Shown here: one piece after another, positions 1 to 59,208 of the stretch
How positions within the stretch are numbered: the first letter of the stretch is position 1
Layout of the letters: each line of letters starts with the position of its first letter
Origin: Candidatus Hydrogenedentota bacterium
GTDB lineage: Bacteria; Hydrogenedentota; Hydrogenedentia; Hydrogenedentales; CAITNO01
Assembly: GCA_033813475.1 (NCBI GenBank)
Contig: JAPXRP010000001.1
Coordinates: forward strand, 1 to 59,208
Length of the DNA stretch: 59,208 bases
Direction of reading: 5' to 3'
Program-made: the position numbers and the translations under genes
Notes under the pieces: model-generated
Told to the model about the DNA's origin: nothing
What the model saw: the letters and a program-made list of their open reading frames with translations, nothing else
The model's database searches: none

Positions 1-248
1 GATGTCCCGTTGGGACAACAAAGACAGAATCGCATAACCAAGGGACGTCCATGCCGCTCGCAGGCGTTTCTCGAGGGACATTTTAGTGCGATTGCCCTGG
101 GGTCAAGTCGAATTCCGCCGCCGGACTTGGGATGGGGGCCGGGCGGTTGTTTATACTCCCTCCCAGGCGGCGCCCGTCGCGCGGTGCGGCAGGGAGGCGC
201 GCGCGGGCGCCACAACCCCGGGAGGAACTCGGCGTGTCTGGAAAAACG

Positions 249-2657
249 ATGAAACGCAACACGGGCGCGTGTCTGCTGGCGCTGCTGTCTGGAGGGCTGG
301 TCATGGGTGGGTTTGCGGAGGATGGGGCGGTTAGAAACGCCTGGGCACCCTATTCCATGGAGGAGACGCCGGCAGACTTTTCGGCTTCGTGGATCGGACC
401 CGGGCCGGGCCTGCATTCGGACGCTGCGGGGGAGGTGTTCTTCGTCCGGAAGCGCTTCGAGGTGAAGGACCCGGCGGGGTTCGCGCGGGTGCGGGTGTCG
501 GCGGACAGCCAGTACATCCTGTGGGTGAACGGGCGCGAAGCGGCGCGGGGCCCGGCGCATTTCGACCCGCTGCACCAGGTGTATGACACCCTCGACCTGT
601 CGGGCTTCTTGACGCCGGGGGAGAACGTCCTTGCGGCGGAGGTCATGTACTGGGGCCTGGAGACCAACCGCATCCCCTATTTCCAGTGCAGCGCGAAGCC
701 GGGGTTCCTGTTCGACAGTCCGGCGCTGAAATCGGACGGGACCTGGCGCGCGTGGATCAGTCCAGGCCACACCCCGGCGGGGAAGAAGAACTGCCGCGCG
801 GGCGGGGCGGCCTACTGGTACGAGCGCGTGGACGCGCGGGAAGTCCCCGAGGGGATTCCGTCGCCGGCCTTTGACGACGACGCGTGGCCCCGCGCCGAGG
901 TGATCGGCGACGCGGAGAAGTGGGGCGAGCAGACCGACACGTCCAGCCCGTGGAAACTGTATCCCCGGCGCATCCCCGCGCCGGAGGTGCGCGCCGCGGC
1001 GGCCTGCGTCCCGGTGCAGTCGGGTGCGGTGAAGGGGGACGCGGCGGAGCCGCCCTTCCCCTTTGAGGTTGTCCCGGACGCGGAAGCGCCGTCCCTGCCC
1101 TGGGTGTCCCCCGGCGGCGACAGCACCCGCTATCTCGTGCTGGACGCCGGGGAGCTGGTGAACGGCTATGTGTCGCTGGACATCGAGGGCGCGGCGGGGA
1201 CGGTGGTGGAGGTCATGTACGCCGAGGCCCCGGAGCTCGACCGCAAGAAGGGCCGCCGCGACCGGCTGGAGGAGCGCCGGATCGAGGGATCCGCGGACGT
1301 GTACATTCTCCGGAATGGCCGCCAACTGTACGAGCCCTTCCTGCACCGCACCTTCCGCTTCGCGCGGGTGGCGGTGCGCGGCGAGGACGCCACGGTGCAC
1401 GGGCTGACCCACCGCTGGACGGGCTACCCCTTTGCCGAGCGGGGACGCTTCACCTGCTCCGACGAGACGCTCAACCAGATCTGGCGCACCGGATGGAACA
1501 CCCAGCGGCTGTGCGCCTTTGACACCTTCCAGGACTGCCCCTACTACGAGCGCCTCCAGTACGGCGGCGACACGCGCATCCAGGGGCTCATCACGCTCTA
1601 CGCGTCCGGGGACACGCGGCTGCTGGCGAACGCCGTCCGGCAGTTGCAGGCGTCGTCGCTGCCGGAGGGCCTGACGCAGTCGCGCTATCCCAACCACGTC
1701 TTCCAGGTGATCCCCGGCTATTCCCTCTGCTGGATTCAGATGCTGGACGACTATTACCTCCACACGGGCGACCTGTCGCTGGTGCGCGAGTGCGCCCACA
1801 CCGTGGCGTCGGTGCTGCGATTCTACGAGCGCCACCTGACGGACCAGGGGTTCGCGGCGGACCTGCCCTACTGGAACTTCTACGACTGGACCTATGAGAA
1901 GAGCGGCGTGCCGGACGCCCACGGCGAGAACTGCACCCTCAGCACGATCCACTACAAGGGGGCGCTGGACATAGCGGCGCGGCTCTTCACCGCCCTCGAC
2001 GACCCGCTGACGGCGGAACGGTTCCGGAAGCAGGCGGAGGCGGTGTCCGCCGCCGTCAATGAAAAGGCATGGGACGGGGCCGCGGGCCTCTACCGCGACG
2101 GGATCGCCACCCGCAGTTTCAGCCAGCATGTCAACACCTTCGCCGTGCTGTTCGGCGTGGCGGACGACGCCCGCCGGAAACGGATCGCGGAGAAGCTGTT
2201 TGACGACCCGTCGCTGCGCGGGACCACCTTCTATTTCGCCCACTACCTGCACGAGGCCGCGGAGCGGCTGGGCATGCAGGAGAAGATCATCGCGGACATG
2301 GCCCGCTGGAAGGGCATGCTGGACCTCGGCGCGACGACGTGGTGGGAGACCCCCGACGCCCCGCGCAGCGAGTGCCACGCCTGGAGCGCCACGCCGACCT
2401 ACCGGTTCATGGAGATGATCCTCGGGGTGCGCCCCCTTGCGCCGGGATTTTCACGGGTGCGGGTGCAGCCGTGGACCGGCGATCTGGAGCACGCGGAGGG
2501 GGCGGTGCCGACGCCCCTCGGCGACATCACCGTGCGCTGGCGAAAGGCCCCCGAATTTGAACTGGAGGTGACCCTGCCCGGGGGCATGACCGGGGAAGTG
2601 ACACTTCCCGACGGGCGGACCTTCGAGGCGAAGAACGGCGCGGCGACGTTCCGGTAG
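249..2657 (+). CDS. Exported GH78-like (bacterial alpha-L-rhamnosidase family) six-hairpin glycosidase
   Basis: ORF 132..2657. I trimmed the start to ATG 249, which gives a signal-like N-terminus 'MKRNTGACLLALLSGGLVMGG'. 'QDCPYYERLQYGGDTR' resembles the DCPQRDERxGWxGD block of the clear GH78 at 38107. 'SECHAWSATPTY' lies near the C-terminus. Confidence 0.6.
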   Translation: MKRNTGACLLALLSGGLVMGGFAEDGAVRNAWAPYSMEETPADFSASWIGPGPGLHSDAAGEVFFVRKRFEVKDPAGFARVRVSADSQYILWVNGREAARGPAHFDPLHQVYDTLDLSGFLTPGENVLAAEVMYWGLETNRIPYFQCSAKPGFLFDSPALKSDGTWRAWISPGHTPAGKKNCRAGGAAYWYERVDAREVPEGIPSPAFDDDAWPRAEVIGDAEKWGEQTDTSSPWKLYPRRIPAPEVRAAAACVPVQSGAVKGDAAEPPFPFEVVPDAEAPSLPWVSPGGDSTRYLVLDAGELVNGYVSLDIEGAAGTVVEVMYAEAPELDRKKGRRDRLEERRIEGSADVYILRNGRQLYEPFLHRTFRFARVAVRGEDATVHGLTHRWTGYPFAERGRFTCSDETLNQIWRTGWNTQRLCAFDTFQDCPYYERLQYGGDTRIQGLITLYASGDTRLLANAVRQLQASSLPEGLTQSRYPNHVFQVIPGYSLCWIQMLDDYYLHTGDLSLVRECAHTVASVLRFYERHLTDQGFAADLPYWNFYDWTYEKSGVPDAHGENCTLSTIHYKGALDIAARLFTALDDPLTAERFRKQAEAVSAAVNEKAWDGAAGLYRDGIATRSFSQHVNTFAVLFGVADDARRKRIAEKLFDDPSLRGTTFYFAHYLHEAAERLGMQEKIIADMARWKGMLDLGATTWWETPDAPRSECHAWSATPTYRFMEMILGVRPLAPGFSRVRVQPWTGDLEHAEGAVPTPLGDITVRWRKAPEFELEVTLPGGMTGEVTLPDGRTFEAKNGAATFR

Positions 2658-2661
2658 CGGG

Positions 2662-2845
2662 ATTCACCACGGAGACGCTTGGGAACACAGCGAATGAGGT
2701 CCGGGGCACTGCCGCGTGAGGTCCCTTTCCGCCTTCGCGCCTTTGCGTCTTTGCGTTAATTTTCTTCTCGACGCAAAGACGCGGAGACGCAGAGAGGGGA
2801 ACGGGCGGGATGGGCACCTCTTCCCTCTCCGTGTCCGTGGTGAAT
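2662..2845. repeat. Nested composite palindrome in the intergenic region
   Basis: Outer arms are 'attcaccacggagacg' (2662-2677) and 'cgtgtccgtggtgaat' (2830-2845), with one mismatch. Inner 12-bp stem is 'gcgtctttgcgt' (2735-2746) and 'acgcaaagacgc' (2761-2772). It sits between the stop at 2657 and the start at 2911. Confidence 0.75.
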
Positions 2846-2910
2846 TCCATCCCGCAAACCGTGTATCTTCTGGGATGGAACGGGACGGGGCCCAAGGGAC
2901 GAAAGGCGGA

Positions 2911-4497
2911 ATGATGCGCGGAGTGCTGCACTGGTTTGCGACGGGGCCGGACGCCCCGCCCATCGGCGACATGGCCCGGGTGCGGCAGCTCTACGGGTTC
3001 AAACGCTGGTCCGTGTTTCTCTCCATTCTTCTGGGATACAGCGTCTTCTACGTGTGCCGGCAGTCCTTCGCCATCACCAAGAAGTCCATGCTGGACGAGG
3101 GCATCCTGGACGTCCAGCAGATGGGCAACATCGGCACGGCCCTGCTGATCACCTATGCGGTGGGGAAATTCGTCAACGGCTTTCTCGCGGACCGGGCGAA
3201 TGTGCGGCGCTTCATGGCGACGGGGCTCATGGCGGTGGCGGTGACGGTGGCGCTTTTCGGCGCGAACAAGTACTACGCCCTCTTCTTCCTGCTGTGGGGG
3301 CTCCACGGCTGGTTCCAGTCCATGGGCGCGGTGCCCTCCGGCGTGGCGCTTTCCCAGTGGTTCAGCAACCGGGAGCGCGGCTCGTGGTACAGCTTCTGGA
3401 GCGCCTCCCACAGCATCGGCGAGGGGCTCAGCCTCTTTCTGACCGCCGGGGTGGTCACCTGGCTCGGCTGGCGCTACGGGTTCTGGGCGGCGGCGGCGCT
3501 GGCGGGGGTGGCCGCGCTGGTCATGTACAAGACCCTCTCCGACCGTCCCGAGACCTGCGGCCTGCCCAACGTGGCGGACTACCGGAACGACCACGCCTCG
3601 GACCCGTCGGCGGTTCCGCTGACCACGGCGCAGGCGCAGCGGGAGGTCTTCCGAAACCCCTATGTCTGGATCGTCTGCCTCGCCTCGCTGGCCATGTACA
3701 TCACGCGCTACGGCATGAACAGCTGGGGGGTGCTGTATCTTCAGGAAACCAAAGAATACTCGCTCATGGCCGCCGGCGGCCTGTTGAGCCTGGCCAAAAT
3801 CCTGGAGACCGTGGGCACCGTGGCCTCCGGGTTCATTTCCGACATCTTCTTCAAGTCGCGGCGGTCTGTGATCACCATTGCAAGCTGCGTCTTCATGGTG
3901 GGCGGTCTGGCCCTCTTCGCCATTACCCCGTCAACCGACCTCGGCAGCCTCCCGGGGGACATGCGCCCCCACCTCCACGCGGAGGGCGCCGTGGATCCTG
4001 TCCTGCGGGCGGCGCTTGCGGAGCTGGGCGTTGACACCGACGATGCCACCCGCTTCTCCGTCTCGGGGGACGAGAAGTCCCCGGGATGGGTGCTCCGGTC
4101 CAATTCCTGGTTCTCCGGCTGGGGGGGCTGCCGCGTGGTGGACGCGGGCGACCATCTCCGTGTGTTCAAGAACTACCAGATTCAGCATCTGGTCGGCGCG
4201 TCCATTTACGGCATGGGCATCGGCTGCCTGATTTCCTTTCTGGGCGGGCTGATCGCCATAGACATCTGCTCCAAGAAGGCCAGCGGCGCCGCCATGGGCA
4301 TCGTGGGCATCTTCAGCTACATCGGCGCGACACTCCAGGAGCTGGTGAGCAGCCGCCTGATCCAGGCCGGCATGAGCTCCACGGAGACCGGAGCGGTCAC
4401 CCACGACTTCAGCGGCGCCATGGCCTTCTGGATCGGGTCCGCCGTGGTGTCGCTGGTGCTGTCCTGCTTCCTGTGGAACGCGCGGGCGCGCGACTGA
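2911..4497 (+). CDS. MFS transporter, organophosphate:Pi antiporter (UhpC/GlpT-like) family, with a large extra loop domain
   Basis: ORF 2716..4497. The start is trimmed to ATG 2911, preceded by 'gaaaggcgga'. The N-terminus 'RWSVFLSILLGYSVFYVCRQSFAITKKSM...GKFVNGFLADRANVRRF' aligns by eye with E. coli UhpC. There are multiple hydrophobic helices. Confidence 0.75.
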   Translation: MMRGVLHWFATGPDAPPIGDMARVRQLYGFKRWSVFLSILLGYSVFYVCRQSFAITKKSMLDEGILDVQQMGNIGTALLITYAVGKFVNGFLADRANVRRFMATGLMAVAVTVALFGANKYYALFFLLWGLHGWFQSMGAVPSGVALSQWFSNRERGSWYSFWSASHSIGEGLSLFLTAGVVTWLGWRYGFWAAAALAGVAALVMYKTLSDRPETCGLPNVADYRNDHASDPSAVPLTTAQAQREVFRNPYVWIVCLASLAMYITRYGMNSWGVLYLQETKEYSLMAAGGLLSLAKILETVGTVASGFISDIFFKSRRSVITIASCVFMVGGLALFAITPSTDLGSLPGDMRPHLHAEGAVDPVLRAALAELGVDTDDATRFSVSGDEKSPGWVLRSNSWFSGWGGCRVVDAGDHLRVFKNYQIQHLVGASIYGMGIGCLISFLGGLIAIDICSKKASGAAMGIVGIFSYIGATLQELVSSRLIQAGMSSTETGAVTHDFSGAMAFWIGSAVVSLVLSCFLWNARARD

Positions 4498-4591
4498 GCT
4501 TCGGGAACCGGTGAAACCAGCGCTTGCACACATGTGGTCTGACATGTGACCATTTCGTGCTCTCAGGAAGACACTGCAGGGAGACTCCCCA

Positions 4592-6619
4592 ATGAGAAAC
4601 GGATTTTTGTTCGTTGCGTGGGCTGCCACCGCGGCGGCTGTGGGATGCGGGGCGGCTTTCGCCGCGCCGGGCGCGCTTTCGCTGGACGGCGTCACCGTGG
4701 TGCCGCATCTGATGCTGGACACGATGCGCTACACCAAGGTGCCGGAGCCCGCCGACGGCGCGCGGGTGCAGCTCTTTCTGCGCAACGCCTCGAAGGGGGT
4801 GGTGACCGTGGACGCGGCGTCGCGTCTGCTGTTCGGCGGAAAGGCCCCGGCGGATCTGCTGGCCTCGGAGGACTGGGCGTGGCATGACACGCCCGCCGCG
4901 CAGCAGGTGGGGACGCTGGTCCTCGCGCCGGACACCATGACGGTGTGGACCTTCAACGGCCGCAAGAAGCCCTTTGGTCCCGGCGGAACCTGCACCATGG
5001 CCCTGGGTCCGGAGGACGCCCCCTGGCTGGCGCGGGATATTGAAATCGCCGCGCCGAAACAGTGGATTTCCGCGATCACCTTCCTCGGGCCGGAGGCCGA
5101 CGTCCGCCCCGACACGCTGGTGGTGCACGTTGCCAACGAAGCCGCCGCGCCGCTTGAACTGCGCGGGTGCCGCCTGTGGCTGCCCCTGGACCCGAAGAAC
5201 CCGCGCGTGCTGGCGGCGCAGCCGCCGCTGGCGGAGATCACGCCCTTCAACGGCCACAAGAGCATTCCCACCGGGGACCGTGGCGGGTTCATCGCCCAAA
5301 CAGGCCCGCTCCCCCTGACCTACGCGGTGGTGGAGGTGACCGTGGCCGCAGGCGGCGCCGAGTTTTCGCTCTGGGGCCACCTGCGGGTCCGCAAGGAGGT
5401 CTTCGATATCTCCGGCGGCTGGGTGGGAAGCGATGACGCCCTCAAAAGCGAGGCGTTCCACAAGGCGCTCAAACGGTTCTACGTGAACACGGCGCACATG
5501 GCCTCCGTGCCCGGCTACACGGACACCGAACTGTACGCGAAGTATCCGCTCAAGTACTTCAACTGCCTGGAGCCCGCGCAGTACGACACGGACGAGCTGC
5601 TGCCGCGCATTCACGGCGTGGAGTGCCTGGGCGAGCCGCAGTACGGCGGCGGGCGGCCCGTGCCGCCGCAGGAGGTGTGGGAAAAGCTCTACCCCTACGC
5701 CGCGACGCGCCTGGCCACGACCCTGACAAACAGCGAGGAGCGCATCTGGCGCGACTACGCGGGCCTGAGCGACTTCACGCACTACGACGCCTACCGCGTC
5801 ACCGCGCCGTCGGCGGACGCGTGGTGGAAGTATGACCGCTGGACGGGCGGAAAAATCTACTGGGGATCCCCGCTGGAGACCATCACCGACATGTGCATCT
5901 CCCTGCGCGAGATGACCCGGCCCATGCCCTGCGCGTACTGGTCGCAGGGGCCGCACGAGGGCTGGGGCGTCTACGGCGGCCGCAAGCGCACCTCGCCCAC
6001 CCCCGAGGAGCTGCGCCTCCAGGCGCACCACGCCCTGTCCACCCGCATCACCTCGCTGTACTGGTTCAACCTGAGCCTCAAGACGCTGGTGCAGTGGCGC
6101 GACACGCTGGACGAGCTGGGGCGCGTGGGCCGCGAGATGCGGATGATGGACGACTTCCTGCTGGAGGGCGACGCCTACCGGCACGAACGCGTCAAGAAGG
6201 CGGACGGAAAACTGGACTGGGACCTCAACTCCGTGGCCTGCCCGCGCGGGGCGCTGCTCTTCGCCCTGGACCTCGACTACGACGCCGACCGCAAGGCCCG
6301 CGTGTTCCAGTTCGGCGCGCCCCGGGCCGCCGTGTTCTCCTTCCCGCTGCCCGCGTATCTGGGCGCGCCCGCCGACGTGTTCCGCATGGACGCCGACGGC
6401 GTCCACGATGTCTCCTGGGCGGCAAAGGACGGCGGCGTGGAGATCACCGACACCCGGTCGCTGGTGGGCATTTATGTGGCCGCGCCGGACAAGGAACTCC
6501 GCGGCCGCATGGCGGCGGAACACCAGGCGCTGCTCGCGTATGAGACGGCCCTGAACTTCGACCCGGCCCGCAACGACGCCGACTTCGCCGAACTGGAAAA
6601 CTACCTCGGCGGGAAATAG
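4592..6619 (+). CDS. Exported hypothetical protein (675 aa), no recognisable family
   Basis: Long ORF with protein-like composition and a signal peptide 'MRNGFLFVAWAATAAAVGCGAAFA'. It lies on the same strand between the transporter and the sulfatase. The antisense 704-aa ORF is R/G/P-rich and is rejected. Confidence 0.7.
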   Translation: MRNGFLFVAWAATAAAVGCGAAFAAPGALSLDGVTVVPHLMLDTMRYTKVPEPADGARVQLFLRNASKGVVTVDAASRLLFGGKAPADLLASEDWAWHDTPAAQQVGTLVLAPDTMTVWTFNGRKKPFGPGGTCTMALGPEDAPWLARDIEIAAPKQWISAITFLGPEADVRPDTLVVHVANEAAAPLELRGCRLWLPLDPKNPRVLAAQPPLAEITPFNGHKSIPTGDRGGFIAQTGPLPLTYAVVEVTVAAGGAEFSLWGHLRVRKEVFDISGGWVGSDDALKSEAFHKALKRFYVNTAHMASVPGYTDTELYAKYPLKYFNCLEPAQYDTDELLPRIHGVECLGEPQYGGGRPVPPQEVWEKLYPYAATRLATTLTNSEERIWRDYAGLSDFTHYDAYRVTAPSADAWWKYDRWTGGKIYWGSPLETITDMCISLREMTRPMPCAYWSQGPHEGWGVYGGRKRTSPTPEELRLQAHHALSTRITSLYWFNLSLKTLVQWRDTLDELGRVGREMRMMDDFLLEGDAYRHERVKKADGKLDWDLNSVACPRGALLFALDLDYDADRKARVFQFGAPRAAVFSFPLPAYLGAPADVFRMDADGVHDVSWAAKDGGVEITDTRSLVGIYVAAPDKELRGRMAAEHQALLAYETALNFDPARNDADFAELENYLGGK

Positions 6620-6657
6620 AATGCCCTGAACGCGCGCCGCGCGGAAAGGAGCAAGCC

Positions 6658-8058
6658 ATGGGAAACGACGGCCTGACCCGCAGGGGATTCCTCGGCGCTT
6701 CGGCGGCGGGCGGACTGGCGGCCCTCGCCGCGGGCGGGGCGCGTTCTGCGGCCGGCGAGCCTTCGCCCCGCCCCAATGTCCTCTTCATCAACACGGACCA
6801 GCAGCGGGCCGACACGCTTGGCTGTTCCGGGAATCCGCTGGCGCGGACGCCGCATTTGGACGCGCTGGCCGCGCGCGGCGCGCTGTTCACGTCGTGCTAC
6901 GCGACCCAGCCCGTGTGCTCCCCCTGCCGGTCCAGCATGGTGACGGGGCTCTTTCCAAACGCCACCTCGGTGGTGGAGAACAACATCCCCCTGCCCGCGG
7001 CCCACTTCGCGTGGCCCCGCGCCCTGCGGGACGCGGGGTACCGCACCGCCTACATCGGCAAGTGGCATTTGGGCGTCGAGCCCGTGCCGGACTACTTCGA
7101 CCTGTGGCGGGGCTTCAACACCGGGTGGAAGCACTTCGTCAAGGAGGAGCCCTTCTACGCCGCGCCGGGAGAATCCGACAGCGCCTTCCGGGAGCGGCTG
7201 AAGAAGTCCCCGCCGTCCGTCCCGAAGGGGGAGCGCCTGGTCGGAAAATACCGCCCGGACGTGGAGGCGGACTACGCCCTGGCATTCGTCCGGGAAAACC
7301 GGGACCGGCGCTTCGCCTGCTGGCTGTCCTTCTACCCCCCGCACACGCCCAAGGAGGCCCCCAAAGAAAACATCGCCCTGTACCGGGACAGCGTCCGCCC
7401 GGTGGAGCAGGCGGTCTACCACGCCATGGTCAACCGCATTGACTGGAACGTGGGGCGGGTGCTGGCGGAGCTCGACGCCCTCGGCCTGCGCGAGCGCACG
7501 CTGGTGGTGTTCACCTCCGACCACGGCGAGAATTTCCCCCTCCGCTGGAACGACCACCACAAGCGCCTCTGCTACGACCAGGCGGCGAACGTGCCGCTGA
7601 TCGTCAGCCTGCCGGGCACGCTTCCGGAGGGAACGCGCGTCACCGACCCGGTCAGCGTCGCCGACCTCTGCCCCACCATCGCCGACCTTTGCGGGGTGAC
7701 GGCGCCAAAGGATCTGCACGGGGAGAGCCTGCGGCCCCTGCTGTCGGGCGCGCCGGACGGGGGACGCGGTGAGGCCTTCGTGCAGAACACCCCGTACACC
7801 CCCGGCAAGGGGCGGGACGCGGCCATGCGCGAGCGCTGCGTGGTCACCCGCGACTGGAAACTCATCCTGAACACCGAGCGCCCGCCGGAGCTGTACGACC
7901 GCCGCGCCGCCGCGCCGGACACGGAGAACCTCTTCGGGAAGCCGGAAACCCGCGACACCGCCCGCGCCCTCGCCGCGCGCATGGAGGCCTGGGCCGGCAG
8001 GACCGGCGACACCCTCGCCTCCGCGCTGGTGGAAAAGTGGGCCCCGCAATGGGCATGA
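6658..8058 (+). CDS. Cys-type sulfatase (arylsulfatase A family) with twin-arginine signal
   Basis: 'TRRGFLGASAAGGLAALAAG' is a Tat-like signal. 'NTDQQRAD' and the formylglycine motif 'CSPCRSSMVTG' are present. An RBS 'ggaaaggag' lies upstream. Confidence 0.9.
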   Translation: MGNDGLTRRGFLGASAAGGLAALAAGGARSAAGEPSPRPNVLFINTDQQRADTLGCSGNPLARTPHLDALAARGALFTSCYATQPVCSPCRSSMVTGLFPNATSVVENNIPLPAAHFAWPRALRDAGYRTAYIGKWHLGVEPVPDYFDLWRGFNTGWKHFVKEEPFYAAPGESDSAFRERLKKSPPSVPKGERLVGKYRPDVEADYALAFVRENRDRRFACWLSFYPPHTPKEAPKENIALYRDSVRPVEQAVYHAMVNRIDWNVGRVLAELDALGLRERTLVVFTSDHGENFPLRWNDHHKRLCYDQAANVPLIVSLPGTLPEGTRVTDPVSVADLCPTIADLCGVTAPKDLHGESLRPLLSGAPDGGRGEAFVQNTPYTPGKGRDAAMRERCVVTRDWKLILNTERPPELYDRRAAAPDTENLFGKPETRDTARALAARMEAWAGRTGDTLASALVEKWAPQWA

Positions 8059-10085
8059 CGCGCCTCCCGGCGCTCGCGACGCTGCTTCTGCTTTCGGGGG
8101 CGGCCTTCGCGTTTCCCCCGATGCTCGGGTACACCGAGCTGCGGACGGACCTGCCCGGGGGCCGGCATGGGAACGTGCGCACCATGCGGGCGTCTGTGGT
8201 GAACGCCGACGGCACGGACCGCAGGGAGGTGGGCGGGGAGCTGGCGGACGGACCGGATGTCTGGACCCAGTTCGCCGGGTGGTCGCCGGACGGCCGGCGG
8301 GCGGTGGTCTGCCGGGGCTGGCAGAATCCGGAGAACGCCCGCTGGGAGGAGGAGCACAAGACCTTCCGCATGGAGCCGGGGAAATGGTCCCTGGACTGCT
8401 GCCTCGTGGACCTGGAGACGGGCGCGGTGTTCAACGCCACCGCCGTGGACCGGGTCAGCCACTACAACGGCGGGCTGTTCTTCCTGTCCGACGGTCGCAT
8501 GGGTTTCACCGCCCTGGTGGACGGCGTTTCGAAACCCTTTGTCATGGACGCCGACGGGCGCAACAAGCGCGACGTGTCCGGCGAGGGCGGCGGCTTTGCC
8601 TACGGCTACAGCGCGTCCCCCGACGGGAAGCGCATCAGCTATCACGAGGACTACCAGATCCACATCGCCAACGCCGACGGCACGGACAAGCGGCGGGTGG
8701 AGACCGGCAACCCCTTCAACTTTGGGCCGCGCTGGTCGCCCGACGGGGAATGGATACTCTTTTCCAGCGGGGAACACGGGAAGAGCAACCCGCACGTCGT
8801 GCGGGGCGACGGGACCGGCCTGCGCAAACTGGCGGACCTCAACGGCTATCAGGGATGGATACTCTTCCTTGACGTTCCCGACTTCCACGAGGGCAGCAGC
8901 GACACGCCCGTGTGGTCCGCCGACGGCCGGTCGGTGTGGCACACGGCCCGGGTCGGGGAGAGCGTGGAGCTGTTTCGGACCACGCTGGAGGGGGCGGCGG
9001 AGCAGGTGACCACCCGCCCCGCGGGCACGCTGCACTACCATCCGACGCCCTCGCCGGACGGGCGGTGGCTGGCCTACGGCTCCCAGCGGGACGGGGTCCG
9101 GCAGGTGTTTGTGCGGAACCTGGCGGCGGGGAAGGAGACGCGCGTCACGGACCTGACAGCGGGCCACGCCGCGATGTGGCCGCACTGGCGCCCCGGAAGC
9201 GAGCCTGCGGCTGCTGAACCCCCGCAACGCGCCCCGACCCAGGCCGATGTTGCCTACGGCCCCCACGGACGGCAGGTGTTGGACTTCTACCAGGCCGCCT
9301 CGGAGGGACCCGCGCCCGTGGTGTTGCACATCCACGGCGGCGGCTGGGTCAACGGCGAAAAAAACAATGTGCCGGACCTGGAAGCCTATCTCGCGGCGGG
9401 CATTTCGGTGGTCTCCATCAACTACCGCTACACCTGGCAGGCCCAACTGGCGGGGGTGACACCGCCGGTCGCGTGGCCCCTGGAGGACGCCGCCCGCGCG
9501 CTGCAGTTTCTGCGGAGCCGGGCCGGCGAGTGGAACCTCGACAAACAGCGGATCGGCGCGACCGGCACCTCCGCCGGGGCGTGTTCCAGCCTGTACCTCG
9601 CCCTGCACGACGACCTCGCGGACCCAACCAGCGCGGACCCCGTGGCGCGGGAGTCCACCCGTCTCCGGTGCGCGGCGGTGGACCGCGCCCAGACCTCCCT
9701 CGACCCGGCGCAGCTCCGCGAATGGACGCCGAACAGCCGCTACGGCGGCCACGCCTTCGGGTTCATGGACCCCAGGGACCTCACCACCCGCGACACGCGC
9801 TTTGCCGAGTTTCTGTCGCGCCGCGAGGAGATCCTGCCGTGGATCCGGAGCTATTCGCCCTATGAGCTGGTCTCTTCCGACGATCCGCCGGTTTACCTGA
9901 GCTACCGCGAGGCCCCGGCGCTCGGGCAGGATCAGAAAGACCCCACCCACACGTCCAACTACGGCGCGAAATTCCAGGAACGCTGCCGCGAGGCCGGGGT
10001 GCCCTGCGAGTTCTTCTATCCCGGCGCGCCCGAGGCGCGGCACGCGTCCATTGCGGCGTTTCTGATAGAAACCCTGAAGAGCTGA
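8037..10085 (+). CDS. TolB-like (PD40/WD40-like) beta-propeller fused to an alpha/beta-hydrolase esterase domain
   Basis: Repeated 'WSPDG/ASPDG/PSPDG' blades are seen ([43 protein letters not shown]). The C-terminal half has the oxyanion 'HIHGGGW' and the nucleophile elbow 'GTSAG'. The start is GTG 8037, with ATG 8049 or 8055 as alternatives. It overlaps the sulfatase stop. Confidence 0.8.
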
Positions 10086-10162
10086 CCGGCGCCATCGGGT
10101 TCTTGAGGCGCGCCGGGTTCTTCGTCATAATGGCCCGGCATTCCGCGAACAAAGGAGGCGTC

Positions 10163-11617
10163 ATGAAGAGAAGGTCTTTTCTCCAGGCGGGCGGCGCGGG
10201 GGCGCTGTCCCTGCTGCTGGGCCGCGCGCCCGCGCGGGCGGCGCAGGACCGCCCGAACATCGTGTGGATCGTCGCCGAGGACATGTCCTGCCATTTCGGC
10301 TACCAGGGGGAGAAGGCCATCGCCACCCCGAACGTGGACCGGCTCGCGCGCGAGGGGACGGTCTTTGACACGGCCTACGTCACCTGCCCCGTGTGCTCGC
10401 CGTGCCGGTCGGCCATGATCACGGGCATGTACCAGACCACCATCGGCGCGCACAACCACCGGAGTTTCCGGGGCACCCTCAAGAATGACCTGACCCCGCC
10501 CGTTCGGCCCGTGCCGGAGCTGTTCCGGGAGGCCGGCTATCACGTCTGCAACGGCGCCAATCCATCGGCGGACGCGCTTGGAAAGACGGACTACAATTTC
10601 ACCTATTCCGGCGCCCTGTACGACGGGAAGGACTACGCGGGCCGCGCGCCGGGGCAGCCCTTCTTCATGCAGTTCCAGCTCCACGGCGGCAAGAAGCGGA
10701 ACGCGAAAGTGGCCAACCCCGTGTCGCCGGACGCGGTCACGCTGCCGCCGTACTACCCCGACGACCCGGTGATGCGGCAGGACTGGGCGGAGTATTTGAA
10801 CTCCGTGCTGGATGTGGACCGGGAGGTGGGCGAGATCATGGCGCGCCTGCGCGCCGAGGGCCTGGCGGAGAACACGGTGGTCTTCTTCCTCACGGACCAC
10901 GGCATCAGCCACGCCCGGGGCAAACAGTTTCTCTACGAGGAGGGAACGCGGGTCCCGTTCATCGTGTGGGCACCCGGCCGCGTGCCCGCCGGAGAGGTCC
11001 GGAAGGACTTCATCGCGCACATAGACATGGCGGCCACGTCCCTCCACTTCGCGGGCATCCCCGTTCCGGACTGCATGGAGGGACGGCCGCTCTTCGGGCC
11101 GGAGGCCCGCCCGCGCGACTTTGTGGTGTCCGCCCGCGACCGCTGCGACGAGACGGTCGAGCGCCTCCGCAGCGTGCGGAAGGGAACCTTCACCTACATC
11201 CGCAACTTTTATCCGGAACGCCCGCACCTCCAGCCGAACGCCTACAAGGACAAAAAGCCCATTCTGGTCCGCCTGCGCGAGCTGCACGCGGAGGGGAAAC
11301 TGGCGGGACACCCGGCGGAGGGGATGTTCGCCGCGCCGCGTCCGAAGGAGGAGCTCTACGACCGCGCGACGGACCCGTGGGAGCTGAACAACCTCGCGGA
11401 CGACCCGGCCCACGCGGCAACGCTGGCGGAACTGCGCGGGATTCTGGACCAATGGATACGGGAAACCGGTGACAAGGGGCAAACCCCGGAGACCGAAGCG
11501 GCCTACGACGCGGACATGGCGGTCTACCTCGCAAGCCAGAAGCGGAACCCGGACTATGTCCGCATCCTGGAGAAGAACATCGCCCAAATGAAGGCCTGGG
11601 CCGCTGAGGGGAAATGA
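10163..11617 (+). CDS. Cys-type sulfatase with twin-arginine signal
   Basis: ORF 10103..11617 is trimmed to ATG 10163, preceded by 'aaaggagg'. '[20 protein letters not shown]' is Tat-like. The motif '[11 protein letters not shown]' is present, along with 'TDHG'. Confidence 0.9.
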
Positions 11618-11622
11618 CAGAG

Positions 11623-11740
11623 GGAACCACCGATGAACGGTGATGAACACCGATGAGGAAAATGGGACAAAGCAAAGAAGAGCAGGGTGCGATTCGTCCA
11701 TGCATCTTCTCTTCTTTCATCAGTGTTCATCGGTGGTTCC
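11623..11740. repeat. Composite intergenic palindrome (GATGAAC-type arms)
   Basis: 'ggaaccaccgatgaac' (11623-11638) is the exact reverse complement of 'gttcatcggtggttcc' (11725-11740). Inner arms carry degenerate 'gatgaac' / 'gttcatc' units. Confidence 0.8.
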
Positions 11741-11787
11741 AAAACTCTTCAAGGACGCGGGCAACCACGGCAGGGCATGAAGAAACC

Positions 11788-13470
11788 ATGAGAGCACACA
11801 TGCATACGATCTTGGGGAGTCTCTGCGCCGGACTGTTCCTTGCCGCTTCGGCGCTGGGCGCCGAGGGGCATTGGCCCCTTGTGGACGACGCCCGTGACCA
11901 TTCCGGGAACGAGGTGCCCACGGTGAACCACGGGGTGGTCTTTGATGTTCCGGCGCCGGACGGCAGCCGCGCCGCGCGGTTTGACGGGGAGTCCGCCTTT
12001 CTGGAGGTGCCGGGGGACCGAGCGCCGGCCTTCGGCGCGGGGGATTTCACCGTGTCCGTGGAGGTCTTTTTGGAGGAGCCGCTGGACGACGCGCCGGGGG
12101 ACATTCTGGGGTGTTTCGACCCCGACACCCGGCGCGGGGTGAACTTCGGCATCGCCTCGCATTCGGGCGTGGCGAACTCCCAGCCAAACCACCGCAATGT
12201 GTATTTCGGCGTGGACAACGGCCAGCTGGAGCCGGAATGGACCGACTGCGGGCGGCCGGGGCAGGCCGTGTTTGTCTTCGGCTTCGCGGTGCATGACGGG
12301 GCGCTGTACGCGGCGACCTGCGAGGCCCACGAGGGCGGGGCCGGGCACGTGTACCGGTACGTGGGCGGCGACCGCTGGGAGGACTGCGGCAGCCCCGACG
12401 GCAGCAACGCCGTCGCCGCGTTGGCCGTGCACGACGGCGCGCTCTACGCGGGCACGTCGCGGTACGACACCACCGGGTCCGCCATGGCGGCGTCGCCGAA
12501 CACCACGCCGGGCGGCAAGGTCTACCGGTACGATGGCGGCACGGCGTGGACCTTCTGCGGCGCGCTGTCCAACCCGGAAACGGGGGAGGCGGCCACGCTG
12601 GGCGGGCTGGCGGTGTTCCGGGGCGCGCTCCACGCGACCACGCTGAAGCAGGAGGGCTTCGGACTCTACCGGTACGCCGGCGGCGAAACCTGGGCCTACT
12701 GCGGAAACCCGGGGCGGCGCGTGCTGAACCCCTGCGTGTTCAACGGCGCGCTGCACATGGTGTCCTACGACGCCCCCGGCGGCCCCTTCCGCTACGACGG
12801 CAAGGGGTTCTCCTACATCGGCGGGACGATCACCCCGCCCATCCAGCAGGACTACAGCTTCGCCGTGTACGGCGGCGAGTTGCACCTGTCCACCTGGCCG
12901 GAGGCCCATGTCTACCGCCTGGACCGGAGCGGTGTCTGGCGCCTGCGCGGCCGGCCCGGGGACGAGCTGGAGACGATGGGGATGCTGGCGTACAACGGGA
13001 AACTCTACACGGGCACCCTGCCCTCCGCCCGCGTCTACCGCCTCGACGGCGCGGACCGATGGACGCCTGTGGGCCAGGTGCTCGACGCCTCGGACAACAA
13101 GTACCGCCGCGCGTGGTCCATGGCCCTCTTTCAGGGGCGGCTCTTCTGCGGCACCCTGCCCTCGGGCCGGGTCTTCAGCCTGGAGGCCGGACGCTGCGTG
13201 ACCGACGACCGCGCCCTCCCCACGGGATGGCGGCGCCTCGACGCCGTGCGCCGGGGTGGACGCCTGTTCCTCTATGTGGACGGGAAACAGGTGGCAGAAA
13301 GCGCGCCCTTTGAGCCCGCCGACTACAATCTTCACATCGGCGATCCCCATGGCGACGGTCTCCCCCTCCGCATCGGCTTGGGCGCGGCGGACTACTTCCA
13401 CGGCTGGATGCGGAATCTCCGCCTGTCCCCCCGCGCGCTGTCCCCCGAAGAGCTGGGCGCCGCGAAATGA
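11788..13470 (+). CDS. Exported LamG/concanavalin-like lectin-fold protein interrupted by a 7-repeat beta-propeller-like insert
   Basis: ORF 11653..13470 is trimmed to ATG 11788, giving the signal 'MRAHMHTILGSLCAGLFLAASALG'. The N-terminal part is LamG-like ('RFDGESAFLEVP...DFTVSVEVFL'). The C-terminal part is also LamG-like ('WRRLDAVRRGGRLFLYVDGKQV...FHGWMRNLRLSPRALS'). Seven 'xGALYAxT...VYRYxGG' repeats lie between them. Confidence 0.75.
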   Translation: MRAHMHTILGSLCAGLFLAASALGAEGHWPLVDDARDHSGNEVPTVNHGVVFDVPAPDGSRAARFDGESAFLEVPGDRAPAFGAGDFTVSVEVFLEEPLDDAPGDILGCFDPDTRRGVNFGIASHSGVANSQPNHRNVYFGVDNGQLEPEWTDCGRPGQAVFVFGFAVHDGALYAATCEAHEGGAGHVYRYVGGDRWEDCGSPDGSNAVAALAVHDGALYAGTSRYDTTGSAMAASPNTTPGGKVYRYDGGTAWTFCGALSNPETGEAATLGGLAVFRGALHATTLKQEGFGLYRYAGGETWAYCGNPGRRVLNPCVFNGALHMVSYDAPGGPFRYDGKGFSYIGGTITPPIQQDYSFAVYGGELHLSTWPEAHVYRLDRSGVWRLRGRPGDELETMGMLAYNGKLYTGTLPSARVYRLDGADRWTPVGQVLDASDNKYRRAWSMALFQGRLFCGTLPSGRVFSLEAGRCVTDDRALPTGWRRLDAVRRGGRLFLYVDGKQVAESAPFEPADYNLHIGDPHGDGLPLRIGLGAADYFHGWMRNLRLSPRALSPEELGAAK

Positions 13471-13991
13471 ATGACCAGGCCGCGAGAACGGTCTACGCCG
13501 AGCCGGGGAACCGCGTTGGCGCGAAACTGGCCGACATGGCGGCCTACACCGGCCTGCGCGCCCTGATCCATGCCGCGCTGGTCTACGGGGCGGGCCTCGC
13601 CGTCGAGGACCCGAAATTCATGCCCCTGCTGCTCGCGGGCGGGTGGGCGGCCCACCACGCCTACGACACCGTCTTCACCGCATGGCTCGGCGGAACCCCC
13701 GGCAAGCTGCTCCTGGGCATGCGCGTGACACGTCCCGACGGCGCGCCCGTCGGCTGGCGCCGCGCCCTGTGCCGCAGCCTCGCAGAATGGCTCAGCCGCC
13801 TGACCCTCGGCCTCGGCTACGCCGCAGCCTTCATGAACCCCGAACGCCGCACCCTGCACGACGTCCTGTGCGACACTGTGGTCGTGGATGTGTCCCGGGG
13901 ACGTTCCGTCCGCCCGGAGGACGCCCCCGCGAGGGAGGGTGTGCCGGAAGACGCCGTTTCCGCAGACGTCACGTCATGCGCGGGCGAATGA
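13467..13991 (+). CDS. RDD-family membrane protein
   Basis: Its ATG overlaps the upstream stop (ATGA at 13467-13470). It has hydrophobic segments and a C-terminal 'RRTLHDVLCDTVVV' typical of RDD domains. Confidence 0.65.
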   Translation: MNDQAARTVYAEPGNRVGAKLADMAAYTGLRALIHAALVYGAGLAVEDPKFMPLLLAGGWAAHHAYDTVFTAWLGGTPGKLLLGMRVTRPDGAPVGWRRALCRSLAEWLSRLTLGLGYAAAFMNPERRTLHDVLCDTVVVDVSRGRSVRPEDAPAREGVPEDAVSADVTSCAGE

Positions 13992-14211
13992 TGATTCGCC
14001 CCTACGGGTGGGGCCGCGGCGCAACGCACCGGACCAACGCCATTCTTACATGCGGGGGCGAATGATGATTCGCCCCTACGGGTGGGGCCGCAGCGTCGTG
14101 CATCGGACCGACGCCGTTCTGTCATGCGGGGGCGGTACGGCATGACATGCAAGGCATTCCCCCACGCGGCAGGGATCCAATCCGTCCTGTAGGGGCGGAT
14201 CATCATCCGCC
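13975..14211. repeat. REP-like element cluster: two direct copies of about 72 bp plus one inverted partial copy
   Basis: 'catgcggg(g)gcgaatgatgattcgcccctacgggtggggccgc' occurs at about 13975 and about 14048. Each copy holds the hairpin gggcgaat/attcgccc. The inverted relative 'gtaggggcggatcatcatccgccc' lies at 14188-14211. Confidence 0.8.
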
Positions 14212-14342
14212 CTCTTCCCGCCTCGTACAACACCCCGCCCCGGTATCCCGCACCCCGGGGTTGACGCGGAGCCGGGGCGCTGGCTATAGTGGCGGCGAGG
14301 CGCGGGGCCGGGGATCAGGCGGCCGCGCGAAAGGGAGACCGC

Positions 14343-16661
14343 ATGCGACTCACGGACGCCGAAAAACAGGAAATCCTCCGGTTTATTGAGGCCGGCAAGC
14401 CCCTGCCCGACAAGTACCGCTTCCTCCTCTTCGACGACAAGCGCGAGGTTGAGCTGGTCTGGAACGGAAAGACCGGCGAGGTCTGCAACATCGTCCTCCC
14501 CTTCCAGATCATCGAGCAGGTGGACGAGCCCCGCGCCGAAAAGACCGAGGACGCGCCCCTGCAGGGGATGCTCTTTGACGAGCGGGGACGGCAGCTCAAA
14601 GGCTGGACCAACAAGCTCATCTGGGGCGACAACAAGCTCATCCTCTCCTCCCTCAAGAACGGCCCCCTCCGCGACGAAATCGAGCAGCAGGGCGGCCTCA
14701 AGCTCATCTACATTGACCCGCCCTTCGACGTCGGCGCCGACTTCTCCATGGACATCGAAATCGGCGACGACACCTTTACCAAGAAGCCCAACATCCTGGA
14801 GGAAATCGCCTACCGCGACACCTGGGGCAAAGGGGCAGACTCGTTCATTGCCATGATCTATGAGCGTCTGGTGCTGATGCGGGATCTGTTGGCGGAGGAT
14901 GGGAGTATCTATGTGCATTGCGATTGGAGGGTGAACTCATTCGTTCGCAATTGCCTTGACGAAGTGTTCGGTAAGGACCGGTTAATCAACGAGATAGTCT
15001 GGAAGCGCGCCCACACAGTAAAAGGTAACATCGGACAGGGTAGCAAGCACCTTGGCGCAAATACAGACACAATTTTTCTTTATGCTAGGACTCCGAACTA
15101 TACATTTAATCAGCAGTACATTCCTTATTCTGAAGCCTACGTTGCGCAGTTCTTTCGGTACACGGAGAAAAGTGGGCGACGCTATCGCCTAATCAGCATG
15201 ATTGGCCCCGGAGGCGCGGCGAAAGGGAATCCCACTTATAGCGTTATGGGTGTCACGCGTTCATGGCGATACAGCGAAGCTAAAATGAGGGAGTTAATCG
15301 AAACAGGAATGGTCGTGCAAACGAATCCCGGAACGGTTCCACAGAGAAAACAGTATTTGGATGATGGGGATGGCGTATCCGTGCAATCGCTTTGGGACGA
15401 CATAACAGGCATTGCAGCTTCTTCCTCGGAGCGCGCGAATTACCCCACACAGAAGCCCGAAGCGCTCCTTGAACGCATATTGAAAACATCTTCCAACGAA
15501 GGCGAGCTGGTCGCGGATTTCTTCTGCGGTTCCGGCACAACGGCGGCGGTGGCGGAGAAGCTGGGCCGGAAGTGGATCGCTACGGACCTGGGGAAATTCG
15601 CGATTCACACGACGCGGAAGCGGATGATCGGGGTGCAGCGGGGGCTGAAGGCGTCGGGGAAGGGGTACCGGGCCTTTGAGATTCTGAATCTGGGGAAATA
15701 CGAGCGGCAGCATTATGTGGGGGTGAACCCGAACCTGCGGGAGGAGGAGCAGCGGAAGCAGGCGGAGGCGAAGGAGTCGGCGTTTCTGGACCTGATCCTG
15801 CGGGCGTACCGGGCGGAGCGGGTGGACGGCTTTGCCTGTTTCCACGGGAAGCGGGCGGGGCGGATGGTGTCGGTGGGGCCGGTGAACCTGCCGGTGACGC
15901 GGCTGTTTGTGGAGGAGGTGATTCTGGAGTGCCGCCGGAAGCGGGTCACGAAGGTGGACATCCTGGGTTTTGAGTTCGAGATGGGGCTGTTCCCCAACGT
16001 GCTGGACGAGGCGCGGGGCAAGGGGATAGACATCGCGCCGAAGTACATTCCGGCGGAGGTGTTTGACCGGCGGGCGGTGGAGAAGAACCAGGTGGTCTTC
16101 CACGACGTGTCCTTCATCGAGGTGCGGCCCCATGTGCGCGAGGGGGGCAGGGGAAAGGCCCCGGCGGTGGCGGCGGAGCTGACGGACTTCTCGGTGTTCT
16201 ACTCGCAGGACTCGGTGGCGGCGGCGGAGGCGGCGCTGAAAAACAAGGGCAGCCGGATCGTGGTGGAGAAGGGGCAGATTGTCAAGGTGAGCAGGGACGC
16301 CCGCGGGGTCGTGACGCGGGAGACCCTGACCAAGACCTGGACGGACTGGATAGACTACTGGGCGGTGGACTTCAACTTTGAAAGCAGGCGCGAGCTTATC
16401 CGCGTGGCGCGGCCCATCGCGGCGGGCCAGGGGGCGCTTCCGGGGGCGGAACCCCAGGCGGAGCTGGCGGAGTACGAGGAGGTGTGGACGGGGGACTATG
16501 TGTTTGAGAACGAGTGGCAGAGCTTCCGGACGAAGAAGGACCGGTCGCTGGAGCTGAAAAGCGTCTTCCATGAGTGCGCCCCGGGCCGCCGGAAGATCGC
16601 GGTGAAGGTGGTGGACATCTTCGGCAACGACACGATGACCATCGTGGAGGTGAACGTGTGA
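14343..16661 (+). CDS. mod: Type III R-M-like N6-adenine DNA methyltransferase (Mod), beta-class motif order
   Basis: ORF 14289..16661 is trimmed to ATG 14343. Motif IV 'IYIDPPFDVGADF' lies at 14715-14726. Motif I 'FFCGSGTTAAVAEKLGRKWIATD' lies at 15519 onward. The N-terminus 'KYRFLLFDDKREVELVWNGKTGEV' is typical of type III-like Mod proteins. Confidence 0.9.
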   Translation: MRLTDAEKQEILRFIEAGKPLPDKYRFLLFDDKREVELVWNGKTGEVCNIVLPFQIIEQVDEPRAEKTEDAPLQGMLFDERGRQLKGWTNKLIWGDNKLILSSLKNGPLRDEIEQQGGLKLIYIDPPFDVGADFSMDIEIGDDTFTKKPNILEEIAYRDTWGKGADSFIAMIYERLVLMRDLLAEDGSIYVHCDWRVNSFVRNCLDEVFGKDRLINEIVWKRAHTVKGNIGQGSKHLGANTDTIFLYARTPNYTFNQQYIPYSEAYVAQFFRYTEKSGRRYRLISMIGPGGAAKGNPTYSVMGVTRSWRYSEAKMRELIETGMVVQTNPGTVPQRKQYLDDGDGVSVQSLWDDITGIAASSSERANYPTQKPEALLERILKTSSNEGELVADFFCGSGTTAAVAEKLGRKWIATDLGKFAIHTTRKRMIGVQRGLKASGKGYRAFEILNLGKYERQHYVGVNPNLREEEQRKQAEAKESAFLDLILRAYRAERVDGFACFHGKRAGRMVSVGPVNLPVTRLFVEEVILECRRKRVTKVDILGFEFEMGLFPNVLDEARGKGIDIAPKYIPAEVFDRRAVEKNQVVFHDVSFIEVRPHVREGGRGKAPAVAAELTDFSVFYSQDSVAAAEAALKNKGSRIVVEKGQIVKVSRDARGVVTRETLTKTWTDWIDYWAVDFNFESRRELIRVARPIAAGQGALPGAEPQAELAEYEEVWTGDYVFENEWQSFRTKKDRSLELKSVFHECAPGRRKIAVKVVDIFGNDTMTIVEVNV

Positions 16662-16702
16662 ACAGACCGGACGGCCGACAGACGGGACCGCCCGTCCCGG
16701 CA

Positions 16703-17590
16703 ATGCCCACCTACCTCCGGCAGCGCCTGGTGCTGTTCCTGCTGGAGGCCGCGGGGGGGCGTCTGGGAAAGATGGACCTGCAGAAGCTGCTGTTCCTGCA
16801 CGGCGAGGAGCGGGAGACGCGGGACTACGCCTTCGTGCCCTACCAGTTCGGCTGCTACTCCTTCCAGGCCGCCGCCGACGTGGAGCTACTGGAGGCGTCC
16901 GGCTGGCTGGAGACCGAGGGAAACACCGTGCGCCTCCGCGCCGCGCCGGGCGCCGCGCCCTGGGCCGCCCGGAGCTGGGACCGGCAGGAGGTGCGGGACT
17001 GGCTGGCGGGCCAGCCCCTGCGGGGGGACGGGCTGGTGCGGGAAATCTACACCCGGTACCCCTATTACGCGATTCGCAGCAAAATGAAGGAGCGCGTGCT
17101 TGATCCCGAAACCCTGCGCCGGGTGGAGGATCTGGCCCGGAAGCTAAACCGCCCGGGGACGGTCCTGTTCACCCTGGGGTATGAGGGCATCGCCTTCGAG
17201 GCCTTCGCCAACAAGCTGATTAGGAACGGGGTGCGGCTCCTGTGCGACGTGCGGGCCAACCCGCTGAGCCGGAAGTTCGGCTTCTCCAAGAGGAGCCTGG
17301 AGACCCTTCTTCCCAAGCTGGGCATCCAGTATGCGCATGTTCCGGAACTCGGCATTGCCTCCGAAAACCGGCGGGATCTGGAAACGGAGGAGGACCGCGC
17401 CCGCCTTTTCGTTCAGTATGCGGAGTCGCTCACGGACCGGGAGGAGGGGCTTCGACGGGTGGAGGGGCTGCTGCGCGAGTGGAAACGCGTCGCCCTGGCG
17501 TGCTTCGAGGCGGACCCGGCGCGGTGCCACCGGCACTGCGTTTCCGACGCCCTGGCCGAACGCGGCGGCTACCGGGTGAAACATCTATGA
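16703..17590 (+). CDS. Two-domain protein: N-terminal Panacea/SocA-like or wHTH-like domain plus C-terminal DUF488
   Basis: The C-terminal half 'TLGYEGIAFEAFANKL...LLCDVRANPLSRKFGFSK...LGIQYAHVPELG...ACFEADPARCHRHCV' matches the DUF488 pattern as I remember it. The start is ATG 16703. GTG 16658 is an alternative and would overlap the mod stop (GTGA). Confidence 0.75.
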   Translation: MPTYLRQRLVLFLLEAAGGRLGKMDLQKLLFLHGEERETRDYAFVPYQFGCYSFQAAADVELLEASGWLETEGNTVRLRAAPGAAPWAARSWDRQEVRDWLAGQPLRGDGLVREIYTRYPYYAIRSKMKERVLDPETLRRVEDLARKLNRPGTVLFTLGYEGIAFEAFANKLIRNGVRLLCDVRANPLSRKFGFSKRSLETLLPKLGIQYAHVPELGIASENRRDLETEEDRARLFVQYAESLTDREEGLRRVEGLLREWKRVALACFEADPARCHRHCVSDALAERGGYRVKHL

Positions 17591-18420
17591 GGGAAAGGGT
17601 TCTCATCACCGTCAAGACCTACCCCGTGCTTTCGCGGAAGTACGCGGAGCTGGTCTGCACGGCGGGGGTGACGGAGGCGGGGGAATGGCGGCGGCTTTAC
17701 CCCATCCAGTTCAGGCTGCTCCAGGACGGGCAGAAGTACCATAAGTACCAGTGGGTGGAGGCGGACATTGAGAAGTCCGACACGGACGACCGCCCGGAGT
17801 CCTTTAAGATCGTCGGCGACTCCCTGAGGACGCTCGGGACGCCTCTTCCGGCGGCTCGCCATTGGGCGGACCGGAAACGCGCCTTTTCGGACAAGGTGGA
17901 GTGCCATGAACGCCTGGACCCCCTGTTCGAGCGGGCGCACCGGAACGAGTTGTCCCTGGCGCTGTTCAAGCCCGCGCGCATCCTTCGGTTTGAACCCGAG
18001 GAGACAGAACGGGAGTGGGACCGCGACCGGCTTGACAAGCTGGAGGCGGAAAAACGGCAGCTCCAGCTTTTTGACGACGAGGAGTCCGTGGCCCGCCAGT
18101 TTGAGGTGGTGAGGAAACTCCCCTACAAGTTCTATTGCCGCTTTGAGGACGCGAGCGGCAAATCCAGCCGCCTGATGATCGAGGACTGGGAGATTGGCGT
18201 TTTGTTCTTCAAGTGCCTCGACGAGGCGGGGGGCGATGAAAAGGCCGCCCTCGAGAAGGTCCGGCAGAAGTACTGGACGATGTTTGTCGAAAGCGGACGG
18301 CATGAAATGTGGCTGATTTTGGGAACCGTGCTTGAGCACCACCGCAAGCGCGCCCCAAACCCCTTCGTGATCGTGGGGATTTTCAATCCGCTTCACAACC
18401 CCCAGGGAGAACTGTTCTGA
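17587..18420 (+). CDS. Hypothetical protein (277 aa), no family recognised
   Basis: Its ATG overlaps the upstream stop (ATGA at 17587-17590), and it ends 1 nt before the res ATG. Composition is protein-like ('MRERVLITVKTYPVLSRKYAELVCTAGV...'). I trimmed it from ORF 17242..18420. Confidence 0.7.
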   Translation: MRERVLITVKTYPVLSRKYAELVCTAGVTEAGEWRRLYPIQFRLLQDGQKYHKYQWVEADIEKSDTDDRPESFKIVGDSLRTLGTPLPAARHWADRKRAFSDKVECHERLDPLFERAHRNELSLALFKPARILRFEPEETEREWDRDRLDKLEAEKRQLQLFDDEESVARQFEVVRKLPYKFYCRFEDASGKSSRLMIEDWEIGVLFFKCLDEAGGDEKAALEKVRQKYWTMFVESGRHEMWLILGTVLEHHRKRAPNPFVIVGIFNPLHNPQGELF

Positions 18421-18421
18421 C

Positions 18422-21109
18422 ATGGCGCTTCATCCCGAATTCCCCTCCTCGCCGCACGCGGTGCTGCGGCCGGAAATCCGCTGGTTCCCCGCCGACGAGA
18501 CCCTGCGCGAGACGGGCATGGAAAAGCTCATGCCGCCGCTGGTGCCCATGCTGCGCCGGAAGGTGCGCGATTTCCGGGAGAGCGGATACGCCGGGGCGTC
18601 CGACACAAGCCGCAGCCTGCTTGTCTGGTGGTTTGAGACGCCGCACCTGGTGCCCGGCCCGCAGGGCGCCGACACGGAGTTTGCGTTCTATTTCGCCCAG
18701 CGGGAGGCGCTGGAGACCATTGTCTACCTGCACGATGTTGTCGGCGTCCGGGACAAGCACGACCTGATGCGGTTTGACACGGTGGGCAACGTGTCGGGGG
18801 GGATGTTCGATGAGACCTGGCCCCGTCTGGTGGTCAAGATGGCCACGGGAAGCGGAAAGACAAAGGTGCTCGCCCTGGCCCTGGCGTGGAGCTACTACCA
18901 CCGGCTGTATGAGGCGGACTCCGACCTGTCCCGCAACTTCCTGGTCATCACGCCGAACATCATCGTGCTGGACCGGATTTACAAGGACTTTCAGGGGCTG
19001 CGCATATTCTTCTCAGACCCCGTGATTCCGGACAACGGGGTGGACGGACGAAACTGGCGGGACGATTTCCAGCTCACCCTGCACGTGCAGGACGAGGTGC
19101 GCGTGACACGCCCCACGGGGAACATCTTCCTCACCAACATCCACCGCGTGTATTCGGGGGACGACATCCCCCCGTCCCCCGGGGACGAGGACACGATGGA
19201 CTACTTCCTGGGCCGGCGGCCCACGGGGGGGACCACGGACTCCAAGGTGGACCTGGGGATGATCGTCCGCGACATTGACGAGCTGATGATCCTGAACGAC
19301 GAGGCGCACCACATCCACGACCCCCGCATGGCGTGGTTTAAGTCCATTGAGGACATCCACAACCGCCTCCTGCAGAAGGGGGGCGCCCTTTCGCTGCAAG
19401 TGGACACGACGGCCACGCCCCGGCACAACAACGGGGCCATCTTCGTGCAGACGGTCTGCGACTACCCCCTGGTGGAGGCCATTTCCCAGAACGTTGTCAA
19501 GCATCCGGTGCTTCCGGACGCGGCGAGCCGCGCGAAGCTCCAGGAGTCCCAAAGCGCGAAGTACACGGAGAAATACGCCGACTACATCCACCTGGGGGTG
19601 GTCGAGTGGCGCAAGGCGCACGCCGAGCACGCCAAAATGGGGAAGAAGGCCGTCCTCTTCGTGATGACCGACGACACGCGCAACTGTGACGAGGTGGCGG
19701 AGCATCTGCGGCGCACGTACTCCGAGTTTGAGGACGAGGAATCGGTTCTGGTCATCCACACCAAGAAGAACGGGGACATCTCCGAGTCCGCCTCGGGAAA
19801 GGACAAGGAGGAGCTGGAACGGCTGCGAAAACAGGCCAACGAGATAGACCGCACCGACAGCCCCTACAAGGCCATCGTCTCGGTGCTCATGCTTAAGGAG
19901 GGGTGGGATGTCCGGAACGTCACCACCATCGTCGGGCTGCGCGCCTACGCCGCGCAAAGCAACATCCTGCCGGAGCAGACACTGGGCCGCGGGCTCCGGA
20001 AGATGTATGCGGGCGAAGTGGAGGAGTATGTGAGCGTTGTGGGGACCAACGCCTTCATGGAGTTCGTGGAGTCCATTCAGGCGGAGGGGGTGGTGCTGGA
20101 GCGCCGGGCGATGGGCGAGGGCACGACCGGCGCCGCGCCGCTTGTCATCGAGGTGGACCGCGACAACCCCAAGAAGGACATCGCCGCCCTGGACATCGAG
20201 ATTCCCGTGCTCGCCCCGCGTGTGTACCGGGAGTACGGGAGTCTTTCCGAACTGGACATCTCGCTGGCCCCCGGTGCCAGGGTGCCCGTTCGCGAGTTCA
20301 CCAAGGAGGAGCAGCGGCTCATCGTTTTCCGGGACATCACCACGGGAGAGGAAACGCACCGCACGGTTCTCGAACCCGCCGGGGTTGCGGATTATCGGAG
20401 CGTGATCGCGTATTTCACGCGCGCACTGATGAAGGACCTGCGCCTTTTCAGCGGCTACGACGTGCTGTATGGCAAGGTGAAGGTGTTTGTGCAATCCGGC
20501 CTGTTTGACCGTCCGGTGGACTTGGAGGCTGCGAACACCCTGCGCAACCTGGCCGAACCGGCCGCCGCCAAGACACTCTTCGACACGGTCAAGCAGGCAA
20601 TCAACGCGCTCACCGTCCGGGACATGGGGGGGGCGGAGATACGGGAAACCATCCGCCTGAGCGAAATGAGGCCGTTTGTCGCAAAGAATCAGGGATACCT
20701 TCTCCCGCGACGAAGCATTTTTAACAAAATCATCGGGGACGGCGATCTGGAGCTTCGCTTTGCCGCCTTTCTGGACGATTGCGGGGACATTGTGTCCTTC
20801 GCCAAGAACTACCTCGCCGTCCGCTTCAAGCTGGACTATGTGAAGGCCAACGGGGACATTTCCAACTACTACCCGGACTTCTTCGTCAAGCTTCCCGATG
20901 GCAGGCTGGTGGTGGTGGAAACCAAGGGCCGCGTGGATTTGGACGTTCCCCTCAAGATGGAACGGCTGCGGCAATGGTGCGACGATGTGAATGCGGCCAC
21001 GCCCGCGCATTCCTGCGATTTTATCTACGTGGACGAGGAGAGCTTCTACGCATACAAGCCAACGTCGTTTGGACAGGTCCTGTCCGCGTTTCGCGAGTAC
21101 AAGGGCTGA
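18422..21109 (+). CDS. res: Type III restriction enzyme Res-like SF2 helicase with C-terminal PD-(D/E)xK-like nuclease
   Basis: Walker A 'KMATGSGKTKV' and motif II 'ILNDEAHHI' are present. The helicase C-terminal block includes 'LKEGWDVRNV'. A C-terminal nuclease-like 'NYYPDFFVKLPDGRLVVVETKG' follows. Confidence 0.9.
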   Translation: MALHPEFPSSPHAVLRPEIRWFPADETLRETGMEKLMPPLVPMLRRKVRDFRESGYAGASDTSRSLLVWWFETPHLVPGPQGADTEFAFYFAQREALETIVYLHDVVGVRDKHDLMRFDTVGNVSGGMFDETWPRLVVKMATGSGKTKVLALALAWSYYHRLYEADSDLSRNFLVITPNIIVLDRIYKDFQGLRIFFSDPVIPDNGVDGRNWRDDFQLTLHVQDEVRVTRPTGNIFLTNIHRVYSGDDIPPSPGDEDTMDYFLGRRPTGGTTDSKVDLGMIVRDIDELMILNDEAHHIHDPRMAWFKSIEDIHNRLLQKGGALSLQVDTTATPRHNNGAIFVQTVCDYPLVEAISQNVVKHPVLPDAASRAKLQESQSAKYTEKYADYIHLGVVEWRKAHAEHAKMGKKAVLFVMTDDTRNCDEVAEHLRRTYSEFEDEESVLVIHTKKNGDISESASGKDKEELERLRKQANEIDRTDSPYKAIVSVLMLKEGWDVRNVTTIVGLRAYAAQSNILPEQTLGRGLRKMYAGEVEEYVSVVGTNAFMEFVESIQAEGVVLERRAMGEGTTGAAPLVIEVDRDNPKKDIAALDIEIPVLAPRVYREYGSLSELDISLAPGARVPVREFTKEEQRLIVFRDITTGEETHRTVLEPAGVADYRSVIAYFTRALMKDLRLFSGYDVLYGKVKVFVQSGLFDRPVDLEAANTLRNLAEPAAAKTLFDTVKQAINALTVRDMGGAEIRETIRLSEMRPFVAKNQGYLLPRRSIFNKIIGDGDLELRFAAFLDDCGDIVSFAKNYLAVRFKLDYVKANGDISNYYPDFFVKLPDGRLVVVETKGRVDLDVPLKMERLRQWCDDVNAATPAHSCDFIYVDEESFYAYKPTSFGQVLSAFREYKG

Positions 21110-21141
21110 CCAGGGTTTTCTCGTTTTCTTGGAGCCCACCC

Positions 21142-22026
21142 ATGCGCTTTGAGGGCCGGATATACCGTCCGCCGAGCGAGGCGGACAGCGTGCTGATCCA
21201 GTTGACCGTGGGGTGCAGCCACAACCGCTGCGCCTTTTGCGCCATGTACGCGGACAAGAAGTACCGTGTGCGGCCGTTGGAGGAGGTGTTGGAGGATGTG
21301 GACGCGTCGGCGCGGCTGTGGCCCCGGGCGCGGCGGGTGTTTGTGTGCGACGGCGACGCCCTGAGCGCGGGCTATGACACCTTCGCCGCGCTGTGCGGGC
21401 ACATCGTCCGGCGCTTTCCCGCGCTGGAGCGTATCTCCGCGTACACGAACGCCCGGGACATTCTGCGGCTGTCGCCGGAGGAGCTGGCACGGCTCCGGGA
21501 GCTGCGCTTTTCCCTGTGCTATCTCGGGCTGGAGAGCGGGGGCGCGGCGGTGCTGGAGCGCATCCGCAAGGGGGCGACGCCGGAGGACATGGCGGGCATG
21601 GCGGAGAAGACGTGCGCGGCGGGCATGGACCTGTCGGCCATCGTGCTGCTGGGGGCGGGCGGCCGCGCGCTCACGGCGGACCACGTTTCCGGGACCATCG
21701 CCGTCGTCAACCGGATGCGGCCCCGATACCTTTCTTTCCTCACCGCCATGATCGTGCCGCACTCCGCCCTGATGACGTGGACAAAGCAGGGGGAATTTGA
21801 ACCCCTCACGGACCGGGAAATCCTGCGAGAGGCCCGCGACATGCTCGCCGGGCTGGAACTGGACGACACGCTGTTCCGCATGAACCATGTGTCCAACCTC
21901 ATTGCCCTCGGCGGGCGCCTCCCGCGCGACCAAGTCGCGCTGCTCGCGCAGCTAGACGCCCTCCTTCCCCGCGCGGGCGACCAGGTCACCTGCGTCTGCG
22001 ACGAAGACCAGGCGATGTTCCTGTAG
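21142..22026 (+). CDS. Radical SAM protein (about 294 aa, no SPASM-like C-terminal Cys clusters)
   Basis: ORF 20779..22026 is trimmed to ATG 21142. 'IYRPPSEADSVLIQLTVGCSHNRCAFCAMY' contains the CxxxCxxC cluster. It begins 32 nt downstream of res on the same strand. Confidence 0.85.
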   Translation: MRFEGRIYRPPSEADSVLIQLTVGCSHNRCAFCAMYADKKYRVRPLEEVLEDVDASARLWPRARRVFVCDGDALSAGYDTFAALCGHIVRRFPALERISAYTNARDILRLSPEELARLRELRFSLCYLGLESGGAAVLERIRKGATPEDMAGMAEKTCAAGMDLSAIVLLGAGGRALTADHVSGTIAVVNRMRPRYLSFLTAMIVPHSALMTWTKQGEFEPLTDREILREARDMLAGLELDDTLFRMNHVSNLIALGGRLPRDQVALLAQLDALLPRAGDQVTCVCDEDQAMFL

Positions 22027-22216
22027 GCGGCGGGGGACGTCCAGACACGGGATTGCTTCAGGCGCTTCGCGCCTTCGAAATGACTGGTCAAGCAACGGTT
22101 TCATGATGAACCGACGGGAAACGAGTCGTGGCGAGCGAAGCGACGCCATCTCGTGCCCGCCAACGCCCGGCTTCTGTCCGGCGAACGGGCGTCACACCGC
22201 GCCGCGCTCATGAAAA

Positions 22217-23458
22217 ATGCTAAACTACCGCCGTTTGCGCGGCGAACGCACCGCTCCGCCGCCTGGAGACCCCCTTATCTTGAAGACAGCAGTACATTTT
22301 GGCGCGGGCAACATCGGCCGGGGCTTTCTTGGCCAGTTGTATTTTGAGTCCGGGTACCGGACCGTCTTCGTGGACGTGGTGGAGGAGGTGGTGTCCGCCC
22401 TTCAGGCGCGCAAAGCCTACCCGGTGGAGATTGTGGAGGAGGTGGTGTCCCGCATTCCTGTGGAAAACGTGGACGCCGTGGACGGGCGCGACCGCGACGC
22501 GGTGGCCGAGGCCGTGCGCGGCGCGGACATCCTTTCGACGGCGGTGGGGGTGAACGCCCTGCCGCACATCGTGCCCGCGCTGGCCGAGGGGCTGCGGCTG
22601 CGGCTGGAGGCGGGGGCCGCGCCGGTGAACCTGATCATCTGCGAAAACCTGCTGCACGCGGGCCCGTTCCTGCGGGAGAAGGTGCGCGAGCGGCTGCCGG
22701 AGGCCCTGCACGCCGCGTTGGACGCGCGGGTGGGCTTCGTCGAGGCGTCCATCGGCCGCATGGTGCCGGTGATGACGCCGGAGAAGCGCGCCGGGGACCC
22801 GCTGCTGGTGTGCGTGGAGGCCTACTGCGAGCTGCCGGTGGACGGCGAGGCCTTCCGCGGGCCCGTGCCCGGCATCGCGCACATGAAGCCCCTGGCGAAT
22901 TTCGGGGCCTATGTCGAGCGCAAACTGTATGTGCACAACATGACCCACGCGGCGACGGCCTATCTTGGCCACCTGCGCGGGCATGAGTTCATCTGGCAGG
23001 CCATCCGCGACGACGCGGTGCGCGCGCATGTCGAGGCGGCGGCAGAGGAAAGCTGCCGGGCCTTGGCGGCGCGGCAGGGGCTGGACCTGGAGGCCCTGCG
23101 GGACCACTACCGGGATTTGGTCCGCCGCTACCACAACCGGGGGCTGGCCGACCAGGTGTCCCGCGTGGCGCGGGACCCGGTGCGCAAGCTGGGCCGCGAG
23201 GACCGGCTTATCGGCGCGGCGCTGCAATGCGTTGAGGCGGGGATTGCGCCCAGGGAGATCGCGTTTGCGGCGGCGGCGGCGGTCCGGTATGATGCCCCGG
23301 ACGACCCCGGCGCGCTCCGTGTCCGGGAAATCCACCGGCGTGGCGGCGTGGCGGCGGTGCTGGATGAACTCTGCGGATTGCCGCCGGACAGCCCCCTCAC
23401 GGGACTGATTCAGGCGGGCGAAACGGCGCTAACACAGGAATTTGGGGCGGACCGCTGA
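22217..23458 (+). CDS. mtlD: Mannitol-1-phosphate 5-dehydrogenase family (mannitol dehydrogenase Rossmann fold)
   Basis: 'KTAVHFGAGNIGRGFLGQL' matches the MtlD N-terminus 'KALHFGAGNIGRGFIG'. An in-frame TTG at 22280 would give an MtlD-like N-terminus, so the true start is uncertain. Confidence 0.7.
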   Translation: MLNYRRLRGERTAPPPGDPLILKTAVHFGAGNIGRGFLGQLYFESGYRTVFVDVVEEVVSALQARKAYPVEIVEEVVSRIPVENVDAVDGRDRDAVAEAVRGADILSTAVGVNALPHIVPALAEGLRLRLEAGAAPVNLIICENLLHAGPFLREKVRERLPEALHAALDARVGFVEASIGRMVPVMTPEKRAGDPLLVCVEAYCELPVDGEAFRGPVPGIAHMKPLANFGAYVERKLYVHNMTHAATAYLGHLRGHEFIWQAIRDDAVRAHVEAAAEESCRALAARQGLDLEALRDHYRDLVRRYHNRGLADQVSRVARDPVRKLGREDRLIGAALQCVEAGIAPREIAFAAAAAVRYDAPDDPGALRVREIHRRGGVAAVLDELCGLPPDSPLTGLIQAGETALTQEFGADR

Positions 23459-23531
23459 CCGGCGCGCGCCGGACGGCCCCATCCCCCTAACGGCCCGCCG
23501 GGCAGGCGGGCAAGCAGGAGTCTCAGGACGC

Positions 23532-24842
23532 ATGCACGAGATACTTCTTCCCAAGATGGGCAACTCCGTCGAGGACGCGGAGATCGTCAAATGGTTCAAG
23601 AGCGAGGGTGACACCGTCCAGGAGGGCGATCCGCTCTTCTCGATCCAGACGGACAAGGCGGAGGTGGAGTGCGAGTGCACGGCAGGCGGCGTGCTGCGCA
23701 AAATCCTGGTGCCCGCGGGCGTTGAGGTGCCCGTGCTGACCGTGGTGGCCCTGGTGGGCGCGGCGGACGAGGCCCTTCCCGAGGGCCCCGGCGGCGCGGC
23801 CCCCGCGCCGACGGCGGCGTCGGCTCCGGCGGCGCAGGCCGCCCCCGCGGCGGCGGCCCCCGCGGCGGCCCCTGTGGCGGCGGGGACGGCGGACGGCGAG
23901 GCCAAGGCCTCCCCGCGCGCGCGGAAACTGGCGGAGGAGAAGGGGGTGGACCTCGGCGCGGTGGCGGGTTCCGGCCCCGGCGGGCGCGTGCTGTCCGAAG
24001 ATGTCGAGGCGGCCGCGGCCGCGCTGGGCTCCGTGAAGGCGACCCCCGTGGCGCGGCGCGTGGCGGAGAACGCGGGCGTGGACCTGCGCGGTGTTTCCGG
24101 CACGGGAATCGGCGGCAAGGTCACCAAGGACGACGTGCTTCAGGCGAAGGCCGCCCCGGCGGCGGCGCCGGCCCCCGCGCCGGGCGCGCAGCGCGCCCCC
24201 CTCACGCCGATGCGCCGCATCATCGCGCAGCGCATGTGCGAGAGCAAGTTCGCCGCGCCGCACTACTACGTCACCGTCGAGGTGGACATGCTCGCCGCGA
24301 AGCAGTTCCGCGCGGGCAACAAGGCCTTCAAGTCGTCCTTTAACGACCTCGTGCTCTTCGCGGCGGCCAAGGCCCTGCGCGAGTTTCCGCAGGTCAACGC
24401 GCGGTGGTGCGGCGACGCCATCGAGCAGGTGCCGGATGTGAACCTGGGCGTGGCCGTGGCGCTGCCGACGGGGCTCATCGTCCCCGTCATCCGGCAGGCC
24501 CAGCTGCTGTCGCTGGAGGGCCTGTGCGCCGCCGCGAAATCGCTGGCCGCCAAGGCGCAGACGGGCAAGCTGCTCCCCGACGACTACACGGGCAACACCT
24601 TCACCGTGTCCAACCTGGGCGCCTACGGTGTGGACCAGTTCACGGCGATCATCAACCAGCCCGACAGCGCGATCCTCGCCGTCGGCCAGATCAAGGACCG
24701 GGTGGTTGTCATTGACGGCGGCATCCACATCCGGCCGATCATGAAGCTGACCCTCTCCAGCGACCACCGCGTCATTGACGGCTCGGTGGCGGCCCAGTTC
24801 ATGGGCCGGCTCAAGGCCCTGCTGGAGGAGGGGGCGTTCTAG
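23532..24842 (+). CDS. Dihydrolipoamide acyltransferase (E2) of a 2-oxoacid dehydrogenase complex
   Basis: ORF 23442..24842 is trimmed to ATG 23532. It has a lipoyl domain ('FSIQTDKAEVE') and an Ala/Pro linker. There are two E3-binding domains ('SPRARKLAEEKGVDL', 'TPVARRVAENAGVDL'). The catalytic motif 'SSDHRVIDG' is present. Confidence 0.9.
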   Translation: MHEILLPKMGNSVEDAEIVKWFKSEGDTVQEGDPLFSIQTDKAEVECECTAGGVLRKILVPAGVEVPVLTVVALVGAADEALPEGPGGAAPAPTAASAPAAQAAPAAAAPAAAPVAAGTADGEAKASPRARKLAEEKGVDLGAVAGSGPGGRVLSEDVEAAAAALGSVKATPVARRVAENAGVDLRGVSGTGIGGKVTKDDVLQAKAAPAAAPAPAPGAQRAPLTPMRRIIAQRMCESKFAAPHYYVTVEVDMLAAKQFRAGNKAFKSSFNDLVLFAAAKALREFPQVNARWCGDAIEQVPDVNLGVAVALPTGLIVPVIRQAQLLSLEGLCAAAKSLAAKAQTGKLLPDDYTGNTFTVSNLGAYGVDQFTAIINQPDSAILAVGQIKDRVVVIDGGIHIRPIMKLTLSSDHRVIDGSVAAQFMGRLKALLEEGAF

Positions 24843-24856
24843 ACGGAAACACGGCC

Positions 24857-25276
24857 ATGATTCCCGACCACACAGCGCTTGAAAAGTCCCTGGGACAGCT
24901 TGAGAAGAGCATGGGGTATTTAAACTCTGAGGCCGCGCGCGGCGACACCGGGTTGCGGGAGCAGTTCCGGGCGGCGACCATCAAGGCCTTCGAGTACACC
25001 TATGCCTGCGCGGTGGCGGTAATACGCAGACGGCTGGCGGAACTGTCCGAAAACCCCGGCGGGGTGGATGAAATTCCGTTCCTCGACCAGATGCGGATGG
25101 CGGGAGAGGCGGGGCTGCTCCGCAACCCGGCGGCCTTCCGTGAGTTCCGCGAGGCGCGCAACATCACCGCGCACACCTACGAGGAGGAACTGGCCGAGCG
25201 GGTGATCGCGGTGCTGGACGGCTTCGTCGGGGAAATGCATTTCCTGCTGGGGCAGTTGAAACGGGGAAACGCATGA
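24857..25276 (+). CDS. HEPN-domain protein (HI0074-type nucleotidyltransferase substrate-binding family)
   Basis: 'IKAFEYTYACAVAVIRRRL' is present, as is the Rx4H motif 'ARNITAHTY'. It starts 14 nt after the E2 stop. Confidence 0.8.
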   Translation: MIPDHTALEKSLGQLEKSMGYLNSEAARGDTGLREQFRAATIKAFEYTYACAVAVIRRRLAELSENPGGVDEIPFLDQMRMAGEAGLLRNPAAFREFREARNITAHTYEEELAERVIAVLDGFVGEMHFLLGQLKRGNA

Positions 25277-25611
25277 GAACCCTTGATTTGGATCCGTCCG
25301 CCCTGGAGATGGTCCGTGCCATCCTGCGGGAGCAGGTGCCCGGCATGGAGGTGCGGGCCTTTGGGTCGCGCGTGACGGGAGCAGCCCGGCGGATGTCCGA
25401 CTTGGATTTGGCGTTCATGACCAGCGAGCCGATGGACCTTTCCCGGCGGGCGCTGATCCGCGAGTCGTTCACGGAGTCCGCGTTGCCGATCCGGGTGGAC
25501 GTGGTGGACTGGGCGGCGACGGGCGAGACCTTCCGCCGGATCGTTGAAGAGGCGTATGTGGTGGTTCAGGAAGCCGCGCCCGCGGGGCGCGCAACAGGAG
25601 AAAGCGCATGA
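25273..25611 (+). CDS. Minimal nucleotidyltransferase (MNT) domain protein
   Basis: 'FGSRVTGAARRMSDLDLAF' fits the GSx9-10DxD pattern. ATGA overlaps join it to both neighbours (25273-25276 and 25608-25611). Confidence 0.8.
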   Translation: MRTLDLDPSALEMVRAILREQVPGMEVRAFGSRVTGAARRMSDLDLAFMTSEPMDLSRRALIRESFTESALPIRVDVVDWAATGETFRRIVEEAYVVVQEAAPAGRATGESA

Positions 25612-26996
25612 AGACCTACGATGTGGCGGTGATCGGTGCGGGCCCCGGCGGGTATGTGGCGGCCATCCGGGCGGCGCAGCGCGGCGCGAAGGTGATGGTG
25701 GCGGAGCGGAAACACCTGGGCGGCGTGTGCCTCAACGTGGGCTGCATTCCGACCAAGACCCTGATCAACACGGCCAACCTCTACAAGCGCATCCGGCATG
25801 CGGAGGAGTTCGGCCTGCACGTGGACGGCGTCACGCTCGACATGGCGCGCCTCCTCCAGCGCAAGGAAAAGGTCGTCGGCATCAACACCGGCGGGATCGA
25901 GGGGCTCTTCAAGGCCAACGGCATTGACACCGTGATCGGCGAGGCGTCCCTTCCCGGGCCCGGCCGTGTGGCGGTGAACGGCGAGGAGTACGGCGCGAAA
26001 AACATCATCCTCGCCACGGGCGGGCGTCCGGCGGTGCTGCCGGGGCTGGAGTTTGACGGAAAGACCGTGATCGGGAGCACGGAGGCCCTGCGCCTCGCCG
26101 AGGTGCCGGGCCGCGTGGCGGTGATCGGCGCCGGGGCGCTCGGCGCGGAGTTCGCGTGCATCTGGAACGCCTTCGGCGCGAAGGTGACGATCATCGAGAT
26201 GATGCCGACGGTCCTGCCCAAGTGCGATGAGGAACTTTCCAAACGCGCGGGGCAGCTCTGGAAGCGCGCCGGCATGGATGTGCGCACGGGCACCAAGGTG
26301 GCCAAGCTGGAGCGGCTGGCCCAGGGGGCGAAGCTGACCCTGGAGGGCGAGGCCCCCGGCGAGATCGAGGTGGACCTCGTGCTCGTCGGCATCGGGCTCC
26401 AGTGCAACAGCGAGATCGTCGCCGCGAACCCCGCGCTGGGCATCCAGCTCGGCAAGCGCGGCGGAATCATCGTGAACGACCGCATGGAGACCGGCGCGCC
26501 GGGCGTCTATGCCGTCGGCGACGTTATTGACCGCACCTGGCTGGCCCACGGCGCGTCCGCCGAGGGCATTGTCGCGGCGACCAATGCCACGGGCGGCAGC
26601 AAGAAGGTGGACTACCGCGTCCTGCCGTCCTGCAACTTCACGTCCCCCGAGGTGGCGTCCGTCGGCCTGACGGAAAAGGAGGCTGTGGACAAGGGGCTCA
26701 AGGTTAAATGCGGACGTTTCGCCTTTGCCGGGAACGGCCGCGCCCACGCCCTGGGCGAGACGGACGGCATGGTGAAGATCGTGGGCGACGCCGCCACGGA
26801 CGAGATTCTGGGCATGCACATCATGGGGCCCGAGGCGGGCGAGCTGATCGCCCTGGGCGCGCTGGCCATGTCCATGGAGGCCACGGTGGAGGAGATCGTC
26901 CACACGATCCACACGCATCCGACCCTCGCCGAGGCCGTGCTGGAGGCCGCGGAGGACTATTACGGCATGGGCATCCACAGCAAGCCGCGCCGCTGA
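25608..26996 (+). CDS. lpdA: Dihydrolipoyl dehydrogenase (E3)
   Basis: 'YDVAVIGAGPGGYVAA' is the FAD-binding motif. 'GGVCLNVGCIPTK' is the redox disulfide. 'HTHPTLAEAV' lies at the C-terminus. Confidence 0.93.
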   Translation: MKTYDVAVIGAGPGGYVAAIRAAQRGAKVMVAERKHLGGVCLNVGCIPTKTLINTANLYKRIRHAEEFGLHVDGVTLDMARLLQRKEKVVGINTGGIEGLFKANGIDTVIGEASLPGPGRVAVNGEEYGAKNIILATGGRPAVLPGLEFDGKTVIGSTEALRLAEVPGRVAVIGAGALGAEFACIWNAFGAKVTIIEMMPTVLPKCDEELSKRAGQLWKRAGMDVRTGTKVAKLERLAQGAKLTLEGEAPGEIEVDLVLVGIGLQCNSEIVAANPALGIQLGKRGGIIVNDRMETGAPGVYAVGDVIDRTWLAHGASAEGIVAATNATGGSKKVDYRVLPSCNFTSPEVASVGLTEKEAVDKGLKVKCGRFAFAGNGRAHALGETDGMVKIVGDAATDEILGMHIMGPEAGELIALGALAMSMEATVEEIVHTIHTHPTLAEAVLEAAEDYYGMGIHSKPRR

Positions 26997-27066
26997 GGCC
27001 GTTTCGGTGGACGCCCCGGCATGGCAATTCCGCAAAAAATGTGATAGGATACTTGCAGGCAGGAAG

Positions 27067-27085
27067 GGGGCACGGTGCCCCTTTT
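27067..27085 (+). terminator. Possible small intrinsic terminator after lpdA
   Basis: The stem is 'ggggca'/'tgcccc' with a 3-nt loop, followed by 'tttt'. The stem is short, so this call is weak. Confidence 0.4.
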
Positions 27086-27132
27086 CGAAGCGTTTTACGG
27101 AAGAAGAGGCGTTCATAACGGAGGTAGTCAGA

Positions 27133-27672
27133 ATGAGGAAACTTGTGGCGGTTGGTTGTGTGGCGGTGGCTGTGCTGTGCCTTGCGGGGTGTGATCCCAA
27201 CGCGGGGAAGAACGCGCTTGAGGGAACCTGGCTGGCCAATCTCACCGCGTTTATGGACATCGGCCTGGACCTCGGAAAACTGCCCTTTGTTCCCAACCCC
27301 GACGCCAAGATCACCTTTGAGGACGGGGAGATTGACCTCCGCATAGACACGGACCTCCCCATCATCGGATGGTTTGTCAAGGGCCAGATCGTGGGCACCT
27401 ACGAGAAGGCGACAAAGGGCGTGATTGACACGGTCACCCTGAAACTGCAGACGGTCAAAGTCCGTGTCATCGGCATTGGCGTTCCGGTGTCGGACCTCAA
27501 CATCACCATCGTGGCCGCCTACAAGATCATCGGCGACGAGCTTTACATCATTCCCGGGTATGATCAGGTGCCGCAGGCTTACCGAGATCAGTTCGAAAAT
27601 GGGACATTGGATGTTCCGTGGCAGGGGAACGAATCGCTGAAGATCAAGCCCCTGGTGTGGAAGCGGAAGTAG
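27133..27672 (+). CDS. Lipoprotein (lipobox LAGC), lipocalin-like size
   Basis: ORF 27007..27672 is trimmed to ATG 27133. The N-terminus is 'MRKLVAVGCVAVAVLCLAGCD'. It is visibly somewhat less GC-rich than its neighbours. Confidence 0.7.
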   Translation: MRKLVAVGCVAVAVLCLAGCDPNAGKNALEGTWLANLTAFMDIGLDLGKLPFVPNPDAKITFEDGEIDLRIDTDLPIIGWFVKGQIVGTYEKATKGVIDTVTLKLQTVKVRVIGIGVPVSDLNITIVAAYKIIGDELYIIPGYDQVPQAYRDQFENGTLDVPWQGNESLKIKPLVWKRK

Positions 27673-27693
27673 TTTTCGTGTGGGTTTGCAGTG

Positions 27694-27725
27694 CGCCGCC
27701 CGGCATGCCGGGCGGCGTTTTCCTT
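27694..27725 (+). terminator. Rho-independent terminator
   Basis: A perfect 10-bp GC stem 'cgccgcccgg' (27694-27703) pairs with 'ccgggcggcg' (27708-27717) around the loop 'catg'. It is followed by 'ttttccttt'. Confidence 0.7.
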
Positions 27726-27842
27726 TCTGGGGCGGGCACCGGGGGATGTGTCGCATGAAACGGAGGGGGCTTTCCGTATAGGATAGCCCGTGTGCGGCGG
27801 CGGTGCCACCGCCGTAGAGGAAAGTCCTTGGAGGCCGAGCGA

Positions 27843-30002
27843 ATGGAAGACAGGTTCCCGCCGCCGGAGGCTGCGGGAGAACAGCGCGGTGCGGGGGGAA
27901 ATGTCTGGCTGGGCGTCCTGATGGCGTGCGGCGTTCTGGGGCTTCGCTGGCTCCTTTCGGGGAACCTGTCCCCGATTTCTTCTCCGGGAGGCGAGATGCC
28001 TGTGCTCGCCGCCGGTCTTGCTCTGCTCGCGGGGGGGCGTCTGTTTCCAAAAGGCGCCGCGCTCCTCAGAGCCGCCGGACTCGGCCTGCTGTTTTCTTCC
28101 TGCCTGTCGGCGGTTTCCCAGTTTTCGCCGGCCCCGCCGGATTCCCGGATGGCGATTCCCGTTTTCGCCGCGCTGGCATTGCTGCTCTACGGCGGGCTGG
28201 GGGGCGCCTCCGCGGCTTGCTGCGGCCTGCTTTGCGTGCTGTCCCCGGCCTTTCATCTGGCGGGGGTGCGTGGCGCGGGGTTTGGCCCCGGAGCCGCCCT
28301 GTGTCTTGTTCTGCTGGCCGGCGCGGGCGCACTGGCCACCCGAAATCGGCACCGGGCCGCGGCGGGCATGTCCATGGCGCTTTTCTATGCGGCCTACTGG
28401 GGCGGCGTGGCGGCGGGATGGGCCGCCCTTCTCCCCGGCCGGGGCGGCGGGTGGGAATCGGCCACCCTCACGGCGGGCTTCTTTCTCTTCAGCCTCTCCT
28501 TTTCCGTCCTTTCCGGTTCCGGGGGGAGGGCGGCGAAGCTGCCGGGACTCGTCAATCTCTGCGCCTATCTCCTTTCCTGCCTGGCCCTGTGGAAGGTGAC
28601 CGGGGGGCTTGTCCCCGGATGGGTGGCGGGCGGCGCTTTCGCGCTGATCGCGGTCGCCCTGCCTTTTCGGTCCGGCGCCGCCGCCCTGCGGGACGGTGCG
28701 GTCGTGGGGGGGCTGCTTGCCCTCGCGTTTCTCCCCCGGGTCGGGGGGGCGGCCGTCCTGGCCGCCGCATGTCTCGGCCTGGCGGCGGCGGCAAACTGGA
28801 AGGCGCACAGCCTTTCCCTGCGCAGGACGGAATTTCTCCTTTTGCTGCTCGTGCTTGGGGCCGGCATGATTCCCGGCGGCAACGCGATGTTCCGGGACGT
28901 CCTGCATTTGGACCTTTCGGGCGAGTGGGCCGCGCTCCTGGCGGTGACTATGCTGCTGCTGGCGGCGGCCAGAACGCACGACCGGAACCGCGGCGATTTC
29001 GGGGCGTCCCTGTTGGGGGTCTTCTGCGCCGCGGTGGCGGCGCTTCTCTGGATTCACATGATGGTGGCGCGCCACGGGGCGGGCGAGGCGCTTCCCCAGG
29101 CGCTTGCGGCGGTCGCGGCACTGTTCCTGGGCGCCGGCTGGCTGCTGGGTTCCGTCTCCGTTAGCGCCGCCGCGATGCTTCCGGTGCTGGCGGCCCACCT
29201 GTGCCTTCACGCCTTTGACCGGGCCGCTGTTCCCCCGCCCGCCGGGGTGGCCGGCATGGCGCTGGTAACCTTTCTTGCGGCGGCGGCCTGGGAAGACTAC
29301 CTGCGCCGTCACCGTGCGGCGGCTTCCTGGGATTTGCTGGTTCTTTGCGCCCTTCCATGGTGGGGCGGGCTGGCGCTGGCGGTCCCCGCGGCGGCCCCCC
29401 ATCTGGGGGCGCCGGGCACCCTGGCCGCCGTCTGCGCGCTCTCCGCGCTTCTGCCGGTTCTGTTTCGGGGGGGGAGCGCCGGCATGAGGACCGCCGCGGG
29501 CACGGCGGCGCTGTTCGCAGGGTTCCTGTTCGTGGCGGTGTACGGGGCCGCCGGGCTGGAGGCGGGTCCGCAGCGTGTGGACCCCTGGCCGGGGCTTGTG
29601 GTCGCCCTTTCCCTCTATGCGGTGGCGGGAACTCTGTGGATGCCCGCGGGCCGTCTGGCGAAGAGTCTGTCCGCCGCCGTCCTGCTGCTGGGGACCGCGG
29701 CCCTTGCCACCGCCTTTTTTCCGTTCCCCCTTGCCGCAGGCGAACTGGCCGCCGCCTGGTGCATGGCGTTCGGCTTCCTTCTCCTCGGGGCGGCGGCGGG
29801 GTCCATTCCGGCCAAAGTGGGGGGGATGCTGACGCTTGCCCTTGCGGTGACACTGACCCTGTGCCAGTTCGTTCCCCTTCTGCGGGGGGGCGAGCCTGCG
29901 GTGTTTGCCGTGGCGGCGGGCGGCGCGCTGCTCCATCCGGGACTGCGGCAAACGACTTTCGCGGGCGCGCCGGGAGGACCGGGTCATGCCGCCCCGCGAT
30001 GA
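27843..30002 (+). CDS. Very large polytopic integral membrane protein (about 719 aa, roughly 20 hydrophobic segments), family unknown
   Basis: ORF 27792..30002, with the most plausible start at ATG 27843. The sequence is A/L/G-rich hydrophobic helices separated by short R/G loops. The antisense 812-aa ORF is R/G/P/K-rich junk. Confidence 0.65.
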   Translation: MEDRFPPPEAAGEQRGAGGNVWLGVLMACGVLGLRWLLSGNLSPISSPGGEMPVLAAGLALLAGGRLFPKGAALLRAAGLGLLFSSCLSAVSQFSPAPPDSRMAIPVFAALALLLYGGLGGASAACCGLLCVLSPAFHLAGVRGAGFGPGAALCLVLLAGAGALATRNRHRAAAGMSMALFYAAYWGGVAAGWAALLPGRGGGWESATLTAGFFLFSLSFSVLSGSGGRAAKLPGLVNLCAYLLSCLALWKVTGGLVPGWVAGGAFALIAVALPFRSGAAALRDGAVVGGLLALAFLPRVGGAAVLAAACLGLAAAANWKAHSLSLRRTEFLLLLLVLGAGMIPGGNAMFRDVLHLDLSGEWAALLAVTMLLLAAARTHDRNRGDFGASLLGVFCAAVAALLWIHMMVARHGAGEALPQALAAVAALFLGAGWLLGSVSVSAAAMLPVLAAHLCLHAFDRAAVPPPAGVAGMALVTFLAAAAWEDYLRRHRAAASWDLLVLCALPWWGGLALAVPAAAPHLGAPGTLAAVCALSALLPVLFRGGSAGMRTAAGTAALFAGFLFVAVYGAAGLEAGPQRVDPWPGLVVALSLYAVAGTLWMPAGRLAKSLSAAVLLLGTAALATAFFPFPLAAGELAAAWCMAFGFLLLGAAAGSIPAKVGGMLTLALAVTLTLCQFVPLLRGGEPAVFAVAAGGALLHPGLRQTTFAGAPGGPGHAAPR

Positions 30003-31320
30003 GCGGGAGCGCGCAGCGGCGGACATCTGCGCACGGCTTGAGCGGGCCGGACACCGGGCCCTGCTGGCCGGGGGATGCGTCCGCGACCGGATACTCGGGA
30101 GGGTCCCCCAAGATTATGACATCGCCACCGCCGCGCCCGTTCGGGAGGTCATGCGCCTGTTCGACCGGACCATTCCCGTGGGCCTGGCCTTTGGCGTGGT
30201 GCTGGTGGTGGTGGACGGGGTGCCGTATGAGGTGGCCACGTTCCGCCGGGACGGCCGCTACCGGGACGGCCGCCGTCCGGAGTCGGTGAGTCCGGGGGAC
30301 GAGCGGTCGGACGCCGCGCGGCGCGACTTCACGGTGAACGCCCTGTTTCAGGACCCCGTTTCCGGCGAAATCCTGGATTATGCCGGCGGGCTTTCCGACC
30401 TGCGGGAGAGGGTTATCCGAACGGTGGGGAATCCGGAACAGCGGTTTGCCGAAGACCGCCTGCGGCTTTTGCGCGCGGTCCGCTTCGCCGCCCAGCTTGA
30501 CTTTTCCCTGGAAGGGGAGACCCTGGCGGCGGTGCGCCGGATGGCCCCGCGCATCCGCGACGGGGTGAGCGCGGAGAGGGTGCGCGGGGAGCTGCTGCGC
30601 ATGCTGACCTGCGGGGCGGCGGGGCGGGCGTTCCGTCTGCTGGACGAGACGGGGCTCCTTCGGGAGATTCTTCCCGAGGCCGACGCCCTAAAGGGGGTCG
30701 CCCAACCCCCGGAGTTTCACCCGGAGGGGGATGTGTTCACCCACACGGCCCTGATGCTGGACCGGCTTCCGGCAGGCTGTCCGCCCGTGCTGGCGATGGC
30801 CGCCCTGCTGCACGACGTCGGCAAACCGGCGACACAGACCTTCGAGGACCGCATCCGGTTCAACTTCCATGAAAAGGAGGGGGCGCGGGCGGCGGAGGCC
30901 GTGTGCCGGCGCCTGCGGATGTCCGCCGACGAAACCCGGCGGATCGTGTGGCTCGTTGCCCAGCACATGCGCGTGTCGGTGCTCCCCGAAATGCGCGAGG
31001 GGCGCCGCCGGCTTTTTGTCGCGGAACCGGATTTTCCCCTGCTGCTCGACCTGTCGGAGCTGGACTGCGCGGCCAGCCACGGGGACATGACCCGCGCGGC
31101 CTGGATACGCGACTACCTCGCCGGGCTGACCGGGGGGGTGCGGCCGCCCGCGTGCCCCGTCACCGGGGACGACCTGATCCGGCTGGGCCTGCGCCCGGGG
31201 CCGCTTTTCCGCGAGATTCTCGCCGAGCTGCGCGAGGGGTTTCTGGAGGGGCGGCACGCCTCCCGCGAGGAGGCCCTGGCATGGGTGGCGGAGCGGTACG
31301 GCGGGGATTCCCCCCCCTGA
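29986..31320 (+). CDS. cca: CCA-adding tRNA nucleotidyltransferase (class II, with HD domain)
   Basis: ORF 29905..31320 is trimmed to ATG 29986. 'LAGGCVRDRILGRVPQDYDIAT' and 'RRDFTVNAL' are present. The HD domain shows 'LLHDVGKP'. Confidence 0.85.
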   Translation: MPPRDERERAAADICARLERAGHRALLAGGCVRDRILGRVPQDYDIATAAPVREVMRLFDRTIPVGLAFGVVLVVVDGVPYEVATFRRDGRYRDGRRPESVSPGDERSDAARRDFTVNALFQDPVSGEILDYAGGLSDLRERVIRTVGNPEQRFAEDRLRLLRAVRFAAQLDFSLEGETLAAVRRMAPRIRDGVSAERVRGELLRMLTCGAAGRAFRLLDETGLLREILPEADALKGVAQPPEFHPEGDVFTHTALMLDRLPAGCPPVLAMAALLHDVGKPATQTFEDRIRFNFHEKEGARAAEAVCRRLRMSADETRRIVWLVAQHMRVSVLPEMREGRRRLFVAEPDFPLLLDLSELDCAASHGDMTRAAWIRDYLAGLTGGVRPPACPVTGDDLIRLGLRPGPLFREILAELREGFLEGRHASREEALAWVAERYGGDSPP

Positions 31321-31321
31321 T

Positions 31322-31723
31322 TCAGCCAAGGATGCCCAGAATGCAGGTCAGCAGCTCCCCCGGGTCCACCGGCCGCTCCACCATCGCCTCCGGCGCCCGC
31401 ACATCAAACGCCTCCGCCAGATCCTCCCCCGTGTAGGGAACCTCATTTTCTCCGCCCCCGCCCATGACCAGCAGAATCGGCGTGTCCCCGACCAGGCAGG
31501 ATTCCCGGAACGTCTTGTAGAGGTCAAAGGCGTCCCCCCGTCTCCGGTCCACATCCAGCAGGATCAGGTCCGGCTGCCATGTGTCGGCGAGGTACATGGC
31601 CTCGTCCAGATCCCCCGTCTCCTCCGTCTGCCAGTCCATGCCGTCCAGGAGTTCCTTGACGCGGCTGCGGACCAGCCGGTCCCCCCCTGCGATTAGCACC
31701 TTTCGCGCGCTGAAGCCCGTCAT
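31322..31723 (-). CDS. Stand-alone response-regulator receiver domain (CheY-like), atypical acidic pocket
   Basis: ORF 31322..31804 is trimmed to the Met at 31723. 'KVLIAGGDRLV...PDLILLDVDRRRGDAFDLY...TPILLVMGGG' follows the receiver pattern. 'AGGD' replaces the usual 'VDDD'. Confidence 0.7.
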   Translation of the reverse strand: MTGFSARKVLIAGGDRLVRSRVKELLDGMDWQTEETGDLDEAMYLADTWQPDLILLDVDRRRGDAFDLYKTFRESCLVGDTPILLVMGGGGENEVPYTGEDLAEAFDVRAPEAMVERPVDPGELLTCILGILG

Positions 31724-31917
31724 GGTGACGCCCGCCTGCTTCTCCTCTCCGCAGCGGACACCGCACCCCGCGAATCCGTCCGGAAAGGTCCTCTTGCGCT
31801 TCACTGCACCGCAGGATAGATTATACCCGGATTTCGCGCGCGGCGTCCGGGCGGCAAATGTTGCACCTCCAAACCACTGATGGTATATTCAGTCCACTGG
31901 AAAGGCGGCCAGACCTG

Positions 31918-34227
31918 ATGAACGTGGCGCAAATGATCGAAAAACTGCGGCGGGACGCGGGGTTCTGCGAGCATCTGACGCGGTGGGAGGTGATTCCGGA
32001 GACGCCTGGGGACTACCGGGAGTTTCCGCCGGGGGTGCATCCGAAACTGGCGGAGGGGTATGCCCGCCGGGGTGTCACGCGGCTCTACAGCCACCAGCAC
32101 GAGGCGGTGTCGGCGGTGATGGCGGGGGAGAATGTCTGCGTGGTCACGCCGACGGCCTCCGGCAAGACGCTGTGCTACAACCTGCCGGTGCTTAACCGCC
32201 TGATGGAGAATCCCGACGCCCGCGCGCTGTACCTGTTTCCCACGAAGGCGCTGGGGCAGGACCAGGTGCAGGAGCTCACCTCGACGATTGAGGCGCTGGA
32301 GGTGAAGATCGGCACCTATACCTTTGACGGGGACACGCCGGCCGGCGCGCGCAAGGCGGTGCGCAACGCGGGCCACATCATTGTGACGAACCCCGACATG
32401 CTGCACGCGGGCATCCTGCCGCACCACACCATCTGGATACGGCTCTTCGAGAACCTCGAGTTTGTCGTCATAGACGAGGTGCACCACTACCGCGGCGTGT
32501 TCGGCAGCCACCTGGCCAACGTGGTCCGGCGGCTGAAGCGGATTTGCGCGTTCTACGGGGCCTCGCCGCGCTTCATCTGCTGCAGCGCCACCATCGCCAA
32601 CCCGAAGGAGATGGCCGAGCGGATCATCGAGGCGCCCGTTCGGCTGGTGGACCGCAACGGCGCGCCCCGGGGAGAGAAGCACTTCCTGTTCTTCAACCCG
32701 CCGGTGGTCAACCACGAGCTGGGCATCCGGGCGTCCTCGGTGAAGCAGGCGGCGCGCATCGCCGCGGGCCTGCTCTCGCGGGACATCCAGTCCATTGTCT
32801 TCGCCCGCAGCCGCCTGCGCGTGGAGGTGCTCACCACCTACCTGAAGGAGGCGGTGCGGCGGATGGGCAAGCCCGACGCGCTGGTGCGCGGCTACCGGGG
32901 CGGCTACCTGCCGACGGAGCGCCGCGAGATCGAGCGGGGCCTGCGCGCGGGGGAGGTGATGGCCGTCGTCAGCACGAACGCCCTCGAGCTGGGCATTGAC
33001 ATCGGCGCCCTGGACGCCTGCGTCATGGCGGGCTACGCCGGCAGCGTGGCGAGCACCTGGCAGCAGTCGGGCCGGGCCGGCCGCCGCAGCGGCGTGTCCC
33101 TCGTCGTGCTGGTGGCCTCCAGCGCGCCCCTGGACCAGTACATCATCGGCCACCCGGAGTACTTCTTCGAGCAGCCCTGCGAGAACGGCACCCTCGACCC
33201 GGACAACCTGGTCATTCTCGCCAGCCATGTCAAGTGCGCGGCGTTTGAGCTTCCTTTTGCGGAGGGCGAGGCCTTCGGCGTGGACGCGCAGTCCACGGCG
33301 CACCTGCTGGACTACCTGGCCGAGTGCCGGGTGCTGCGCAAGGTGCGCGGCAGGTGGCACTGGAGCGCCGAGACCTACCCCGCCTCCGACATCAGCCTGC
33401 GCACGGCGGCCCCGGGCAATGTGGTGATCCTGGACGTGACCGACAACGGCCGGGTCATCGGCGAGGTGGACTATTTCGCCGCGCCGGTGGAGGTCTACCA
33501 GAACGCGGTCTACCTCCATGAGACGCGCCAGTACCTCATCGAGTCCCTCGATCTGGACAACCGGAAGGCCCACGCGCGGCCCGTGGAGGTGGACTACTAC
33601 ACCGACGCGGAGATGAAGGTGGACCTCAAGGTGCTCGACCGTTTCCGCGAGGAGGAAAGCGGGCCCGCCGTCCGCTGTTCCGGGGAGCTCAGCGTCACCT
33701 GGCTGCCCACCATCTACAAGAAGGTCAAGTTCGGCACGCACGAGAACGTGGGCTGGGGGGAGATTCACCTGCCCGAGCAGACCATGCACACCACCGGCTA
33801 CTGGGTGGAGTTCGACGGGGCGGCGCTGGAGGCGCTGGGGCTTGAGAAGGAGGATGTCGGCGGCGGGCTGAACGGGCTGGCCAACGCCCTGCGGCAGGTG
33901 GCCCCGGTTTATGTCTTCTGCGATCTCGGCGACCTGCGGGCGCAGGCCATGCTCCGCGCGCCCGCCTCGGAAAAGCCCACGGTGTTCCTCTACGAGACCT
34001 ATCCGGGCGGGGTGGGCTTCAGCGACAAGCTGTACACGCACCACCGGCGGCTGTTCGAGGCCGCCGTCTCCCTGCTCTCCGGGTGTTCCTGCCGCGAGGG
34101 GTGCCCCAGCTGCGTGGGGCCCGGCGCGGAGACGGGGCCCCACGGCAGACGGACAGCCCTCGCGCTGGCGGGCATGGTGCTTGCGGCGGACGCGGAGGCG
34201 CGCGCGCGGAAAGGGGAGGGCGCATGA
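31918..34227 (+). CDS. mrfA: MrfA/YprA-like DEAD/DEAH-box helicase with C-terminal DUF1998 zinc module
   Basis: ORF 31858..34227 is trimmed to ATG 31918. Long stretches match B. subtilis YprA from memory: 'TPTASGKTLCYNLPVL', 'ALYLFPTKALGQDQ', 'GVFGSHLANVVRRLKRIC', 'RGYRGGYLPTERREIERGLR'. The C-terminus has 'CSCREGCPSCV'. Confidence 0.9.
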   Translation: MNVAQMIEKLRRDAGFCEHLTRWEVIPETPGDYREFPPGVHPKLAEGYARRGVTRLYSHQHEAVSAVMAGENVCVVTPTASGKTLCYNLPVLNRLMENPDARALYLFPTKALGQDQVQELTSTIEALEVKIGTYTFDGDTPAGARKAVRNAGHIIVTNPDMLHAGILPHHTIWIRLFENLEFVVIDEVHHYRGVFGSHLANVVRRLKRICAFYGASPRFICCSATIANPKEMAERIIEAPVRLVDRNGAPRGEKHFLFFNPPVVNHELGIRASSVKQAARIAAGLLSRDIQSIVFARSRLRVEVLTTYLKEAVRRMGKPDALVRGYRGGYLPTERREIERGLRAGEVMAVVSTNALELGIDIGALDACVMAGYAGSVASTWQQSGRAGRRSGVSLVVLVASSAPLDQYIIGHPEYFFEQPCENGTLDPDNLVILASHVKCAAFELPFAEGEAFGVDAQSTAHLLDYLAECRVLRKVRGRWHWSAETYPASDISLRTAAPGNVVILDVTDNGRVIGEVDYFAAPVEVYQNAVYLHETRQYLIESLDLDNRKAHARPVEVDYYTDAEMKVDLKVLDRFREEESGPAVRCSGELSVTWLPTIYKKVKFGTHENVGWGEIHLPEQTMHTTGYWVEFDGAALEALGLEKEDVGGGLNGLANALRQVAPVYVFCDLGDLRAQAMLRAPASEKPTVFLYETYPGGVGFSDKLYTHHRRLFEAAVSLLSGCSCREGCPSCVGPGAETGPHGRRTALALAGMVLAADAEARARKGEGA

Positions 34228-35624
34228 CCACGGACAAAGACGAGCTGTTCAAAAAACTCAACCTGATGCGGGCCAGCGACCTGTCCGCGCCGGCCCCCCG
34301 CAAGGCGGAGGAGACGCCCGGGGATAAACCCGCATCCACCCCCGAAACCCTGGAGGAGGAGTCGCGGCGGCGTCTCCAGGAGCGGCTGGGGCTCATGCGC
34401 GGGGCGGACTGGGCCACCCGGCGGGAGGAGGAGGGCCGGCGGCTCGCCGACGGGGAGTATGAGGTGGACAGGGTGCTCGGCGGCGAGATCATCGGGGACG
34501 ATGAGTCCGCGTTCTTCCTCCTGCGCCGCGAGTACCCCCCCGAGCATTTCCACGGGGCTTTTTCCCTGGGCGCGGGGCTGGAGAGCCGGGGCGCGCATCT
34601 GGCCCTGGCCGCCTGCGATGAAACCCTGTCCGCCTGCGACCCGCGCGAGGCGGTTTTCATGGACACCGAGACCACCGGGCTGGCGGGCGGCGCGGGAACC
34701 GTCGCCTTTCTCGTGGGCATGGGCTATTATGTGGACGGCGTGTTCCGGGTGGACCAGTGTTTCCTGCGGGACTACGACGACGAGCCCGCCCTGCTGGAGT
34801 GGATCGCCGGGCTGCTTTCCCGGTTCAAGACCGTGGTCAGCTTCAACGGGAAGAGTTTCGACCTGCCGCTGCTGCGGACGCGTTTCGTGCAGCACCGGAT
34901 GCCCTGCCGGTTTGACGCCCTGGCCCATCTGGACCTGGTGCACGCGGCGCGCCGCTTCTGGAAGCGCCGCCTCAGCGACTGCAGTCTGGGCAACCTGGAG
35001 CGCGAGGTTCTGGGCGTCCGCCGCCACGGCGACGTGCCCAGCCACCTGATTCCCGAGCGCTGGCTGGAGTACCTGTATTCCCGCGACGCGCGCCCGCTCG
35101 AGGGGGTTTTCTATCATCACCGCGTGGACATTCTGTCCATGGTGACCCTGCTGGGGGCCCTGTCCAGCCATCTGGACAGGGCCGAGGGGAGCGAGTTTGA
35201 CCACGCCGAGGACCAGTTGTCCCTGATCCGCCTGCATTTCCGGGAAAAGCGCTACGACCAGGTGCTGGCGGCGGGGGCCGAGTGGCTTCGGCGCGACGCG
35301 CCGCCGCCGTTGCGCCGGGAGTGTCTGGAGATGCTGTGTCTGGCCGGAAAACGCCGGGGCCACTGGGAGGAGACGGAGGGCTTTCTGGAGCAGTGGCACG
35401 GGGAGTTTCCCGCCGACGCGGCCGGGGCGGCGGAGCTGGCGAAGCACCTGGAACACCGCGCGCGGAACCTCATGCGGGCGGAACGGGTCTGCCGGGAGAC
35501 GCTGGAACTGATTGAAGCAACGCCGCAGGGCGGCGAATGCGCCGGGGCGGGGGAACTCCGCGGGCGCCTGGCCCGCATCCGCCGCAAACTGGGCGGGGCC
35601 TGGGGCCTGGCCACTGAAGACTGA
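34224..35624 (+). CDS. mrfB: MrfB/YprB-like RNase H-fold (DEDD) exonuclease with C-terminal TPR-like region
   Basis: It has an ATGA overlap with mrfA (34224-34227). 'AVFMDTETTGL...VSFNGKSFDLPLL' is an exonuclease-like motif set. The C-terminal part is helical-repeat-like. Confidence 0.75.
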   Translation: MTTDKDELFKKLNLMRASDLSAPAPRKAEETPGDKPASTPETLEEESRRRLQERLGLMRGADWATRREEEGRRLADGEYEVDRVLGGEIIGDDESAFFLLRREYPPEHFHGAFSLGAGLESRGAHLALAACDETLSACDPREAVFMDTETTGLAGGAGTVAFLVGMGYYVDGVFRVDQCFLRDYDDEPALLEWIAGLLSRFKTVVSFNGKSFDLPLLRTRFVQHRMPCRFDALAHLDLVHAARRFWKRRLSDCSLGNLEREVLGVRRHGDVPSHLIPERWLEYLYSRDARPLEGVFYHHRVDILSMVTLLGALSSHLDRAEGSEFDHAEDQLSLIRLHFREKRYDQVLAAGAEWLRRDAPPPLRRECLEMLCLAGKRRGHWEETEGFLEQWHGEFPADAAGAAELAKHLEHRARNLMRAERVCRETLELIEATPQGGECAGAGELRGRLARIRRKLGGAWGLATED

Positions 35625-35639
35625 CCGGCAGCAGCCGCG

Positions 35640-36944
35640 TCAGCGGAAGAGCCAGGGCAGGATGATCGCGGCCAGCACGGCCAGCAGCAGCACCAGCACC
35701 AAGATGGACCAGGGGTTGTACCCGGGCGCGCCGCCAGCCTCCGCCGCGGGGGTTTTCAGCGCAAACACGCGGTCCACCGGCTGCCACTCGCCCACGCTGT
35801 CCGTCCGGCATTTCGCGCCGGCGGGGAGGGCCGCCTTGGCGACCGCCCTTTCCGCCTCCGCGCGGTCCTCCGTCTCGAAGACCACCTCGCCGAATTCGTC
35901 GGAAAACTGAAACACATGGCCCAGCCCGAAACTGTCCCGGTAGGCGTGGATGCGGTCCGCAAGGGCCTGGCGCGCCGCAAGATCCTGGGTGCTTCCGTAG
36001 AGACGTTCCAGAAACCGGAGCCCCTGGGCCGCCTCCTTGTTCCGCCCGAGAATCTCCGCGAGCAGGTGGATGACCGAGGGGTCTTCCGCGCCGCCCTTGG
36101 CGTAGGCCGACCGTATCTGGGAGATGGCGAGCTGGAGGTTCCCCAGCGGGGGCGGGGCGTCGAGGTAGACCTGGGCCAGAATCCGGTTCGCCGCGTAGTG
36201 CTCCGGATGCTGCAGGGCATGGATGTTCAGCAGGCGCTCCGCGTCGGCATACTCCCCCTTCCGCACCATGCGCTCCAGGGAGAGCAGCTCCGGCGTCATG
36301 GCCGACGTGCCCTCCACCGCCCCGGGCTTGGCCGAGGACACCACCATCGTCGCGCCGTAGACCTCCTCGCGGGCCTCGCAGGTCGCGGTGGCCCCCGGTG
36401 CAACCATCATCGGATCCACCTTCACCACCATGAAGGCCGTCTGGCTGGCCCGCACCAGATTGAGCGGAACCTCCGCGGTGCCGATGCGCAGGATGGGCGC
36501 CGCGGTCCGCGTCCCGTTCGGCGAGACGATGGTCAAATCATCGCCCGTGTGGAAGACCCCGGACCGCACGGTCACCTGCATCTGGCACTCCTCGGTGGAG
36601 GCGGGGTACACGTTCTGCACGGTCAGCAGGTTCTGGTCGTTTTCCGCGGCCTGCGCGGGGTTGGACACGGCCTGGCGCAGGCGGGCCTGGGCGATTTCCT
36701 CGCGGAGCTTGGCCAGTGTGTCGGCGTCCACCTTCCCCTCCAGGCGCCTCGCGCACTCCTCCGCCTCCTCCGGACGTCCAAGCTGCGCCAGGCACACCGC
36801 CCGGTAGTAGGTGACATGCCGGCTGTTTGGCCGTTCGCGCTCCAGGCTTTCCAGAATGGACAAACAGGCCTCGTGGTTCCCGTCCTTGAGTTTTGCCAGC
36901 GCGTCCTCGTAAAGAACCGAGGCCTCTTCGTTTGTCATCGCCAT
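35640..36944 (-). CDS. TPR-repeat protein with C-terminal transmembrane anchor
   Basis: N-terminal TPR-like helices are seen ('EACLSILESLERERPNSRHVTYYRAVCLAQLGRPEEAEE'). The C-terminal helix is 'PWSILVLVLLLAVLAAIILPWLF'. It converges on mrfB with a 15-nt gap. Confidence 0.7.
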   Translation of the reverse strand: MAMTNEEASVLYEDALAKLKDGNHEACLSILESLERERPNSRHVTYYRAVCLAQLGRPEEAEECARRLEGKVDADTLAKLREEIAQARLRQAVSNPAQAAENDQNLLTVQNVYPASTEECQMQVTVRSGVFHTGDDLTIVSPNGTRTAAPILRIGTAEVPLNLVRASQTAFMVVKVDPMMVAPGATATCEAREEVYGATMVVSSAKPGAVEGTSAMTPELLSLERMVRKGEYADAERLLNIHALQHPEHYAANRILAQVYLDAPPPLGNLQLAISQIRSAYAKGGAEDPSVIHLLAEILGRNKEAAQGLRFLERLYGSTQDLAARQALADRIHAYRDSFGLGHVFQFSDEFGEVVFETEDRAEAERAVAKAALPAGAKCRTDSVGEWQPVDRVFALKTPAAEAGGAPGYNPWSILVLVLLLAVLAAIILPWLFR

Positions 36945-37104
36945 GGTCTGTGTCCTTGTTGCCGGGAACGCCCGCGCGCCTTTTCATCATACCCGCGGGA
37001 ACCCGCCCCCGCCACTTTTCAGGGGCGGCGTGTTCCCCGGATGCCGCCTGTGCTAGACTTCCCGCGCTTGCGGGGACGAAAAACCACCCAAAGGGAATTC
37101 ATAC

Positions 37105-37440
37105 ATGGACGAACTGACCTCTTTCCAGCGAAAACATCTCCGCGGACTGGCCCAGGCCCTGGATGCCGTCGTGATTGTCGGCAAGCAGGGCGTCACCGAG
37201 AACCTGGTCCGGGCGGTGGACGCCGCGCTGGAGGCCCATGAACTGGTGAAGATACGGTTTAACGAGCACAAGGACGAGAAAGCCGCGCTGGCGGAGCAAA
37301 TCCGCGAGGCCACCGGCAGCGTGATCCCCGGGCGCATCGGGCATGTGGTGCTGTTTTTCCGCAGGCACCCCGATCCCGAAAAGCGCCGGATCGCCCTGCC
37401 CGACGCCCCCAGGCCGCCGAAACGCCCCCCGGTCATTTGA
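37105..37440 (+). CDS. yhbY: YhbY-like CRM-domain RNA-binding protein
   Basis: 'LTSFQRKHLRGLAQALDAVVIVGKQGVTENLVRAVDAALEAHELVKIRF' matches the YhbY family pattern. Confidence 0.8.
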   Translation: MDELTSFQRKHLRGLAQALDAVVIVGKQGVTENLVRAVDAALEAHELVKIRFNEHKDEKAALAEQIREATGSVIPGRIGHVVLFFRRHPDPEKRRIALPDAPRPPKRPPVI

Positions 37441-37863
37441 ACCGCTCCACCGGCGTGCCGTTTTTGCTGAGCAGTTTGTCCCCGGAAATGTACACGACCT
37501 CATTGAAGGACTGGCCGCCAAACTGGCCCGTGACACGAAACTTGTCGTAGTCCAGCTGCCAGTTGCCCTGGATGTAGTCCACGCCCATCATGGACTTGAG
37601 CATGGGGTGGTACACATACAGAACCCCGTTGGGCATGATGGCGACTTTCAGCTTGTACTGGTCCGCCTGCAGCGCCCATTCCGTGCCGATGATGTTGCTG
37701 GCGTTAAGGCGGGGCGGCTCGCGGGCGCCGCAGCCTGCCCCGGGGCGGGGGCGGTGGCCGCCGCCCCATCACGGTTTGCCTTCACCTGCTGCATGACGAT
37801 GGGCAGGCCCAAGAATGCGGCCAGTGCCGCCGCCACCACAATCAAGAACTTGTTGCTGTCCAT
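37433..37863 (-). pseudogene. Small signal-anchored protein apparently split by a frameshift in a G/C-run region (or an assembly indel)
   Basis: ORF 37648..37863 encodes only a signal anchor plus an Ala/Pro linker. The adjacent frame is open from the stop at 37769-71. It reads a globular-looking '...NASNIIGTEWALQADQYKLKVAIMPNGVLYVYHP...' through to 37433. The two frames overlap across 'ccccggggcggggg' (37738-37751). Confidence 0.45.
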
Positions 37864-38106
37864 TAGGCTCCACCCCCAGTTTGCATACCTTTTCCCTTTT
37901 CCGCCTGCAACTGCCGGTTCCTACTGTAAGAATTATAGCACGGACGGGCGCGGTTGCCAATAATATTCTTTTCCGAGGCCGTTCCATGCCGGCCCTCCCC
38001 CGGCAAAGGTTGAAGCGAAGGCCGCCTTTTGCGCAGACTGTGCCCTCGAACCGGCCGGCGCGGCGGGCTGAATGCCGCGCCCATCCCAAAAAAGGAGTCC
38101 CGCGAA

Positions 38107-41100
38107 ATGAATCTGTTCTTCCTGCCCGTGACCATGATGGCGGTGTCCCTGGGCCTTTCCGCCGTCGCCGCCGCCCCGGCGCCCCACCATCTGCGCTGTG
38201 AATACCGGGTTAACCCGCAGGGGATTGACACCCTCCAGCCGCGCCTCTCCTGGAACATGGCGGCCGACGGGCGCGGGCAGGCGCAGACCGCCTACCAGGT
38301 GCTGGTGGCCTCGTCCGCCGCACTGCTGGCCGGGGACCAGGGCGACCTGTGGGATTCGGGACAGGTGGCCTCGGACGCCTCCATCCAGATCGAATACGCG
38401 GGCGCGGCCCCCGTGTCTTTCCAGGACTGCTTCTGGAAGGTGCGCGTGTGGGACAAGGGGGGCGCCCCCTCGCCGTGGAGCGAGCCCGCCCGCTGGAGCA
38501 TGGGCGCCCTGAAGCCGGAGGACTGGGCCGGGGCGAAGTGGGTCGGCCTGCCCGGCGGGGAGCAGATGTCCGCCGAAGAGACGGATTTCCTGAAGGCCTC
38601 GTGGATTTGGGGGCAGGAGGCGTCCCCCGAGACGGCCGCCGCCGCGGGCACCCGGTATTTCCGCCTGCCCCTCGCCGTGCCGGAGGACCTCCTCAGCGCG
38701 GTCTGCGTGTTCTCCGCCGACAACTCGGCGACCTTCTTCGTGAACGGCGAGAAGATGGGGCAGTGCTCCGACTTCCGCGGCGCGGTGGTGGTGGATGTCA
38801 CCAAGCGTCTCCAGCCCGGGGCCAACACCCTCGCCCTGTCCGTGTCCAATGCGGGCGACGGGCCGAACCCCGCCGGCCTGCTTCTCTCGCTGCGCATGGA
38901 GACGGCCTCCGGCCAGAAGACCGTGCTGTCCGGCGCGGAGGGCTGGAAGTCCTCGACACAGGGCGGCAAGGACTGGGAGAAGCCCGGCTTCGATGACAAT
39001 GCGTGGGAGGCGGCGAAAGTCATCGGGCAGAACGGCATGGATCCCTGGAAAGAGGTCAAGCCCTCGGCCTCGCGCGTGCTGCCCGCGCGCATGCTGCGCC
39101 GCGAGTTTGAGGCGAAGCCGGCCCTGCGCCGCGCCGTGGTGGCCTATTCCGGCCTCGGCCTGTCGGAGCTGTACCTCAACGGCGGGAAGGTCGGCGACGA
39201 GGTCCTGTCCCCCGGCTGCACGCAGTACAACAAGCGGGTCTTCTATCTGGTCCACGATGTGACCGACCGGATCACCCCGGGGAAGAACGCCCTCGGCGCG
39301 TGGCTGGGCAACGGCCGCTACTACGCCCCCCGGCTCACGGAGCCCACAAAGACCGACACCTACGGGTTCCCCAAGCTCCTCCTCGTCCTGCGCCTGGAGT
39401 ACGCCGACGGCTCTGTCGAGACCGTGGTGTCCGACGCGTCGTGGAAGCTGACCGACCAGGGACCCATCCGCGCGAACAACGAGTACGACGGCGAGACCTA
39501 CGACGCGCGGATGGAGATGCCCGGCTGGAACGCGCCGGGCTTCGACGACGCCGCGTGGCAGGCCGCGCAGGAGATGGAGGGGCCGACGGGCGTCCTCTCC
39601 GCCCAGATGATGGAGCCTGTCCGCGTCGTTGAGACGGTCCACCCCGTCGCTGTCAGCAGCCCCAAGCCCGGCATGTACATCTATGACATGGGCCAGAACA
39701 TGGTCGGCTGGGTCCGCATGACCGTCCGCGGCCCGAAGGGGACCACGGTCCGCCAGCGCCACGCCGAGCTGCTCAAGGACGACGGCACGCTGTACCTCGA
39801 CAACATCCGCGGGGCGAAGGTCACGAACGACTACACCCTGAAGGGCGGGGGCGTGGAGGTTTTCGAGCCCCGCTTCACCTATTTCGGGTTCCGCTACCTC
39901 GAGATCACGGGGCATCCCGGCGAGCCGTCGCTGGACGACGTCGTCGGCATGGTGGTCCACGACGACGTGGCCCCGGCGGGCACCTTCACCTGCTCGAACA
40001 AACTGGTGAACCAGATCGAAAAGAACATCCGCTGGGGCGTGCGCGGCAACTACCGCAGCATGCCCACCGACTGCCCCCAGCGCGACGAGCGCCAGGGCTG
40101 GCTCGGCGACCGCTCGGCGGAGAGCCAGGGCGAGACCTATCTCTACGACATCTCCGCCCTCTACGCCAAGTGGGTCTGCGACATGGAGGACGCCCAGCTC
40201 GACACGGGCAGCGTCTCCGACGTGTGCCCCGCCTACTGGCCGCTGTACAACGACAACGTCACCTGGCCCAGCAGCTTCATCATCATCCCCTCCATGCTGC
40301 ACCGCCAGTACGGCGACACGCGCGTCATGGCGCGCCACTACGACGGCATGAAGAAGTGGATCACGCACATGTCGCAGTACATCAAGGACGGCATCATGCC
40401 GCGCGACAACTACGGCGACTGGTGCGTGCCCCCGGAGGAGCAGCACCTCATCCACTCCAACGACCCGGCGCGCAAGACCCCCGGCGAATTCCTGGGAACG
40501 GTGTACTTCATCCACGACCTGAACCTCATGGCCGGGTACGCCCGCCAGATGGGGAAGGACGCCGACGCCGCCGACTTCGACGCCCGTGCGAAGGAGATGA
40601 CGAAGGCCTTCAACGATAAATTCCTGGACAAGAAGGAAGGGAAGTACGCCAACGGCACCGAGACCTCCTGCGTCCTGCCGCTGGCCTTCGGCGTCGCCCC
40701 CGAGGACATGCGCCAGCCCCTCTTCGACCGCCTGGTCAACAGCATCATGGTCAAGAGCGGCGGCCACCTCTCCACCGGCCTCGTCGGCGGGCAGTGGCTC
40801 AACCGCGTCCTGACCGACGGCGGCCGGCCCGACGTGTCCTACACCCTCGCCAGCCGCACCGCCTACCCGAGCTGGGGCTACATGGTCGAGAAGAACGCCA
40901 CCACCATCTGGGAGCTGTGGAACGGCGACACCGCCGACCCCGCCATGAACTCGGGCAACCACGTCATGCTCGTCGGCGACCTCAACATCTGGTTCTACGA
41001 GCACGTCGCGGGCATCCGCCCCGCCGCGCCGGGCTTCAAGAAAATCCTGCTCGACCCGGTCATCCTGGACGGGCTCGACTTCGCCGAGGCCTCCCACCGC

Positions 41101-41340
41101 AGCCCCTACGGCCAGATCTTCAGCCGCTGGGACAGGAAGGACGGGAAAGTGACCTGGCGCGTCACCATCCCCGCCAACACCACCGCCGAGCTGCGCGTGC
41201 CCGCCGCCGACCCGGAGAAGGTCACCGAGTCCGGCGCGCCCGCGAAGCAGGCCGAAGGGCTAGAGTTCGTGAAGACCGACAACGGCAAGGCGGTCTTCGA
41301 GGCCGGCTCCGGCACCTACGTCTTCGAAATCGCCGGGTAA
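38107..41340 (+). CDS. Alpha-L-rhamnosidase, GH78
   Basis: ORF 38029..41340 is trimmed to ATG 38107, which gives a signal peptide. 'LRCEYRVNPQGIDTLQPRLSW' is the canonical GH78 N-terminus. The motif 'TDCPQRDERQGWLGDR' is present. Confidence 0.9.
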   Translation: MNLFFLPVTMMAVSLGLSAVAAAPAPHHLRCEYRVNPQGIDTLQPRLSWNMAADGRGQAQTAYQVLVASSAALLAGDQGDLWDSGQVASDASIQIEYAGAAPVSFQDCFWKVRVWDKGGAPSPWSEPARWSMGALKPEDWAGAKWVGLPGGEQMSAEETDFLKASWIWGQEASPETAAAAGTRYFRLPLAVPEDLLSAVCVFSADNSATFFVNGEKMGQCSDFRGAVVVDVTKRLQPGANTLALSVSNAGDGPNPAGLLLSLRMETASGQKTVLSGAEGWKSSTQGGKDWEKPGFDDNAWEAAKVIGQNGMDPWKEVKPSASRVLPARMLRREFEAKPALRRAVVAYSGLGLSELYLNGGKVGDEVLSPGCTQYNKRVFYLVHDVTDRITPGKNALGAWLGNGRYYAPRLTEPTKTDTYGFPKLLLVLRLEYADGSVETVVSDASWKLTDQGPIRANNEYDGETYDARMEMPGWNAPGFDDAAWQAAQEMEGPTGVLSAQMMEPVRVVETVHPVAVSSPKPGMYIYDMGQNMVGWVRMTVRGPKGTTVRQRHAELLKDDGTLYLDNIRGAKVTNDYTLKGGGVEVFEPRFTYFGFRYLEITGHPGEPSLDDVVGMVVHDDVAPAGTFTCSNKLVNQIEKNIRWGVRGNYRSMPTDCPQRDERQGWLGDRSAESQGETYLYDISALYAKWVCDMEDAQLDTGSVSDVCPAYWPLYNDNVTWPSSFIIIPSMLHRQYGDTRVMARHYDGMKKWITHMSQYIKDGIMPRDNYGDWCVPPEEQHLIHSNDPARKTPGEFLGTVYFIHDLNLMAGYARQMGKDADAADFDARAKEMTKAFNDKFLDKKEGKYANGTETSCVLPLAFGVAPEDMRQPLFDRLVNSIMVKSGGHLSTGLVGGQWLNRVLTDGGRPDVSYTLASRTAYPSWGYMVEKNATTIWELWNGDTADPAMNSGNHVMLVGDLNIWFYEHVAGIRPAAPGFKKILLDPVILDGLDFAEASHRSPYGQIFSRWDRKDGKVTWRVTIPANTTAELRVPAADPEKVTESGAPAKQAEGLEFVKTDNGKAVFEAGSGTYVFEIAG

Positions 41341-41364
41341 CCCGGCCCCCGCAGAAAACACAGG

Positions 41365-41396
41365 CCCCGGCCGCCGGAACGATCTGGCGGCCGGGG
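41365..41396 (+). terminator. Terminator-like GC hairpin after the GH78 gene
   Basis: 'ccccggccgcc' (41365-41375) pairs with 'ggcggccgggg' (41386-41396) around a 10-nt loop. It is followed by 'taattctctgtt', which is a weak T-tract. Confidence 0.5.
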
Positions 41397-41411
41397 TAAT
41401 TCTCTGTTGAA

Positions 41412-41562
41412 GGGTCTTTTTCGGAGAAGGCAAAGAAGATTTACCACAAAGGCACAAAGGGCACAAAGAAGACGGAAAAAACCGGAGGCAAAGAGGGAAG
41501 ATTGGAAAAGATATCCTGCCTTCTTCGTGTTCTTTGTGTCTTTGTGGTGAAATTAAAGACCT
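41412..41562. repeat. Composite intergenic palindrome (CACAAAGG-type arms) between convergent genes
   Basis: The left arm is 'atttaccacaaaggcacaaagggcacaaagaagac' (41439-41473). The right arm is 'ttcttcgtgttctttgtgtctttgtggtgaaat' (about 41521-41553). Outer 'ggtcttt'/'aaagacc' also pair. Confidence 0.8.
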
Positions 41563-41563
41563 G

Positions 41564-42730
41564 TTACGCCAGCACGCCCGCGCCGTCCACGGGTTTGGAG
41601 AGGATGACTTCGCCCTCGCGGCCGGTGGCCTCCTTGTACTTGGCGAGGAGGCTGGCGGCGAAGGCTTCCGCGGCGTCGGCGGCGACGAGGTTGATGGTGC
41701 ATCCGCCGAAGCCGGCGCCGGTCATGCGCGCGCCGAAGCATCCCGGCAGGCCCCGGGCGATTTCGGTCATGGCGTTGAGCTCGGCGTTGGTGACCTCGTA
41801 GTCGTCGCGCAGGCTGATGTCCGAGGCGGTCATGAGCTCCCCGAGGCGGGCCATGTCGCCGGCGCTCATGGCGTCGCGGGCGGCGAGGGTGCGGTCGTCC
41901 TCGGTGATGACGTGGCGGGCGCGGCGGTAGGCGACGTCGCCCATGAGCCCCGCGCAGGCGTCCAGCTCGTCCACTGTGTAGTCGCGCAGGTGGGTGCCGT
42001 TGGGGTTGGCGCCCTGTTGGAGGGCGCGGACGGCCTCTCCGCACTCGGCGACGCGCTCGTTGTACTTGGAGCCGGTGAGCCCGCGCGGGCAGGCGGTGTT
42101 CGCGATGACGAACACGGCGTCCGGGAAGGCGATGGGCACCAGCTCGTATTCGTAGTTTCGGCAGTCGAGGAACAACCCGTGGCCCTCCTTCCCGCAGCGC
42201 GAGATGAACTGGTCCATGATGCCGCTGCTGAGGCCGAGGAAGAGGTTTTCGACGCGCTGGCCGAGCCGGGCGGCGGCGGGGCCCTCCATCGTGAAGCCGC
42301 CGAAATGCTCGAACATGCACAGGGCCGCCATCTCCAGGGCGGCGGAGCTGCTCAGGCCGCAGCCGATGGGCACATCGCCCTCCACCACGAGGTCCGCGCC
42401 CGTGAGGGGCAGCCCCTCCTTCGCCAGCTCCTCCGCCACGCCGACAATGTAGTCCACCCACGGCTCCTCCGCGCTGCGGACCCGGCGGTCGAGGTCGGCG
42501 ACCGTTTCGCGGTCCAGATTCTCCGCGCGGGCGTGGAGGGCGCGGTCTTCGCGGCGGCGCGCGGCGATGACCGTCTCCCGCTCGATGGCCATGGGCAGCA
42601 CGAATCCGTGGTTGTAGTCCGTGTGCTCGCCGATGATGTTCACGCGCCCGGGCGCGCGCACCACCACGTCGGGGCTCCCGCCGAACCGCCTCTCAAAGGC
42701 CTGGACAATGCTCGAACGCGAAATGGTCAT
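41564..42730 (-). CDS. galK: Galactokinase
   Basis: ORF 41564..42844 is trimmed to the Met at 42730. 'VVRAPGRVNIIGEHTDYNHGFVLPMAIE' is the galactokinase signature. The GHMP motif 'PIGCGLSSSAALE' is present. Confidence 0.9.
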   Translation of the reverse strand: MTISRSSIVQAFERRFGGSPDVVVRAPGRVNIIGEHTDYNHGFVLPMAIERETVIAARRREDRALHARAENLDRETVADLDRRVRSAEEPWVDYIVGVAEELAKEGLPLTGADLVVEGDVPIGCGLSSSAALEMAALCMFEHFGGFTMEGPAAARLGQRVENLFLGLSSGIMDQFISRCGKEGHGLFLDCRNYEYELVPIAFPDAVFVIANTACPRGLTGSKYNERVAECGEAVRALQQGANPNGTHLRDYTVDELDACAGLMGDVAYRRARHVITEDDRTLAARDAMSAGDMARLGELMTASDISLRDDYEVTNAELNAMTEIARGLPGCFGARMTGAGFGGCTINLVAADAAEAFAASLLAKYKEATGREGEVILSKPVDGAGVLA

Positions 42731-42802
42731 CACCAAAACTCCCCGGGCCAAGCCCGCTGTTGTGTGCGCAAAAGGATACCGCAGGAACGACGCCGGAATC
42801 AC

Positions 42803-42919
42803 GCCCGGGCGCGCGGACGAACACGGACGAACACGGACCGCCACGGACTGGGACTCAGCGTGGCAGCGGCCTTTTGTCCGTGCCTGTCCGTGTCCGTCCG
42901 TGCGGGTCCGTGCCCGGGC
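42803..42919. repeat. Composite intergenic palindrome (ACGGAC-type arms) between hemB and galK
   Basis: The left arm is 'gcccgggcgcgcggacgaacacggacgaacacggaccgccacggac'. The right arm is 'gtccgtgcctgtccgtgtccgtccgtgcgggtccgtgcccgggc'. The terminal 'gcccgggc' is shared. Confidence 0.8.
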
Positions 42920-43912
42920 CTAACCCCTGAGCCACCCCGCGGCGTCCTTCGCCCAGTAGGTCAGGATCATCTGCGCCCCCGCGCGGCGGATGCCCGTGAG
43001 CATCTCCAGGGCGGCGCGCTTCTCCTCGATCCAGCCGTTGGCCGCGGCGGCCTTGACCATGGCGTACTCGCCGCTGACGTTGTAGGCGGCGAGGGGGATG
43101 TCGAAGGTGTCCGCCGCCGCGCGCAGGATGTCGAGATAGGGGAGGGCGGGCTTTACCATGACGATGTCCGCGCCCTCGTCAATGTCCAGGGCGATCTCGC
43201 GCAGGGCCTCGCGGGCGTTCGCGGGGTCCATCTGATATGAGCGGCGGTCGCCGAACTGCGGCGGCGACTCGGCGGCGTCGCGGAAGGGCCCGTAGAAGGC
43301 GGAGGCGAACTTCGCGCTGTACGCCATGACGGGGAGGTCGGCGAAGCCGTGCGCGTCCAGGGCGTCGCGGATCGCGCCCACGCGGCCGTCCATCATGTCC
43401 GACGGGGCCACCATGTCCGCGCCCGCGCGGGCGTGGGCCAGCGCCTCGCGCGCGAGCAGGGCCACCGTCGCGTCGTTGTCCACGTCCGGGACGCCGTCGC
43501 GGTTGTTCCGCACCACGCCGCAGTGGCCGTGGTCGGTGTATTCGCAGAGGCACACGTCCGTGATGACGCACAGGTCCGGGCGGGCCGCCTTCACCGCCGC
43601 GACGGCGCGGGGGATGATGCCGTCGGGGTCATAGGCCCCGGAGCCCTCCGCGTCCTTGCTTGCGGGGATGCCGAAGAGGATCACCGCCGGGACCCCGAGG
43701 TCCGCCAGCGCGCGCGCCTCCTCCGCCAGCGTGTCCGGGCTGAACTGGAACTGGCCGGGCATGGACGCGATGGGGTTGCGCACCCCCGCGCCGGGGCGCA
43801 CGAAGAGCGGGGCGATCAGGTTGTCCACGGACAGCCGCGTCTCCCGCGCCATGCGGCGCAGGGTCTCGTTGCGGCGCATGCGCCGGAGCCGGGTGGAGAG
43901 ATGCAGGTTCAT
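42920..43912 (-). CDS. hemB: Porphobilinogen synthase (delta-aminolevulinate dehydratase)
   Basis: 'RLRRMRRNETLRRMARETRLSVDNLIAPLFV' is a typical N-terminus. 'DVCLCEYTDHGHCG' and 'VMVKPALPYLDI' are also present. Confidence 0.93.
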   Translation of the reverse strand: MNLHLSTRLRRMRRNETLRRMARETRLSVDNLIAPLFVRPGAGVRNPIASMPGQFQFSPDTLAEEARALADLGVPAVILFGIPASKDAEGSGAYDPDGIIPRAVAAVKAARPDLCVITDVCLCEYTDHGHCGVVRNNRDGVPDVDNDATVALLAREALAHARAGADMVAPSDMMDGRVGAIRDALDAHGFADLPVMAYSAKFASAFYGPFRDAAESPPQFGDRRSYQMDPANAREALREIALDIDEGADIVMVKPALPYLDILRAAADTFDIPLAAYNVSGEYAMVKAAAANGWIEEKRAALEMLTGIRRAGAQMILTYWAKDAAGWLRG

Positions 43913-43961
43913 GCGTTTTCCTCCTTTTCATGCAGGCGGCGCCGGGGGAGGGGGATGCCCG

Positions 43962-45176
43962 TCATCCCCGGACCGCGTCAAGCATCGCCGTGATGTTCTC
44001 CGGCGGCACGTTCGCCAGGATGTTGTGCACCTGCTGGAACACGAATCCGCCGCCGGGGTTCATGGTTTCCACCTGCGCGCGCACATGGGCGGCCACCGCC
44101 TCCGGCGTGCCGTTGGGCAGGATGTCCCGCGTGTCGCAGCCGCCGCCCCAGAAGGTGAGGTCGCGCCCGAAGTCACGCTTGAGCCCCGCCGCGTCCATGC
44201 CCCGGCAGGAGACCTGCACGGGGTTGATGGCGTCCAGCCCGGCGTCAATCAGGTCCGGGAGCAGCTCCCGCACCCCGCCGCAGCAGTGCAGCATGATCTT
44301 CACGTCGGCGAGCTCCTTTGCCCGCGCCCACATCAGGGCGTGGCGCGGCTTGAAGTACTCGCGGTACATGTCGGGCGACATCTGCGGGCCGTTCTGCATG
44401 CCCAGGTCGTCGCCGAACAGCACGATGTCCACATGCGGCCCCACGGCGCCGAGGAAGCGCTCCAGGTTTGCGAGGTGCAGCTCCACGGTCTTGTCCAGGA
44501 AACGGTTCACGCGGTCGGGCTCCGCCGCCAGCATGAGGAGGAACTGGTCGTTGCGGTAGAGGAACTGGCCCATCTCCAGCAGGTTGCCGCCGAATAGGCC
44601 GATGACCGCGCGGTCCGTGCGCGCGCGCAGGGCCTTTGCCCCGGCGGCCAGGGTCTCCGCGTCCGGCGCGAGGGGTCCGGGCGGCGAGGCGATGGCCGTC
44701 CACATGCACTCGGCCATGGCCTCGGGCAGATGGTCCGGGTCGTCGCCGTCGAGGAAGGGCCAGTGGGTTTGCTCGAAATACCACGCGCCGTCGGGCATGG
44801 CGGCGATGACCCGCCCGGAGGCCGACCGGATCACCCAGCGGTCCCCGTCGCGCTCCGGCCTGACCCACGCGTTCACGAGGCACGGCGTGCCGTCGGGCAG
44901 CACCCACTCCGCCCAGTCGCGGTCGTCCAGGGCGAAGCCCCGGCCCAGCTCGACGGTGTCCACGCCGAAGCGGTCCAGCACGTCGTCGTCCACCACGGCG
45001 AGCTGCTGCACGGGGTCGTAGACCCGCACCGGCCGGGGCGGCAGGCCCAGATGGGCGCGCAGTTTCGGGTAGGCCATGGCGGCGATGCCCGAGGAGCGGT
45101 GCCCGGAAAGGTCAATCGGCACCGTGTCCGGCTGTCGGTGGTTCAGCGCCGCCATCACGCGTTCGCGCGGGGTCAT
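43962..45176 (-). CDS. Uroporphyrinogen-decarboxylase (URO-D) family protein, MtaA/CmuA-like, not canonical HemE
   Basis: 'MTPRERVMAALNHRQPDTVPIDL' is an N-terminus typical of URO-D-like paralogues. The C-terminus has 'GGGFVFQQVHNILANVPPEN'. It lacks the HemE 'MRQAGRYLPEY' block. Confidence 0.8.
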   Translation of the reverse strand: MTPRERVMAALNHRQPDTVPIDLSGHRSSGIAAMAYPKLRAHLGLPPRPVRVYDPVQQLAVVDDDVLDRFGVDTVELGRGFALDDRDWAEWVLPDGTPCLVNAWVRPERDGDRWVIRSASGRVIAAMPDGAWYFEQTHWPFLDGDDPDHLPEAMAECMWTAIASPPGPLAPDAETLAAGAKALRARTDRAVIGLFGGNLLEMGQFLYRNDQFLLMLAAEPDRVNRFLDKTVELHLANLERFLGAVGPHVDIVLFGDDLGMQNGPQMSPDMYREYFKPRHALMWARAKELADVKIMLHCCGGVRELLPDLIDAGLDAINPVQVSCRGMDAAGLKRDFGRDLTFWGGGCDTRDILPNGTPEAVAAHVRAQVETMNPGGGFVFQQVHNILANVPPENITAMLDAVRG

Positions 45177-45203
45177 GTTCTTTCTCCTTTGGTGGGCGCG
45201 GGC

Positions 45204-48200
45204 TCAGCGCACGGCGCGCAGGGTGACCACTTCATACGGTGCGAGGCGCACGGGGCCGTCCAGCGGCTCGCCGGGCGTCTCCGACAGCGAGCTCATTTCA
45301 ACGCGCTTCGGCCGGGGGCTGCCCCAGTCCACCACCGCCTCGCAGGCGGTGTCGGACGAATTGAACAGGCGCAGGATGTCCGACGCGCCGTCGTCGCCGG
45401 GTTTCAGCACCGTCGCGACGACGCAGTCGGGGGCGATGCGCACCCGCGTCTCCGGGGCCTTGGCGCGTTTCGCGGCGGGCACGGCGACCAGCGGCTGGGT
45501 GAAGTCCGTTCCGAAGCGCTGGGCGGCGGCGGGGTTGTAGCCCGTGTGCGGGCGCAGGGCGTAGCGGAAGGTCGTGGGGCCGTCCTGCGACGCCTTGTAG
45601 TTCGTCTCCCAGTAGTTGTTCATGACGTAGGCGACGAGGGTGGTGGAGGGCTCCAGCTTCTCGATCCAGCCGGAGACCGTGGGGTCGTTGGTGATCCCGC
45701 CCACCTGCACCAGCGGCGTGTCGGCGACGGCCCAGGTGACGCCGAGGGCGTCGTTGGACACGTCCACCCACCGCTGCACGGTGAAGTAGTTCTTGCATGC
45801 CCCGGCCATCTGGTCCGTCTCGGGCCGGGCCACGGCCAGCGGCAGGTCCATGCGCACCACGCCGTCCGGCACGTTGAACGGGAAGGCCAGATGCACGCCC
45901 TCCTTCTCGTAGATGTTGGTCTTGTCCAGTATGTCCACCAGTTCCACGTGGTCGAGGCCGGCCACCAGCCGCACCTCGCGCGTGAGGGAGGCGCAACCCG
46001 GCGCGTCGGACGTGACCAGCAGCGACGCCACCAGCGGCCCCTTCTCCTTGACGGTGATGGTCGGCGCGCCGTTGCGCTGCGGGTTGTCCGGCTTTCGGCC
46101 CGCGACGTAGAGGTAGTCGTTGAGCCCGGGGTGCTTGGACCGGTCCACCAGCTCCGCTCCGTTCCCGGCGGCCTTCAGGCTGGACACCGCCCCCGTGGCC
46201 GGGTCAATCTCCGCGGACACCAGCCCGTTGTCCAGGCGGTTTTCACCTCTTATGACAGGACGAAGCGATCCGTCTTTTCCTGTGTCGAAGGTCCATTGGG
46301 CCGCGCCGCCGCCGTCTTTTGGGGCAACCTTGGCGAGCACATACTTCGCGCCGCCCGTGGGGGGCACGTCCGCTGCCAGAAAGGCGAGCTCGCCCGTGGA
46401 GAGCACCTGACTGGACACCGGGTTGCCCTGGGCGTCGCGGACCTCGACGCTCTTCTCCCGCCAGTCGCCCGGCAGGGTGACCAGTCCGGTGCGCGGCCAG
46501 GGGGAGGTGTTGAGCACCATCACGGCGTCGTCTTTGCCCTCCGGCGCGCGCAGGGGCGCCGTGGCGCGGTCGAGCAGGTCGCGGGAGCGCCGGTCGGCCT
46601 CCAGGGCGAAGGCCTGCTTGACGGCCCACTGCCCCTTCACAAAATCCACCTCGGGCTCGCTGATGCTGTTGTGGGCGCCCCAGGTGTGCTCGTCGTAGAG
46701 GATCACCTCGCGCCACGCCGCCTCAAAGTCCGCCGCAGGGTAGTCCCCGGGCCGCAGCATGCTCCAGAGCGCCTGGGCCTGCACGATCCGCTCGGCGGCG
46801 TCTCGGTTCACCGCCGTCTCGCGGGCGGACGACGCCGCGCCGTCCTCCCAGTAGGGCGTGAAGTCGCCGGTCACGCGGGGCACGTCCTTCCCGTACCGGC
46901 GCTCAAACTCGGAAAACGCCTCGTGCGGCGTGGCGATGATGATTTTTGGCGAAATGTAGCGGGCGTTCCAGTCGCGGATCATGTCGGGCAGCCCGGGGTC
47001 GGGCGGGCCGTTGTCGCCGCCGATGTTGTAGCGCACATGCGTGAGGTCGTAGGGGAACTCCGCGTCCTGGAGCTCCGTGAGGTAGGCGAGAATCTTCTCC
47101 CCGTCGCGCATGGGTCCGGAGTGGTACCACGAATAGGCCTTGGCCACCATCCAGCACAGCACCTCCTCCTTCCCGGAGGGGGAGACCCAGTAGTAGGGCC
47201 GGTCGCCCCAGGCCTTCAGGGTAAATCCGATGCGGTGCCCCGCGTTCGGCCCGATGGAGAGGTACTTCACGCCACTCTGGGCGAGCACCGGCACCAGGCC
47301 CCAGGTGTAGCCCGGCACGTCGGAGATCATGGCCGTGTCCATGGGCACGCCGGTCTCCCGCGCCAGGCGGCGCGCATAGCCCGTCAGCTCGACCAGCTCC
47401 TCGGGGCGGCACAGGGCCGTGAGCTGGTTGCCATAGAGCGCGTCCAGTCCGATGGACCCCTCTTTAACCGCCGCCAGGAAGGCCGCGCGCTTCTCCGGGG
47501 TCGCGCGTTTCAGGTAGCTGTCCACGGCCCAGAGCCCCTCGGGCAGCCACTTGAACCGCGCGCCGTCGGGGTAGTCCTTTGTCTTCTCGATCAGCTCCAG
47601 GGCCAGGTCCATGTGGTCCCACTGCGTCCGCTCCACGTCGCTCTGGAGGTGGGTGTAACCGATGTCCAGGTGGGTGTGGTGCATGAGGTACACCGTCCAC
47701 CGGCGGGCGGGCTTCACGGTCGCCGTCTCCCGCGCCGTCGCGCCGTCCACGCGGACCTCCACCGCCACGTCGCGCGGCTGGTCCGCCGCGGGCACCGGCA
47801 CCTCCAGCGTCTGGAGCCCCTTGACCAGCGGGTGCCGCGTCGCCGGGCCGCCGTCCACGCTCACCTCGGCCTCCTGGGCGTCTCCAAAATGGCGCACGGG
47901 CACGCGCAGCACCTGGAGCGGGTTTCCTTCGCGCTCCATGAGCAGCGGCGGGCTCGTCGGCGCGCCGATCTGGACGAAGGGCATCGTCGTCTTGGCGAGT
48001 TTTGCCCCGCGCGGGGCCTCCATCCAGAGGGCGTCATACACCGCCCAGCTGCTGCCTGCCAGGGGGGTGATGGTCACGGTGTTTTCCCCGGCCCGCAGGG
48101 TGGACGCGGGAAAGGTCACGGTGATGAGCGTTTCCTTCCCCTTGTCCGAGGTGCCCGACAGAAAGGCGTCCGACCCGGAACCGGGCTCGGTCTTGCGGTC

Positions 48201-48587
48201 CACCCCCTTGCCGTTCAATTCGACGCGCAGGCGGGGCGGCGCGTAGTAGTGCGTGTCCGCAAGGTCAATCACGACGGCGCATTCGCCCTCCGCCGGGGCC
48301 GTTTCCAGGATAAAGAACACGGAGTAGGCATGGGTCCTGCCGCCGGCCCAGTTGTCGCCGGGGCCGGGGTGCACATAGGGCCAGTCCGTCTCCGGGCGCG
48401 AAACGCCCACGCAGTGGACGCCGTCCGAGGTAAAGTTTCCGTAGCCCCCCGGCGCGAGGGCAAACTCTTTTGCGCTGTCGTCGCGCTGGCCGATCTGCCA
48501 CAGGACGTTTGGCGCGGCTGCGGCGGGAAGCGCGGACAGCAGAAGGGCCAGCGCCAGGCGCGCAGCGGACGGGGAAGCGTGTTTCAT
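45204..48587 (-). CDS. Exported large glycoside hydrolase, GH38-like core (alpha-mannosidase fold) with an N-terminal extra module
   Basis: A signal peptide 'MKHASPSAARLALALLLSALPAAAA' is present. 'VYLMHHTHLDIGYTH' resembles the GH38 HxHxDxGW metal site. The assignment is from memory only. The antisense 1335-aa ORF is rejected. Confidence 0.55.
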   Translation of the reverse strand: MKHASPSAARLALALLLSALPAAAAPNVLWQIGQRDDSAKEFALAPGGYGNFTSDGVHCVGVSRPETDWPYVHPGPGDNWAGGRTHAYSVFFILETAPAEGECAVVIDLADTHYYAPPRLRVELNGKGVDRKTEPGSGSDAFLSGTSDKGKETLITVTFPASTLRAGENTVTITPLAGSSWAVYDALWMEAPRGAKLAKTTMPFVQIGAPTSPPLLMEREGNPLQVLRVPVRHFGDAQEAEVSVDGGPATRHPLVKGLQTLEVPVPAADQPRDVAVEVRVDGATARETATVKPARRWTVYLMHHTHLDIGYTHLQSDVERTQWDHMDLALELIEKTKDYPDGARFKWLPEGLWAVDSYLKRATPEKRAAFLAAVKEGSIGLDALYGNQLTALCRPEELVELTGYARRLARETGVPMDTAMISDVPGYTWGLVPVLAQSGVKYLSIGPNAGHRIGFTLKAWGDRPYYWVSPSGKEEVLCWMVAKAYSWYHSGPMRDGEKILAYLTELQDAEFPYDLTHVRYNIGGDNGPPDPGLPDMIRDWNARYISPKIIIATPHEAFSEFERRYGKDVPRVTGDFTPYWEDGAASSARETAVNRDAAERIVQAQALWSMLRPGDYPAADFEAAWREVILYDEHTWGAHNSISEPEVDFVKGQWAVKQAFALEADRRSRDLLDRATAPLRAPEGKDDAVMVLNTSPWPRTGLVTLPGDWREKSVEVRDAQGNPVSSQVLSTGELAFLAADVPPTGGAKYVLAKVAPKDGGGAAQWTFDTGKDGSLRPVIRGENRLDNGLVSAEIDPATGAVSSLKAAGNGAELVDRSKHPGLNDYLYVAGRKPDNPQRNGAPTITVKEKGPLVASLLVTSDAPGCASLTREVRLVAGLDHVELVDILDKTNIYEKEGVHLAFPFNVPDGVVRMDLPLAVARPETDQMAGACKNYFTVQRWVDVSNDALGVTWAVADTPLVQVGGITNDPTVSGWIEKLEPSTTLVAYVMNNYWETNYKASQDGPTTFRYALRPHTGYNPAAAQRFGTDFTQPLVAVPAAKRAKAPETRVRIAPDCVVATVLKPGDDGASDILRLFNSSDTACEAVVDWGSPRPKRVEMSSLSETPGEPLDGPVRLAPYEVVTLRAVR

Positions 48588-48702
48588 CGGCGGGTCTCCC
48601 TGTGGTTTGGCCCGGATCCCGGACGGGAAGAGAATACCGCATCCCGCCGCAGGTTCCCAACACGTCCGCGCGGTCCCGTTCGACAGGCCGCAGGGCCGCC
48701 CG

Positions 48703-50664
48703 TCATTCGGCGGCGGCGGGGTACCGGTAGAGGGTGACGCTGTAGGGCTTCACCGGCAGGGTGCCGGTGAAGGCCCCGCAGTCCACGGGCTGGATGGTGA
48801 TGGTGTCGGGGTGGTTCTCGTCGTTGTGGGCGTCGGGGTTGTCGTTCTGGATGACCCAGGCCGACCCCGCGCCGTCCAGCTTCGCGCCCTGGAGGTCCAC
48901 CTTCACGTCAAGGGGCCTGTCCGTCGTGTTCACCACGGCGAGGGTGAGGGCTTTCCGGTCCTCCGTCCACGCGGCGGCGACGTCGGCATAGTCCATCTTC
49001 TCCTCGACGGCGACGGGGAGGGTGCCGAAGTGCTTCCGGTAGAGCGCGAGGACATGGCCGGTGCTCTCGGAGAACAGGCCTGTGCGGGTGGTTTTGATGG
49101 CCCCGATCACGTTGACGGTCTGCGCGTAGTTCGCCATGTAATAAAGGTCGCTGTTGCGGAATAGGGCGTGGAGGGCGGCGGCGCAGCCGAGGGCGTCGCG
49201 CATGAAATAACGCACGCCCAGCTCGCCGTAGATGTTGGGGCCGTACCAGTAGTTCCACTCGTCCAGGGCCAGCCGGATGTCCTTCCCCTTCAGCGCGCCG
49301 ATGGATTTCCGGTATCCGCGGTGCTTGCCCGCCAGCTCCTCAATCTGCCGCACCGCCTCGTTGACATGCGCCGTCACGTCGTCCTTGCGCTGCCAGTACA
49401 GGTGCTCGCTGAGGAGTTCCATGTGGTCCGAACACTCGGAAAGCATGGTCTCGCTCCATTTCCCCGCGCTGCCCACGCCGACGCACCGGGCCTCCGGCGA
49501 CACGGCGCGGATGGCCTCCACGAAGGTGTTGTGCTTCTTGACGTACTCCTCCAGGGGCATGTGGCCGAGCTGCCAGTCGCCGTACATCTCGTTCCCCACG
49601 GCCCAGAAGGCGACCTTCCAGGGTTCCGTGTGGCCGTTGGCCGCGCGGCGCGCGCCCTCCGGCGTGTCCGCCGCCCCGGTGATGTAGGCCACCTCCGCCG
49701 TGGCGGAGGTGGCGTCGCCGAGCCCCGTGTTCAGGGCGATGTACGCCTCTGTGTTGATCAGCTCGCACAGGCGCATGAACTCGTGGATGCCCACGTCGTT
49801 GTGCTCAACGCCGGTCCACGCGGGGTTCTTGCGGGGCGGGCGCTTGTCGCGGTCGCCGATGCCGTCGCGCCAGTCGTAGCCGCTGACGAAGTTGCCGCCT
49901 GGCCACCGGTAGACCGGGCTGTTGAGCTCCTTCAGCGCGGCCAGCGTGTCCGTGCGGAACCCGTCCACATTGTCCGCCGGCATGAGGGACACCGTGCCGA
50001 CGCGGACCGTGCCCGCGCCGTAACAGCGGATGGCCAGCCGCGCGTCGCCGCAGTCCGCCCCGGCGGTCAGGGTGAAGGGATGCTTCGTGAAGGCGTCCGG
50101 CGGGGTCTCCACCACGGCCACGGCCTCGCCGCCTTCCCACTGGAGGGCCACCTCGACTTTCGTGACGCCGGGGGCGGCCTTCAGGAGGACATATCCCGTG
50201 TAGGCCTTGTCCTTCAGGATGCCGAGGCGGGGATGATAGATGCCGAGCGGCTCCGCCGACCCGTCCAGCGTGATGACCGGGTCATGCTCGCCGACAAAGG
50301 GGCTGTCCGTCGTCATGGCCACCGCCTCGGGCGGGCCGATGATCTGCCAGGGCGAGGCCTTCAGGATTTCATAGGGAACGCCGTCCCCCTCCCACGAGAC
50401 CTTCTTCCCCTCGTGCATTTCCCAGCCCGGCCCCTTGCCGTCCACGGGGAAGAAGAACTTGCGGTCCTCCAGCATCTCCGCCCAGATGCCGCCATAGATG
50501 CAGCGACCCAGATGCTCGATGAACTGGCCGTACACATAGGGGGAGACCGGCTCGCCCGTCTTCGATGCGTCAATGCGCGCCTCCGGCGGCGCGGCGCACG
50601 CGGGCAGCATGCAGCCCCCGGCGATAAGGACAAGCAGCGGCGCGTTTCTGAGCGAGGTGTGCAT
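48703..50664 (-). CDS. abfA: Alpha-L-arabinofuranosidase, GH51-like
   Basis: ORF 48703..50718 is trimmed to the Met at 50664, which gives a signal peptide. 'YGQFIEHLGRCIYGGIW' and 'WAVGNEMYGDWQLGHM' are classic GH51 blocks. Confidence 0.85.
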   Translation of the reverse strand: MHTSLRNAPLLVLIAGGCMLPACAAPPEARIDASKTGEPVSPYVYGQFIEHLGRCIYGGIWAEMLEDRKFFFPVDGKGPGWEMHEGKKVSWEGDGVPYEILKASPWQIIGPPEAVAMTTDSPFVGEHDPVITLDGSAEPLGIYHPRLGILKDKAYTGYVLLKAAPGVTKVEVALQWEGGEAVAVVETPPDAFTKHPFTLTAGADCGDARLAIRCYGAGTVRVGTVSLMPADNVDGFRTDTLAALKELNSPVYRWPGGNFVSGYDWRDGIGDRDKRPPRKNPAWTGVEHNDVGIHEFMRLCELINTEAYIALNTGLGDATSATAEVAYITGAADTPEGARRAANGHTEPWKVAFWAVGNEMYGDWQLGHMPLEEYVKKHNTFVEAIRAVSPEARCVGVGSAGKWSETMLSECSDHMELLSEHLYWQRKDDVTAHVNEAVRQIEELAGKHRGYRKSIGALKGKDIRLALDEWNYWYGPNIYGELGVRYFMRDALGCAAALHALFRNSDLYYMANYAQTVNVIGAIKTTRTGLFSESTGHVLALYRKHFGTLPVAVEEKMDYADVAAAWTEDRKALTLAVVNTTDRPLDVKVDLQGAKLDGAGSAWVIQNDNPDAHNDENHPDTITIQPVDCGAFTGTLPVKPYSVTLYRYPAAAE

Positions 50665-50780
50665 GACGTGTTCTCCTTGTCGTGTTCCGTCCTTCGGCGG
50701 CCGGACTGGTCGCACCAATCAGCATGCCATATCGGGGCCCGACGTTTCCTCCCCCCACCCGCCACCCCGCGCGCGAAGCG

Positions 50781-50930
50781 CGCCTTGGAGTGCGGCAGCC
50801 CGCTGCCGCCTTCCAGACCGGGCACCACGATGGCCCGACCTTCATGAACACCCCCGGCACCACGCATCCGCCCGCGCGCGGGCAAGCCCGCGCGAAGAAA
50901 GGCGGCAGCAAGCTACCGCACTCCAAGGCG
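50781..50930. repeat. 30-bp inverted repeat pair with a 90-nt spacer
   Basis: 'cgccttggagtgcggcagcccgctgccgcc' (50781-50810) faces 'ggcggcagcaagctaccgcactccaaggcg' (50901-50930). There are 3 mismatches. Confidence 0.8.
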
Positions 50931-51061
50931 CTGCGCGCGGTACAGGCTTGGGCCGATGCCTCGTCCCCGCATTCTCCCGTTTGCGCCTTCCTCTGCGGCC
51001 CTCCGCGCTCTCCGCGTCTTGCGCTGTAAATTCCCCTCTCTTTCCGGGGGCAACCTTCGGA

Positions 51062-51307
51062 TCAGGAGAGGATGTCCGCCACCGTCATGAACCAGCAAAC
51101 GGCGGACGCGGCGGCGTAGAGGGAGAACAGGGCCACGAGCGCCCAGAACCCGGCGGGGTTGTCGTCGCGGCGGCAGCGCTTGCTGCTGTCGGTGTGGCGG
51201 ATCGCGCCGGTGCGCAGTCCGTCCACCACCACCCAGGCGAGATACGCGAAAAGCCCCCAGGTGGCGGCGGTGACCACCAGCAGCCGCAGGAGGCTCATGG
51301 CGGTCAT
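51062..51307 (-). CDS. Small two-helix membrane protein (81 aa)
   Basis: It has an ATGA overlap with the upstream URO-D-like gene. Two hydrophobic helices are seen ('LLRLLVVTAATWGLFAYLAWVVV', 'FWALVALFSLYAAASAVCWFM'). Confidence 0.5.
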   Translation of the reverse strand: MTAMSLLRLLVVTAATWGLFAYLAWVVVDGLRTGAIRHTDSSKRCRRDDNPAGFWALVALFSLYAAASAVCWFMTVADILS

Positions 51308-52440
51308 CCCGCCCCCTCCGTCATCTCCACCATGACCTCGTAGTTCCGCAGGGCGGCGGGGGAGAGGTGGCGGCCGATGGGGCAGGCGGAGGGCATGAGC
51401 ACGAACCCGCGTCCGGCGCCGGCGGTGCCCTCGTCGAGGGCGCGGCGGACCTTTTCGGCGAAGCGGTCGGGGGGGAGGGTCTCGATGTCGCTGAGTTCGA
51501 GGTTGCCGAAGAGGACAAGGTCCTTCCCGTACCGCTGCCGGACGTGGCGGAGTTCCACGTCCCCCTGGGGCGGCGGCTCGATGGGGTCGAGACCGTCGGG
51601 CCCCATGGCGGCGATGTCGTCGAGGATGCCGTGGAGGCGGCCGTGGGCGTGGATGCGGGCGTAGCCGCCGTGTTTCTGGATGGCGCGGACCATGGGCGCG
51701 ACGTGCCGGCAGACATACTCGCGGAAGAGGGAGGGCGGCAGGTAGGGGGCGGCGGCGAATTCGGGGCCGTAGATGCGCCAGAGGCGGCCCGGCAGGGCGG
51801 CGGCGGCGGCCTCGGTCTGCGGCAGGATCACGGCGGCGTAGCGGTCGAGGAGCCGGTGGAAGAGGTCGGGCCGCGTGAGCGCGGCGGCCAGGTAGTCCTG
51901 CATGCTGAAGAGCAGCGCGGCGAGGCAGAGCGGGTCCGGCGTGTCAATCATGACGATGCCGGTGCCGCCGAGGGCCGCCTCGGCGGCGAGCACGGGCGCG
52001 GGGTCCGGCGCGCCGCGGAACGCGGGCGGCGGCAGCGCCAGAAAGGCCTCCAGGTCCTCCTCGCCCTTGAGGAGGTGCTCCTCCGTCCAGTCCGTGTTCA
52101 CGTCGCGGTCGCGGCGCGCGCGCGCCGTGAGGGTGCGCCCGCCCGCGCGCACGCGCTGGACCCGGAACCGGGCGCCGTCCCGCTCGAAAGACTCCGTCTC
52201 CGCGAGGTCGCCCACCGGGTCCGGCAGCACGCCGTCGAAGGCCACGCCGCGCATGACGATGCGGTCGGTCTTTTCCCGGGCCAGGTCAATCAGGGGCTTC
52301 CACGACGGGTCGGCGTAGATGTTGAACGGGTCCGGATCGTCCGGGCGCTCGTCGAGGCCGTTGATCTCGTAGAAGCAGACGGGGGGGCGGTCCACGGCCT
52401 CCCCGCGCAGGGTGCGCATCAGGCGTTCGCGGCGGGTCAT
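51304..52440 (-). CDS. URO-D family protein (second paralogue)
   Basis: ORF 51304..52884 is trimmed to the Met at 52440. '[25 protein letters not shown]' resembles the paralogue at 43962. 'GFVLMPSACPIG' lies near the C-terminus. Confidence 0.75.
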   Translation of the reverse strand: MTRRERLMRTLRGEAVDRPPVCFYEINGLDERPDDPDPFNIYADPSWKPLIDLAREKTDRIVMRGVAFDGVLPDPVGDLAETESFERDGARFRVQRVRAGGRTLTARARRDRDVNTDWTEEHLLKGEEDLEAFLALPPPAFRGAPDPAPVLAAEAALGGTGIVMIDTPDPLCLAALLFSMQDYLAAALTRPDLFHRLLDRYAAVILPQTEAAAAALPGRLWRIYGPEFAAAPYLPPSLFREYVCRHVAPMVRAIQKHGGYARIHAHGRLHGILDDIAAMGPDGLDPIEPPPQGDVELRHVRQRYGKDLVLFGNLELSDIETLPPDRFAEKVRRALDEGTAGAGRGFVLMPSACPIGRHLSPAALRNYEVMVEMTEGAG

Positions 52441-52796
52441 GGCGTCGTGACGATGCCCCAGGGGCTGTTCTCCGGCGAGGCCCCCCGGATCTTCATGATC
52501 CAGAGGTCCGTGTCCAGCTTCACCAGCACGATGGAGTCGTCCACGTACACGTTGCCGGAGCGGTCCTTGAAATAGCAGTAGAGCCGGCGCTCGCTGTTCT
52601 CCAGCTCCGCCGTGCCGAGCACCTGCTCGATGCGCAGGTCCTCCGCGCCGCGGATGCGGTCGAAGGATTTTTGGAGCGTCTCCAGCGGCGGCAGGGACGC
52701 GCCCCGGTAGTCGTTGAACAGCTGGACCGCCCCGGCGGCGGCCCCGGCCGCGACCAGCGCGGCGGGAACGAGGAAGCGAAGTCTGCGGAGAAACAT
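52437..52796 (-). CDS. Small signal-anchored protein (119 aa)
   Basis: ORF 52437..53177 is trimmed to the Met at 52796 ('[23 protein letters not shown]'). It has an ATGA overlap with the downstream URO-D-like gene. Confidence 0.5.
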
Positions 52797-53034
52797 GGCA
52801 AAACCCTCCCGGTCGTGGTTGCCCCGGCCCGGAGGCCCCGTGCCCCCGCGCCGCGCAAAAGGGAAACGTCCGCACCGGCGGCAACGGGGACTGCCCGGCC
52901 GCCGTCGGGGGCCATTATGGACGCCCGGGGGGGAGAGCAAGCAACCCGGGGATTTGCATCTGCGGAAGGCTGCGGTCAATGATGGGTGGGCAGGGTTGCG
53001 GCCGTCTCCGCCACACGGAGGGAAAGGAGTTGTC

Positions 53035-54423
53035 ATGCGTTTTCTGAAGATGCGGTTTGTCCTGGCGTTGCTGGTTTGCGCGGGGTTGGGGATGAATCTC
53101 GGCGCGGCGGCGGAGGGGGCTTCGGCGCTCCGGGTGTGCACCTTTGATCTGGACGTGACGCCGCCCGTGGGCAGCATGATGGCCTATGACCCCGTGAAGG
53201 GGACATGGGACATGGGGCTGCGGGCGCGGGGGGTGGTGCTGCTGGGGGCGGGGGAGCCCATGGTCCTGTGCGCCGTGGACTGGATCGGCATCGCCAACGG
53301 GGCGCATGACGCGTTCCGGAGGGCGCTGGCGGAGGCGGCGGGCACCGTGCCCGACCGGGTGGCGGTCCACACGCTCCACCAGCATGACGCCCCGGCCTGC
53401 GATTTTTCGGCGGAGGACCTCCTGCGGGAATACGGTCACACCCCGTACCGCTACGAGGGGGCCTTTGCGCGGGAGGCGCTGGCGCGGCTCGCCGGGGCGG
53501 TGAAGGACTCCCTGGCGGAGGCGAAGCCCCTCACGCATGTGGGCCTGGGGCAGGCGGAGGTGCGGGAGGTGGCCTCGAACCGGCGCATCCTCGGGCCGGA
53601 CGGCAAGGTGCGGGCCACGCGCTTCACCACCTGCGCCGATCCCGCCCTGCGCGCGGAGCCCGAGGGGGTGATTGATCCCCTGGTGTCCGTGGTCAGCCTG
53701 TGGAACGGCGACGAGCCGGTGGCCGTCCTCAGCTATTACGCCACCCACCCGCAGAGCTACTACCGCACGGGAATTCCCAACCCCGATTATCCCGGCGTTG
53801 CGCGGTTCCTGCGCCAGATGGCGGTCCCCGCCGCCCTGCATGTCCATTTCACCGGTGCCGGGGCCAATGTGGGGGCGGGCAAGTACAACGACGGGTCCAA
53901 GGAGAACCGCCTGGTTCTCGCGGAACGGCTGGCGGACGGCATGCGCCGGGCCTGGGAGGACACCCAGAAGACCCCCGTCACGCCGGAACAGGTGGGCTGG
54001 GCCGTGGAGCCGGTGCTCCTGCCGCCGGCGAAGCACCTGTCCGAGGAGGCCCTGGTTGCGGCCCTGAAAGCCCCGGCGGAGGAGGGCAAGGTGCCCGAGG
54101 GCCCGGCGTCCGACCTTTCCTGGCTGCGGCGGTGCCAGGCGGGGAATCCGATCCCCATCGCCTGCCTGCGTTTGGGGGAGGCCCGCATCCTCCACCTTCC
54201 CGGCGAGTTGTTCGTGGAATACCAGCTCGCAGCCAAGGCCATGCGTCCGGACCTTTTTGTCGCCCTCGCGGCCTACGGCAACTATGCCCCCGGATACATC
54301 GGCACGGCAGTGGCCTATGAGCAGGGCGGCTACGAGACGGGGCCGGACGCGAGCGGGGTCTCCCCCGAGGTGGAAGGGGTGCTGCTGGCGGCCATGGAAC
54401 GGCTGATAAAAAACGACCCATAA
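53035..54423 (+). CDS. Exported hypothetical hydrolase, possibly neutral-ceramidase-like fold
   Basis: ORF 52714..54423 is trimmed to ATG 53035, giving the signal '[26 protein letters not shown]'. '[15 protein letters not shown]', 'HTLHQHDAP', 'ASNRRI' and 'LPGELFVEY' loosely recall the ceramidase-like family. The functional call is weak. Confidence 0.55.
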
Positions 54424-54481
54424 AAATAAAAGACAACAAAATATCGCGCGGCGGCGGGTAGGAGGCAGGCTTTCCCCTGAC

Positions 54482-54555
54482 GTGACACGGGCTTCCAGCC
54501 CGTGTCTCGGGTCATGGATACCGCCCCAGAATCACGGGCTGGAAGCCCGTGTCAC
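54482..54555. repeat. Pair of inverted hairpin units
   Basis: 'gtgacacgggcttccagcccgtg' (54482-54504) faces 'cacgggctggaagcccgtgtcac' (54533-54555). Each unit is itself a hairpin (cacgggc/gcccgtg). Confidence 0.8.
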
Positions 54556-54661
54556 CTCAGTTTGTGTTCCCGGCATCTCACCCGTGAGATAGGGGCTGGG
54601 TGTCGGCCTTCTCCGTACCGCCAGCGTCCCGCTGGCCTTGTCTGAGGTGCCGGAACCACCG

Positions 54662-56332
54662 TCAGGTGCGCGCGCCAAAGGCCCTTTCCACCGCCTCCAC
54701 CAGCCCGCCGAGGGTGTGCTCCTCCGCCTCCCAGGCTATCGGCTTGCCCAGCTCTTCGAGCGTTTTGCTGGTGATTGGGCCGATGGATATGAAACGGCAA
54801 TTATTGTTATTTATCCAAAAGAGTCGGTTATCACCTGCAATTGCAAAGAAATTGCGGACGGCCGAGGGGCTGGCAAAGGTGACGGCATCGGGGCGGAAGC
54901 CGCCCAGCGTCTGGAGTTGCTCCTCCGTGGCCGGGACCGCCTCGGTGCGGTAGGTGATCAGGGCATGCACCTTGGCGCCTTGGGCGGAGAGGGTGTCCCG
55001 AATGAGCGGGCGCGCCAGATTCCCCTGGGGCAGCAGGATGGAGAGGCCCGCCAAACTGCCCGTCTGTTCCTGAAGCGCGGCGAGGAGGGATTCGCCCACG
55101 GCCTCCGGCGGGGTGAGGGCAGGGGAGAGGCCGTATTCCCGCAGGGCGTCGGCGGTGGCGGGGCCCACTGTGGCGATGCGGCACACCGCGAATTCCGCCA
55201 TGCCGCGTCCGTGGCGCTCCAGCAGGCGCGCGAACATCTGGACCGCGTTCACGCTGGTGAGCAGCACCCAGTCATAGTCCCCTGCGGGGCCGGGGGCGGG
55301 GGCGTTTTCTTCGGGGACAATGGTGAGGACAGGCAGGTCCATGACCTCGGCCCCGCGCTCCTCCAACAAGTCGTGGAGCTTCCCCGCTTGTTCCTCCGCC
55401 CGGGTGACCACGATCCGTTTTCCCGCGAGGGGACCGGGACAGTTGCGCGCCTCCAGAAGAAGCGCCGCCATCTTTTGTCCCAAGTCCTCCTGCCCGTCCG
55501 TTCCCACAATCCGCCGCCGCGTCTGGGGCCGGTCGTCCTCGCCGCCAAAACAGGCGTCGAGCACCAGCATGTCCCCCTCCATCCGGGCCAGCGCGCCCAC
55601 GGGGGCGGAGCAACCGGTGCCCAGGGCGGCCAGCACGGTGCGCTCGGCGGCCACGGCGTGGGCCGTGGCGGGGTCATGCAGCGCCGCCGCCAGGTTTGCC
55701 ATTTGGGCGTCGCCGCTGCGGATTTGCAGGGCCAGCGCGCCCTGTCCCGGCGCGGGGAGCATCAGTTCAGGGGGCAGGGCCCAGCCGTGCGCCTCCTCCA
55801 GCAGGCCCAGCCGCGCGAGGCCGGCGGCGGCGAGGACCGTGGCGTCCACCACGCCCTCGCGCACTTTTCGGAGCCGCGTGGGCACATTTCCGCGCAGGTC
55901 CGTGAAATTGAGGTCGGGCCGGAGCCGCGCGAGCTGGGCGCGGCGGCGCGGGCTGGACGTGCCGACCACCGCGCCTGGGGGCAGATCCGCCAGCGTGCCG
56001 CCGAAGCGGCTGACCAGCACATCCGCTGGGTTCTCCCGTGCGGGGATCGCGCCGAGGGTGAGGCCGGGCGTCATTTCCGTGGGCAGGTCCTTGAGGCTGT
56101 GGACCGCGCCGTCAATCCGTCCGTCGAGCAGGGCCTCCTCCAGTTCGCGGGTGAAGAGCCCCTTGCCGCCGATGGCGGGGAGGGGGCGGTCCTGGATGCG
56201 GTCGCCGGCGGTGCTGAAGATTTCCACCGTGACCTCCAGGCCGGGATGGGCCTCCTGAAGACGCTCCGCCACCCACCGGGTCTGGGCCAGGGCCAGCGCG
56301 CTGCCCCGCGACCCGAGGACGATCCGGCTCAC
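54662..56332 (-). CDS. hemCD: Fused hydroxymethylbilane synthase / uroporphyrinogen-III synthase
   Basis: ORF 54662..56644 is trimmed to GTG 56332, which overlaps the hemA stop (GTGA). 'RIVLGSRGSALALAQTRWV...GGKGLFTRELEEALLDGRIDGAVHSLKDLPTE' is HemC. A HemD-like half 'GKRIVVTRAEEQAGKL...' follows. Confidence 0.88.
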   Translation of the reverse strand: MSRIVLGSRGSALALAQTRWVAERLQEAHPGLEVTVEIFSTAGDRIQDRPLPAIGGKGLFTRELEEALLDGRIDGAVHSLKDLPTEMTPGLTLGAIPARENPADVLVSRFGGTLADLPPGAVVGTSSPRRRAQLARLRPDLNFTDLRGNVPTRLRKVREGVVDATVLAAAGLARLGLLEEAHGWALPPELMLPAPGQGALALQIRSGDAQMANLAAALHDPATAHAVAAERTVLAALGTGCSAPVGALARMEGDMLVLDACFGGEDDRPQTRRRIVGTDGQEDLGQKMAALLLEARNCPGPLAGKRIVVTRAEEQAGKLHDLLEERGAEVMDLPVLTIVPEENAPAPGPAGDYDWVLLTSVNAVQMFARLLERHGRGMAEFAVCRIATVGPATADALREYGLSPALTPPEAVGESLLAALQEQTGSLAGLSILLPQGNLARPLIRDTLSAQGAKVHALITYRTEAVPATEEQLQTLGGFRPDAVTFASPSAVRNFFAIAGDNRLFWINNNNCRFISIGPITSKTLEELGKPIAWEAEEHTLGGLVEAVERAFGART

Positions 56333-57627
56333 AGCTCCTCCTCCCCAAAGCCGAAAATCCGCCGGACCAGCATCAGGGCGGCCTCGGGGTCGTCCGTGCT
56401 CATCTCCTCCTTGAGCCGGGTGATGGGCCGCTGGAGGATGGCGTTGACGATGCGCTGGGACAGGCGCTCCACCTCGGCGCGCTGCGCCTCCGCGAGGCCG
56501 TTCATTTTTTCCAGGGCGCGGGCCAGCTCCCGCTCGCGGATGGCGTGGAACTCCTGCGCCAGCCAGAGGATGGTCGGCTCCGCGTGGAGGCTGCGCCGCC
56601 ACGCCATGAAACGTCCCACGGACTCCTCCACGATGGCCTCGCACTGCTCCATTTCCGCCTGGCGCATGCGCAGGTTGCGCTCCGCCGTCTGCTGGAGGTC
56701 GTCAATGTCGTAGTAGTAGACGTTGTCCACCTCGCCCGCCTTGCGGTCAATGTCGCGGGGCACGGCGATGTCAATGACGAGCATGGGGGCGCGGCCCCGG
56801 CGCTCCATGGCCGCGCGGAACTCCGCCTCGCCGAGCAGCGCCGCCTGGGCGCCCGTGCTGCCGATGACGATGTCCGCGCGGTGCAGGTGCTCCAGCACGT
56901 CCGCGAGGGCGGCCGCCTCGCCCCGGTACTTCTCCGCCAGCGACACGGCGCGCTCCAGCGTGCGGTTCAGCACGATGACCCGCGCGGTCCCCTTGGAGAC
57001 CACGCTCTTGAGGGCCTGCTCGCTTACGGGGCCGGAGCCCAGGATCATGACCGTCTTGTCCTCCAGGCTCTTCAGGACCGTCTCGGCGAGGTCCACAGCC
57101 ACGGAGGCGACGGAGATGCGCCCCTCGCCGATGCGCGTGCGCGTGCGGACATCCTTGCCGGTTTTCAGCGCGCGCTGGAAAAGCACGCCGATGATCTTGT
57201 CCGCCGCCCCCCGCTGGAGCGCCGCGTCGTAGGCCTGCTGCACCTGCCCCAGGATTTCCGTCTCGCCCACCACCATGCTGTCCAGGCTCGCCGACACCCG
57301 GAACAGGTGGCGCACCGCCTCCGCGTCGTTATGCTCATAGAGGAAGTCGCGGAACTCCGGCTCCTCCAGCCGGTTCCAGGCGGCGAGAAAGCCGCGCGCG
57401 AGGGCGTGCAGCGTCTCCACCGGCAGCGCCGCCCGCAGGTACACCTCCACCCGGTTGCAGGTGGACAGGAGCACGGCCCCCGCCTCGTCGTCCGCCGGGG
57501 CGGCGGCGCGCAGGCGCGCGTGCAGTTCGGCCAGGGCGCATTCCATGGCGTCCGTGCCGACCGCCATGCGCTCCCGCAGGGCGAGGGGGCTGGCGTGGTG
57601 GCTGAGTCCCGTGAGGGCGAGGGTCAT
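56329..57627 (-). CDS. hemA: Glutamyl-tRNA reductase
   Basis: ORF 56329..57876 is trimmed to the Met at 57627. 'MTLALTGLSHHASPLALRERMAV' and 'LSTCNRVEVY' are present. The NADPH motif is 'VMILGSGPVSEQ'. Confidence 0.9.
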   Translation of the reverse strand: MTLALTGLSHHASPLALRERMAVGTDAMECALAELHARLRAAAPADDEAGAVLLSTCNRVEVYLRAALPVETLHALARGFLAAWNRLEEPEFRDFLYEHNDAEAVRHLFRVSASLDSMVVGETEILGQVQQAYDAALQRGAADKIIGVLFQRALKTGKDVRTRTRIGEGRISVASVAVDLAETVLKSLEDKTVMILGSGPVSEQALKSVVSKGTARVIVLNRTLERAVSLAEKYRGEAAALADVLEHLHRADIVIGSTGAQAALLGEAEFRAAMERRGRAPMLVIDIAVPRDIDRKAGEVDNVYYYDIDDLQQTAERNLRMRQAEMEQCEAIVEESVGRFMAWRRSLHAEPTILWLAQEFHAIRERELARALEKMNGLAEAQRAEVERLSQRIVNAILQRPITRLKEEMSTDDPEAALMLVRRIFGFGEEEL

Positions 57628-57917
57628 GATGGCAAACCGTTCCAGGACGGCGGCCCATTCCGCCGTCGGGTCCATTCTACACGTCCGGCGAAAACCCGCG
57701 CGAATCGCGGGGTGCCTTCCGGGGCAGCCGGGACCGTGGCGGACACGCACGGACAAGGCCGGCGGGACGCCGGCGATACGGGATCCCCGCCCGCAGGCTC
57801 TTCCCGTACCGCCGCCGTCCCGGCGGCCTTGTCTTCCCCCGCTGCACGAGGCGCCATTTGCCCGCCGCTCCGGCATGGTACAATTTCTTCAGACAAGGAA
57901 ACGCAGGAGGACATGAG

Positions 57918-58103
57918 ATGAAACTCAGAGACTTCTGGTTCCGGGTGCTGGCGGCGTTTGCGGGGGCGCACGACCAGGCCCCCGGCGTGGACGCCCCGGC
58001 CGCCGACGCCGCGCGCACGGCGCGGGAGGCCGTCCCCCCCGCCCCTCCCAAGTCGGAGGAGCCCCCCCATTCCTGGAAAAGCCACGGAGGGGCACGCCAC
58101 TGA
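57918..58103 (+). CDS. Possible small A/P-rich protein (61 aa)
   Basis: The ATG is preceded by 'gcaggagga'. Composition is low-complexity, so it may not be coding. Confidence 0.25.
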   Translation: MKLRDFWFRVLAAFAGAHDQAPGVDAPAADAARTAREAVPPAPPKSEEPPHSWKSHGGARH

Positions 58104-58125
58104 TCCGCCCCTCCGGGGGGTGACG

Positions 58126-58159
58126 GAAAAAGGCCGGGAGCCGAAGCTCCCGGCCTTGG
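58126..58159. terminator. Bidirectional terminator-like hairpin
   Basis: A perfect 10-bp stem 'ggccgggagc' (58132-58141) pairs with 'gctcccggcc' (58146-58155) around the loop 'cgaa'. It is flanked by 'aaaaa' upstream, which reads as a T-run for the minus-strand gene ending at 58182. Confidence 0.6.
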
Positions 58160-58181
58160 AAGGGCGGGGGTCAGGCGGCCG

Positions 58182-59066
58182 TCAGGCCATGACGCCGAAG
58201 CATTTCAGCGTGGCCTTCAGAATGTCGTCGTTGTTCTTCGTGGTGGACCCGCACTCCAGGGCGACAAAGCCGTCGTAGCCCGTCTCGGCGATGGCCTTGA
58301 AGATGTTCGCGTAGTTCAGCTCGCCGGAGCCCGGCTCCTTGCGGCCCGGGTTGTCCGCCACATGGAAATGGCCGATCCGGTCAATGTTTTTGGTGAAGTT
58401 GCGGATCACATTGCCCTCCGTGATCTGCTGGTGGTAGATGTCGAAGAGCATCTTCACGCGCGGGCTGCCGACCTCCTGGATGACCTCCATGGTCTGGTCG
58501 GTACGCGTCAGGAAGAAGCCCTTGTGGTCCACCAGCGGGTTCAGCGCCTCCAGCACGATGAGCACGTCGTTCTGCTCGGCGATGGGGGCCAACCGCTTCA
58601 GGCACTTCACCATGTTTTCCATCTGCTTCTCGTGGGACAACTTTCGGTTGGTGTTGCCCGACAGGCCGATGAGCCGCTTGCAGTTCAGCGCCTTCGCCAG
58701 GACGATCCGGTCCTCGAACTGCTTCACGAGCCGGTCATGGTCGTCCGGGTCCACCATCTGGCCGGGGGCGATGGCGCCCGCGCCCACGATGCAGCTCAGC
58801 TCCACGCCCAGCGCGTCCGCCTTCGCGCGCGTCGCCGCGGGGTCGCACTCGGGGTTCAGCCACTCGTAGGCCGGGAACCCCCACTCCGCCACCTTGTCCA
58901 GCTTCTCCTCCGTGGTGCCCGTGAACCAGTCAATGGGCACCGACATCTTCAGGGGCAGCTCTGAGAACGGGCCCTTCGGGGCCGCCGACGCCACGTGCGT
59001 CCGCGCCAGCAGCGCCGCCGCGCCGCCCGCCGCCGCGCTGCTCAGGATGAAATCTCTCCGGTTCAT
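58182..59066 (-). CDS. Tat-exported xylose-isomerase-like TIM-barrel protein (hydroxypyruvate isomerase-like)
   Basis: ORF 58182..59189 is trimmed to the Met at 59066. 'MNRRDFILSSAAAGGAAALLA' is a Tat signal. 'GHFHVADNPGRKEPGSGELNYANIFKAIAETGYDGFVALE' matches the Hyi-like pattern. Confidence 0.8.
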   Translation of the reverse strand: MNRRDFILSSAAAGGAAALLARTHVASAAPKGPFSELPLKMSVPIDWFTGTTEEKLDKVAEWGFPAYEWLNPECDPAATRAKADALGVELSCIVGAGAIAPGQMVDPDDHDRLVKQFEDRIVLAKALNCKRLIGLSGNTNRKLSHEKQMENMVKCLKRLAPIAEQNDVLIVLEALNPLVDHKGFFLTRTDQTMEVIQEVGSPRVKMLFDIYHQQITEGNVIRNFTKNIDRIGHFHVADNPGRKEPGSGELNYANIFKAIAETGYDGFVALECGSTTKNNDDILKATLKCFGVMA

Positions 59067-59208
59067 CGTGTGCTCTCCGTTGGTTGAGGGGAAAACCGTC
59101 CGAATCGCCGACCAGTGTACCGGACCCCCTTTCCGCGTTGCCAGATTTCCGCCGGGCGGTGGACAAGAGACGGTGGGAACCGGGGTCACACCGGGAACGA
59201 GATTGCCG

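What the first reader, a model, noticed from the sequence alone, without database searches (positions are those of the whole stretch)
14343..21109. Type III R-M-like operon with two extra translationally coupled genes between mod and res
- **Seen in the sequence:** four same-strand ORFs are packed with essentially no intergenic space. The mod stop (TGA 16659-61) overlaps a GTG at 16658, or lies 42 nt before ATG 16703. There is an ATGA overlap at 17587-17590 and a 1-nt gap at 18420/18422.
- **Outer genes:** these are a clear N6-adenine Mod (DPPF motif followed by FxGSGTT) and a Res-like SF2 helicase with 'DEAHH' and a C-terminal 'YYPDFFVKL..VVVETKG' nuclease-like motif.
- **Established knowledge:** canonical type III systems are two genes, mod then res.
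- **What differs here:** a DUF488 fusion protein and an unrecognisable 277-aa protein sit exactly between them.
- **Inference:** this looks like a four-component derivative. It could be an R-M core with an added sensor, regulator or toxin-control module. I do not recognise it as any named defence system.
- **Island edges:** the locus is bounded upstream by REP-like repeats. It carries a compositionally foreign cassette inside mod, which fits a mobile defence island.
Basis: partly seen in the sequence, partly recalled or inferred. Interest (0 to 1): 0.85.

Follow-up and report, generated by a model that had tools for sequence, protein, structure and literature searches.

The report
Restriction operon carrying an embedded defence-candidate pair
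This is an ordinary type III restriction-modification operon with a free-standing, already catalogued but untested two-gene defence candidate (PADLOC PDC-M19) between its two genes, a position that holds many different defence genes in related operons.

Summary
Four same-strand genes at 14343-21109 are joined by start/stop overlaps: GTGA at 16658, ATGA at 17587, and TGA-C-ATG at 18418-18424.

- **Outer genes:** they form a complete type III R-M system. Mod has DPPF followed by FCGSG. Res has GSGKT, DEAH, QTLGRGLR and a C-terminal PD...ETK motif.
- **Middle genes:** they are not an unknown extension. They match PADLOC candidate PDC-M19A and PDC-M19B over full length (E 1e-91 and 2e-94). This is a 'guilt-by-embedding' candidate with no published test that I could find.
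- **The pair stands alone:** its two genes are adjacent in 78 of 80 genomes, but window-like Mod or Res flanks it in only 8.
- **The R-M family has a cargo slot:** in 66 related operons, 35 have mod and res overlapping (TAATG) and 28 carry inserts of 0.46-3.8 kb at that junction. The inserts include IetAS, PD-T4-4, SoFic-like, PDC-S13, PDC-S22, GIY-YIG and IrrE+DUF4411. Only one carries PDC-M19.
- **Low-GC 'cassette' in mod:** it is the hypervariable target-recognition domain.
- **Protein predictions:** A is a Panacea-like domain fused to DUF488. B is predicted to be a multi-OB-fold, ssDNA-binding-like protein.

The pair's mechanism is unknown. My proposed sensor-effector model is inference.

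The parts
13975..14212 (.). Repeat cluster upstream of the operon. It has two tandem 74-nt copies (13975-14048 and 14049-14122) and one inverted partial copy (14186-14212), each carrying the hairpin GGGCGAATGATGATTCGCCC.
   Evidence: 3 matches in the window against 0 in 100 shuffles.
14261..14290 (+). Promoter-like site, TTGACG-18-TATAGT (10 of 12 positions). It is the only + strand candidate in 13800-21400.
   Evidence: This is a consensus match only.
14343..16661 (+). mod: type III beta-class N6-adenine DNA methyltransferase of 772 aa, with DPPF at aa 125 and FCGSG at aa 394.
   Evidence: PF01555, E 1e-39. PADLOC MTase_III, E 6e-112; motifs; relatives align from residue 2.
14880..15500 (+). 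Target-recognition domain of mod. It is the low-GC, hypervariable segment, most likely acquired by TRD exchange.
   Evidence: identity to 50 family members is 16-32% here against 75-96% in the flanks, and GC3 is 0.40-0.63 against about 0.9..
16658..17590 (+). Gene A (PDC-M19A), 310 aa from GTG 16658 or 295 aa from ATG 16703. It has an N-terminal Panacea/SocA-like domain and a C-terminal DUF488 domain.
   Evidence: DUF488, E 5.8e-27. PDC-M19A, E 1.2e-91. N-terminal domain; start codon.
17587..18420 (+). Gene B (PDC-M19B), 277 aa, with no Pfam family. The predicted fold is a multi-OB-fold, ssDNA-binding-like protein.
   Evidence: PDC-M19B, E 2e-94; 4829 homologues; pLDDT 86, pTM 0.85. Foldseek hits to CTC1, Teb1, RPA, RecO and LEF-3.
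18422..21109 (+). res: type III restriction subunit of 895 aa. It is an SF2 helicase (GSGKT 143, DEAH 293, QTLGRGLR 519) with a C-terminal PD-(D/E)xK nuclease motif (PD 818-819, ETK 833-835).
   Evidence: ResIII. REase_III, E 4e-18; motifs; 77-79% identity to homologues across phyla.

Best explanation
The locus is a complete type III restriction-modification operon from a very conserved and widely transferred family. Its mod-res junction acts as a cargo slot. In this window the slot holds PDC-M19, a free-standing two-gene module made of A (a Panacea-like domain fused to DUF488) and B (a multi-OB-fold protein).

**Shown**
- The four genes are identified as above.
- They are joined by start/stop overlaps behind a single promoter-like site.
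- The A-B pair is autonomous.
- Related operons hold varied cargo at the same junction.
- mod carries a swapped target-recognition domain.

**Inferred**
- Mod and Res work as a normal type III enzyme. Mod hemimethylates an asymmetric site. Res, bound to Mod, cuts unmethylated DNA after ATP-dependent communication between two sites.
- The cargo was brought in by recombination through the conserved mod 3' and res 5' flanks.
- Because res translation normally follows mod through a TAATG overlap, the cargo now sits inside that coupling chain and is expressed with the R-M genes.
- PDC-M19 gives a second, mechanistically independent layer of defence.

**My low-confidence guess for how PDC-M19 works**
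- B binds single-stranded DNA or another replication or recombination intermediate of an invader.
- This releases or activates the DUF488 catalytic domain of A.
- The Panacea-like N-terminal domain otherwise keeps that catalytic domain in check.
For: **Type III identity:**

**Operon structure:** searches show the overlaps. One search finds one + strand promoter-like site at 14261-14290 and no convincing internal terminator.

**PDC-M19 identity:** one search gives full-length HMM matches. trace the candidate to the guilt-by-embedding study.

**Autonomy of the pair**
- A lies next to B in 78 of 80 loci from bacteria and archaea. Window-like Mod or Res is present in 8.
- the immediate neighbours are highly varied. 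An N6_N4_Mtase lies upstream in 5 of 73 and a ResIII downstream in 7 of 68. The rest are housekeeping or other defence genes.
- relatives occur on 23 plasmids and in 7 phages.

**Cargo slot**
- of 66 Res-centred metagenome loci that contain both the mod end and the res start, 35 have the TAATG overlap, 3 have a 112-nt insert and 28 have inserts of 0.46-3.8 kb.
- the cargo includes IetAS, PD-T4-4/PDC-M47, PDC-S13 (x6), PDC-S22 (x5), GIY-YIG (x4), IrrE/M78 with DUF4411, PDDEXK_3, a Schlafen-like protein, a SoFic-like protein, and a HATPase+STAS+PIN trio.
- res5'::mod3' scars lie between stacked cassettes.
- embedded copies of B fall in at least 4 separate clades.

**TRD:**

**Folds:**
Against: - No experiment supports a defence role for PDC-M19. 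I found no paper that mentions it outside the source table.
- The A-B pair is over-represented in this one R-M family among the closest relatives of B: 8 of the 21 best genome hits. This could reflect functional cooperation rather than mere hitch-hiking.
- The OB-fold assignment rests on a predicted model. Global TM-scores are low (0.25-0.41) even though Foldseek probabilities are 0.97-1.0.
- The Panacea-like assignment is weak for the window protein itself. It has no Pfam hit. One distant homologue scores above the gathering threshold, and the single PDB hit has E 0.1.
- The biochemical activity of DUF488 is unknown.
Confidence: 0.72

Rival explanations
1. This is an integrated four-component system. 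A and B would be dedicated subunits or regulators of this type III enzyme, for example a sensor or a toxin-control module, and the four proteins would act together.
For: - All four genes are translationally coupled.
- The same four-gene order recurs in at least 6 complete and 4 partial loci from several phyla.
- 8 of the 21 closest B homologues are embedded in this same R-M family.
Against: - About 90% of A-B pairs lack this R-M system.
- 35 of 66 family operons have no insert, and 27 carry unrelated cargo.
- Embedded copies are polyphyletic.
- Mod and Res keep every canonical motif and are 69-79% identical to cargo-free relatives.
Confidence: 0.1
2. A-B is a PrrC-like guard. It would be an abortive-infection module held silent by the R-M complex and triggered when a phage inhibits or overwhelms the restriction enzyme.
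For: - The precedent is prrC, embedded in the type IC locus EcoprrI and activated by T4 Stp (PMC12707154).
- The pair is embedded inside the R-M operon and co-translated with it.
- Repeated independent capture at the same site suggests that the position is beneficial.
Against: - In the guilt-by-embedding paper's figure, PrrC is labelled as found almost only inside type I systems. A-B is mostly found outside any R-M system.
- The slot accepts validated autonomous systems such as IetAS and PD-T4-4. This argues for a general hotspot.
Confidence: 0.08
3. A-B is not an anti-phage system. It would instead be a mobile-element function, such as an addiction (toxin-antitoxin) pair or an ssDNA-handling or establishment function of plasmids and phages, that happened to land in the R-M operon.
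For: - B homologues occur on 23 plasmids, 11 of them conjugative. These include Sulfolobus conjugative plasmids, often next to integrases.
- A distant B homologue in 7 Gordonia phages lies next to the immunity repressor.
- B has an ssDNA-binding-like fold.
- A has a Panacea-like, antitoxin-type domain.
Against: - All the other identified occupants of the same slot are known or candidate defence genes.
- In the temperate Gordonia phage the B-like gene is co-oriented with, and overlaps, the immunity repressor gene. From general knowledge, prophage defence genes are often found beside the repressor.
- Many chromosomal copies sit next to housekeeping genes with no mobile-element genes as immediate neighbours.
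Confidence: 0.1

Closest known systems
Type III restriction-modification systems (EcoP15I/EcoP1I type)
   Same: - mod comes before res on one strand.
- Mod is a beta-class m6A methyltransferase with a central TRD between motif IV (DPPF) and motif I (FCGSG).
- Res is an SF2 helicase with a C-terminal PD-(D/E)xK nuclease motif.
- In cargo-free relatives mod and res are translationally coupled.
   Different: - Two extra genes lie between mod and res.
- Res scores below the cut-off of every NCBIfam type III or BPTD_3080 model (223 bits against a cut-off of 800). It therefore belongs to a family that those models do not name.
PADLOC phage defence candidate PDC-M19 (Payne et al. 2024, bioRxiv 10.1101/2024.01.29.577857; cassette CAS_00089)
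   Same: - Both proteins match the PDC-M19A and PDC-M19B models end to end.
- The genes are in the same order, on the same strand and overlapping.
   Different: - That study drew its candidates from genes embedded in BREX, DISARM and type I R-M systems. Here the host system is type III.
- No function or phenotype has been published for PDC-M19.
Embedded defence genes in R-M loci: prrC in EcoprrI, DarTG2 between hsdS and hsdR (RptR island)
   Same: - A second defence module is nested between the genes of an R-M operon and expressed with it.
- The site behaves as a recombination hotspot (PMC12255303; PMC12707154).
   Different: - The host is type III, and the slot is the mod-res junction.
- Nothing shows functional dependence on the R-M system, as is known for PrrC.
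PanA (Panacea/SocA domain) toxin-antitoxin pairs
   Same: - The N-terminal domain of A carries the Panacea-like motif QKLLFL...FVPY.YG.YSF.
- One distant homologue passes the Pfam SocA_Panacea threshold.
- The gene is paired with a tightly coupled partner.
   Different: - In A the domain is fused to DUF488 rather than standing alone.
- The window protein itself gives no Pfam hit.
- Some relatives have a DUF488-only protein and lack this domain.
- No toxin has been identified.
RPA / CST / Teb1 / baculovirus LEF-3 multi-OB-fold ssDNA-binding proteins
   Same: - The predicted fold of B matches them best: Foldseek E 1e-4 against PDB 6w6w_A and 8e-5 against LEF-3, with probabilities 0.97-1.0.
- The N-terminal 85 residues have the classical five-strand OB topology.
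   Different: - There is no sequence similarity and the global TM-scores are low.
- B has invariant acidic, Cys and His residues (EDWE 199-202, C24, H118, C210, H252). These might mark a catalytic or metal site that plain SSBs lack.

Membership tests
Type III R-M system | Mod is an N6-adenine methyltransferase with motif IV (DPPY/F) before motif I (FxGxG) and a TRD between them. | tested here: met
   DPPF at aa 125 and FCGSG at aa 394. PF01555 E 1e-39. PADLOC MTase_III E 6e-112. The hypervariable segment at aa 190-380 lies between the motifs.
Type III R-M system | Res has SF2 helicase motifs and a C-terminal PD-(D/E)xK endonuclease motif. | tested here: met
   GSGKT 143, DEAH 293, TATP 330, QTLGRGLR 519, and PD 818-819 with ETK 833-835. 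ResIII E 3.5e-12. REase_III E 4e-18.
Type III R-M system | The operon has two genes, with mod directly followed by res. | tested here: not met
   1760 nt holding two genes separate the mod stop from the res start in the window. In 35 of 66 relatives mod and res overlap by 1 nt as TAATG.
Type III R-M system | The enzyme hemimethylates an asymmetric site and cleaves in an ATP-dependent way that needs two inversely oriented unmethylated sites. | not testable with these tools
   This needs methylome data and enzyme assays.
NCBIfam BPTD_3080 family restriction endonuclease (NF046055) | The whole-protein score reaches the curated cut-off of 800 bits. | tested here: not met
   223 bits, and only residues 39-388 match.
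PADLOC PDC-M19 | Both component HMMs (PDC-M19A and PDC-M19B) match adjacent genes on the same strand. | tested here: met
   A: PDLC04505, E 1.2e-91, residues 4-294 against profile positions 2-293 of 294. B: PDLC04508, E 2e-94, residues 2-277 against profile positions 3-269 of 269. The genes overlap at ATGA.
PADLOC PDC-M19 | The system has anti-phage activity. | not testable with these tools
   It is listed only as a candidate. It was not among the candidates tested in PMC12881386, and no paper in the library mentions it.
PrrC-like R-M guard | The module is found almost exclusively embedded in its partner R-M system. | tested here: not met
   Window-like Mod or Res is present in 8 of 80 loci that contain B. 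The immediate neighbours are highly varied.
PanA (Panacea) antitoxin | The Pfam SocA_Panacea (PF13274) domain is present. | tested here: inconclusive
   The window protein has no hit, even at E <= 10. The L074 homologue scores 27.7 bits against a gathering score of 25.7, and the L051 homologue has E 0.26. A profile of A hits the PDB chain 7yk3_B motif region at E 0.1.
OB-fold ssDNA-binding proteins | The protein has an OB-fold barrel or barrels with structural similarity to RPA/SSB-type proteins. | tested here: inconclusive
   The AF2 model has pLDDT 86.3. Foldseek gives CTC1 at E 1e-4, LEF-3 at E 8e-5 and the RecO N-terminal OB at probability 0.97, but global TM-scores are only 0.2-0.4. No binding assay exists.

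The most novel reading that the evidence does not exclude
This very conserved type III R-M lineage might be a dedicated carrier platform for defence genes.
- Its conserved mod 3' end and res 5' start would serve as homology arms.
- A recurrent palindromic hairpin and res5'::mod3' scars would mark cassette exchange and stacking.
- The cargo would be expressed by translational coupling.
- Cargo such as PDC-M19 might also cooperate with the enzyme. For example, the OB-fold protein B could bind single-stranded ends or intermediates made after Res cleavage and switch on the DUF488 effector.
Probability: 0.15. Interest if true: 0.65.

Novelty: new member of a known kind. Interest (0 to 1): 0.35.

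Why it matters
**What changes**
- The finding turns an apparently new four-gene system into two known parts: a type III R-M system and PADLOC candidate PDC-M19.

**What remains of interest**
- PDC-M19 is widespread. B has about 4,800 homologues in bacteria, archaea, plasmids and phages, and the pair is untested. It joins two domains of unknown role in defence, DUF488 and a multi-OB-fold protein.
- The published 'guilt-by-embedding' survey covered Hma, BREX, DISARM and type I systems. In the type III family studied here, 28 of 66 operons carry cargo at the mod-res junction, including validated systems. The remaining unannotated inserts are therefore a ready list of further candidates.

Tried and rejected
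- **Single-sequence AlphaFold2 model of B:** useless (pLDDT 38). I repeated it with an 80-sequence alignment.
- **PDB searches by sequence:** B found nothing. A alone returned only spurious nanobody matches.
- **Literature:** searches for PDC-M19, DUF488-N3 and DUF488 found no functional study.
- **Source organism:** The source organism is unidentified.
- **Conserved third partner for A-B:** I tested this by clustering 625 flanking ORFs. Only the Mod (9 loci) and Res (7 loci) clusters recur, so I rejected it.
- **Gordonia phage 'immunity repressor' upstream of the B-like gene:** I tested whether it is a DUF488 protein. It is not.
- **Gene after B on Sulfolobus plasmid pSOG2:** I tested whether it is a DUF488 protein. 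It is not.
- **Low-GC segment of mod as an inserted mobile cassette:** rejected, because it aligns in frame with the family's variable TRD.
- **Long antisense ORFs** (for example 15294-16703 and 19013-21490 on the minus strand): treated as high-GC artefacts.
Full report
**1. Observation**

The ORF list and the raw sequence confirm four same-strand genes.
- mod runs from 14343 to 16661 and encodes 772 aa.
- Gene A ends at 17590.
- Gene B runs from 17587 to 18420 and encodes 277 aa.
- res runs from 18422 to 21109 and encodes 895 aa.

- The mod stop TGA is at 16659-16661, and an in-frame GTG at 16658 gives a GTGA overlap.
- ATG 16703 lies 41 nt after the mod stop.
- The ATGA overlap between A and B is at 17587-17590.
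- B stops with TGA at 18418-18420, then comes C, then the res ATG at 18422.

GTG 16658 is the likelier start of A, giving 310 aa, for three reasons.
- GGAGG at 16646-16650 lies 7 nt before it, and no such site precedes ATG 16703.
- In relatives, A starts at an ATGA that overlaps the mod stop.
- Gene callers report 310-aa products for near-identical copies.

One sigma-70-like site, TTGACG-18-TATAGT at 14261-14290, precedes mod. No other + strand promoter-like site and no convincing terminator lies inside the block. A single operon is therefore the simplest reading.

**2. The outer genes**

Mod matches PF01555 (E 1e-39) and PADLOC MTase_III (E 6e-112). DPPF at aa 125 precedes FCGSG at aa 394, which is the beta-class order of type III Mods.

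Res matches ResIII and PADLOC REase_III. It has GSGKT 143, DEAH 293, TATP 330 and QTLGRGLR 519, plus a C-terminal PD 818-819 ... ETK 833-835 nuclease motif.

Res is below the cut-off of all NCBIfam restriction-enzyme models; its best score is 223 bits for BPTD_3080 against a cut-off of 800. Res homologues from many phyla are 77-79% identical to it, and a 17-sequence alignment has 90% mean column identity.

**3. The 'foreign cassette' in mod**

GC falls to about 0.50 at 14750-15500. I aligned the window Mod with 50 full-length family members.
- Residues about 190-380 (nt about 14880-15500) are 16-32% identical to the family.
- The flanking parts are 75-96% identical.
- GC3 drops from about 0.9 to 0.40-0.63 in the same stretch.

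This segment lies between motif IV and motif I, where the target-recognition domain sits. The dip is therefore best read as a recently exchanged TRD allele that changes specificity, which from general knowledge is known for type III mod genes. It is not a sign of a mobile island.

**4. The middle genes are a catalogued candidate**

A matches PADLOC PDC-M19A (E 1.2e-91, end to end) and B matches PDC-M19B (E 2e-94).

The PDC entries come from Payne et al. 2024 (bioRxiv 10.1101/2024.01.29.577857). That study proposed 145 single-gene and multi-gene candidates because they were found embedded in BREX, DISARM or type I R-M systems. PDC-M19 is cassette CAS_00089 in its tables.

I found no test of PDC-M19. 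It was not among the candidates assayed in PMC12881386, and no paper in the library names it. Both proteins also match PHROG families of unknown function.

**5. The pair is autonomous**

B has 4829 homologues at E <= 0.001. A scan of one genome per species with a B alignment returned 80 loci from many bacterial phyla and archaea.
- A DUF488 protein lies next to B in 78 of the 80 loci. One exception is cut by a contig end.
- Window-like Mod or Res is present in only 8: L001, L002, L004, L006, L009, L010, L011 and L021.
- Clustering 625 flanking ORFs found no other recurrent neighbour.
- Pfam scans of the nearest neighbours gave an N6_N4_Mtase upstream in 5 of 73 and a ResIII downstream in 7 of 68.
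- The other neighbours were highly varied. They included housekeeping genes (aconitase, chaperonin, ThiC, tRNA synthetase) and other defence genes (type I HsdR/HsdS, MmeI-like, Schlafen/AlbA_2, AbiEii-like ATPases).

B relatives also occur on mobile elements.
- They are on 23 plasmids, 11 of them conjugative.
- A distant form is in 7 Gordonia phages, where it overlaps the end of the immunity repressor gene.
- In Rhizobium and Burkholderia plasmids, B is paired convergently with a short DUF488-only protein.

**6. The R-M family has a cargo slot**

A scan of metagenome contigs with a Res alignment gave 80 loci with Res 72-78% identical to the window's. Of these, 66 contain both the mod 3' end and the res start.
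- In 35 loci, mod ends ...VGGKK and its TAA stop overlaps the res ATG (TAATG).
- In 3 loci there is a 112-nt insert.
- In 28 loci there are inserts of 458-3838 nt.

The inserts encode a range of proteins.
- PDC-S13 (Bro-N), in 6 loci
- PDC-S22 (KilA-N), in 5 loci
- a GIY-YIG protein, in 4 loci
- an IrrE/M78 peptidase with DUF4411
- a PDDEXK_3 nuclease
- a Schlafen/AlbA_2 protein
- IetA with IetS
- PD-T4-4/PDC-M47
- in the B-centred loci, a HATPase+STAS-like+PIN trio and a SoFic-like Fic protein

Only one of the 28 (L115) holds A-B. L099 shows B abutting res at a contig end.

Cargo genes often recreate the TAATG or ATGA overlaps at both junctions.

Where cassettes are stacked (L009, L010), they are separated by in-frame scars. 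Each scar is the first 20-52 codons of res fused to the last ~47 codons of mod. This is what recombination between whole related operons would leave behind.

In a neighbour-joining tree of B, the embedded copies fall in at least four clades interleaved with free-standing copies (no bootstrap support was computed). Capture or release therefore seems to have happened repeatedly.

**7. What the pair may do**

*Protein A.*
- Its C-terminal DUF488 domain (E 5.8e-27) has invariant D182, R184, S189, C267, E269 and C275, and near-invariant H276 and R277.
- Its N-terminal ~130 residues carry the motif QKLLFL...FVPY.YG.YSF.
- A profile of A hits the same motif in PDB 7yk3_B at E 0.1.
- One distant homologue passes the Pfam SocA_Panacea threshold, but the window protein itself does not. 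The Panacea-like call is therefore weak.

*Protein B.*
- It has no Pfam or PDB sequence match.
- With an 80-sequence alignment, AlphaFold2 gave pLDDT 86.3 and pTM 0.85.
- Foldseek's best matches are multi-OB-fold ssDNA binders: CTC1 at E 1e-4, Teb1, RADX, BRCA2, RPA, the RecO N-terminal domain and baculovirus LEF-3 at E 8e-5.
- Global TM-scores are low, at 0.2-0.4.

*Model.* I infer a sensor-effector pair. B would bind single-stranded nucleic acid from an invader and control the DUF488 domain of A. This is a hypothesis with low confidence, and nothing here shows an activity.

**8. Surroundings**

- Upstream genes encode a sulfatase, a lectin-like protein and an RDD protein.
- Downstream genes encode a radical SAM protein, a mannitol dehydrogenase, a 2-oxoacid dehydrogenase E2 subunit and a HEPN-like protein.
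- The operon is thus a compact insertion of about 6.9 kb with slightly lower GC than its flanks, not part of a large defence island.
- The repeat cluster at 13975-14212 is real, but I could not test whether it is a genome-wide REP family.

**9. Verdict**

- The locus is a type III R-M operon carrying an embedded, already catalogued, free-standing defence candidate.
- Nesting of defence genes inside R-M systems is a known phenomenon: PrrC in EcoprrI, DarTG2 in a type I system, and the guilt-by-embedding study.
- What is less familiar is the host type (type III) and the high occupancy and variety of its mod-res slot.
- I rate the find as a new member of a known kind, of modest interest.

Noticed in passing
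L081-L160 and P0121-P0240 (relatives of window 18422-21109): Res of this family is unusually conserved across phyla: 72-79% identical to the window's, with 90% mean column identity in a 17-sequence alignment. The Mod TRD in the same operons is hypervariable.
   Followed up: partly
L009:10839-11063; L010:3798-4085 and 5833-6170: Chimeric in-frame scars lie between stacked cargo cassettes. Each is the first 20-52 codons of res fused to the last ~47 codons of mod. The breakpoints differ between loci, which points to recombination between whole operons rather than a site-specific event.
   Followed up: partly
L087, L089, L090, L096, L104, L109, L112, L123, L134, L139, L152 (just after the mod stop): A palindromic hairpin of the type AAACCCGTCGAATTCGACGGGTTT recurs at the left edge of different cargo in 11 of 35 cargo-bearing loci. 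It makes up part of the 112-nt insert of L109, L112 and L123. Its role (terminator, attenuator or recombination site) is unknown. The window has only a short GC hairpin, GACGGG-ACCG-CCCGTC, at about 16683-16698.
   Followed up: partly
L164 (Gordonia phage Nymphadora, genes 43 and 44): A distant B homologue (26% identity) overlaps the end of the annotated immunity repressor gene in 7 Gordonia phages. That repressor is not a DUF488 protein, so the wider B family pairs with other partners.
   Followed up: partly
L166 (Burkholderia plasmid pYS1) and L167 (Rhizobium plasmid pRL8): On these conjugative plasmids B is paired convergently with a short DUF488-only protein of about 160 aa that lacks the Panacea-like domain. 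The conserved core of the pair is therefore DUF488 plus B.
   Followed up: no
window 24857-25276 (+): A 139-aa ORF carries the NTase_sub_bind (HEPN-like) domain (E 2e-18). It may be half of an MNT-HEPN toxin-antitoxin pair.
   Followed up: no
window 21109-21142: A radical SAM gene starts at ATG 21142, only 32 nt after the res stop on the same strand, with no terminator-like site between them. It may be read through from the R-M operon.
   Followed up: no
window 15294-16703 (-) and 19013-21490 (-): Very long antisense ORFs of 469 and 825 aa overlap mod and res. I did not search them against any protein family. I read them as by-products of the high GC content, not genes.
   Followed up: no
L161:2858-5306: In a metagenome contig that encodes an identical B protein, the region after B is called as several short genes (254, 190, 111 and 208 aa) instead of one res. 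This could be a disrupted res or an assembly error.
   Followed up: no

Follow-up and report, generated by a model that had tools for sequence, protein, structure and literature searches.

A DUF488 protein with a remotely DarG-related N-terminal domain and its predicted OB-fold partner: the candidate defence pair PDC-M19 as optional cargo in a Type III-like restriction-modification operon

Introduction

DUF488 is a large and widely distributed protein family for which no activity is known in the literature searched; for its E. coli member YeaO, the entry in a recent preprint reads "no literature" (bioRxiv 10.1101/2024.05.24.595836). In the window analysed here, the whole 59,208-nucleotide stretch of a Candidatus Hydrogenedentota contig, a DUF488 domain is encoded inside a restriction-modification (R-M) operon, joined to a second domain and followed by a partner gene. 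The locus raises the question of whether these two genes, termed A and B in the following, serve the R-M system in which they lie or constitute a module of their own, and what part DUF488 would play in either case. The A-B pair offers this family a defined two-protein setting, and specific experiments now become possible because DUF488 is found fused to a domain related to toxin-binding domains and partnered with a predicted ssDNA binder.

Organisation of the locus

The insert is framed upstream by Mod (14289..16661, + strand), a Type III-like N6/N4 DNA methyltransferase of 790 aa (Pfam N6_N4_Mtase, 1e-39; PADLOC MTase_III, 7.2e-112) with relatives at 63-77% identity in at least 54 metagenome loci, and downstream by Res (18422..21109, +), a Type III-like restriction helicase-nuclease of 895 aa (Pfam ResIII, 3.5e-12; PADLOC REase_III, 4.4e-18). 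Res also shows a weak TnsA-like endonuclease match in Pfam at residues 789-847, and its match to the NCBIfam BPTD_3080 family (5.7e-66) scores 223 bits, under the equivalog cut-off of 800. Together in one operon, Mod and Res form a Type III-like R-M pair. The GC content of this R-M island is 0.60-0.64, against 0.68-0.71 in its flanks.

Gene A occupies 16658-17590 (+) and encodes 310 aa (PHROG 14939, 2.8e-47), residues being numbered from the GTG at 16658; an alternative start is the ATG at 16703. The GTG is preceded at a distance of 5 nt by GGAGG and lies in a 4-nt overlap (GTGA) with the end of Mod, a second such overlap (ATGA) joins the end of gene A to the start of gene B (17587..18420, +; 277 aa; PHROG 25907, 2.3e-53), and Res begins 1 nt past the stop codon of gene B. 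The placement of gene A in an R-M operon and its translational coupling, as proposed in an earlier sequence-only reading of this DNA, are supported, and all the peptides quoted in that reading are present in the translation of 16574/16658-17590 (+).

The DUF488 domain of protein A

The C-terminal half of protein A (residues about 169-310; 17162..17587, +) had been assigned to DUF488, and Pfam confirms the assignment: DUF488 (PF04343) matches residues 181-299 at 6.6e-27 and 95 bits, against a gathering score of 22.2 bits, and covers positions 3-121 of the 121 in the profile. The DUF488-N3a profile, described as the 'active DUF488-N3 subclade', is likewise passed, the score being 28.4 bits and the cut-off 27. 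The conserved polar motifs (GYEG, CDVRxNPxSRKxGF, YxH, CxE and CHRH) are intact, and C196, D197, R199, S204, R205, K206, Y225, H227, C282, E284, C290, H291 and R292 are invariant in 46 homologues. Structural searching with Foldseek retrieved DUF488 proteins of viruses (E 1.6e-3 to 3.7e-3), PTP/dual-specificity phosphatases and tetrapyrrole-methylase-like folds, all at TM scores that are low because the query was the full-length two-domain model. From its sequence, protein A apparently represents an active DUF488 enzyme of the rhodanese-phosphatase superfamily.

The N-terminal domain and its remote relatives

Residues about 16-168 of protein A (16703..17161, +) give no match in a Pfam search, even at E<=10. 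Despite this, the region is a real, conserved domain: R21, Q22, K43, L44, L45, F59, P61, G65, S68 and F69 are invariant in the 46 homologues, as are W83, R122, Y131, P135, Y137 and A138, and the AF2 model of protein A reaches a pLDDT of 92 and a pTM of 0.87. In this model the domain is built around a central 'DLQKLLFL' helix; a small sheet that bears 'FGCYSF', a beta-hairpin and an extension made of helices complete it.

Among solved structures, the domain comes nearest to the part of DarG that binds DarT, the C-terminal antitoxin domain (DarG-CTD), the relationship being one of remote homology. DarG-CTD 7yk3_D was the best Foldseek match in the PDB for the full-length model (E 6e-3, probability 1.0, TMt 0.50), 7yk3_B was the sole credible match in a PDB profile search with the N-terminal domain (E 0.066), and hhalign of this domain against 10 DarG-CTDs gave 86% (P 5e-6; controls 0.4-0.5%) over only 45 columns. 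The two have a related core, in which a [LI]QKL[LM][YF] helix is followed by a [YF]G[PC][YV] hairpin (DarG, PDB 7YK3). DarG-CTD is known to bind the toxin DarT and to block it (PMC11481870).

The sequence-only reading had instead likened the domain to the Panacea/SocA-type antitoxins, which also bind their toxins directly (PMC8832971). Against the Pfam SocA_Panacea profile (PF13274; gathering score 25.7 bits), the window protein gives no match, even at E<=10; divergent members of its family reach 15-24 bits, below the threshold and collinear with the profile, and 4 of 150 unselected members match at E<=1e-3, about 6e-6 being expected for any one family. In hhalign comparisons, for which DUF4065 was represented by an alignment of only 8 phage proteins and no secondary-structure term was used, a shallow profile of the N-terminal domain reached a probability of 7%, a diverse 127-sequence profile reached 57% (P 1.1e-4, 99 collinear columns; control 0.5%), and DarG-CTD itself reached 78% (controls 0.4-0.5%), the last of which suggests, at the level of sequence profiles, that DarG-CTD and Panacea may be related to each other. 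The GPV motif that is conserved on strand beta-2 of Panacea, beside the central helix (Kurata 2022, PMC8832971), is absent from protein A: the equivalent position reads G65-C66-Y67, of which G65 is invariant and C66 is kept in at least 90% of homologues, and DarG-CTD has GPY there. The N-terminal domain is probably a remote relative of Panacea/DUF4065. What survives of the earlier proposal is therefore a distant resemblance, carried by the collinear sub-threshold matches and the 57% alignment; membership of the Pfam family does not, with the gathering score unreached, GCY in place of GPV and DarG-CTD the closer relative.

In overall build, the published description of PanA and SocA, in which further helices surround a central one and a small three-strand sheet (PMC8832971), fits the N-terminal domain of protein A as well, with an LQKLLY-type helix at the equivalent position, and PanA is similarly encoded adjacent to an unrelated partner gene. 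In protein A, the domain is joined to an enzyme, and Kurata et al. describe no such fusion.

Protein B, a predicted ssDNA-binding partner

The product of gene B has no Pfam or NCBIfam match, no recognisable catalytic domain and no sequence-level relative in the PDB. Its AF2 model (pLDDT 84, pTM 0.84) matched in Foldseek RPA (8oej_A, 2.3e-6), CST (6.5e-5), the HIN domains of p204/p202 (6e-4 to 7.5e-4), Teb1 (9.5e-4) and the IFI16 HIN domain, followed by POT1, TEBP and SSBs. In this model, protein B consists of OB-folds in tandem, in the manner of RPA, CST and HIN-200, and it is predicted to bind ssDNA. Indirect support for this prediction comes from its many invariant Trp, Tyr, Arg and Lys residues and its pI of about 8.6; protein A is basic too, with a pI of about 9.2. 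The N-terminal domain of A is itself basic (median net charge +5), so its overall charge lends no support to an ssDNA mimicry of the DarG style.

A catalogued pair in an exchangeable slot

The pair itself is not new. Protein A matches PADLOC PDC-M19A at 1.5e-91 (residues 19-309 on profile positions 2-293 of 294) and protein B matches PDC-M19B at 2e-94 (residues 2-277 on positions 3-269 of 269), and A-B is already catalogued as the candidate system PDC-M19. Such PDCs are in-silico defence candidates predicted by "guilt-by-embedding" (Payne et al., PADLOC-DB v2; bioRxiv 10.1101/2024.01.29.577857). A literature search found no paper that names PDC-M19, dissects its domains, or reports a mechanism or experiment. 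Both catalogued genes thus correspond end to end to those of the window, adjacent and embedded in an R-M system, embedding being the very property by which PDCs were defined; the embeddings from which PDCs came were BREX, DISARM and Type I R-M, in contrast to the Type III-like host of the window. To the existing listing, the present analysis adds the kinship of the N-terminal domain, the OB-fold model of B and the status of the pair as optional cargo.

Scoring of 8000 candidates recognised at least 1474 full-length homologues of protein A, and 481 GTDB species genomes contain relatives, numbers which argue that the two-domain architecture is not a product of chance. In about 65 of 80 genome loci from many phyla, A and B are direct neighbours, and a 4-nt overlap between them is frequent there; they also adjoin each other on 14 of 20 IMG/VR contigs. 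In about 10 of the 80 loci A is found without an intact B.

The association of protein A relatives with R-M genes, anticipated from the window alone, proved to be strong: the same Mod...Res frame surrounds them in about 20 of the 80 genome loci, and outside this frame the upstream same-strand neighbour is an Eco57I, N6_Mtase or MmeI methylase in 17-19 of 66 cases. Some pairs are nevertheless solitary, in housekeeping contexts, and about half of the A-B loci have no adjacent defence gene. Viewed from the R-M system, the pair is present in only 4 of 60 related Mod-Res loci; Mod directly adjoins Res in about 20, and the remainder carry at the same site KilA-N (PDC-S22), Bro-N (PDC-S13), MNT+HepT (PDC-S09), PDDEXK_3 or PIN genes, or else a GHKL ATPase or HerA. 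These loci show that, in this R-M family, the junction of Mod and Res is a hot spot where defence-type cargo of various kinds accumulates.

These counts bear on the earlier argument that coupling to a methyltransferase points to a DNA-directed role for DUF488. The coupling is real, yet it does not amount to functional dependence, because A-B is optional cargo and is found next to other types of R-M system, or by itself, as well; the better argument for such a role comes from the DarG-like domain and from the OB-fold partner.

Proposed function and competing explanations

The reading that we tentatively favour, at a little short of an even chance, is that A-B is a self-contained accessory module, carried as exchangeable cargo and providing, in the manner of a toxin-antitoxin system, a second line of defence against phage, with nucleic acid as its target. 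It draws directly on the domain identities, the gene pairing, the optional embedding, the remote N-terminal homology and the OB-fold of B; from these points onwards, we infer the A-B complex, its trigger, chemistry and toxicity, and any anti-phage effect. Protein A would combine a DUF488-family enzyme with an N-terminal domain that binds a partner in the way of antitoxin domains, and through which A and B would form a complex that keeps the system inert. Upon infection, release might occur via phage ssDNA or DNA ends, or by a lost balance of A to B, whereupon B would engage ssDNA, with a nucleic-acid terminus or a nucleotide-derived adduct as the substrate of the DUF488 domain. Protein A would accordingly serve as the regulated effector, and B as the ssDNA sensor or targeting subunit.

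The opposite polarity, modelled on DarTG, is less probable, at perhaps one chance in four. Here B would be the toxin, an OB-fold ssDNA binder that blocks replication or has an activity of its own as yet unrecognised, and A a two-function antitoxin whose N-terminal domain blocks B and whose DUF488 domain undoes the damage. It is in keeping with this polarity that the N-terminal domain lies closest to the toxin-binding domain of DarG, which likewise combines toxin binding with an enzymatic reversal domain (PMC12170906, PMC11481870), that A precedes B with a 4-nt overlap, as an antitoxin gene would, that B is better conserved than A (mean column identity 66% vs 58%), and that the toxin neutralised by SocA, a Panacea protein, is one that blocks replication (PMC8832971). 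Against it, B has no recognisable catalytic domain and its Foldseek matches include no ART fold, which leaves no obvious modification for DUF488 to reverse, and A also occurs in some loci without an intact B.

That the pair merely assists restriction is improbable. On this account A-B would have no activity of their own and would process the products of cleavage, whether DNA ends or ssDNA tails, for instance by removing or transferring a terminal phosphate, so as to prevent re-ligation or repair of phage DNA. The pair adjoins R-M systems of several kinds (Type III-like, type I and Eco57I/MmeI type IIG), its translation in the window is coupled to that of Mod and Res, and its DUF488 domain has some resemblance in fold to phosphatases; DNA-end processing was reportedly predicted for part of the DUF488 clade by Burroughs and Aravind in 2023. 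These points are opposed by the rarity of the pair among close Mod-Res loci, where unrelated TA or Abi-type genes take the same slot, by the pairs that stand alone in housekeeping contexts, and by the antitoxin-type domain, which is unexpected in a simple helper enzyme. Least probable of all is the view that the pair plays no part in defence and is either a selfish module, serving addiction or stability, or a passenger in decay; it would be TA-like and would do no more than stabilise a mobile R-M island. The lower GC content of the island, the presence of the pair in IMG/VR proviral contigs and the existence of degraded copies in which B is truncated or split (loci L013/L172, L040 and L066) would suit this view, whereas the strong full-length conservation of both proteins across many phyla would not, and the other genes of the slot are defence candidates or TA modules often tied to defence.

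Relation to DarTG and other nested systems

The kinship of the N-terminal domain invites comparison with DarTG. In both DarG and protein A, a related domain is joined to an enzyme domain and encoded beside a partner that deals with ssDNA (in the case of B, by prediction), and both systems may lie inside R-M loci: the gene before a Meiothermus DarTG bears the annotation 'restriction endonuclease subunit S', meaning a type I specificity subunit. The parts differ. DarG carries an N-terminal macrodomain (ADP-ribosylglycohydrolase), whereas protein A has no Macro match and carries its DUF488 domain at the C-terminus, in reversed domain order; the partner of DarG is the DarT/DUF4433 ADP-ribosyltransferase, an annotated gene for which lies beside 9 of 10 plasmid DarG genes examined, in contrast to the modelled OB-fold of B and with the gene order also reversed.

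A broader proposal, rather unlikely as it stands, is that a single superfamily of toxin-binding adaptors takes in Panacea/DUF4065, the C-terminal domain of DarG and the N-terminal domain of PDC-M19A. PDC-M19 would then be a DarTG-like defence assembled from different parts, in which DUF488, as a de-modifying or end-processing enzyme, replaces the macrodomain and the tandem OB-fold replaces DarT. If true, this would provide a first approach to what DUF488, a widespread family that includes E. coli YeaO, does biochemically.

As variable cargo nested between R-M subunit genes, A-B resembles PrrC in Type I R-M, MNT-HepT and PDC-S13/S22, whose proteins are unrelated to A and B, and the Mod-Res junction may be useful for finding further defence candidates.

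Organisation of the gene block

The block consists of four tightly spaced genes on the forward strand, namely Mod, the methyltransferase gene (14289-16661), A (16658-17590, within an open reading frame running from 16574), B (17587-18420), and Res, the restriction helicase-nuclease gene (18422-21109), with Mod and Res being recognised as a Type III-like restriction-modification (R-M) pair through Pfam and PADLOC profile matches and a sub-cut-off NCBIfam match. The GTG start codon of A at 16658 has a GGAGG 5 nt upstream and overlaps the TGA of Mod as GTGA, A and B overlap as ATGA, and Res follows B after a gap of 1 nt. Counting from 16658, A comprises 310 residues; an alternative start is an ATG at 16703. 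The G+C content of the four-gene block is 0.60-0.64, against 0.68-0.71 in its flanks. All of the peptides quoted in the sequence-only reading are present in the translation of 16574/16658-17590 (+), and its placement of the gene inside an R-M operon agrees with the position of A between Mod and Res, the start of A overlapping the stop of Mod.

A catalogued candidate defence pair

Over their full lengths, A matches PDC-M19A (1.5e-91) and its downstream partner B matches PDC-M19B (2e-94), both being models of PADLOC-DB v2. The PDCs ("phage defence candidates") come from a wholly computational search for genes lying inside BREX, DISARM, and Type I R-M loci (bioRxiv 10.1101/2024.01.29.577857). The feature picked out by the sequence-only reading is real and was largely read correctly, with the qualification that A-B is an already catalogued candidate system, predicted in silico. 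No mention of PDC-M19 by name was found in the literature searched, A and B each belong to a PHROG of unknown function, and the source annotations offer nothing more specific than "DUF488 family protein" for A and "hypothetical protein" for B. What is new here is the domain dissection, the link to Panacea and to the C-terminal, DarT-binding domain of the DarG antitoxin (DarG-CTD), the OB-fold partner, and the finding that the pair is carried only optionally at an R-M junction that is a hot spot for cargo.

The DUF488 half of A

The assignment of the C-terminal half to DUF488 was borne out by Pfam, in which the family covers residues 181-299 of A (6.6e-27, 95 bits against a cut-off of 22.2), while the model for an "active DUF488-N3 subclade" was barely exceeded (28.4 against a cut-off of 27) and NCBIfam gave no match for A. 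The motifs GYEG, CDVRxNPxSRKxGF, YxH, CxE, and CHRH are invariant across 46 homologues. The AF2 model of A (pLDDT 92, pTM 0.87), submitted to Foldseek as a whole protein, as was that of B, matched viral DUF488 proteins, PTP/dual-specificity phosphatases, and tetrapyrrole-methylase-like folds, in agreement with the rhodanese-phosphatase superfamily in which DUF488 was reportedly placed by Burroughs and Aravind in 2023. The same work reportedly defines a RapZ-C/DUF488/DUF4326 clade, and probably DUF488-N3 as well, and may already describe the architecture of A. No report of a DUF488 activity was found in the literature searched, and E. coli YeaO is listed with "no literature" (bioRxiv 10.1101/2024.05.24.595836). 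A second PADLOC candidate system has two components, PDC-M45B (2.8e-16) and PDC-M45C (9.6e-12), whose models likewise match the DUF488 domain of A, so this family is found repeatedly among embedded defence candidates.

The N-terminal domain and its probable remote kinship to DarG and Panacea

The N-terminal domain of A is probably a remote relative of both DarG-CTD and Panacea (DUF4065, the SocA_Panacea antitoxin domain), standing closest to DarG-CTD. Two independent searches led to PDB entry 7YK3, a DarT-DarG complex. The top Foldseek match of the A model in the PDB was its chain D (E 6e-3, prob 1.0, TMt 0.50). Among 177,635 PDB sequences, chain B of the same entry, a "DNA ADP-ribosyl glycohydrolase" representing the C-terminal, DarT-binding part of DarG, was the sole match of the A1 profile (E 0.37) and the sole credible match of the A6 profile (E 0.066), with query positions 22-69 aligning to chain B positions 30-77 ("LEIQKLMYF...RYGPYS" in DarG vs "DLQKLLFL...RYGCYS" in A). 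In ten DarG proteins, taken from plasmids for the comparison, the match starts near residue 190 of ~350, past the macrodomain. Alignment of the N-terminal domain with these ten DarG-CTDs by hhalign gave 86% (P 5e-6, 45 columns; controls 0.4%), the comparison being run without secondary structure and on small alignments of ten DarG and eight DUF4065 sequences.

The sequence-only reading had likened this domain to Panacea; remote kinship is probable, whereas membership of the Pfam family does not stand. When only the N-terminal half was scanned, begun at each of the two start codons in turn, Pfam returned no family other than NIR_SIR_ferr at chance level. A shallow 18-sequence alignment of the domain reached an hhalign probability of just 7% against eight phage DUF4065 proteins, confined to the LQKLL helix, and was superseded by a deeper profile: a diverse set of 127 sequences scored 57% against DUF4065 (P 1.1e-4, 99 collinear columns; control 0.5%). 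When 1.84 billion representatives were searched with a profile of the domain, 1795 relatives were recovered, the best 150 of which include 98 carrying DUF488 and four matching Pfam SocA_Panacea at E<=1e-3, far above single-family chance. SocA_Panacea also aligned collinearly with 10/10 divergent members at 15-24 bits (cut-off 25.7), a figure that is not independent because the members had been pre-picked with the DUF4065 HMM. The topology of the modelled domain fits the published description of Panacea, in which a central helix and a small three-strand sheet carrying a G-x-x motif are surrounded by helices (PMC8832971), although the signature GPV motif is GCY in A. No DUF4065/Panacea protein appeared among the top 50 Foldseek matches of whole-protein A in BFVD, a ranking dominated by the DUF488 domain.

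Comparison of the plasmid DarG-CTDs (L174-L183) with the phage DUF4065 proteins (L081-L088) gave an hhalign probability of 78% (P 1.8e-5; controls 0.4%), and on these alignments DarG itself may carry a Panacea-type domain, a kinship not found stated in the literature searched. An LQKL[LM]Y helix and a YGP[YV] hairpin form the core common to the two. The eight-sequence DUF4065 profile gave chance matches only among PDB sequences and did not recover DarG, and the 48-residue 7yk3_B fragment had no Pfam match and retrieved only one 76-aa fragment from a large protein database.

The OB-fold partner B

No Pfam or NCBIfam family matched B, and its profile found nothing credible among PDB sequences. 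Its AF2 model (pLDDT 84, pTM 0.84) is a tandem OB-fold, with Foldseek matches to RPA (2.3e-6), CST, the HIN-200 domains of p202/p204/IFI16, Teb1, POT1, TEBP, and bacterial SSBs. The family is basic, with many invariant Trp, Tyr, Arg, and Lys residues. B is predicted to bind nucleic acid, most likely ssDNA.

Distribution and association with R-M systems

Protein searches, with 8000 candidates scored for A, yielded at least 1474 relatives of A and at least 4829 of B, the best 120 listed being ~300 aa and ~277 aa long, respectively. A relative of A is encoded in 481 GTDB species genomes of many phyla. In the best 80 loci of pattern-based scans, from which only rough fractions can be drawn, B lies directly after A in ~65, often with a 4-nt overlap, and the loci lacking this adjacency are mostly contig ends or decayed copies. 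Cultured-phage and plasmid collections held DUF488-domain matches but no full-length A, and in IMG/VR, A was found on 20 contigs, 14 of which also carry B.

Among the 80 genome loci, ~20 have the Mod-A-B-Res frame seen in the window, and their Mod and Res proteins share 56-78% identity with the window's. For a survey of cargo independent of A, metagenomes were searched with Res (relatives L089-L168), giving 60 loci with enough upstream sequence. A-B lies between Mod and Res in only 4 of the 60, which rules it out as an obligate R-M subunit, and ~20 have no insert, Mod lying 12-30 nt from Res. The remainder hold other inserts, assigned by clustering and family match (with open reading frames in foreign loci called by a simple longest-ORF rule): KilA-N proteins (PDC-S22; 11 loci), Bro-N proteins (PDC-S13; nine), MNT and HepT pairs (PDC-S09; four), PDDEXK_3 proteins (three), and others comprising PIN, a GHKL ATPase, and a HerA-containing block. 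The junction is therefore a slot, and in this Type III-like R-M family a hot spot, for cargo that varies and can be exchanged, A-B being one example.

In loci without such Mod and Res genes, 66 neighbours were counted upstream on the same strand across 42 loci, and 17-19 of them are DNA methylases, namely Eco57I (10), N6_Mtase (7), and MmeI (2). TaqI_C, ResIII, helicase, and PLD domains occur alongside these, and the downstream neighbours are mostly housekeeping genes. Some pairs stand alone amid housekeeping genes. A-B is thus strongly associated with R-M without depending on one R-M type. In Coraliomargarita algicola (CP138858.1, 6520-14843), genes for an MmeI-type R-M enzyme, a HEPN protein, A, B, a DEAD helicase, and a T5orf172 protein follow one another on the same strand, and this compact block may represent a more extensive composite defence island centred on A-B. 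Another toxin-antitoxin/defence pair adjoins an R-M gene on the Meiothermus taiwanensis plasmid pMtWR-220 (L180, 1-2735), where DarT-DarG directly follows a "restriction endonuclease subunit S" gene (type I specificity subunit) and an AAA ATPase gene comes next downstream.

Proposed mode of action and alternatives

Because A joins a domain of the DarG/Panacea kind to an enzyme, beside a predicted ssDNA binder, A-B can be read as a toxin-antitoxin-like module that would act on nucleic acid. OB-folds usually target or sense, and the enzyme motifs of A are invariant; the favoured polarity is for these reasons that of A as a regulated effector and B as an ssDNA sensor, with the N-terminal domain presumably keeping the module inactive by contacting B (or another part of A). 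Panacea antitoxins bind their own toxins directly (PMC8832971), and DarG blocks DarT in two ways, its macrodomain removing ADP-ribose and its C-terminal domain filling the ssDNA site of DarT (PMC11481870, PMC12170906).

The reverse, DarTG-like polarity, in which B would be the toxin, is a serious rival. DarG-style global ssDNA mimicry by the N-terminal domain is not supported, as this domain is, taken as a whole, basic (median net charge +5). Roles as a pure restriction helper or as a selfish stability element rank lower.

A repeat element upstream of Mod

Three copies of a ~74-nt element lie just upstream of Mod (13975-14212), two of them in tandem direct orientation (13975-14048 and 14049-14122, 85% identical) and the third inverted and partial (14186-14212). 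Further copies are absent from the window, where the chance expectation is 0. Every copy carries the hairpin GGGGCGAAT-GATG-ATTCGCCCC, and the element could be REP/MITE-like or a repeat that bounds the R-M island.

What the first reader, a model, noticed from the sequence alone, without database searches (positions are those of the whole stretch)
17587..18420. Orphan 277-aa protein wedged between the DUF488 gene and res
The ORF has normal codon and amino-acid composition. Both of its ends are coupled to neighbours (ATGA overlap upstream, 1-nt gap downstream), so it is almost certainly expressed with the operon. I cannot find any catalytic or binding motif that I recognise. The sequence starts 'MRERVLITVKTYPVLSRKYAELVCTAGVTEAGEWRRLYPIQFR' and has a charged coiled-coil-like middle 'REWDRDRLDKLEAEKRQLQLFDDEE'. 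It is the least explained component of the candidate system.
Basis: seen in the sequence. Interest (0 to 1): 0.6.

Follow-up and report, generated by a model that had tools for sequence, protein, structure and literature searches.

The report
Dual-OB partner of DUF488 enzyme
The 277-residue gene is real but not an orphan: it encodes a double-OB-fold, probably single-stranded-nucleic-acid-binding protein that almost always travels with the neighbouring DUF488 enzyme gene, and this pair is already catalogued, untested, as anti-phage candidate PDC-M19 and here sits as cargo between the mod and res genes of a restriction system.

Summary
The ORF at 17587-18420 (+) is confirmed, including the ATGA overlap upstream and the 1-nt gap before res. 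It is not an orphan. It matches PADLOC model PDC-M19B over its full length (2e-94) and PHROG 25907. It has about 4,800 homologues, forming about 1,950 clusters at 50% identity, in bacteria, archaea, plasmids and phages. Pfam, NCBIfam and PDB sequence searches find nothing.

An AlphaFold model (pLDDT 85) is a tandem OB fold. Its closest folds are RPA, CST and baculovirus LEF-3, which are single-stranded-DNA binders.

A DUF488 gene lies beside it in 78 of 80 species genomes and 12 of 13 viral contigs. The two genes usually overlap by 4 or 1 nt. Only about 10% of pairs lie inside this mod-res system. The same restriction system also exists with an empty slot or with other cargo (KilA-N, PIN, GIY-YIG).

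The DUF488 protein here carries an N-terminal domain like Panacea and the DarG antitoxin.

Best reading: the gene is half of an autonomous, toxin-antitoxin-like, nucleic-acid-targeting cassette, not a restriction subunit. The biochemical function remains untested. This is a new instance of a catalogued candidate, of moderate interest.

The parts
17587..18420 (+). Gene B: 277-aa dual-OB-fold protein, PADLOC PDC-M19B family. This is the finding.
   Evidence: Translation. PDLC04508 2e-94, full length. PHROG 25907 2e-53. 4,829 homologues. 1,948 clusters at 50% identity. AlphaFold model with pLDDT 84.8 and pTM 0.84.
17590..17835 (+). OB domain 1 (residues about 2-83). It carries the family-wide invariants K10, E21, C24, R36, R43, D67, R69 and E71 on strand 2, strand 3 and the loops between strands 1-2 and 4-5.
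   Evidence: Secondary structure of the model. Invariant columns of alignments A1, A3 and A4. Placing the residues on the canonical OB binding face is inference from strand order.
17956..18384 (+). OB domain 2 (residues about 124-266), with a charged two-helix insert (residues 146-171, 18022-18099) and the invariant D200-W201-E202 motif.
   Evidence: Foldseek matches over about 280-320 columns to the tandem-OB proteins RPA, CST, Teb1 and LEF-3.
16658..17590 (+). Gene A: 310-aa partner, PADLOC PDC-M19A. It has an N-terminal winged-helix plus helical Panacea/DarG-like domain (residues about 20-165, 16715-17152). It has a C-terminal DUF488 domain (residues about 169-309, 17162-17584) with the invariant D197, R199, C282, E284 and C290-H291-R292.
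   Evidence: PDLC04505 2e-91. PF04343 6.6e-27 and PF22751 DUF488-N3a. Model pLDDT 95.9. Foldseek to the DarG chain of 7yk3 with probability 1.0, and to the tetrapyrrole-methylase subdomain 3hh1 with probability 0.99. Motif alignment to 7yk3_B.
17587..17590 (+). ATGA stop/start overlap between A and B.
   Evidence: The same 4- or 1-nt overlap is found in 44 of 71 homologous loci.
14343..16661 (+). mod, a Type III-like N6/N4 DNA methyltransferase. It is the host operon, not part of the cassette. Its TGA stop overlaps the GTG start of A (GTGA).
   Evidence: PF01555 1e-39. PADLOC MTase_III 7e-112. Junction sequence.
18422..21109 (+). res, a Type III-like helicase-nuclease related to the BPTD_3080 family. 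It is the host operon and starts 1 nt after the stop of B.
   Evidence: PF04851 3.5e-12. REase_III 4e-18. NF046055 5.7e-66, below its cutoff.

Best explanation
The ORF encodes the dual-OB-fold half (PDC-M19B) of a self-contained, horizontally mobile two-gene cassette. The other half is the upstream DUF488 protein (PDC-M19A). The cassette has landed in the cargo slot between mod and res of a Type III-like restriction-modification operon. It is co-transcribed and translationally coupled there, but it is not a restriction subunit.

Most likely mechanism (inferred):
- B engages single-stranded nucleic acid or DNA ends. It does so through a conserved charged pocket formed by OB1 (E21, C24, R36, D67, R69, E71) and the D200-W201-E202 motif of OB2.
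- A binds and controls B through its Panacea/DarG-C-like N-terminal domain.
- The DUF488 domain of A, a Rossmann-like phosphatase/phosphotransferase-type fold, acts on the same nucleic-acid substrate.
- Together they form a toxin-antitoxin-like or abortive anti-phage module.

Shown here: the gene is real, the family is identified, the tandem-OB fold is predicted, the pairing with DUF488 is near-obligate, the pair is independent of the RM, and it occurs on mobile elements.

Inferred only: nucleic-acid binding, A-B contact, the enzymatic step and a defence role.
For: Family:
- Full-length PADLOC PDC-M19B and PDC-M19A matches.
- PDC-M19 is cassette CAS_00089 (174 instances), one of the 145 untested 'guilt-by-embedding' candidates of Payne et al., bioRxiv 10.1101/2024.01.29.577857.

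Fold:
- The model has pLDDT 84.8.
- Foldseek finds the RPA-ssDNA filament 8oej (E 2e-5, probability 0.97), CST 6w6w, Teb1, RADX, POT1 and SSBs.
- It also finds baculovirus LEF-3 (E 3e-5, probability 1.0).
- The only recurrent Pfam hit is DuOB, below threshold.

Partnership:
- DUF488 lies directly beside B in 78/80 genome loci and 12/13 viral loci.
- The two genes overlap by 4 or 1 nt in 44/71 loci.

Independence from the RM:
- mod and res flank the pair in only about 8-10 of 80 loci.
- The relative P0006 (67% identity) sits between YCII and PQQ genes.
- P0092 sits in a DUF3644-A-B-Fic islet.
- The same RM occurs with an empty slot (L107) and with KilA-N, DUF4325+PIN, HATPase+PIN, DUF4411 or GIY-YIG cargo.

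Mobility:
- B is found on 23 plasmids and in 7 Gordonia temperate phages, in the immunity region.

Toxin-antitoxin-like architecture:
- The N-terminal domain of A matches the DarG chain of the DarT-DarG complex (Foldseek probability 1.0).
- 4/57 A homologues give sub-threshold SocA_Panacea hits.
- B is truncated or frameshifted with the DUF488 domain intact in 10 loci; the reverse is seen in none clearly.
Against: - No biochemical or phage-challenge data exist for any member. PDC-M19 is explicitly untested.
- Whole-chain TM-scores to RPA and LEF-3 are low (0.2-0.4), so the match rests on fold type, not on a specific homologue.
- There is no sequence-level link to any SSB family.
- The invariant residues are acidic residues and Cys as well as Arg, not the aromatic and basic set typical of passive ssDNA binders. 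This fits a catalytic or metal site at least as well.
- The Panacea-like domain is absent from A in the alphaproteobacterial and archaeal branches, so it cannot be essential to the core mechanism.
- Immediate neighbours of the pair are mixed (ThiC, ClpB as well as RM genes), so defence-island enrichment is modest.
Confidence: 0.55

Rival explanations
1. B is the toxic, enzymatic effector and A is a dual-mode antidote, by analogy with DarT-DarG. B would be an OB-fold enzyme that cuts or modifies ssDNA or RNA using the C24/D67/R69/E71/D200/E202 pocket. The Panacea-like domain of A sequesters B, and the DUF488 domain of A reverses or pre-empts B's product.
For: - The invariant C/D/E/R constellation is conserved across very distant branches.
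- The antitoxin-like N-terminal domain of A matches DarG from the DarTG complex, with sub-threshold Panacea hits.
- The gene order is antitoxin-first, with translational coupling.
- Decay is asymmetric: B is broken and A is intact in 10 loci, against about 0 the other way.
- The Panacea paper shows that such domains neutralise many unrelated adjacent toxins by direct binding (PMC8832971).
Against: - No nuclease or transferase fold or motif is detected in B. The top 50 Foldseek hits are binders (RPA, CST, LEF-3, SSB, S12), not staphylococcal-nuclease-type enzymes.
- In many branches A has no Panacea domain.
- In plasmid pRL8 and in the Gordonia phages the two genes are convergent, which is unusual for a toxin-antitoxin pair.
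- The decay asymmetry comes from metagenome-assembled genomes, which may contain assembly errors.
Confidence: 0.25
2. B is a dedicated accessory subunit of the Type III-like restriction enzyme, for example one that loads Res on DNA or modulates Mod. This is what the first reader's 'candidate system' implied.
For: - B is translationally coupled on both sides within mod-A-B-res.
- The same four-gene arrangement recurs in L001, L022 and L089/L104, and with extra genes in L006, L010 and L012.
Against: - About 90% of A-B pairs have no such mod or res nearby.
- The RM family functions as a plain mod-res pair with a 13-nt spacer in L107, and carries unrelated cargo in the same slot.
- The junction architecture (4-nt overlap with mod, 1-nt gap to res) is kept with a KilA-N cargo gene in L106. 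It therefore belongs to the slot, not to B.
Confidence: 0.05
3. B is a replication or recombination SSB-like protein of mobile elements. Together with DUF488 it would serve DNA-end processing or repair for the element itself, not host defence.
For: - The closest folds are replication ssDNA binders (RPA, LEF-3).
- B occurs on conjugative plasmids and phages.
- From my own memory, not verifiable here: Burroughs & Aravind 2023 predicted DNA-end processing for the DUF488 clade.
Against: - In the Gordonia phages the pair sits in the lysogeny/immunity region beside the repressor and integrase, not among replication genes.
- Most copies are chromosomal islets without replication genes.
- The pair is embedded in RM, BREX or Hma-type systems often enough to have been picked up by guilt-by-embedding.
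Confidence: 0.1
4. This is not a real gene: a chance ORF in a 68% G+C genome, or the antisense 284-aa ORF is the real one.
For: Long ORFs occur in several frames here, including 17569-18423 on the minus strand.
Against: - There are thousands of full-length protein homologues with 60 invariant columns among 38 relatives.
- The GC3 pattern fits the + frame.
- The structure prediction is confident.
Confidence: 0.01

Closest known systems
PADLOC-DB v2 phage defence candidate PDC-M19 (genes M19A + M19B; Payne, Hughes, Fineran & Jackson, bioRxiv 10.1101/2024.01.29.577857)
   Same: Both window proteins match the M19A and M19B models over their full length (2e-91 and 2e-94). The gene order A>>B is the same. 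Like the founding examples, the pair is embedded inside another defence system.
   Different: The catalogue entry is only a name. No activity, fold or mechanism is given, and it was never tested. The founding screen used BREX, DISARM and Type I RM. Here the host is a Type III-like mod-res operon.
Pfam PF22557 DuOB (Dual OB-containing domain)
   Same: Both have a predicted tandem-OB architecture. DuOB is the only Pfam family that recurs among weak hits of the B family: 2/95, 3/58, L075 at E 0.012 and phage Nymphadora gp43 at E 0.0021.
   Different: The window protein itself gives no hit. The best relatives reach 16-18.6 bits against a gathering score of 27. This is at most a remote relative, not a member by Pfam's criterion.
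Eukaryotic/archaeal RPA, the CST complex and baculovirus LEF-3 (tandem-OB ssDNA-binding proteins)
   Same: Best structural matches: Foldseek probability 0.96-1.0 over about 280-320 aligned columns.
   Different: - There is no sequence similarity (7-11% identity), and whole-chain TM-scores are low (0.2-0.4).
- B has a helical insert in OB2.
- B has an invariant Cys/Asp/Glu/Arg pocket that those binders lack.
- B is always paired with a DUF488 enzyme.
DarT-DarG and PanA-PanT (Panacea) toxin-antitoxin systems
   Same: The partner protein A has an N-terminal domain that matches the DarG chain of the M. tuberculosis DarTG complex. The match is structural (probability 1.0) and covers the 'QKLxY...F.P..YGPYS' motif. 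That domain is joined to an enzymatic domain, as in DarG (toxin-binding domain plus macrodomain). The putative antidote gene comes first and overlaps the next gene.
   Different: - The enzymatic domain is DUF488, not a macrodomain, and the domain order is reversed.
- B is an OB-fold protein, not an ADP-ribosyltransferase.
- Panacea membership is sub-threshold (best E 0.012).
- Toxicity of B is untested.

Membership tests
PADLOC PDC-M19 (component B) | Match to a PDC-M19B profile HMM | tested here: met
   PDLC04508 at E 2e-94, residues 2-277 on profile positions 3-269 of 269. Also PDLC04506 and PDLC04507.
PADLOC PDC-M19 (component B) | Adjacent PDC-M19A (DUF488) gene on the same strand | tested here: met
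   The upstream gene matches PDLC04505 at 2e-91, with an ATGA overlap. The pairing holds in 78/80 genome loci.
PADLOC PDC-M19 (component B) | Anti-phage activity | not testable with these tools
   The source paper lists the PDCs as untested candidates. No paper in the library mentions PDC-M19.
Pfam DuOB (PF22557) | Score at or above the gathering threshold (27 bits) | tested here: not met
   P0001 gives no hit at E<=1. The best scores among relatives are 16-18.6 bits.
Pfam DuOB (PF22557) | Two consecutive OB folds | tested here: met
   The AlphaFold model has two five-strand barrel-type units. Foldseek matches tandem-OB proteins.
SSB/RPA-type ssDNA-binding proteins | Sequence membership in a known SSB or RPA family | tested here: not met
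   No Pfam or NCBIfam hit. No PDB sequence hit, even with a 95-sequence profile at E<=10.
SSB/RPA-type ssDNA-binding proteins | Binding of single-stranded DNA | not testable with these tools
   Inferred only from fold similarity.
Type III restriction-modification system (as an extra subunit) | Consistent co-occurrence with mod and res | tested here: not met
   mod and res flank the pair in about 8-10 of 80 loci. The RM exists with an empty slot (L107) and with other cargo.
Panacea-type (PanAT) or DarTG-like toxin-antitoxin pair, with B as toxin | Neighbouring antitoxin carries a Panacea (PF13274) domain | tested here: inconclusive
   The window's A gives no PF13274 hit. 4/57 homologues hit below threshold, best E 0.012. 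The structural match to the DarG chain of 7yk3 has probability 1.0 and TM 0.48. The motif alignment has E 0.088.
Panacea-type (PanAT) or DarTG-like toxin-antitoxin pair, with B as toxin | Toxin is growth-inhibitory and is neutralised by the antitoxin | not testable with these tools
   There is only indirect evidence. B is degraded with the DUF488 domain of A intact in 10 loci, against about 0 the other way.

The most novel reading that the evidence does not exclude
B is not a passive DNA binder. It would be a new kind of OB-fold enzyme or toxin that modifies or cleaves single-stranded nucleic acid at a composite Cys/Asp/Glu/Arg pocket between its two OB domains. The DUF488 protein would be its DarG-like dual antidote: a Panacea-like clamp plus an enzymatic reversal domain. 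PDC-M19 would then be a reversible nucleic-acid-modification immunity or addiction system built from folds not previously seen in that role.
Probability: 0.2. Interest if true: 0.8.

Novelty: new member of a known kind. Interest (0 to 1): 0.35.

Why it matters
The B family is very large: about 1,950 clusters at 50% identity, across bacteria, archaea, plasmids and phages. It has no Pfam model and no experimental data. DUF488 is one of the older unsolved domains of unknown function.

This instance adds three usable facts:
- a confident tandem-OB model for B, with a defined set of invariant residues to mutate;
- a Panacea/DarG-like antitoxin-type domain on the DUF488 partner;
- a natural series of the same restriction operon with an empty slot, with this cassette and with other cargo. 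This series is a ready-made design for testing whether embedded cassettes act alone or together with the host system.

It does not reveal a new kind of system. The pair is already catalogued as PDC-M19.

Tried and rejected
- Pfam and NCBIfam scans of B found nothing. A Pfam scan of 95 and 58 diverse members gave only sub-threshold DuOB hits.
- PDB sequence searches found nothing, with the single protein and with a 95-sequence profile at E<=10.
- Literature searches for 'PDC-M19', 'DUF488-N3' and 'DuOB' gave nothing relevant. The 33 papers that mention DUF488 give no function.
- The Burroughs & Aravind 2023 paper on the rhodanese-phosphatase superfamily, which I recall as defining the RapZ-C/DUF488/DUF4326 clade, is not held. 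Statements about it rest on memory only.
- RNA evidence: no useful metatranscriptome holds the gene. One RNA run shares 5% of words, so transcription is not shown.
- I first read the Gordonia phage repressor gp44 as replacing DUF488 (hhalign probability 0.1). I corrected this: the DUF488 gene is gp42, convergent with gp43 and mis-annotated as 'HipA toxin'.
- The RM-subunit reading was rejected on co-occurrence.
- The antisense-ORF reading was rejected on GC3 and homology.
Full report
OBSERVATION. The ATG is at 17587 and the TGA at 18418-18420. It encodes 277 aa beginning MRERVLITVKTYPVLSRKYAELVCTAGV. The upstream gene ends at 17590 (ATGA overlap). The res ATG is at 18422 (1-nt gap). The upstream gene itself most likely starts at the GTG at 16658, which overlaps the mod stop (GTGA). 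So all four genes, mod-A-B-res, are coupled.

In this 68% G+C window long ORFs occur in several frames, including a 284-aa antisense ORF at 17569-18423. The + frame has the coding signature: GC1/2/3 = 0.63/0.38/0.82. It also has thousands of full-length homologues. A sigma-70-like site lies before mod (14261-14290). No convincing terminator lies between mod and res; terminator-like hits are below the shuffled expectation.

NOT AN ORPHAN. Pfam and NCBIfam give nothing. PADLOC's PDC-M19B model matches end to end (E 2e-94), and the upstream protein matches PDC-M19A (2e-91). PHROGs has both as families of unknown function. The word-indexed search finds 4,829 homologues, nearly all 250-290 aa and all 'hypothetical'. 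The exhaustive search of 50%-identity representatives finds 1,948 clusters at E<=1e-3 and 1,105 at E<=1e-10.

PDC-M19 is cassette CAS_00089 (two families, 174 RefSeq instances). [quoted passage not shown] No paper in the library mentions PDC-M19 in its text.

WHAT THE PROTEIN IS. An AlphaFold2 model built on 38 homologues is confident (pLDDT 84.8, pTM 0.84). It shows two barrel-type strand sets:
- residues about 2-83;
- residues about 124-266, which carry a charged two-helix insert at 146-171.

Foldseek against the PDB returns tandem-OB single-stranded-DNA binders first:
- the RPA-ssDNA filament 8oej (E 2e-5, probability 0.97);
- CST 6w6w (3e-4);
- Teb1, RADX and POT1;
- then single OB domains such as SSB, Rim1, ribosomal S12 and LysRS.

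Against predicted viral structures the top hits are baculovirus LEF-3 ssDNA-binding proteins (E 3e-5, probability 1.0). Whole-chain TM-scores are low (0.2-0.4), so this identifies the fold class, not a specific homologue. Sequence searches of the PDB find nothing, even with a 95-sequence profile.

The only Pfam family that recurs among weak hits of family members is PF22557 DuOB, 'Dual OB-containing domain'. It hits 2/95 and 3/58 members, L075 at E 0.012, and Gordonia phage gp43 at E 0.0021 with 18.6 bits. All are below the 27-bit gathering score.

CONSERVED RESIDUES. Across 95 diverse representatives, C24, R36, D67, R69 and W201 are invariant. K10, P13, S16, E21, T25-A26-G27, G32, P39, R43, K53, E71, S72, W93, R96, D200 and E202 are at least 90% conserved. 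The window protein has all of them.

A distant alphaproteobacterial branch is unambiguously homologous (28-33% identity; hhalign probability 100, E 1.6e-52). It keeps the same set. It adds a second Cys next to C24, and a His and a Cys just before the DWE motif. I read this, by inference, as those two segments lying together in space.

By strand order, the OB1 invariants sit on strand 2, strand 3 and the loops between strands 1-2 and 4-5. That is the canonical OB ligand face. The mix of Cys, Asp, Glu and Arg is not what a passive ssDNA binder needs. This leaves room for a metal or catalytic site.

THE CONSTANT PARTNER IS DUF488, NOT MOD/RES. In 80 species-representative genomes that carry a B homologue, a DUF488 gene lies directly beside it in 78. 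These genomes span Verrucomicrobiota, Desulfobacterota, Firmicutes, Spirochaetes, Chloroflexi, Caulobacterales and DPANN archaea. One of the two exceptions is cut by a contig end, and in one the gene order is reversed. In 12 of 13 IMG/VR viral contigs the same holds. The stop of A overlaps the start of B by 4 or 1 nt in 44 of 71 scorable loci, and 14 more have gaps of 30 nt or less.

Homologues of this window's mod and res flank the pair in only about 8-10 of the 80 loci: L001, L002, L004, L006, L010, L012 and L022; L011 rearranged; L025 with a different Res. A 67%-identical relative sits as A-B alone between YCII and PQQ-repeat genes. A 57%-identical one sits in a DUF3644-A-B-Fic islet inside a menaquinone/sugar locus.

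Among 83 immediate neighbours in the non-RM loci, restriction and helicase-nuclease families recur: ResIII 4, SWI2/SNF2 3, Type I S subunit 3, HsdR 2, MmeI 1 and PD-(D/E)XK 2. Housekeeping genes recur too: ThiC 3 and ClpB 2.

B is also on 23 plasmids, including Rhizobium pRL8 and Sulfolobus plasmids. It is also in seven Gordonia temperate phages. In phage Nymphadora, gp43 (B; hhalign probability 100) overlaps the end of the immunity repressor gene. It lies between cro and the integrase. It is convergent with gp42, which is annotated 'HipA toxin' but is a DUF488 protein (tblastn 4e-19).

THE MOD-RES SLOT IS A CARGO SITE. The same RM family is found in several states:
- with mod and res separated by 13 nt (L107);
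- with a single KilA-N gene in the slot, which keeps the same junctions, a 4-nt overlap with mod and a 1-nt gap to res (L106);
- with DUF4325+PIN (L105);
- with HATPase_c+PIN in addition to A-B (L011, L012);
- with a DUF4411 pair plus A-B (L006);
- with A-B plus a GIY-YIG gene (L010).

An IMG/VR contig carries the identical mod-A-B-res arrangement (L089/L104). In the window, mod, B and res have a lower G+C (0.60-0.63) than the 0.68 average. All this says that A-B is optional cargo and that the tight coupling belongs to the slot.

THE PARTNER PROTEIN. The model of A is very confident (pLDDT 95.9). All 57 homologues tested match DUF488 and its 'active N3' subclade model. D197, R199, C282, E284 and C290-H291-R292 are invariant. 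Structurally the DUF488 domain resembles the N-terminal subdomain of tetrapyrrole-type methylases (3hh1, probability 0.99).

The N-terminal domain (about residues 20-165) is a winged helix plus helices. It matches the DarG chain of the M. tuberculosis DarT-DarG complex (7yk3, probability 1.0/0.99, TM 0.48). A profile search aligns 'dlqKLlfl...YdFvPYkYGcYS' with DarG's 'eiQKLMYF...LDFTPGRYGPYS' (E 0.088). Four of 57 homologues hit PF13274 SocA_Panacea below threshold (best E 0.012).

This partly bears out the neighbouring first-stage note that suspected a Panacea-DUF488 fusion. Panacea domains neutralise many unrelated adjacent toxins by direct binding (PMC8832971). The domain is missing from A in the alphaproteobacterial and some archaeal branches, so it is an accessory to a DUF488+B core.

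DECAY PATTERN. Among 93 loci, B is truncated or frameshifted while the DUF488 domain is intact in 10. Apparent 'truncations' of A are only alignments that stop at 85-87% coverage. No locus clearly has a broken A with an intact B. In most of the ten, the whole A ORF is also of normal length.

If damage were proportional to length, this asymmetry would be unlikely (roughly p of about 0.01). That estimate is my own arithmetic on small numbers from metagenome-assembled genomes. The pattern is what one expects if B is the costly partner.

MECHANISM. Several things are shown here:
- the gene is real;
- it belongs to PDC-M19B;
- it is predicted to be a tandem-OB protein;
- it is near-obligately paired and translationally coupled with a DUF488 enzyme;
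- the pair is independent of, but embedded in, an RM operon;
- the pair occurs on mobile elements.

The rest is inferred. B engages single-stranded nucleic acid or DNA ends through the OB1/OB2 pocket. A holds B through its Panacea/DarG-like domain. DUF488 acts on the same substrate. The module is toxin-antitoxin-like or abortive in character.

I give the whole statement 0.55, and its identity part about 0.9. The main rival (0.25) is that B is itself the enzymatic toxin and A a DarG-like dual antidote. A role as an RM subunit gets 0.05, a role as a mobile-element SSB or repair factor 0.1, and a non-gene 0.01.

NOVELTY AND SCORE. The pair is already catalogued, and other windows of this scan have reached the same identification. 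Those are AI notes. I treated them as leads and re-derived the points above independently. The new elements are modest:
- a Type III-like host operon with a demonstrable empty-slot and alternative-cargo series;
- the Panacea/DarG-like domain on A;
- the residue set;
- the decay asymmetry.

Verdict: a new member of a known, uncharacterised kind. Interest 0.35.

Noticed in passing
window 16658-18424; L105, L106, L107, L006, L010, L011, L012: The gap between mod and res of this RM family is a cargo hotspot. It is empty in L107 (13 nt). It holds KilA-N in L106 and DUF4325+PIN in L105. It holds HATPase_c+PIN plus A-B in L011 and L012, DUF4411 plus A-B in L006, and A-B plus GIY-YIG in L010. The junction style (4-nt overlap with the mod stop, 1-nt gap before the res ATG) is kept with different cargo.
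   Followed up: partly
window 21142-22026: A 294-aa radical SAM gene starts 32 nt after res on the same strand (PF04055 2e-14). Relatives with the same RM do not have it there: L022 has a SEC-C/DUF7309/DUF6930 protein and L006 a 149-aa ORF. It is probably not part of the RM or the cassette.
   Followed up: partly
L087 (Gordonia phage Nymphadora NC_031061.1) 3474-4771: gp42, annotated 'HipA toxin', is a DUF488 protein (tblastn 4e-19 to the window's DUF488 domain). gp43, annotated 'hypothetical', is a B-family member. The pair sits in the lysogeny region next to the immunity repressor, as is typical of prophage-encoded defence genes.
   Followed up: partly
L098 4855-5211: In the one viral contig where B has no DUF488 neighbour, the gene just downstream encodes a 118-aa protein with the motif 'WGNPF...LACWCrqgsPCHGDVL'. 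I recall this motif as DUF4326-like, a sister family of DUF488. hhalign aligns only the C..CH motif (probability 0.4).
   Followed up: partly
window 14343-21109: mod, B and res have a G+C of 0.60-0.63 against 0.68 for the window, while A is at 0.68. This fits a horizontally acquired island. Runs holding the sequence are anaerobic-digester and wastewater metagenomes.
   Followed up: no
L089 / L104 (IMGVR_UViG_3300025327_001678): A predicted viral contig carries the same four-gene mod-A-B-res arrangement, with 73-75% identity for mod and res and 50% for B. The whole composite may therefore move on a phage or prophage.
   Followed up: no
L018, L024, L044, L045, L046, L049, L052, L062, L064, L101: In these loci B is truncated or frameshifted while the adjacent DUF488 domain is intact. 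The opposite pattern was not seen.
   Followed up: partly
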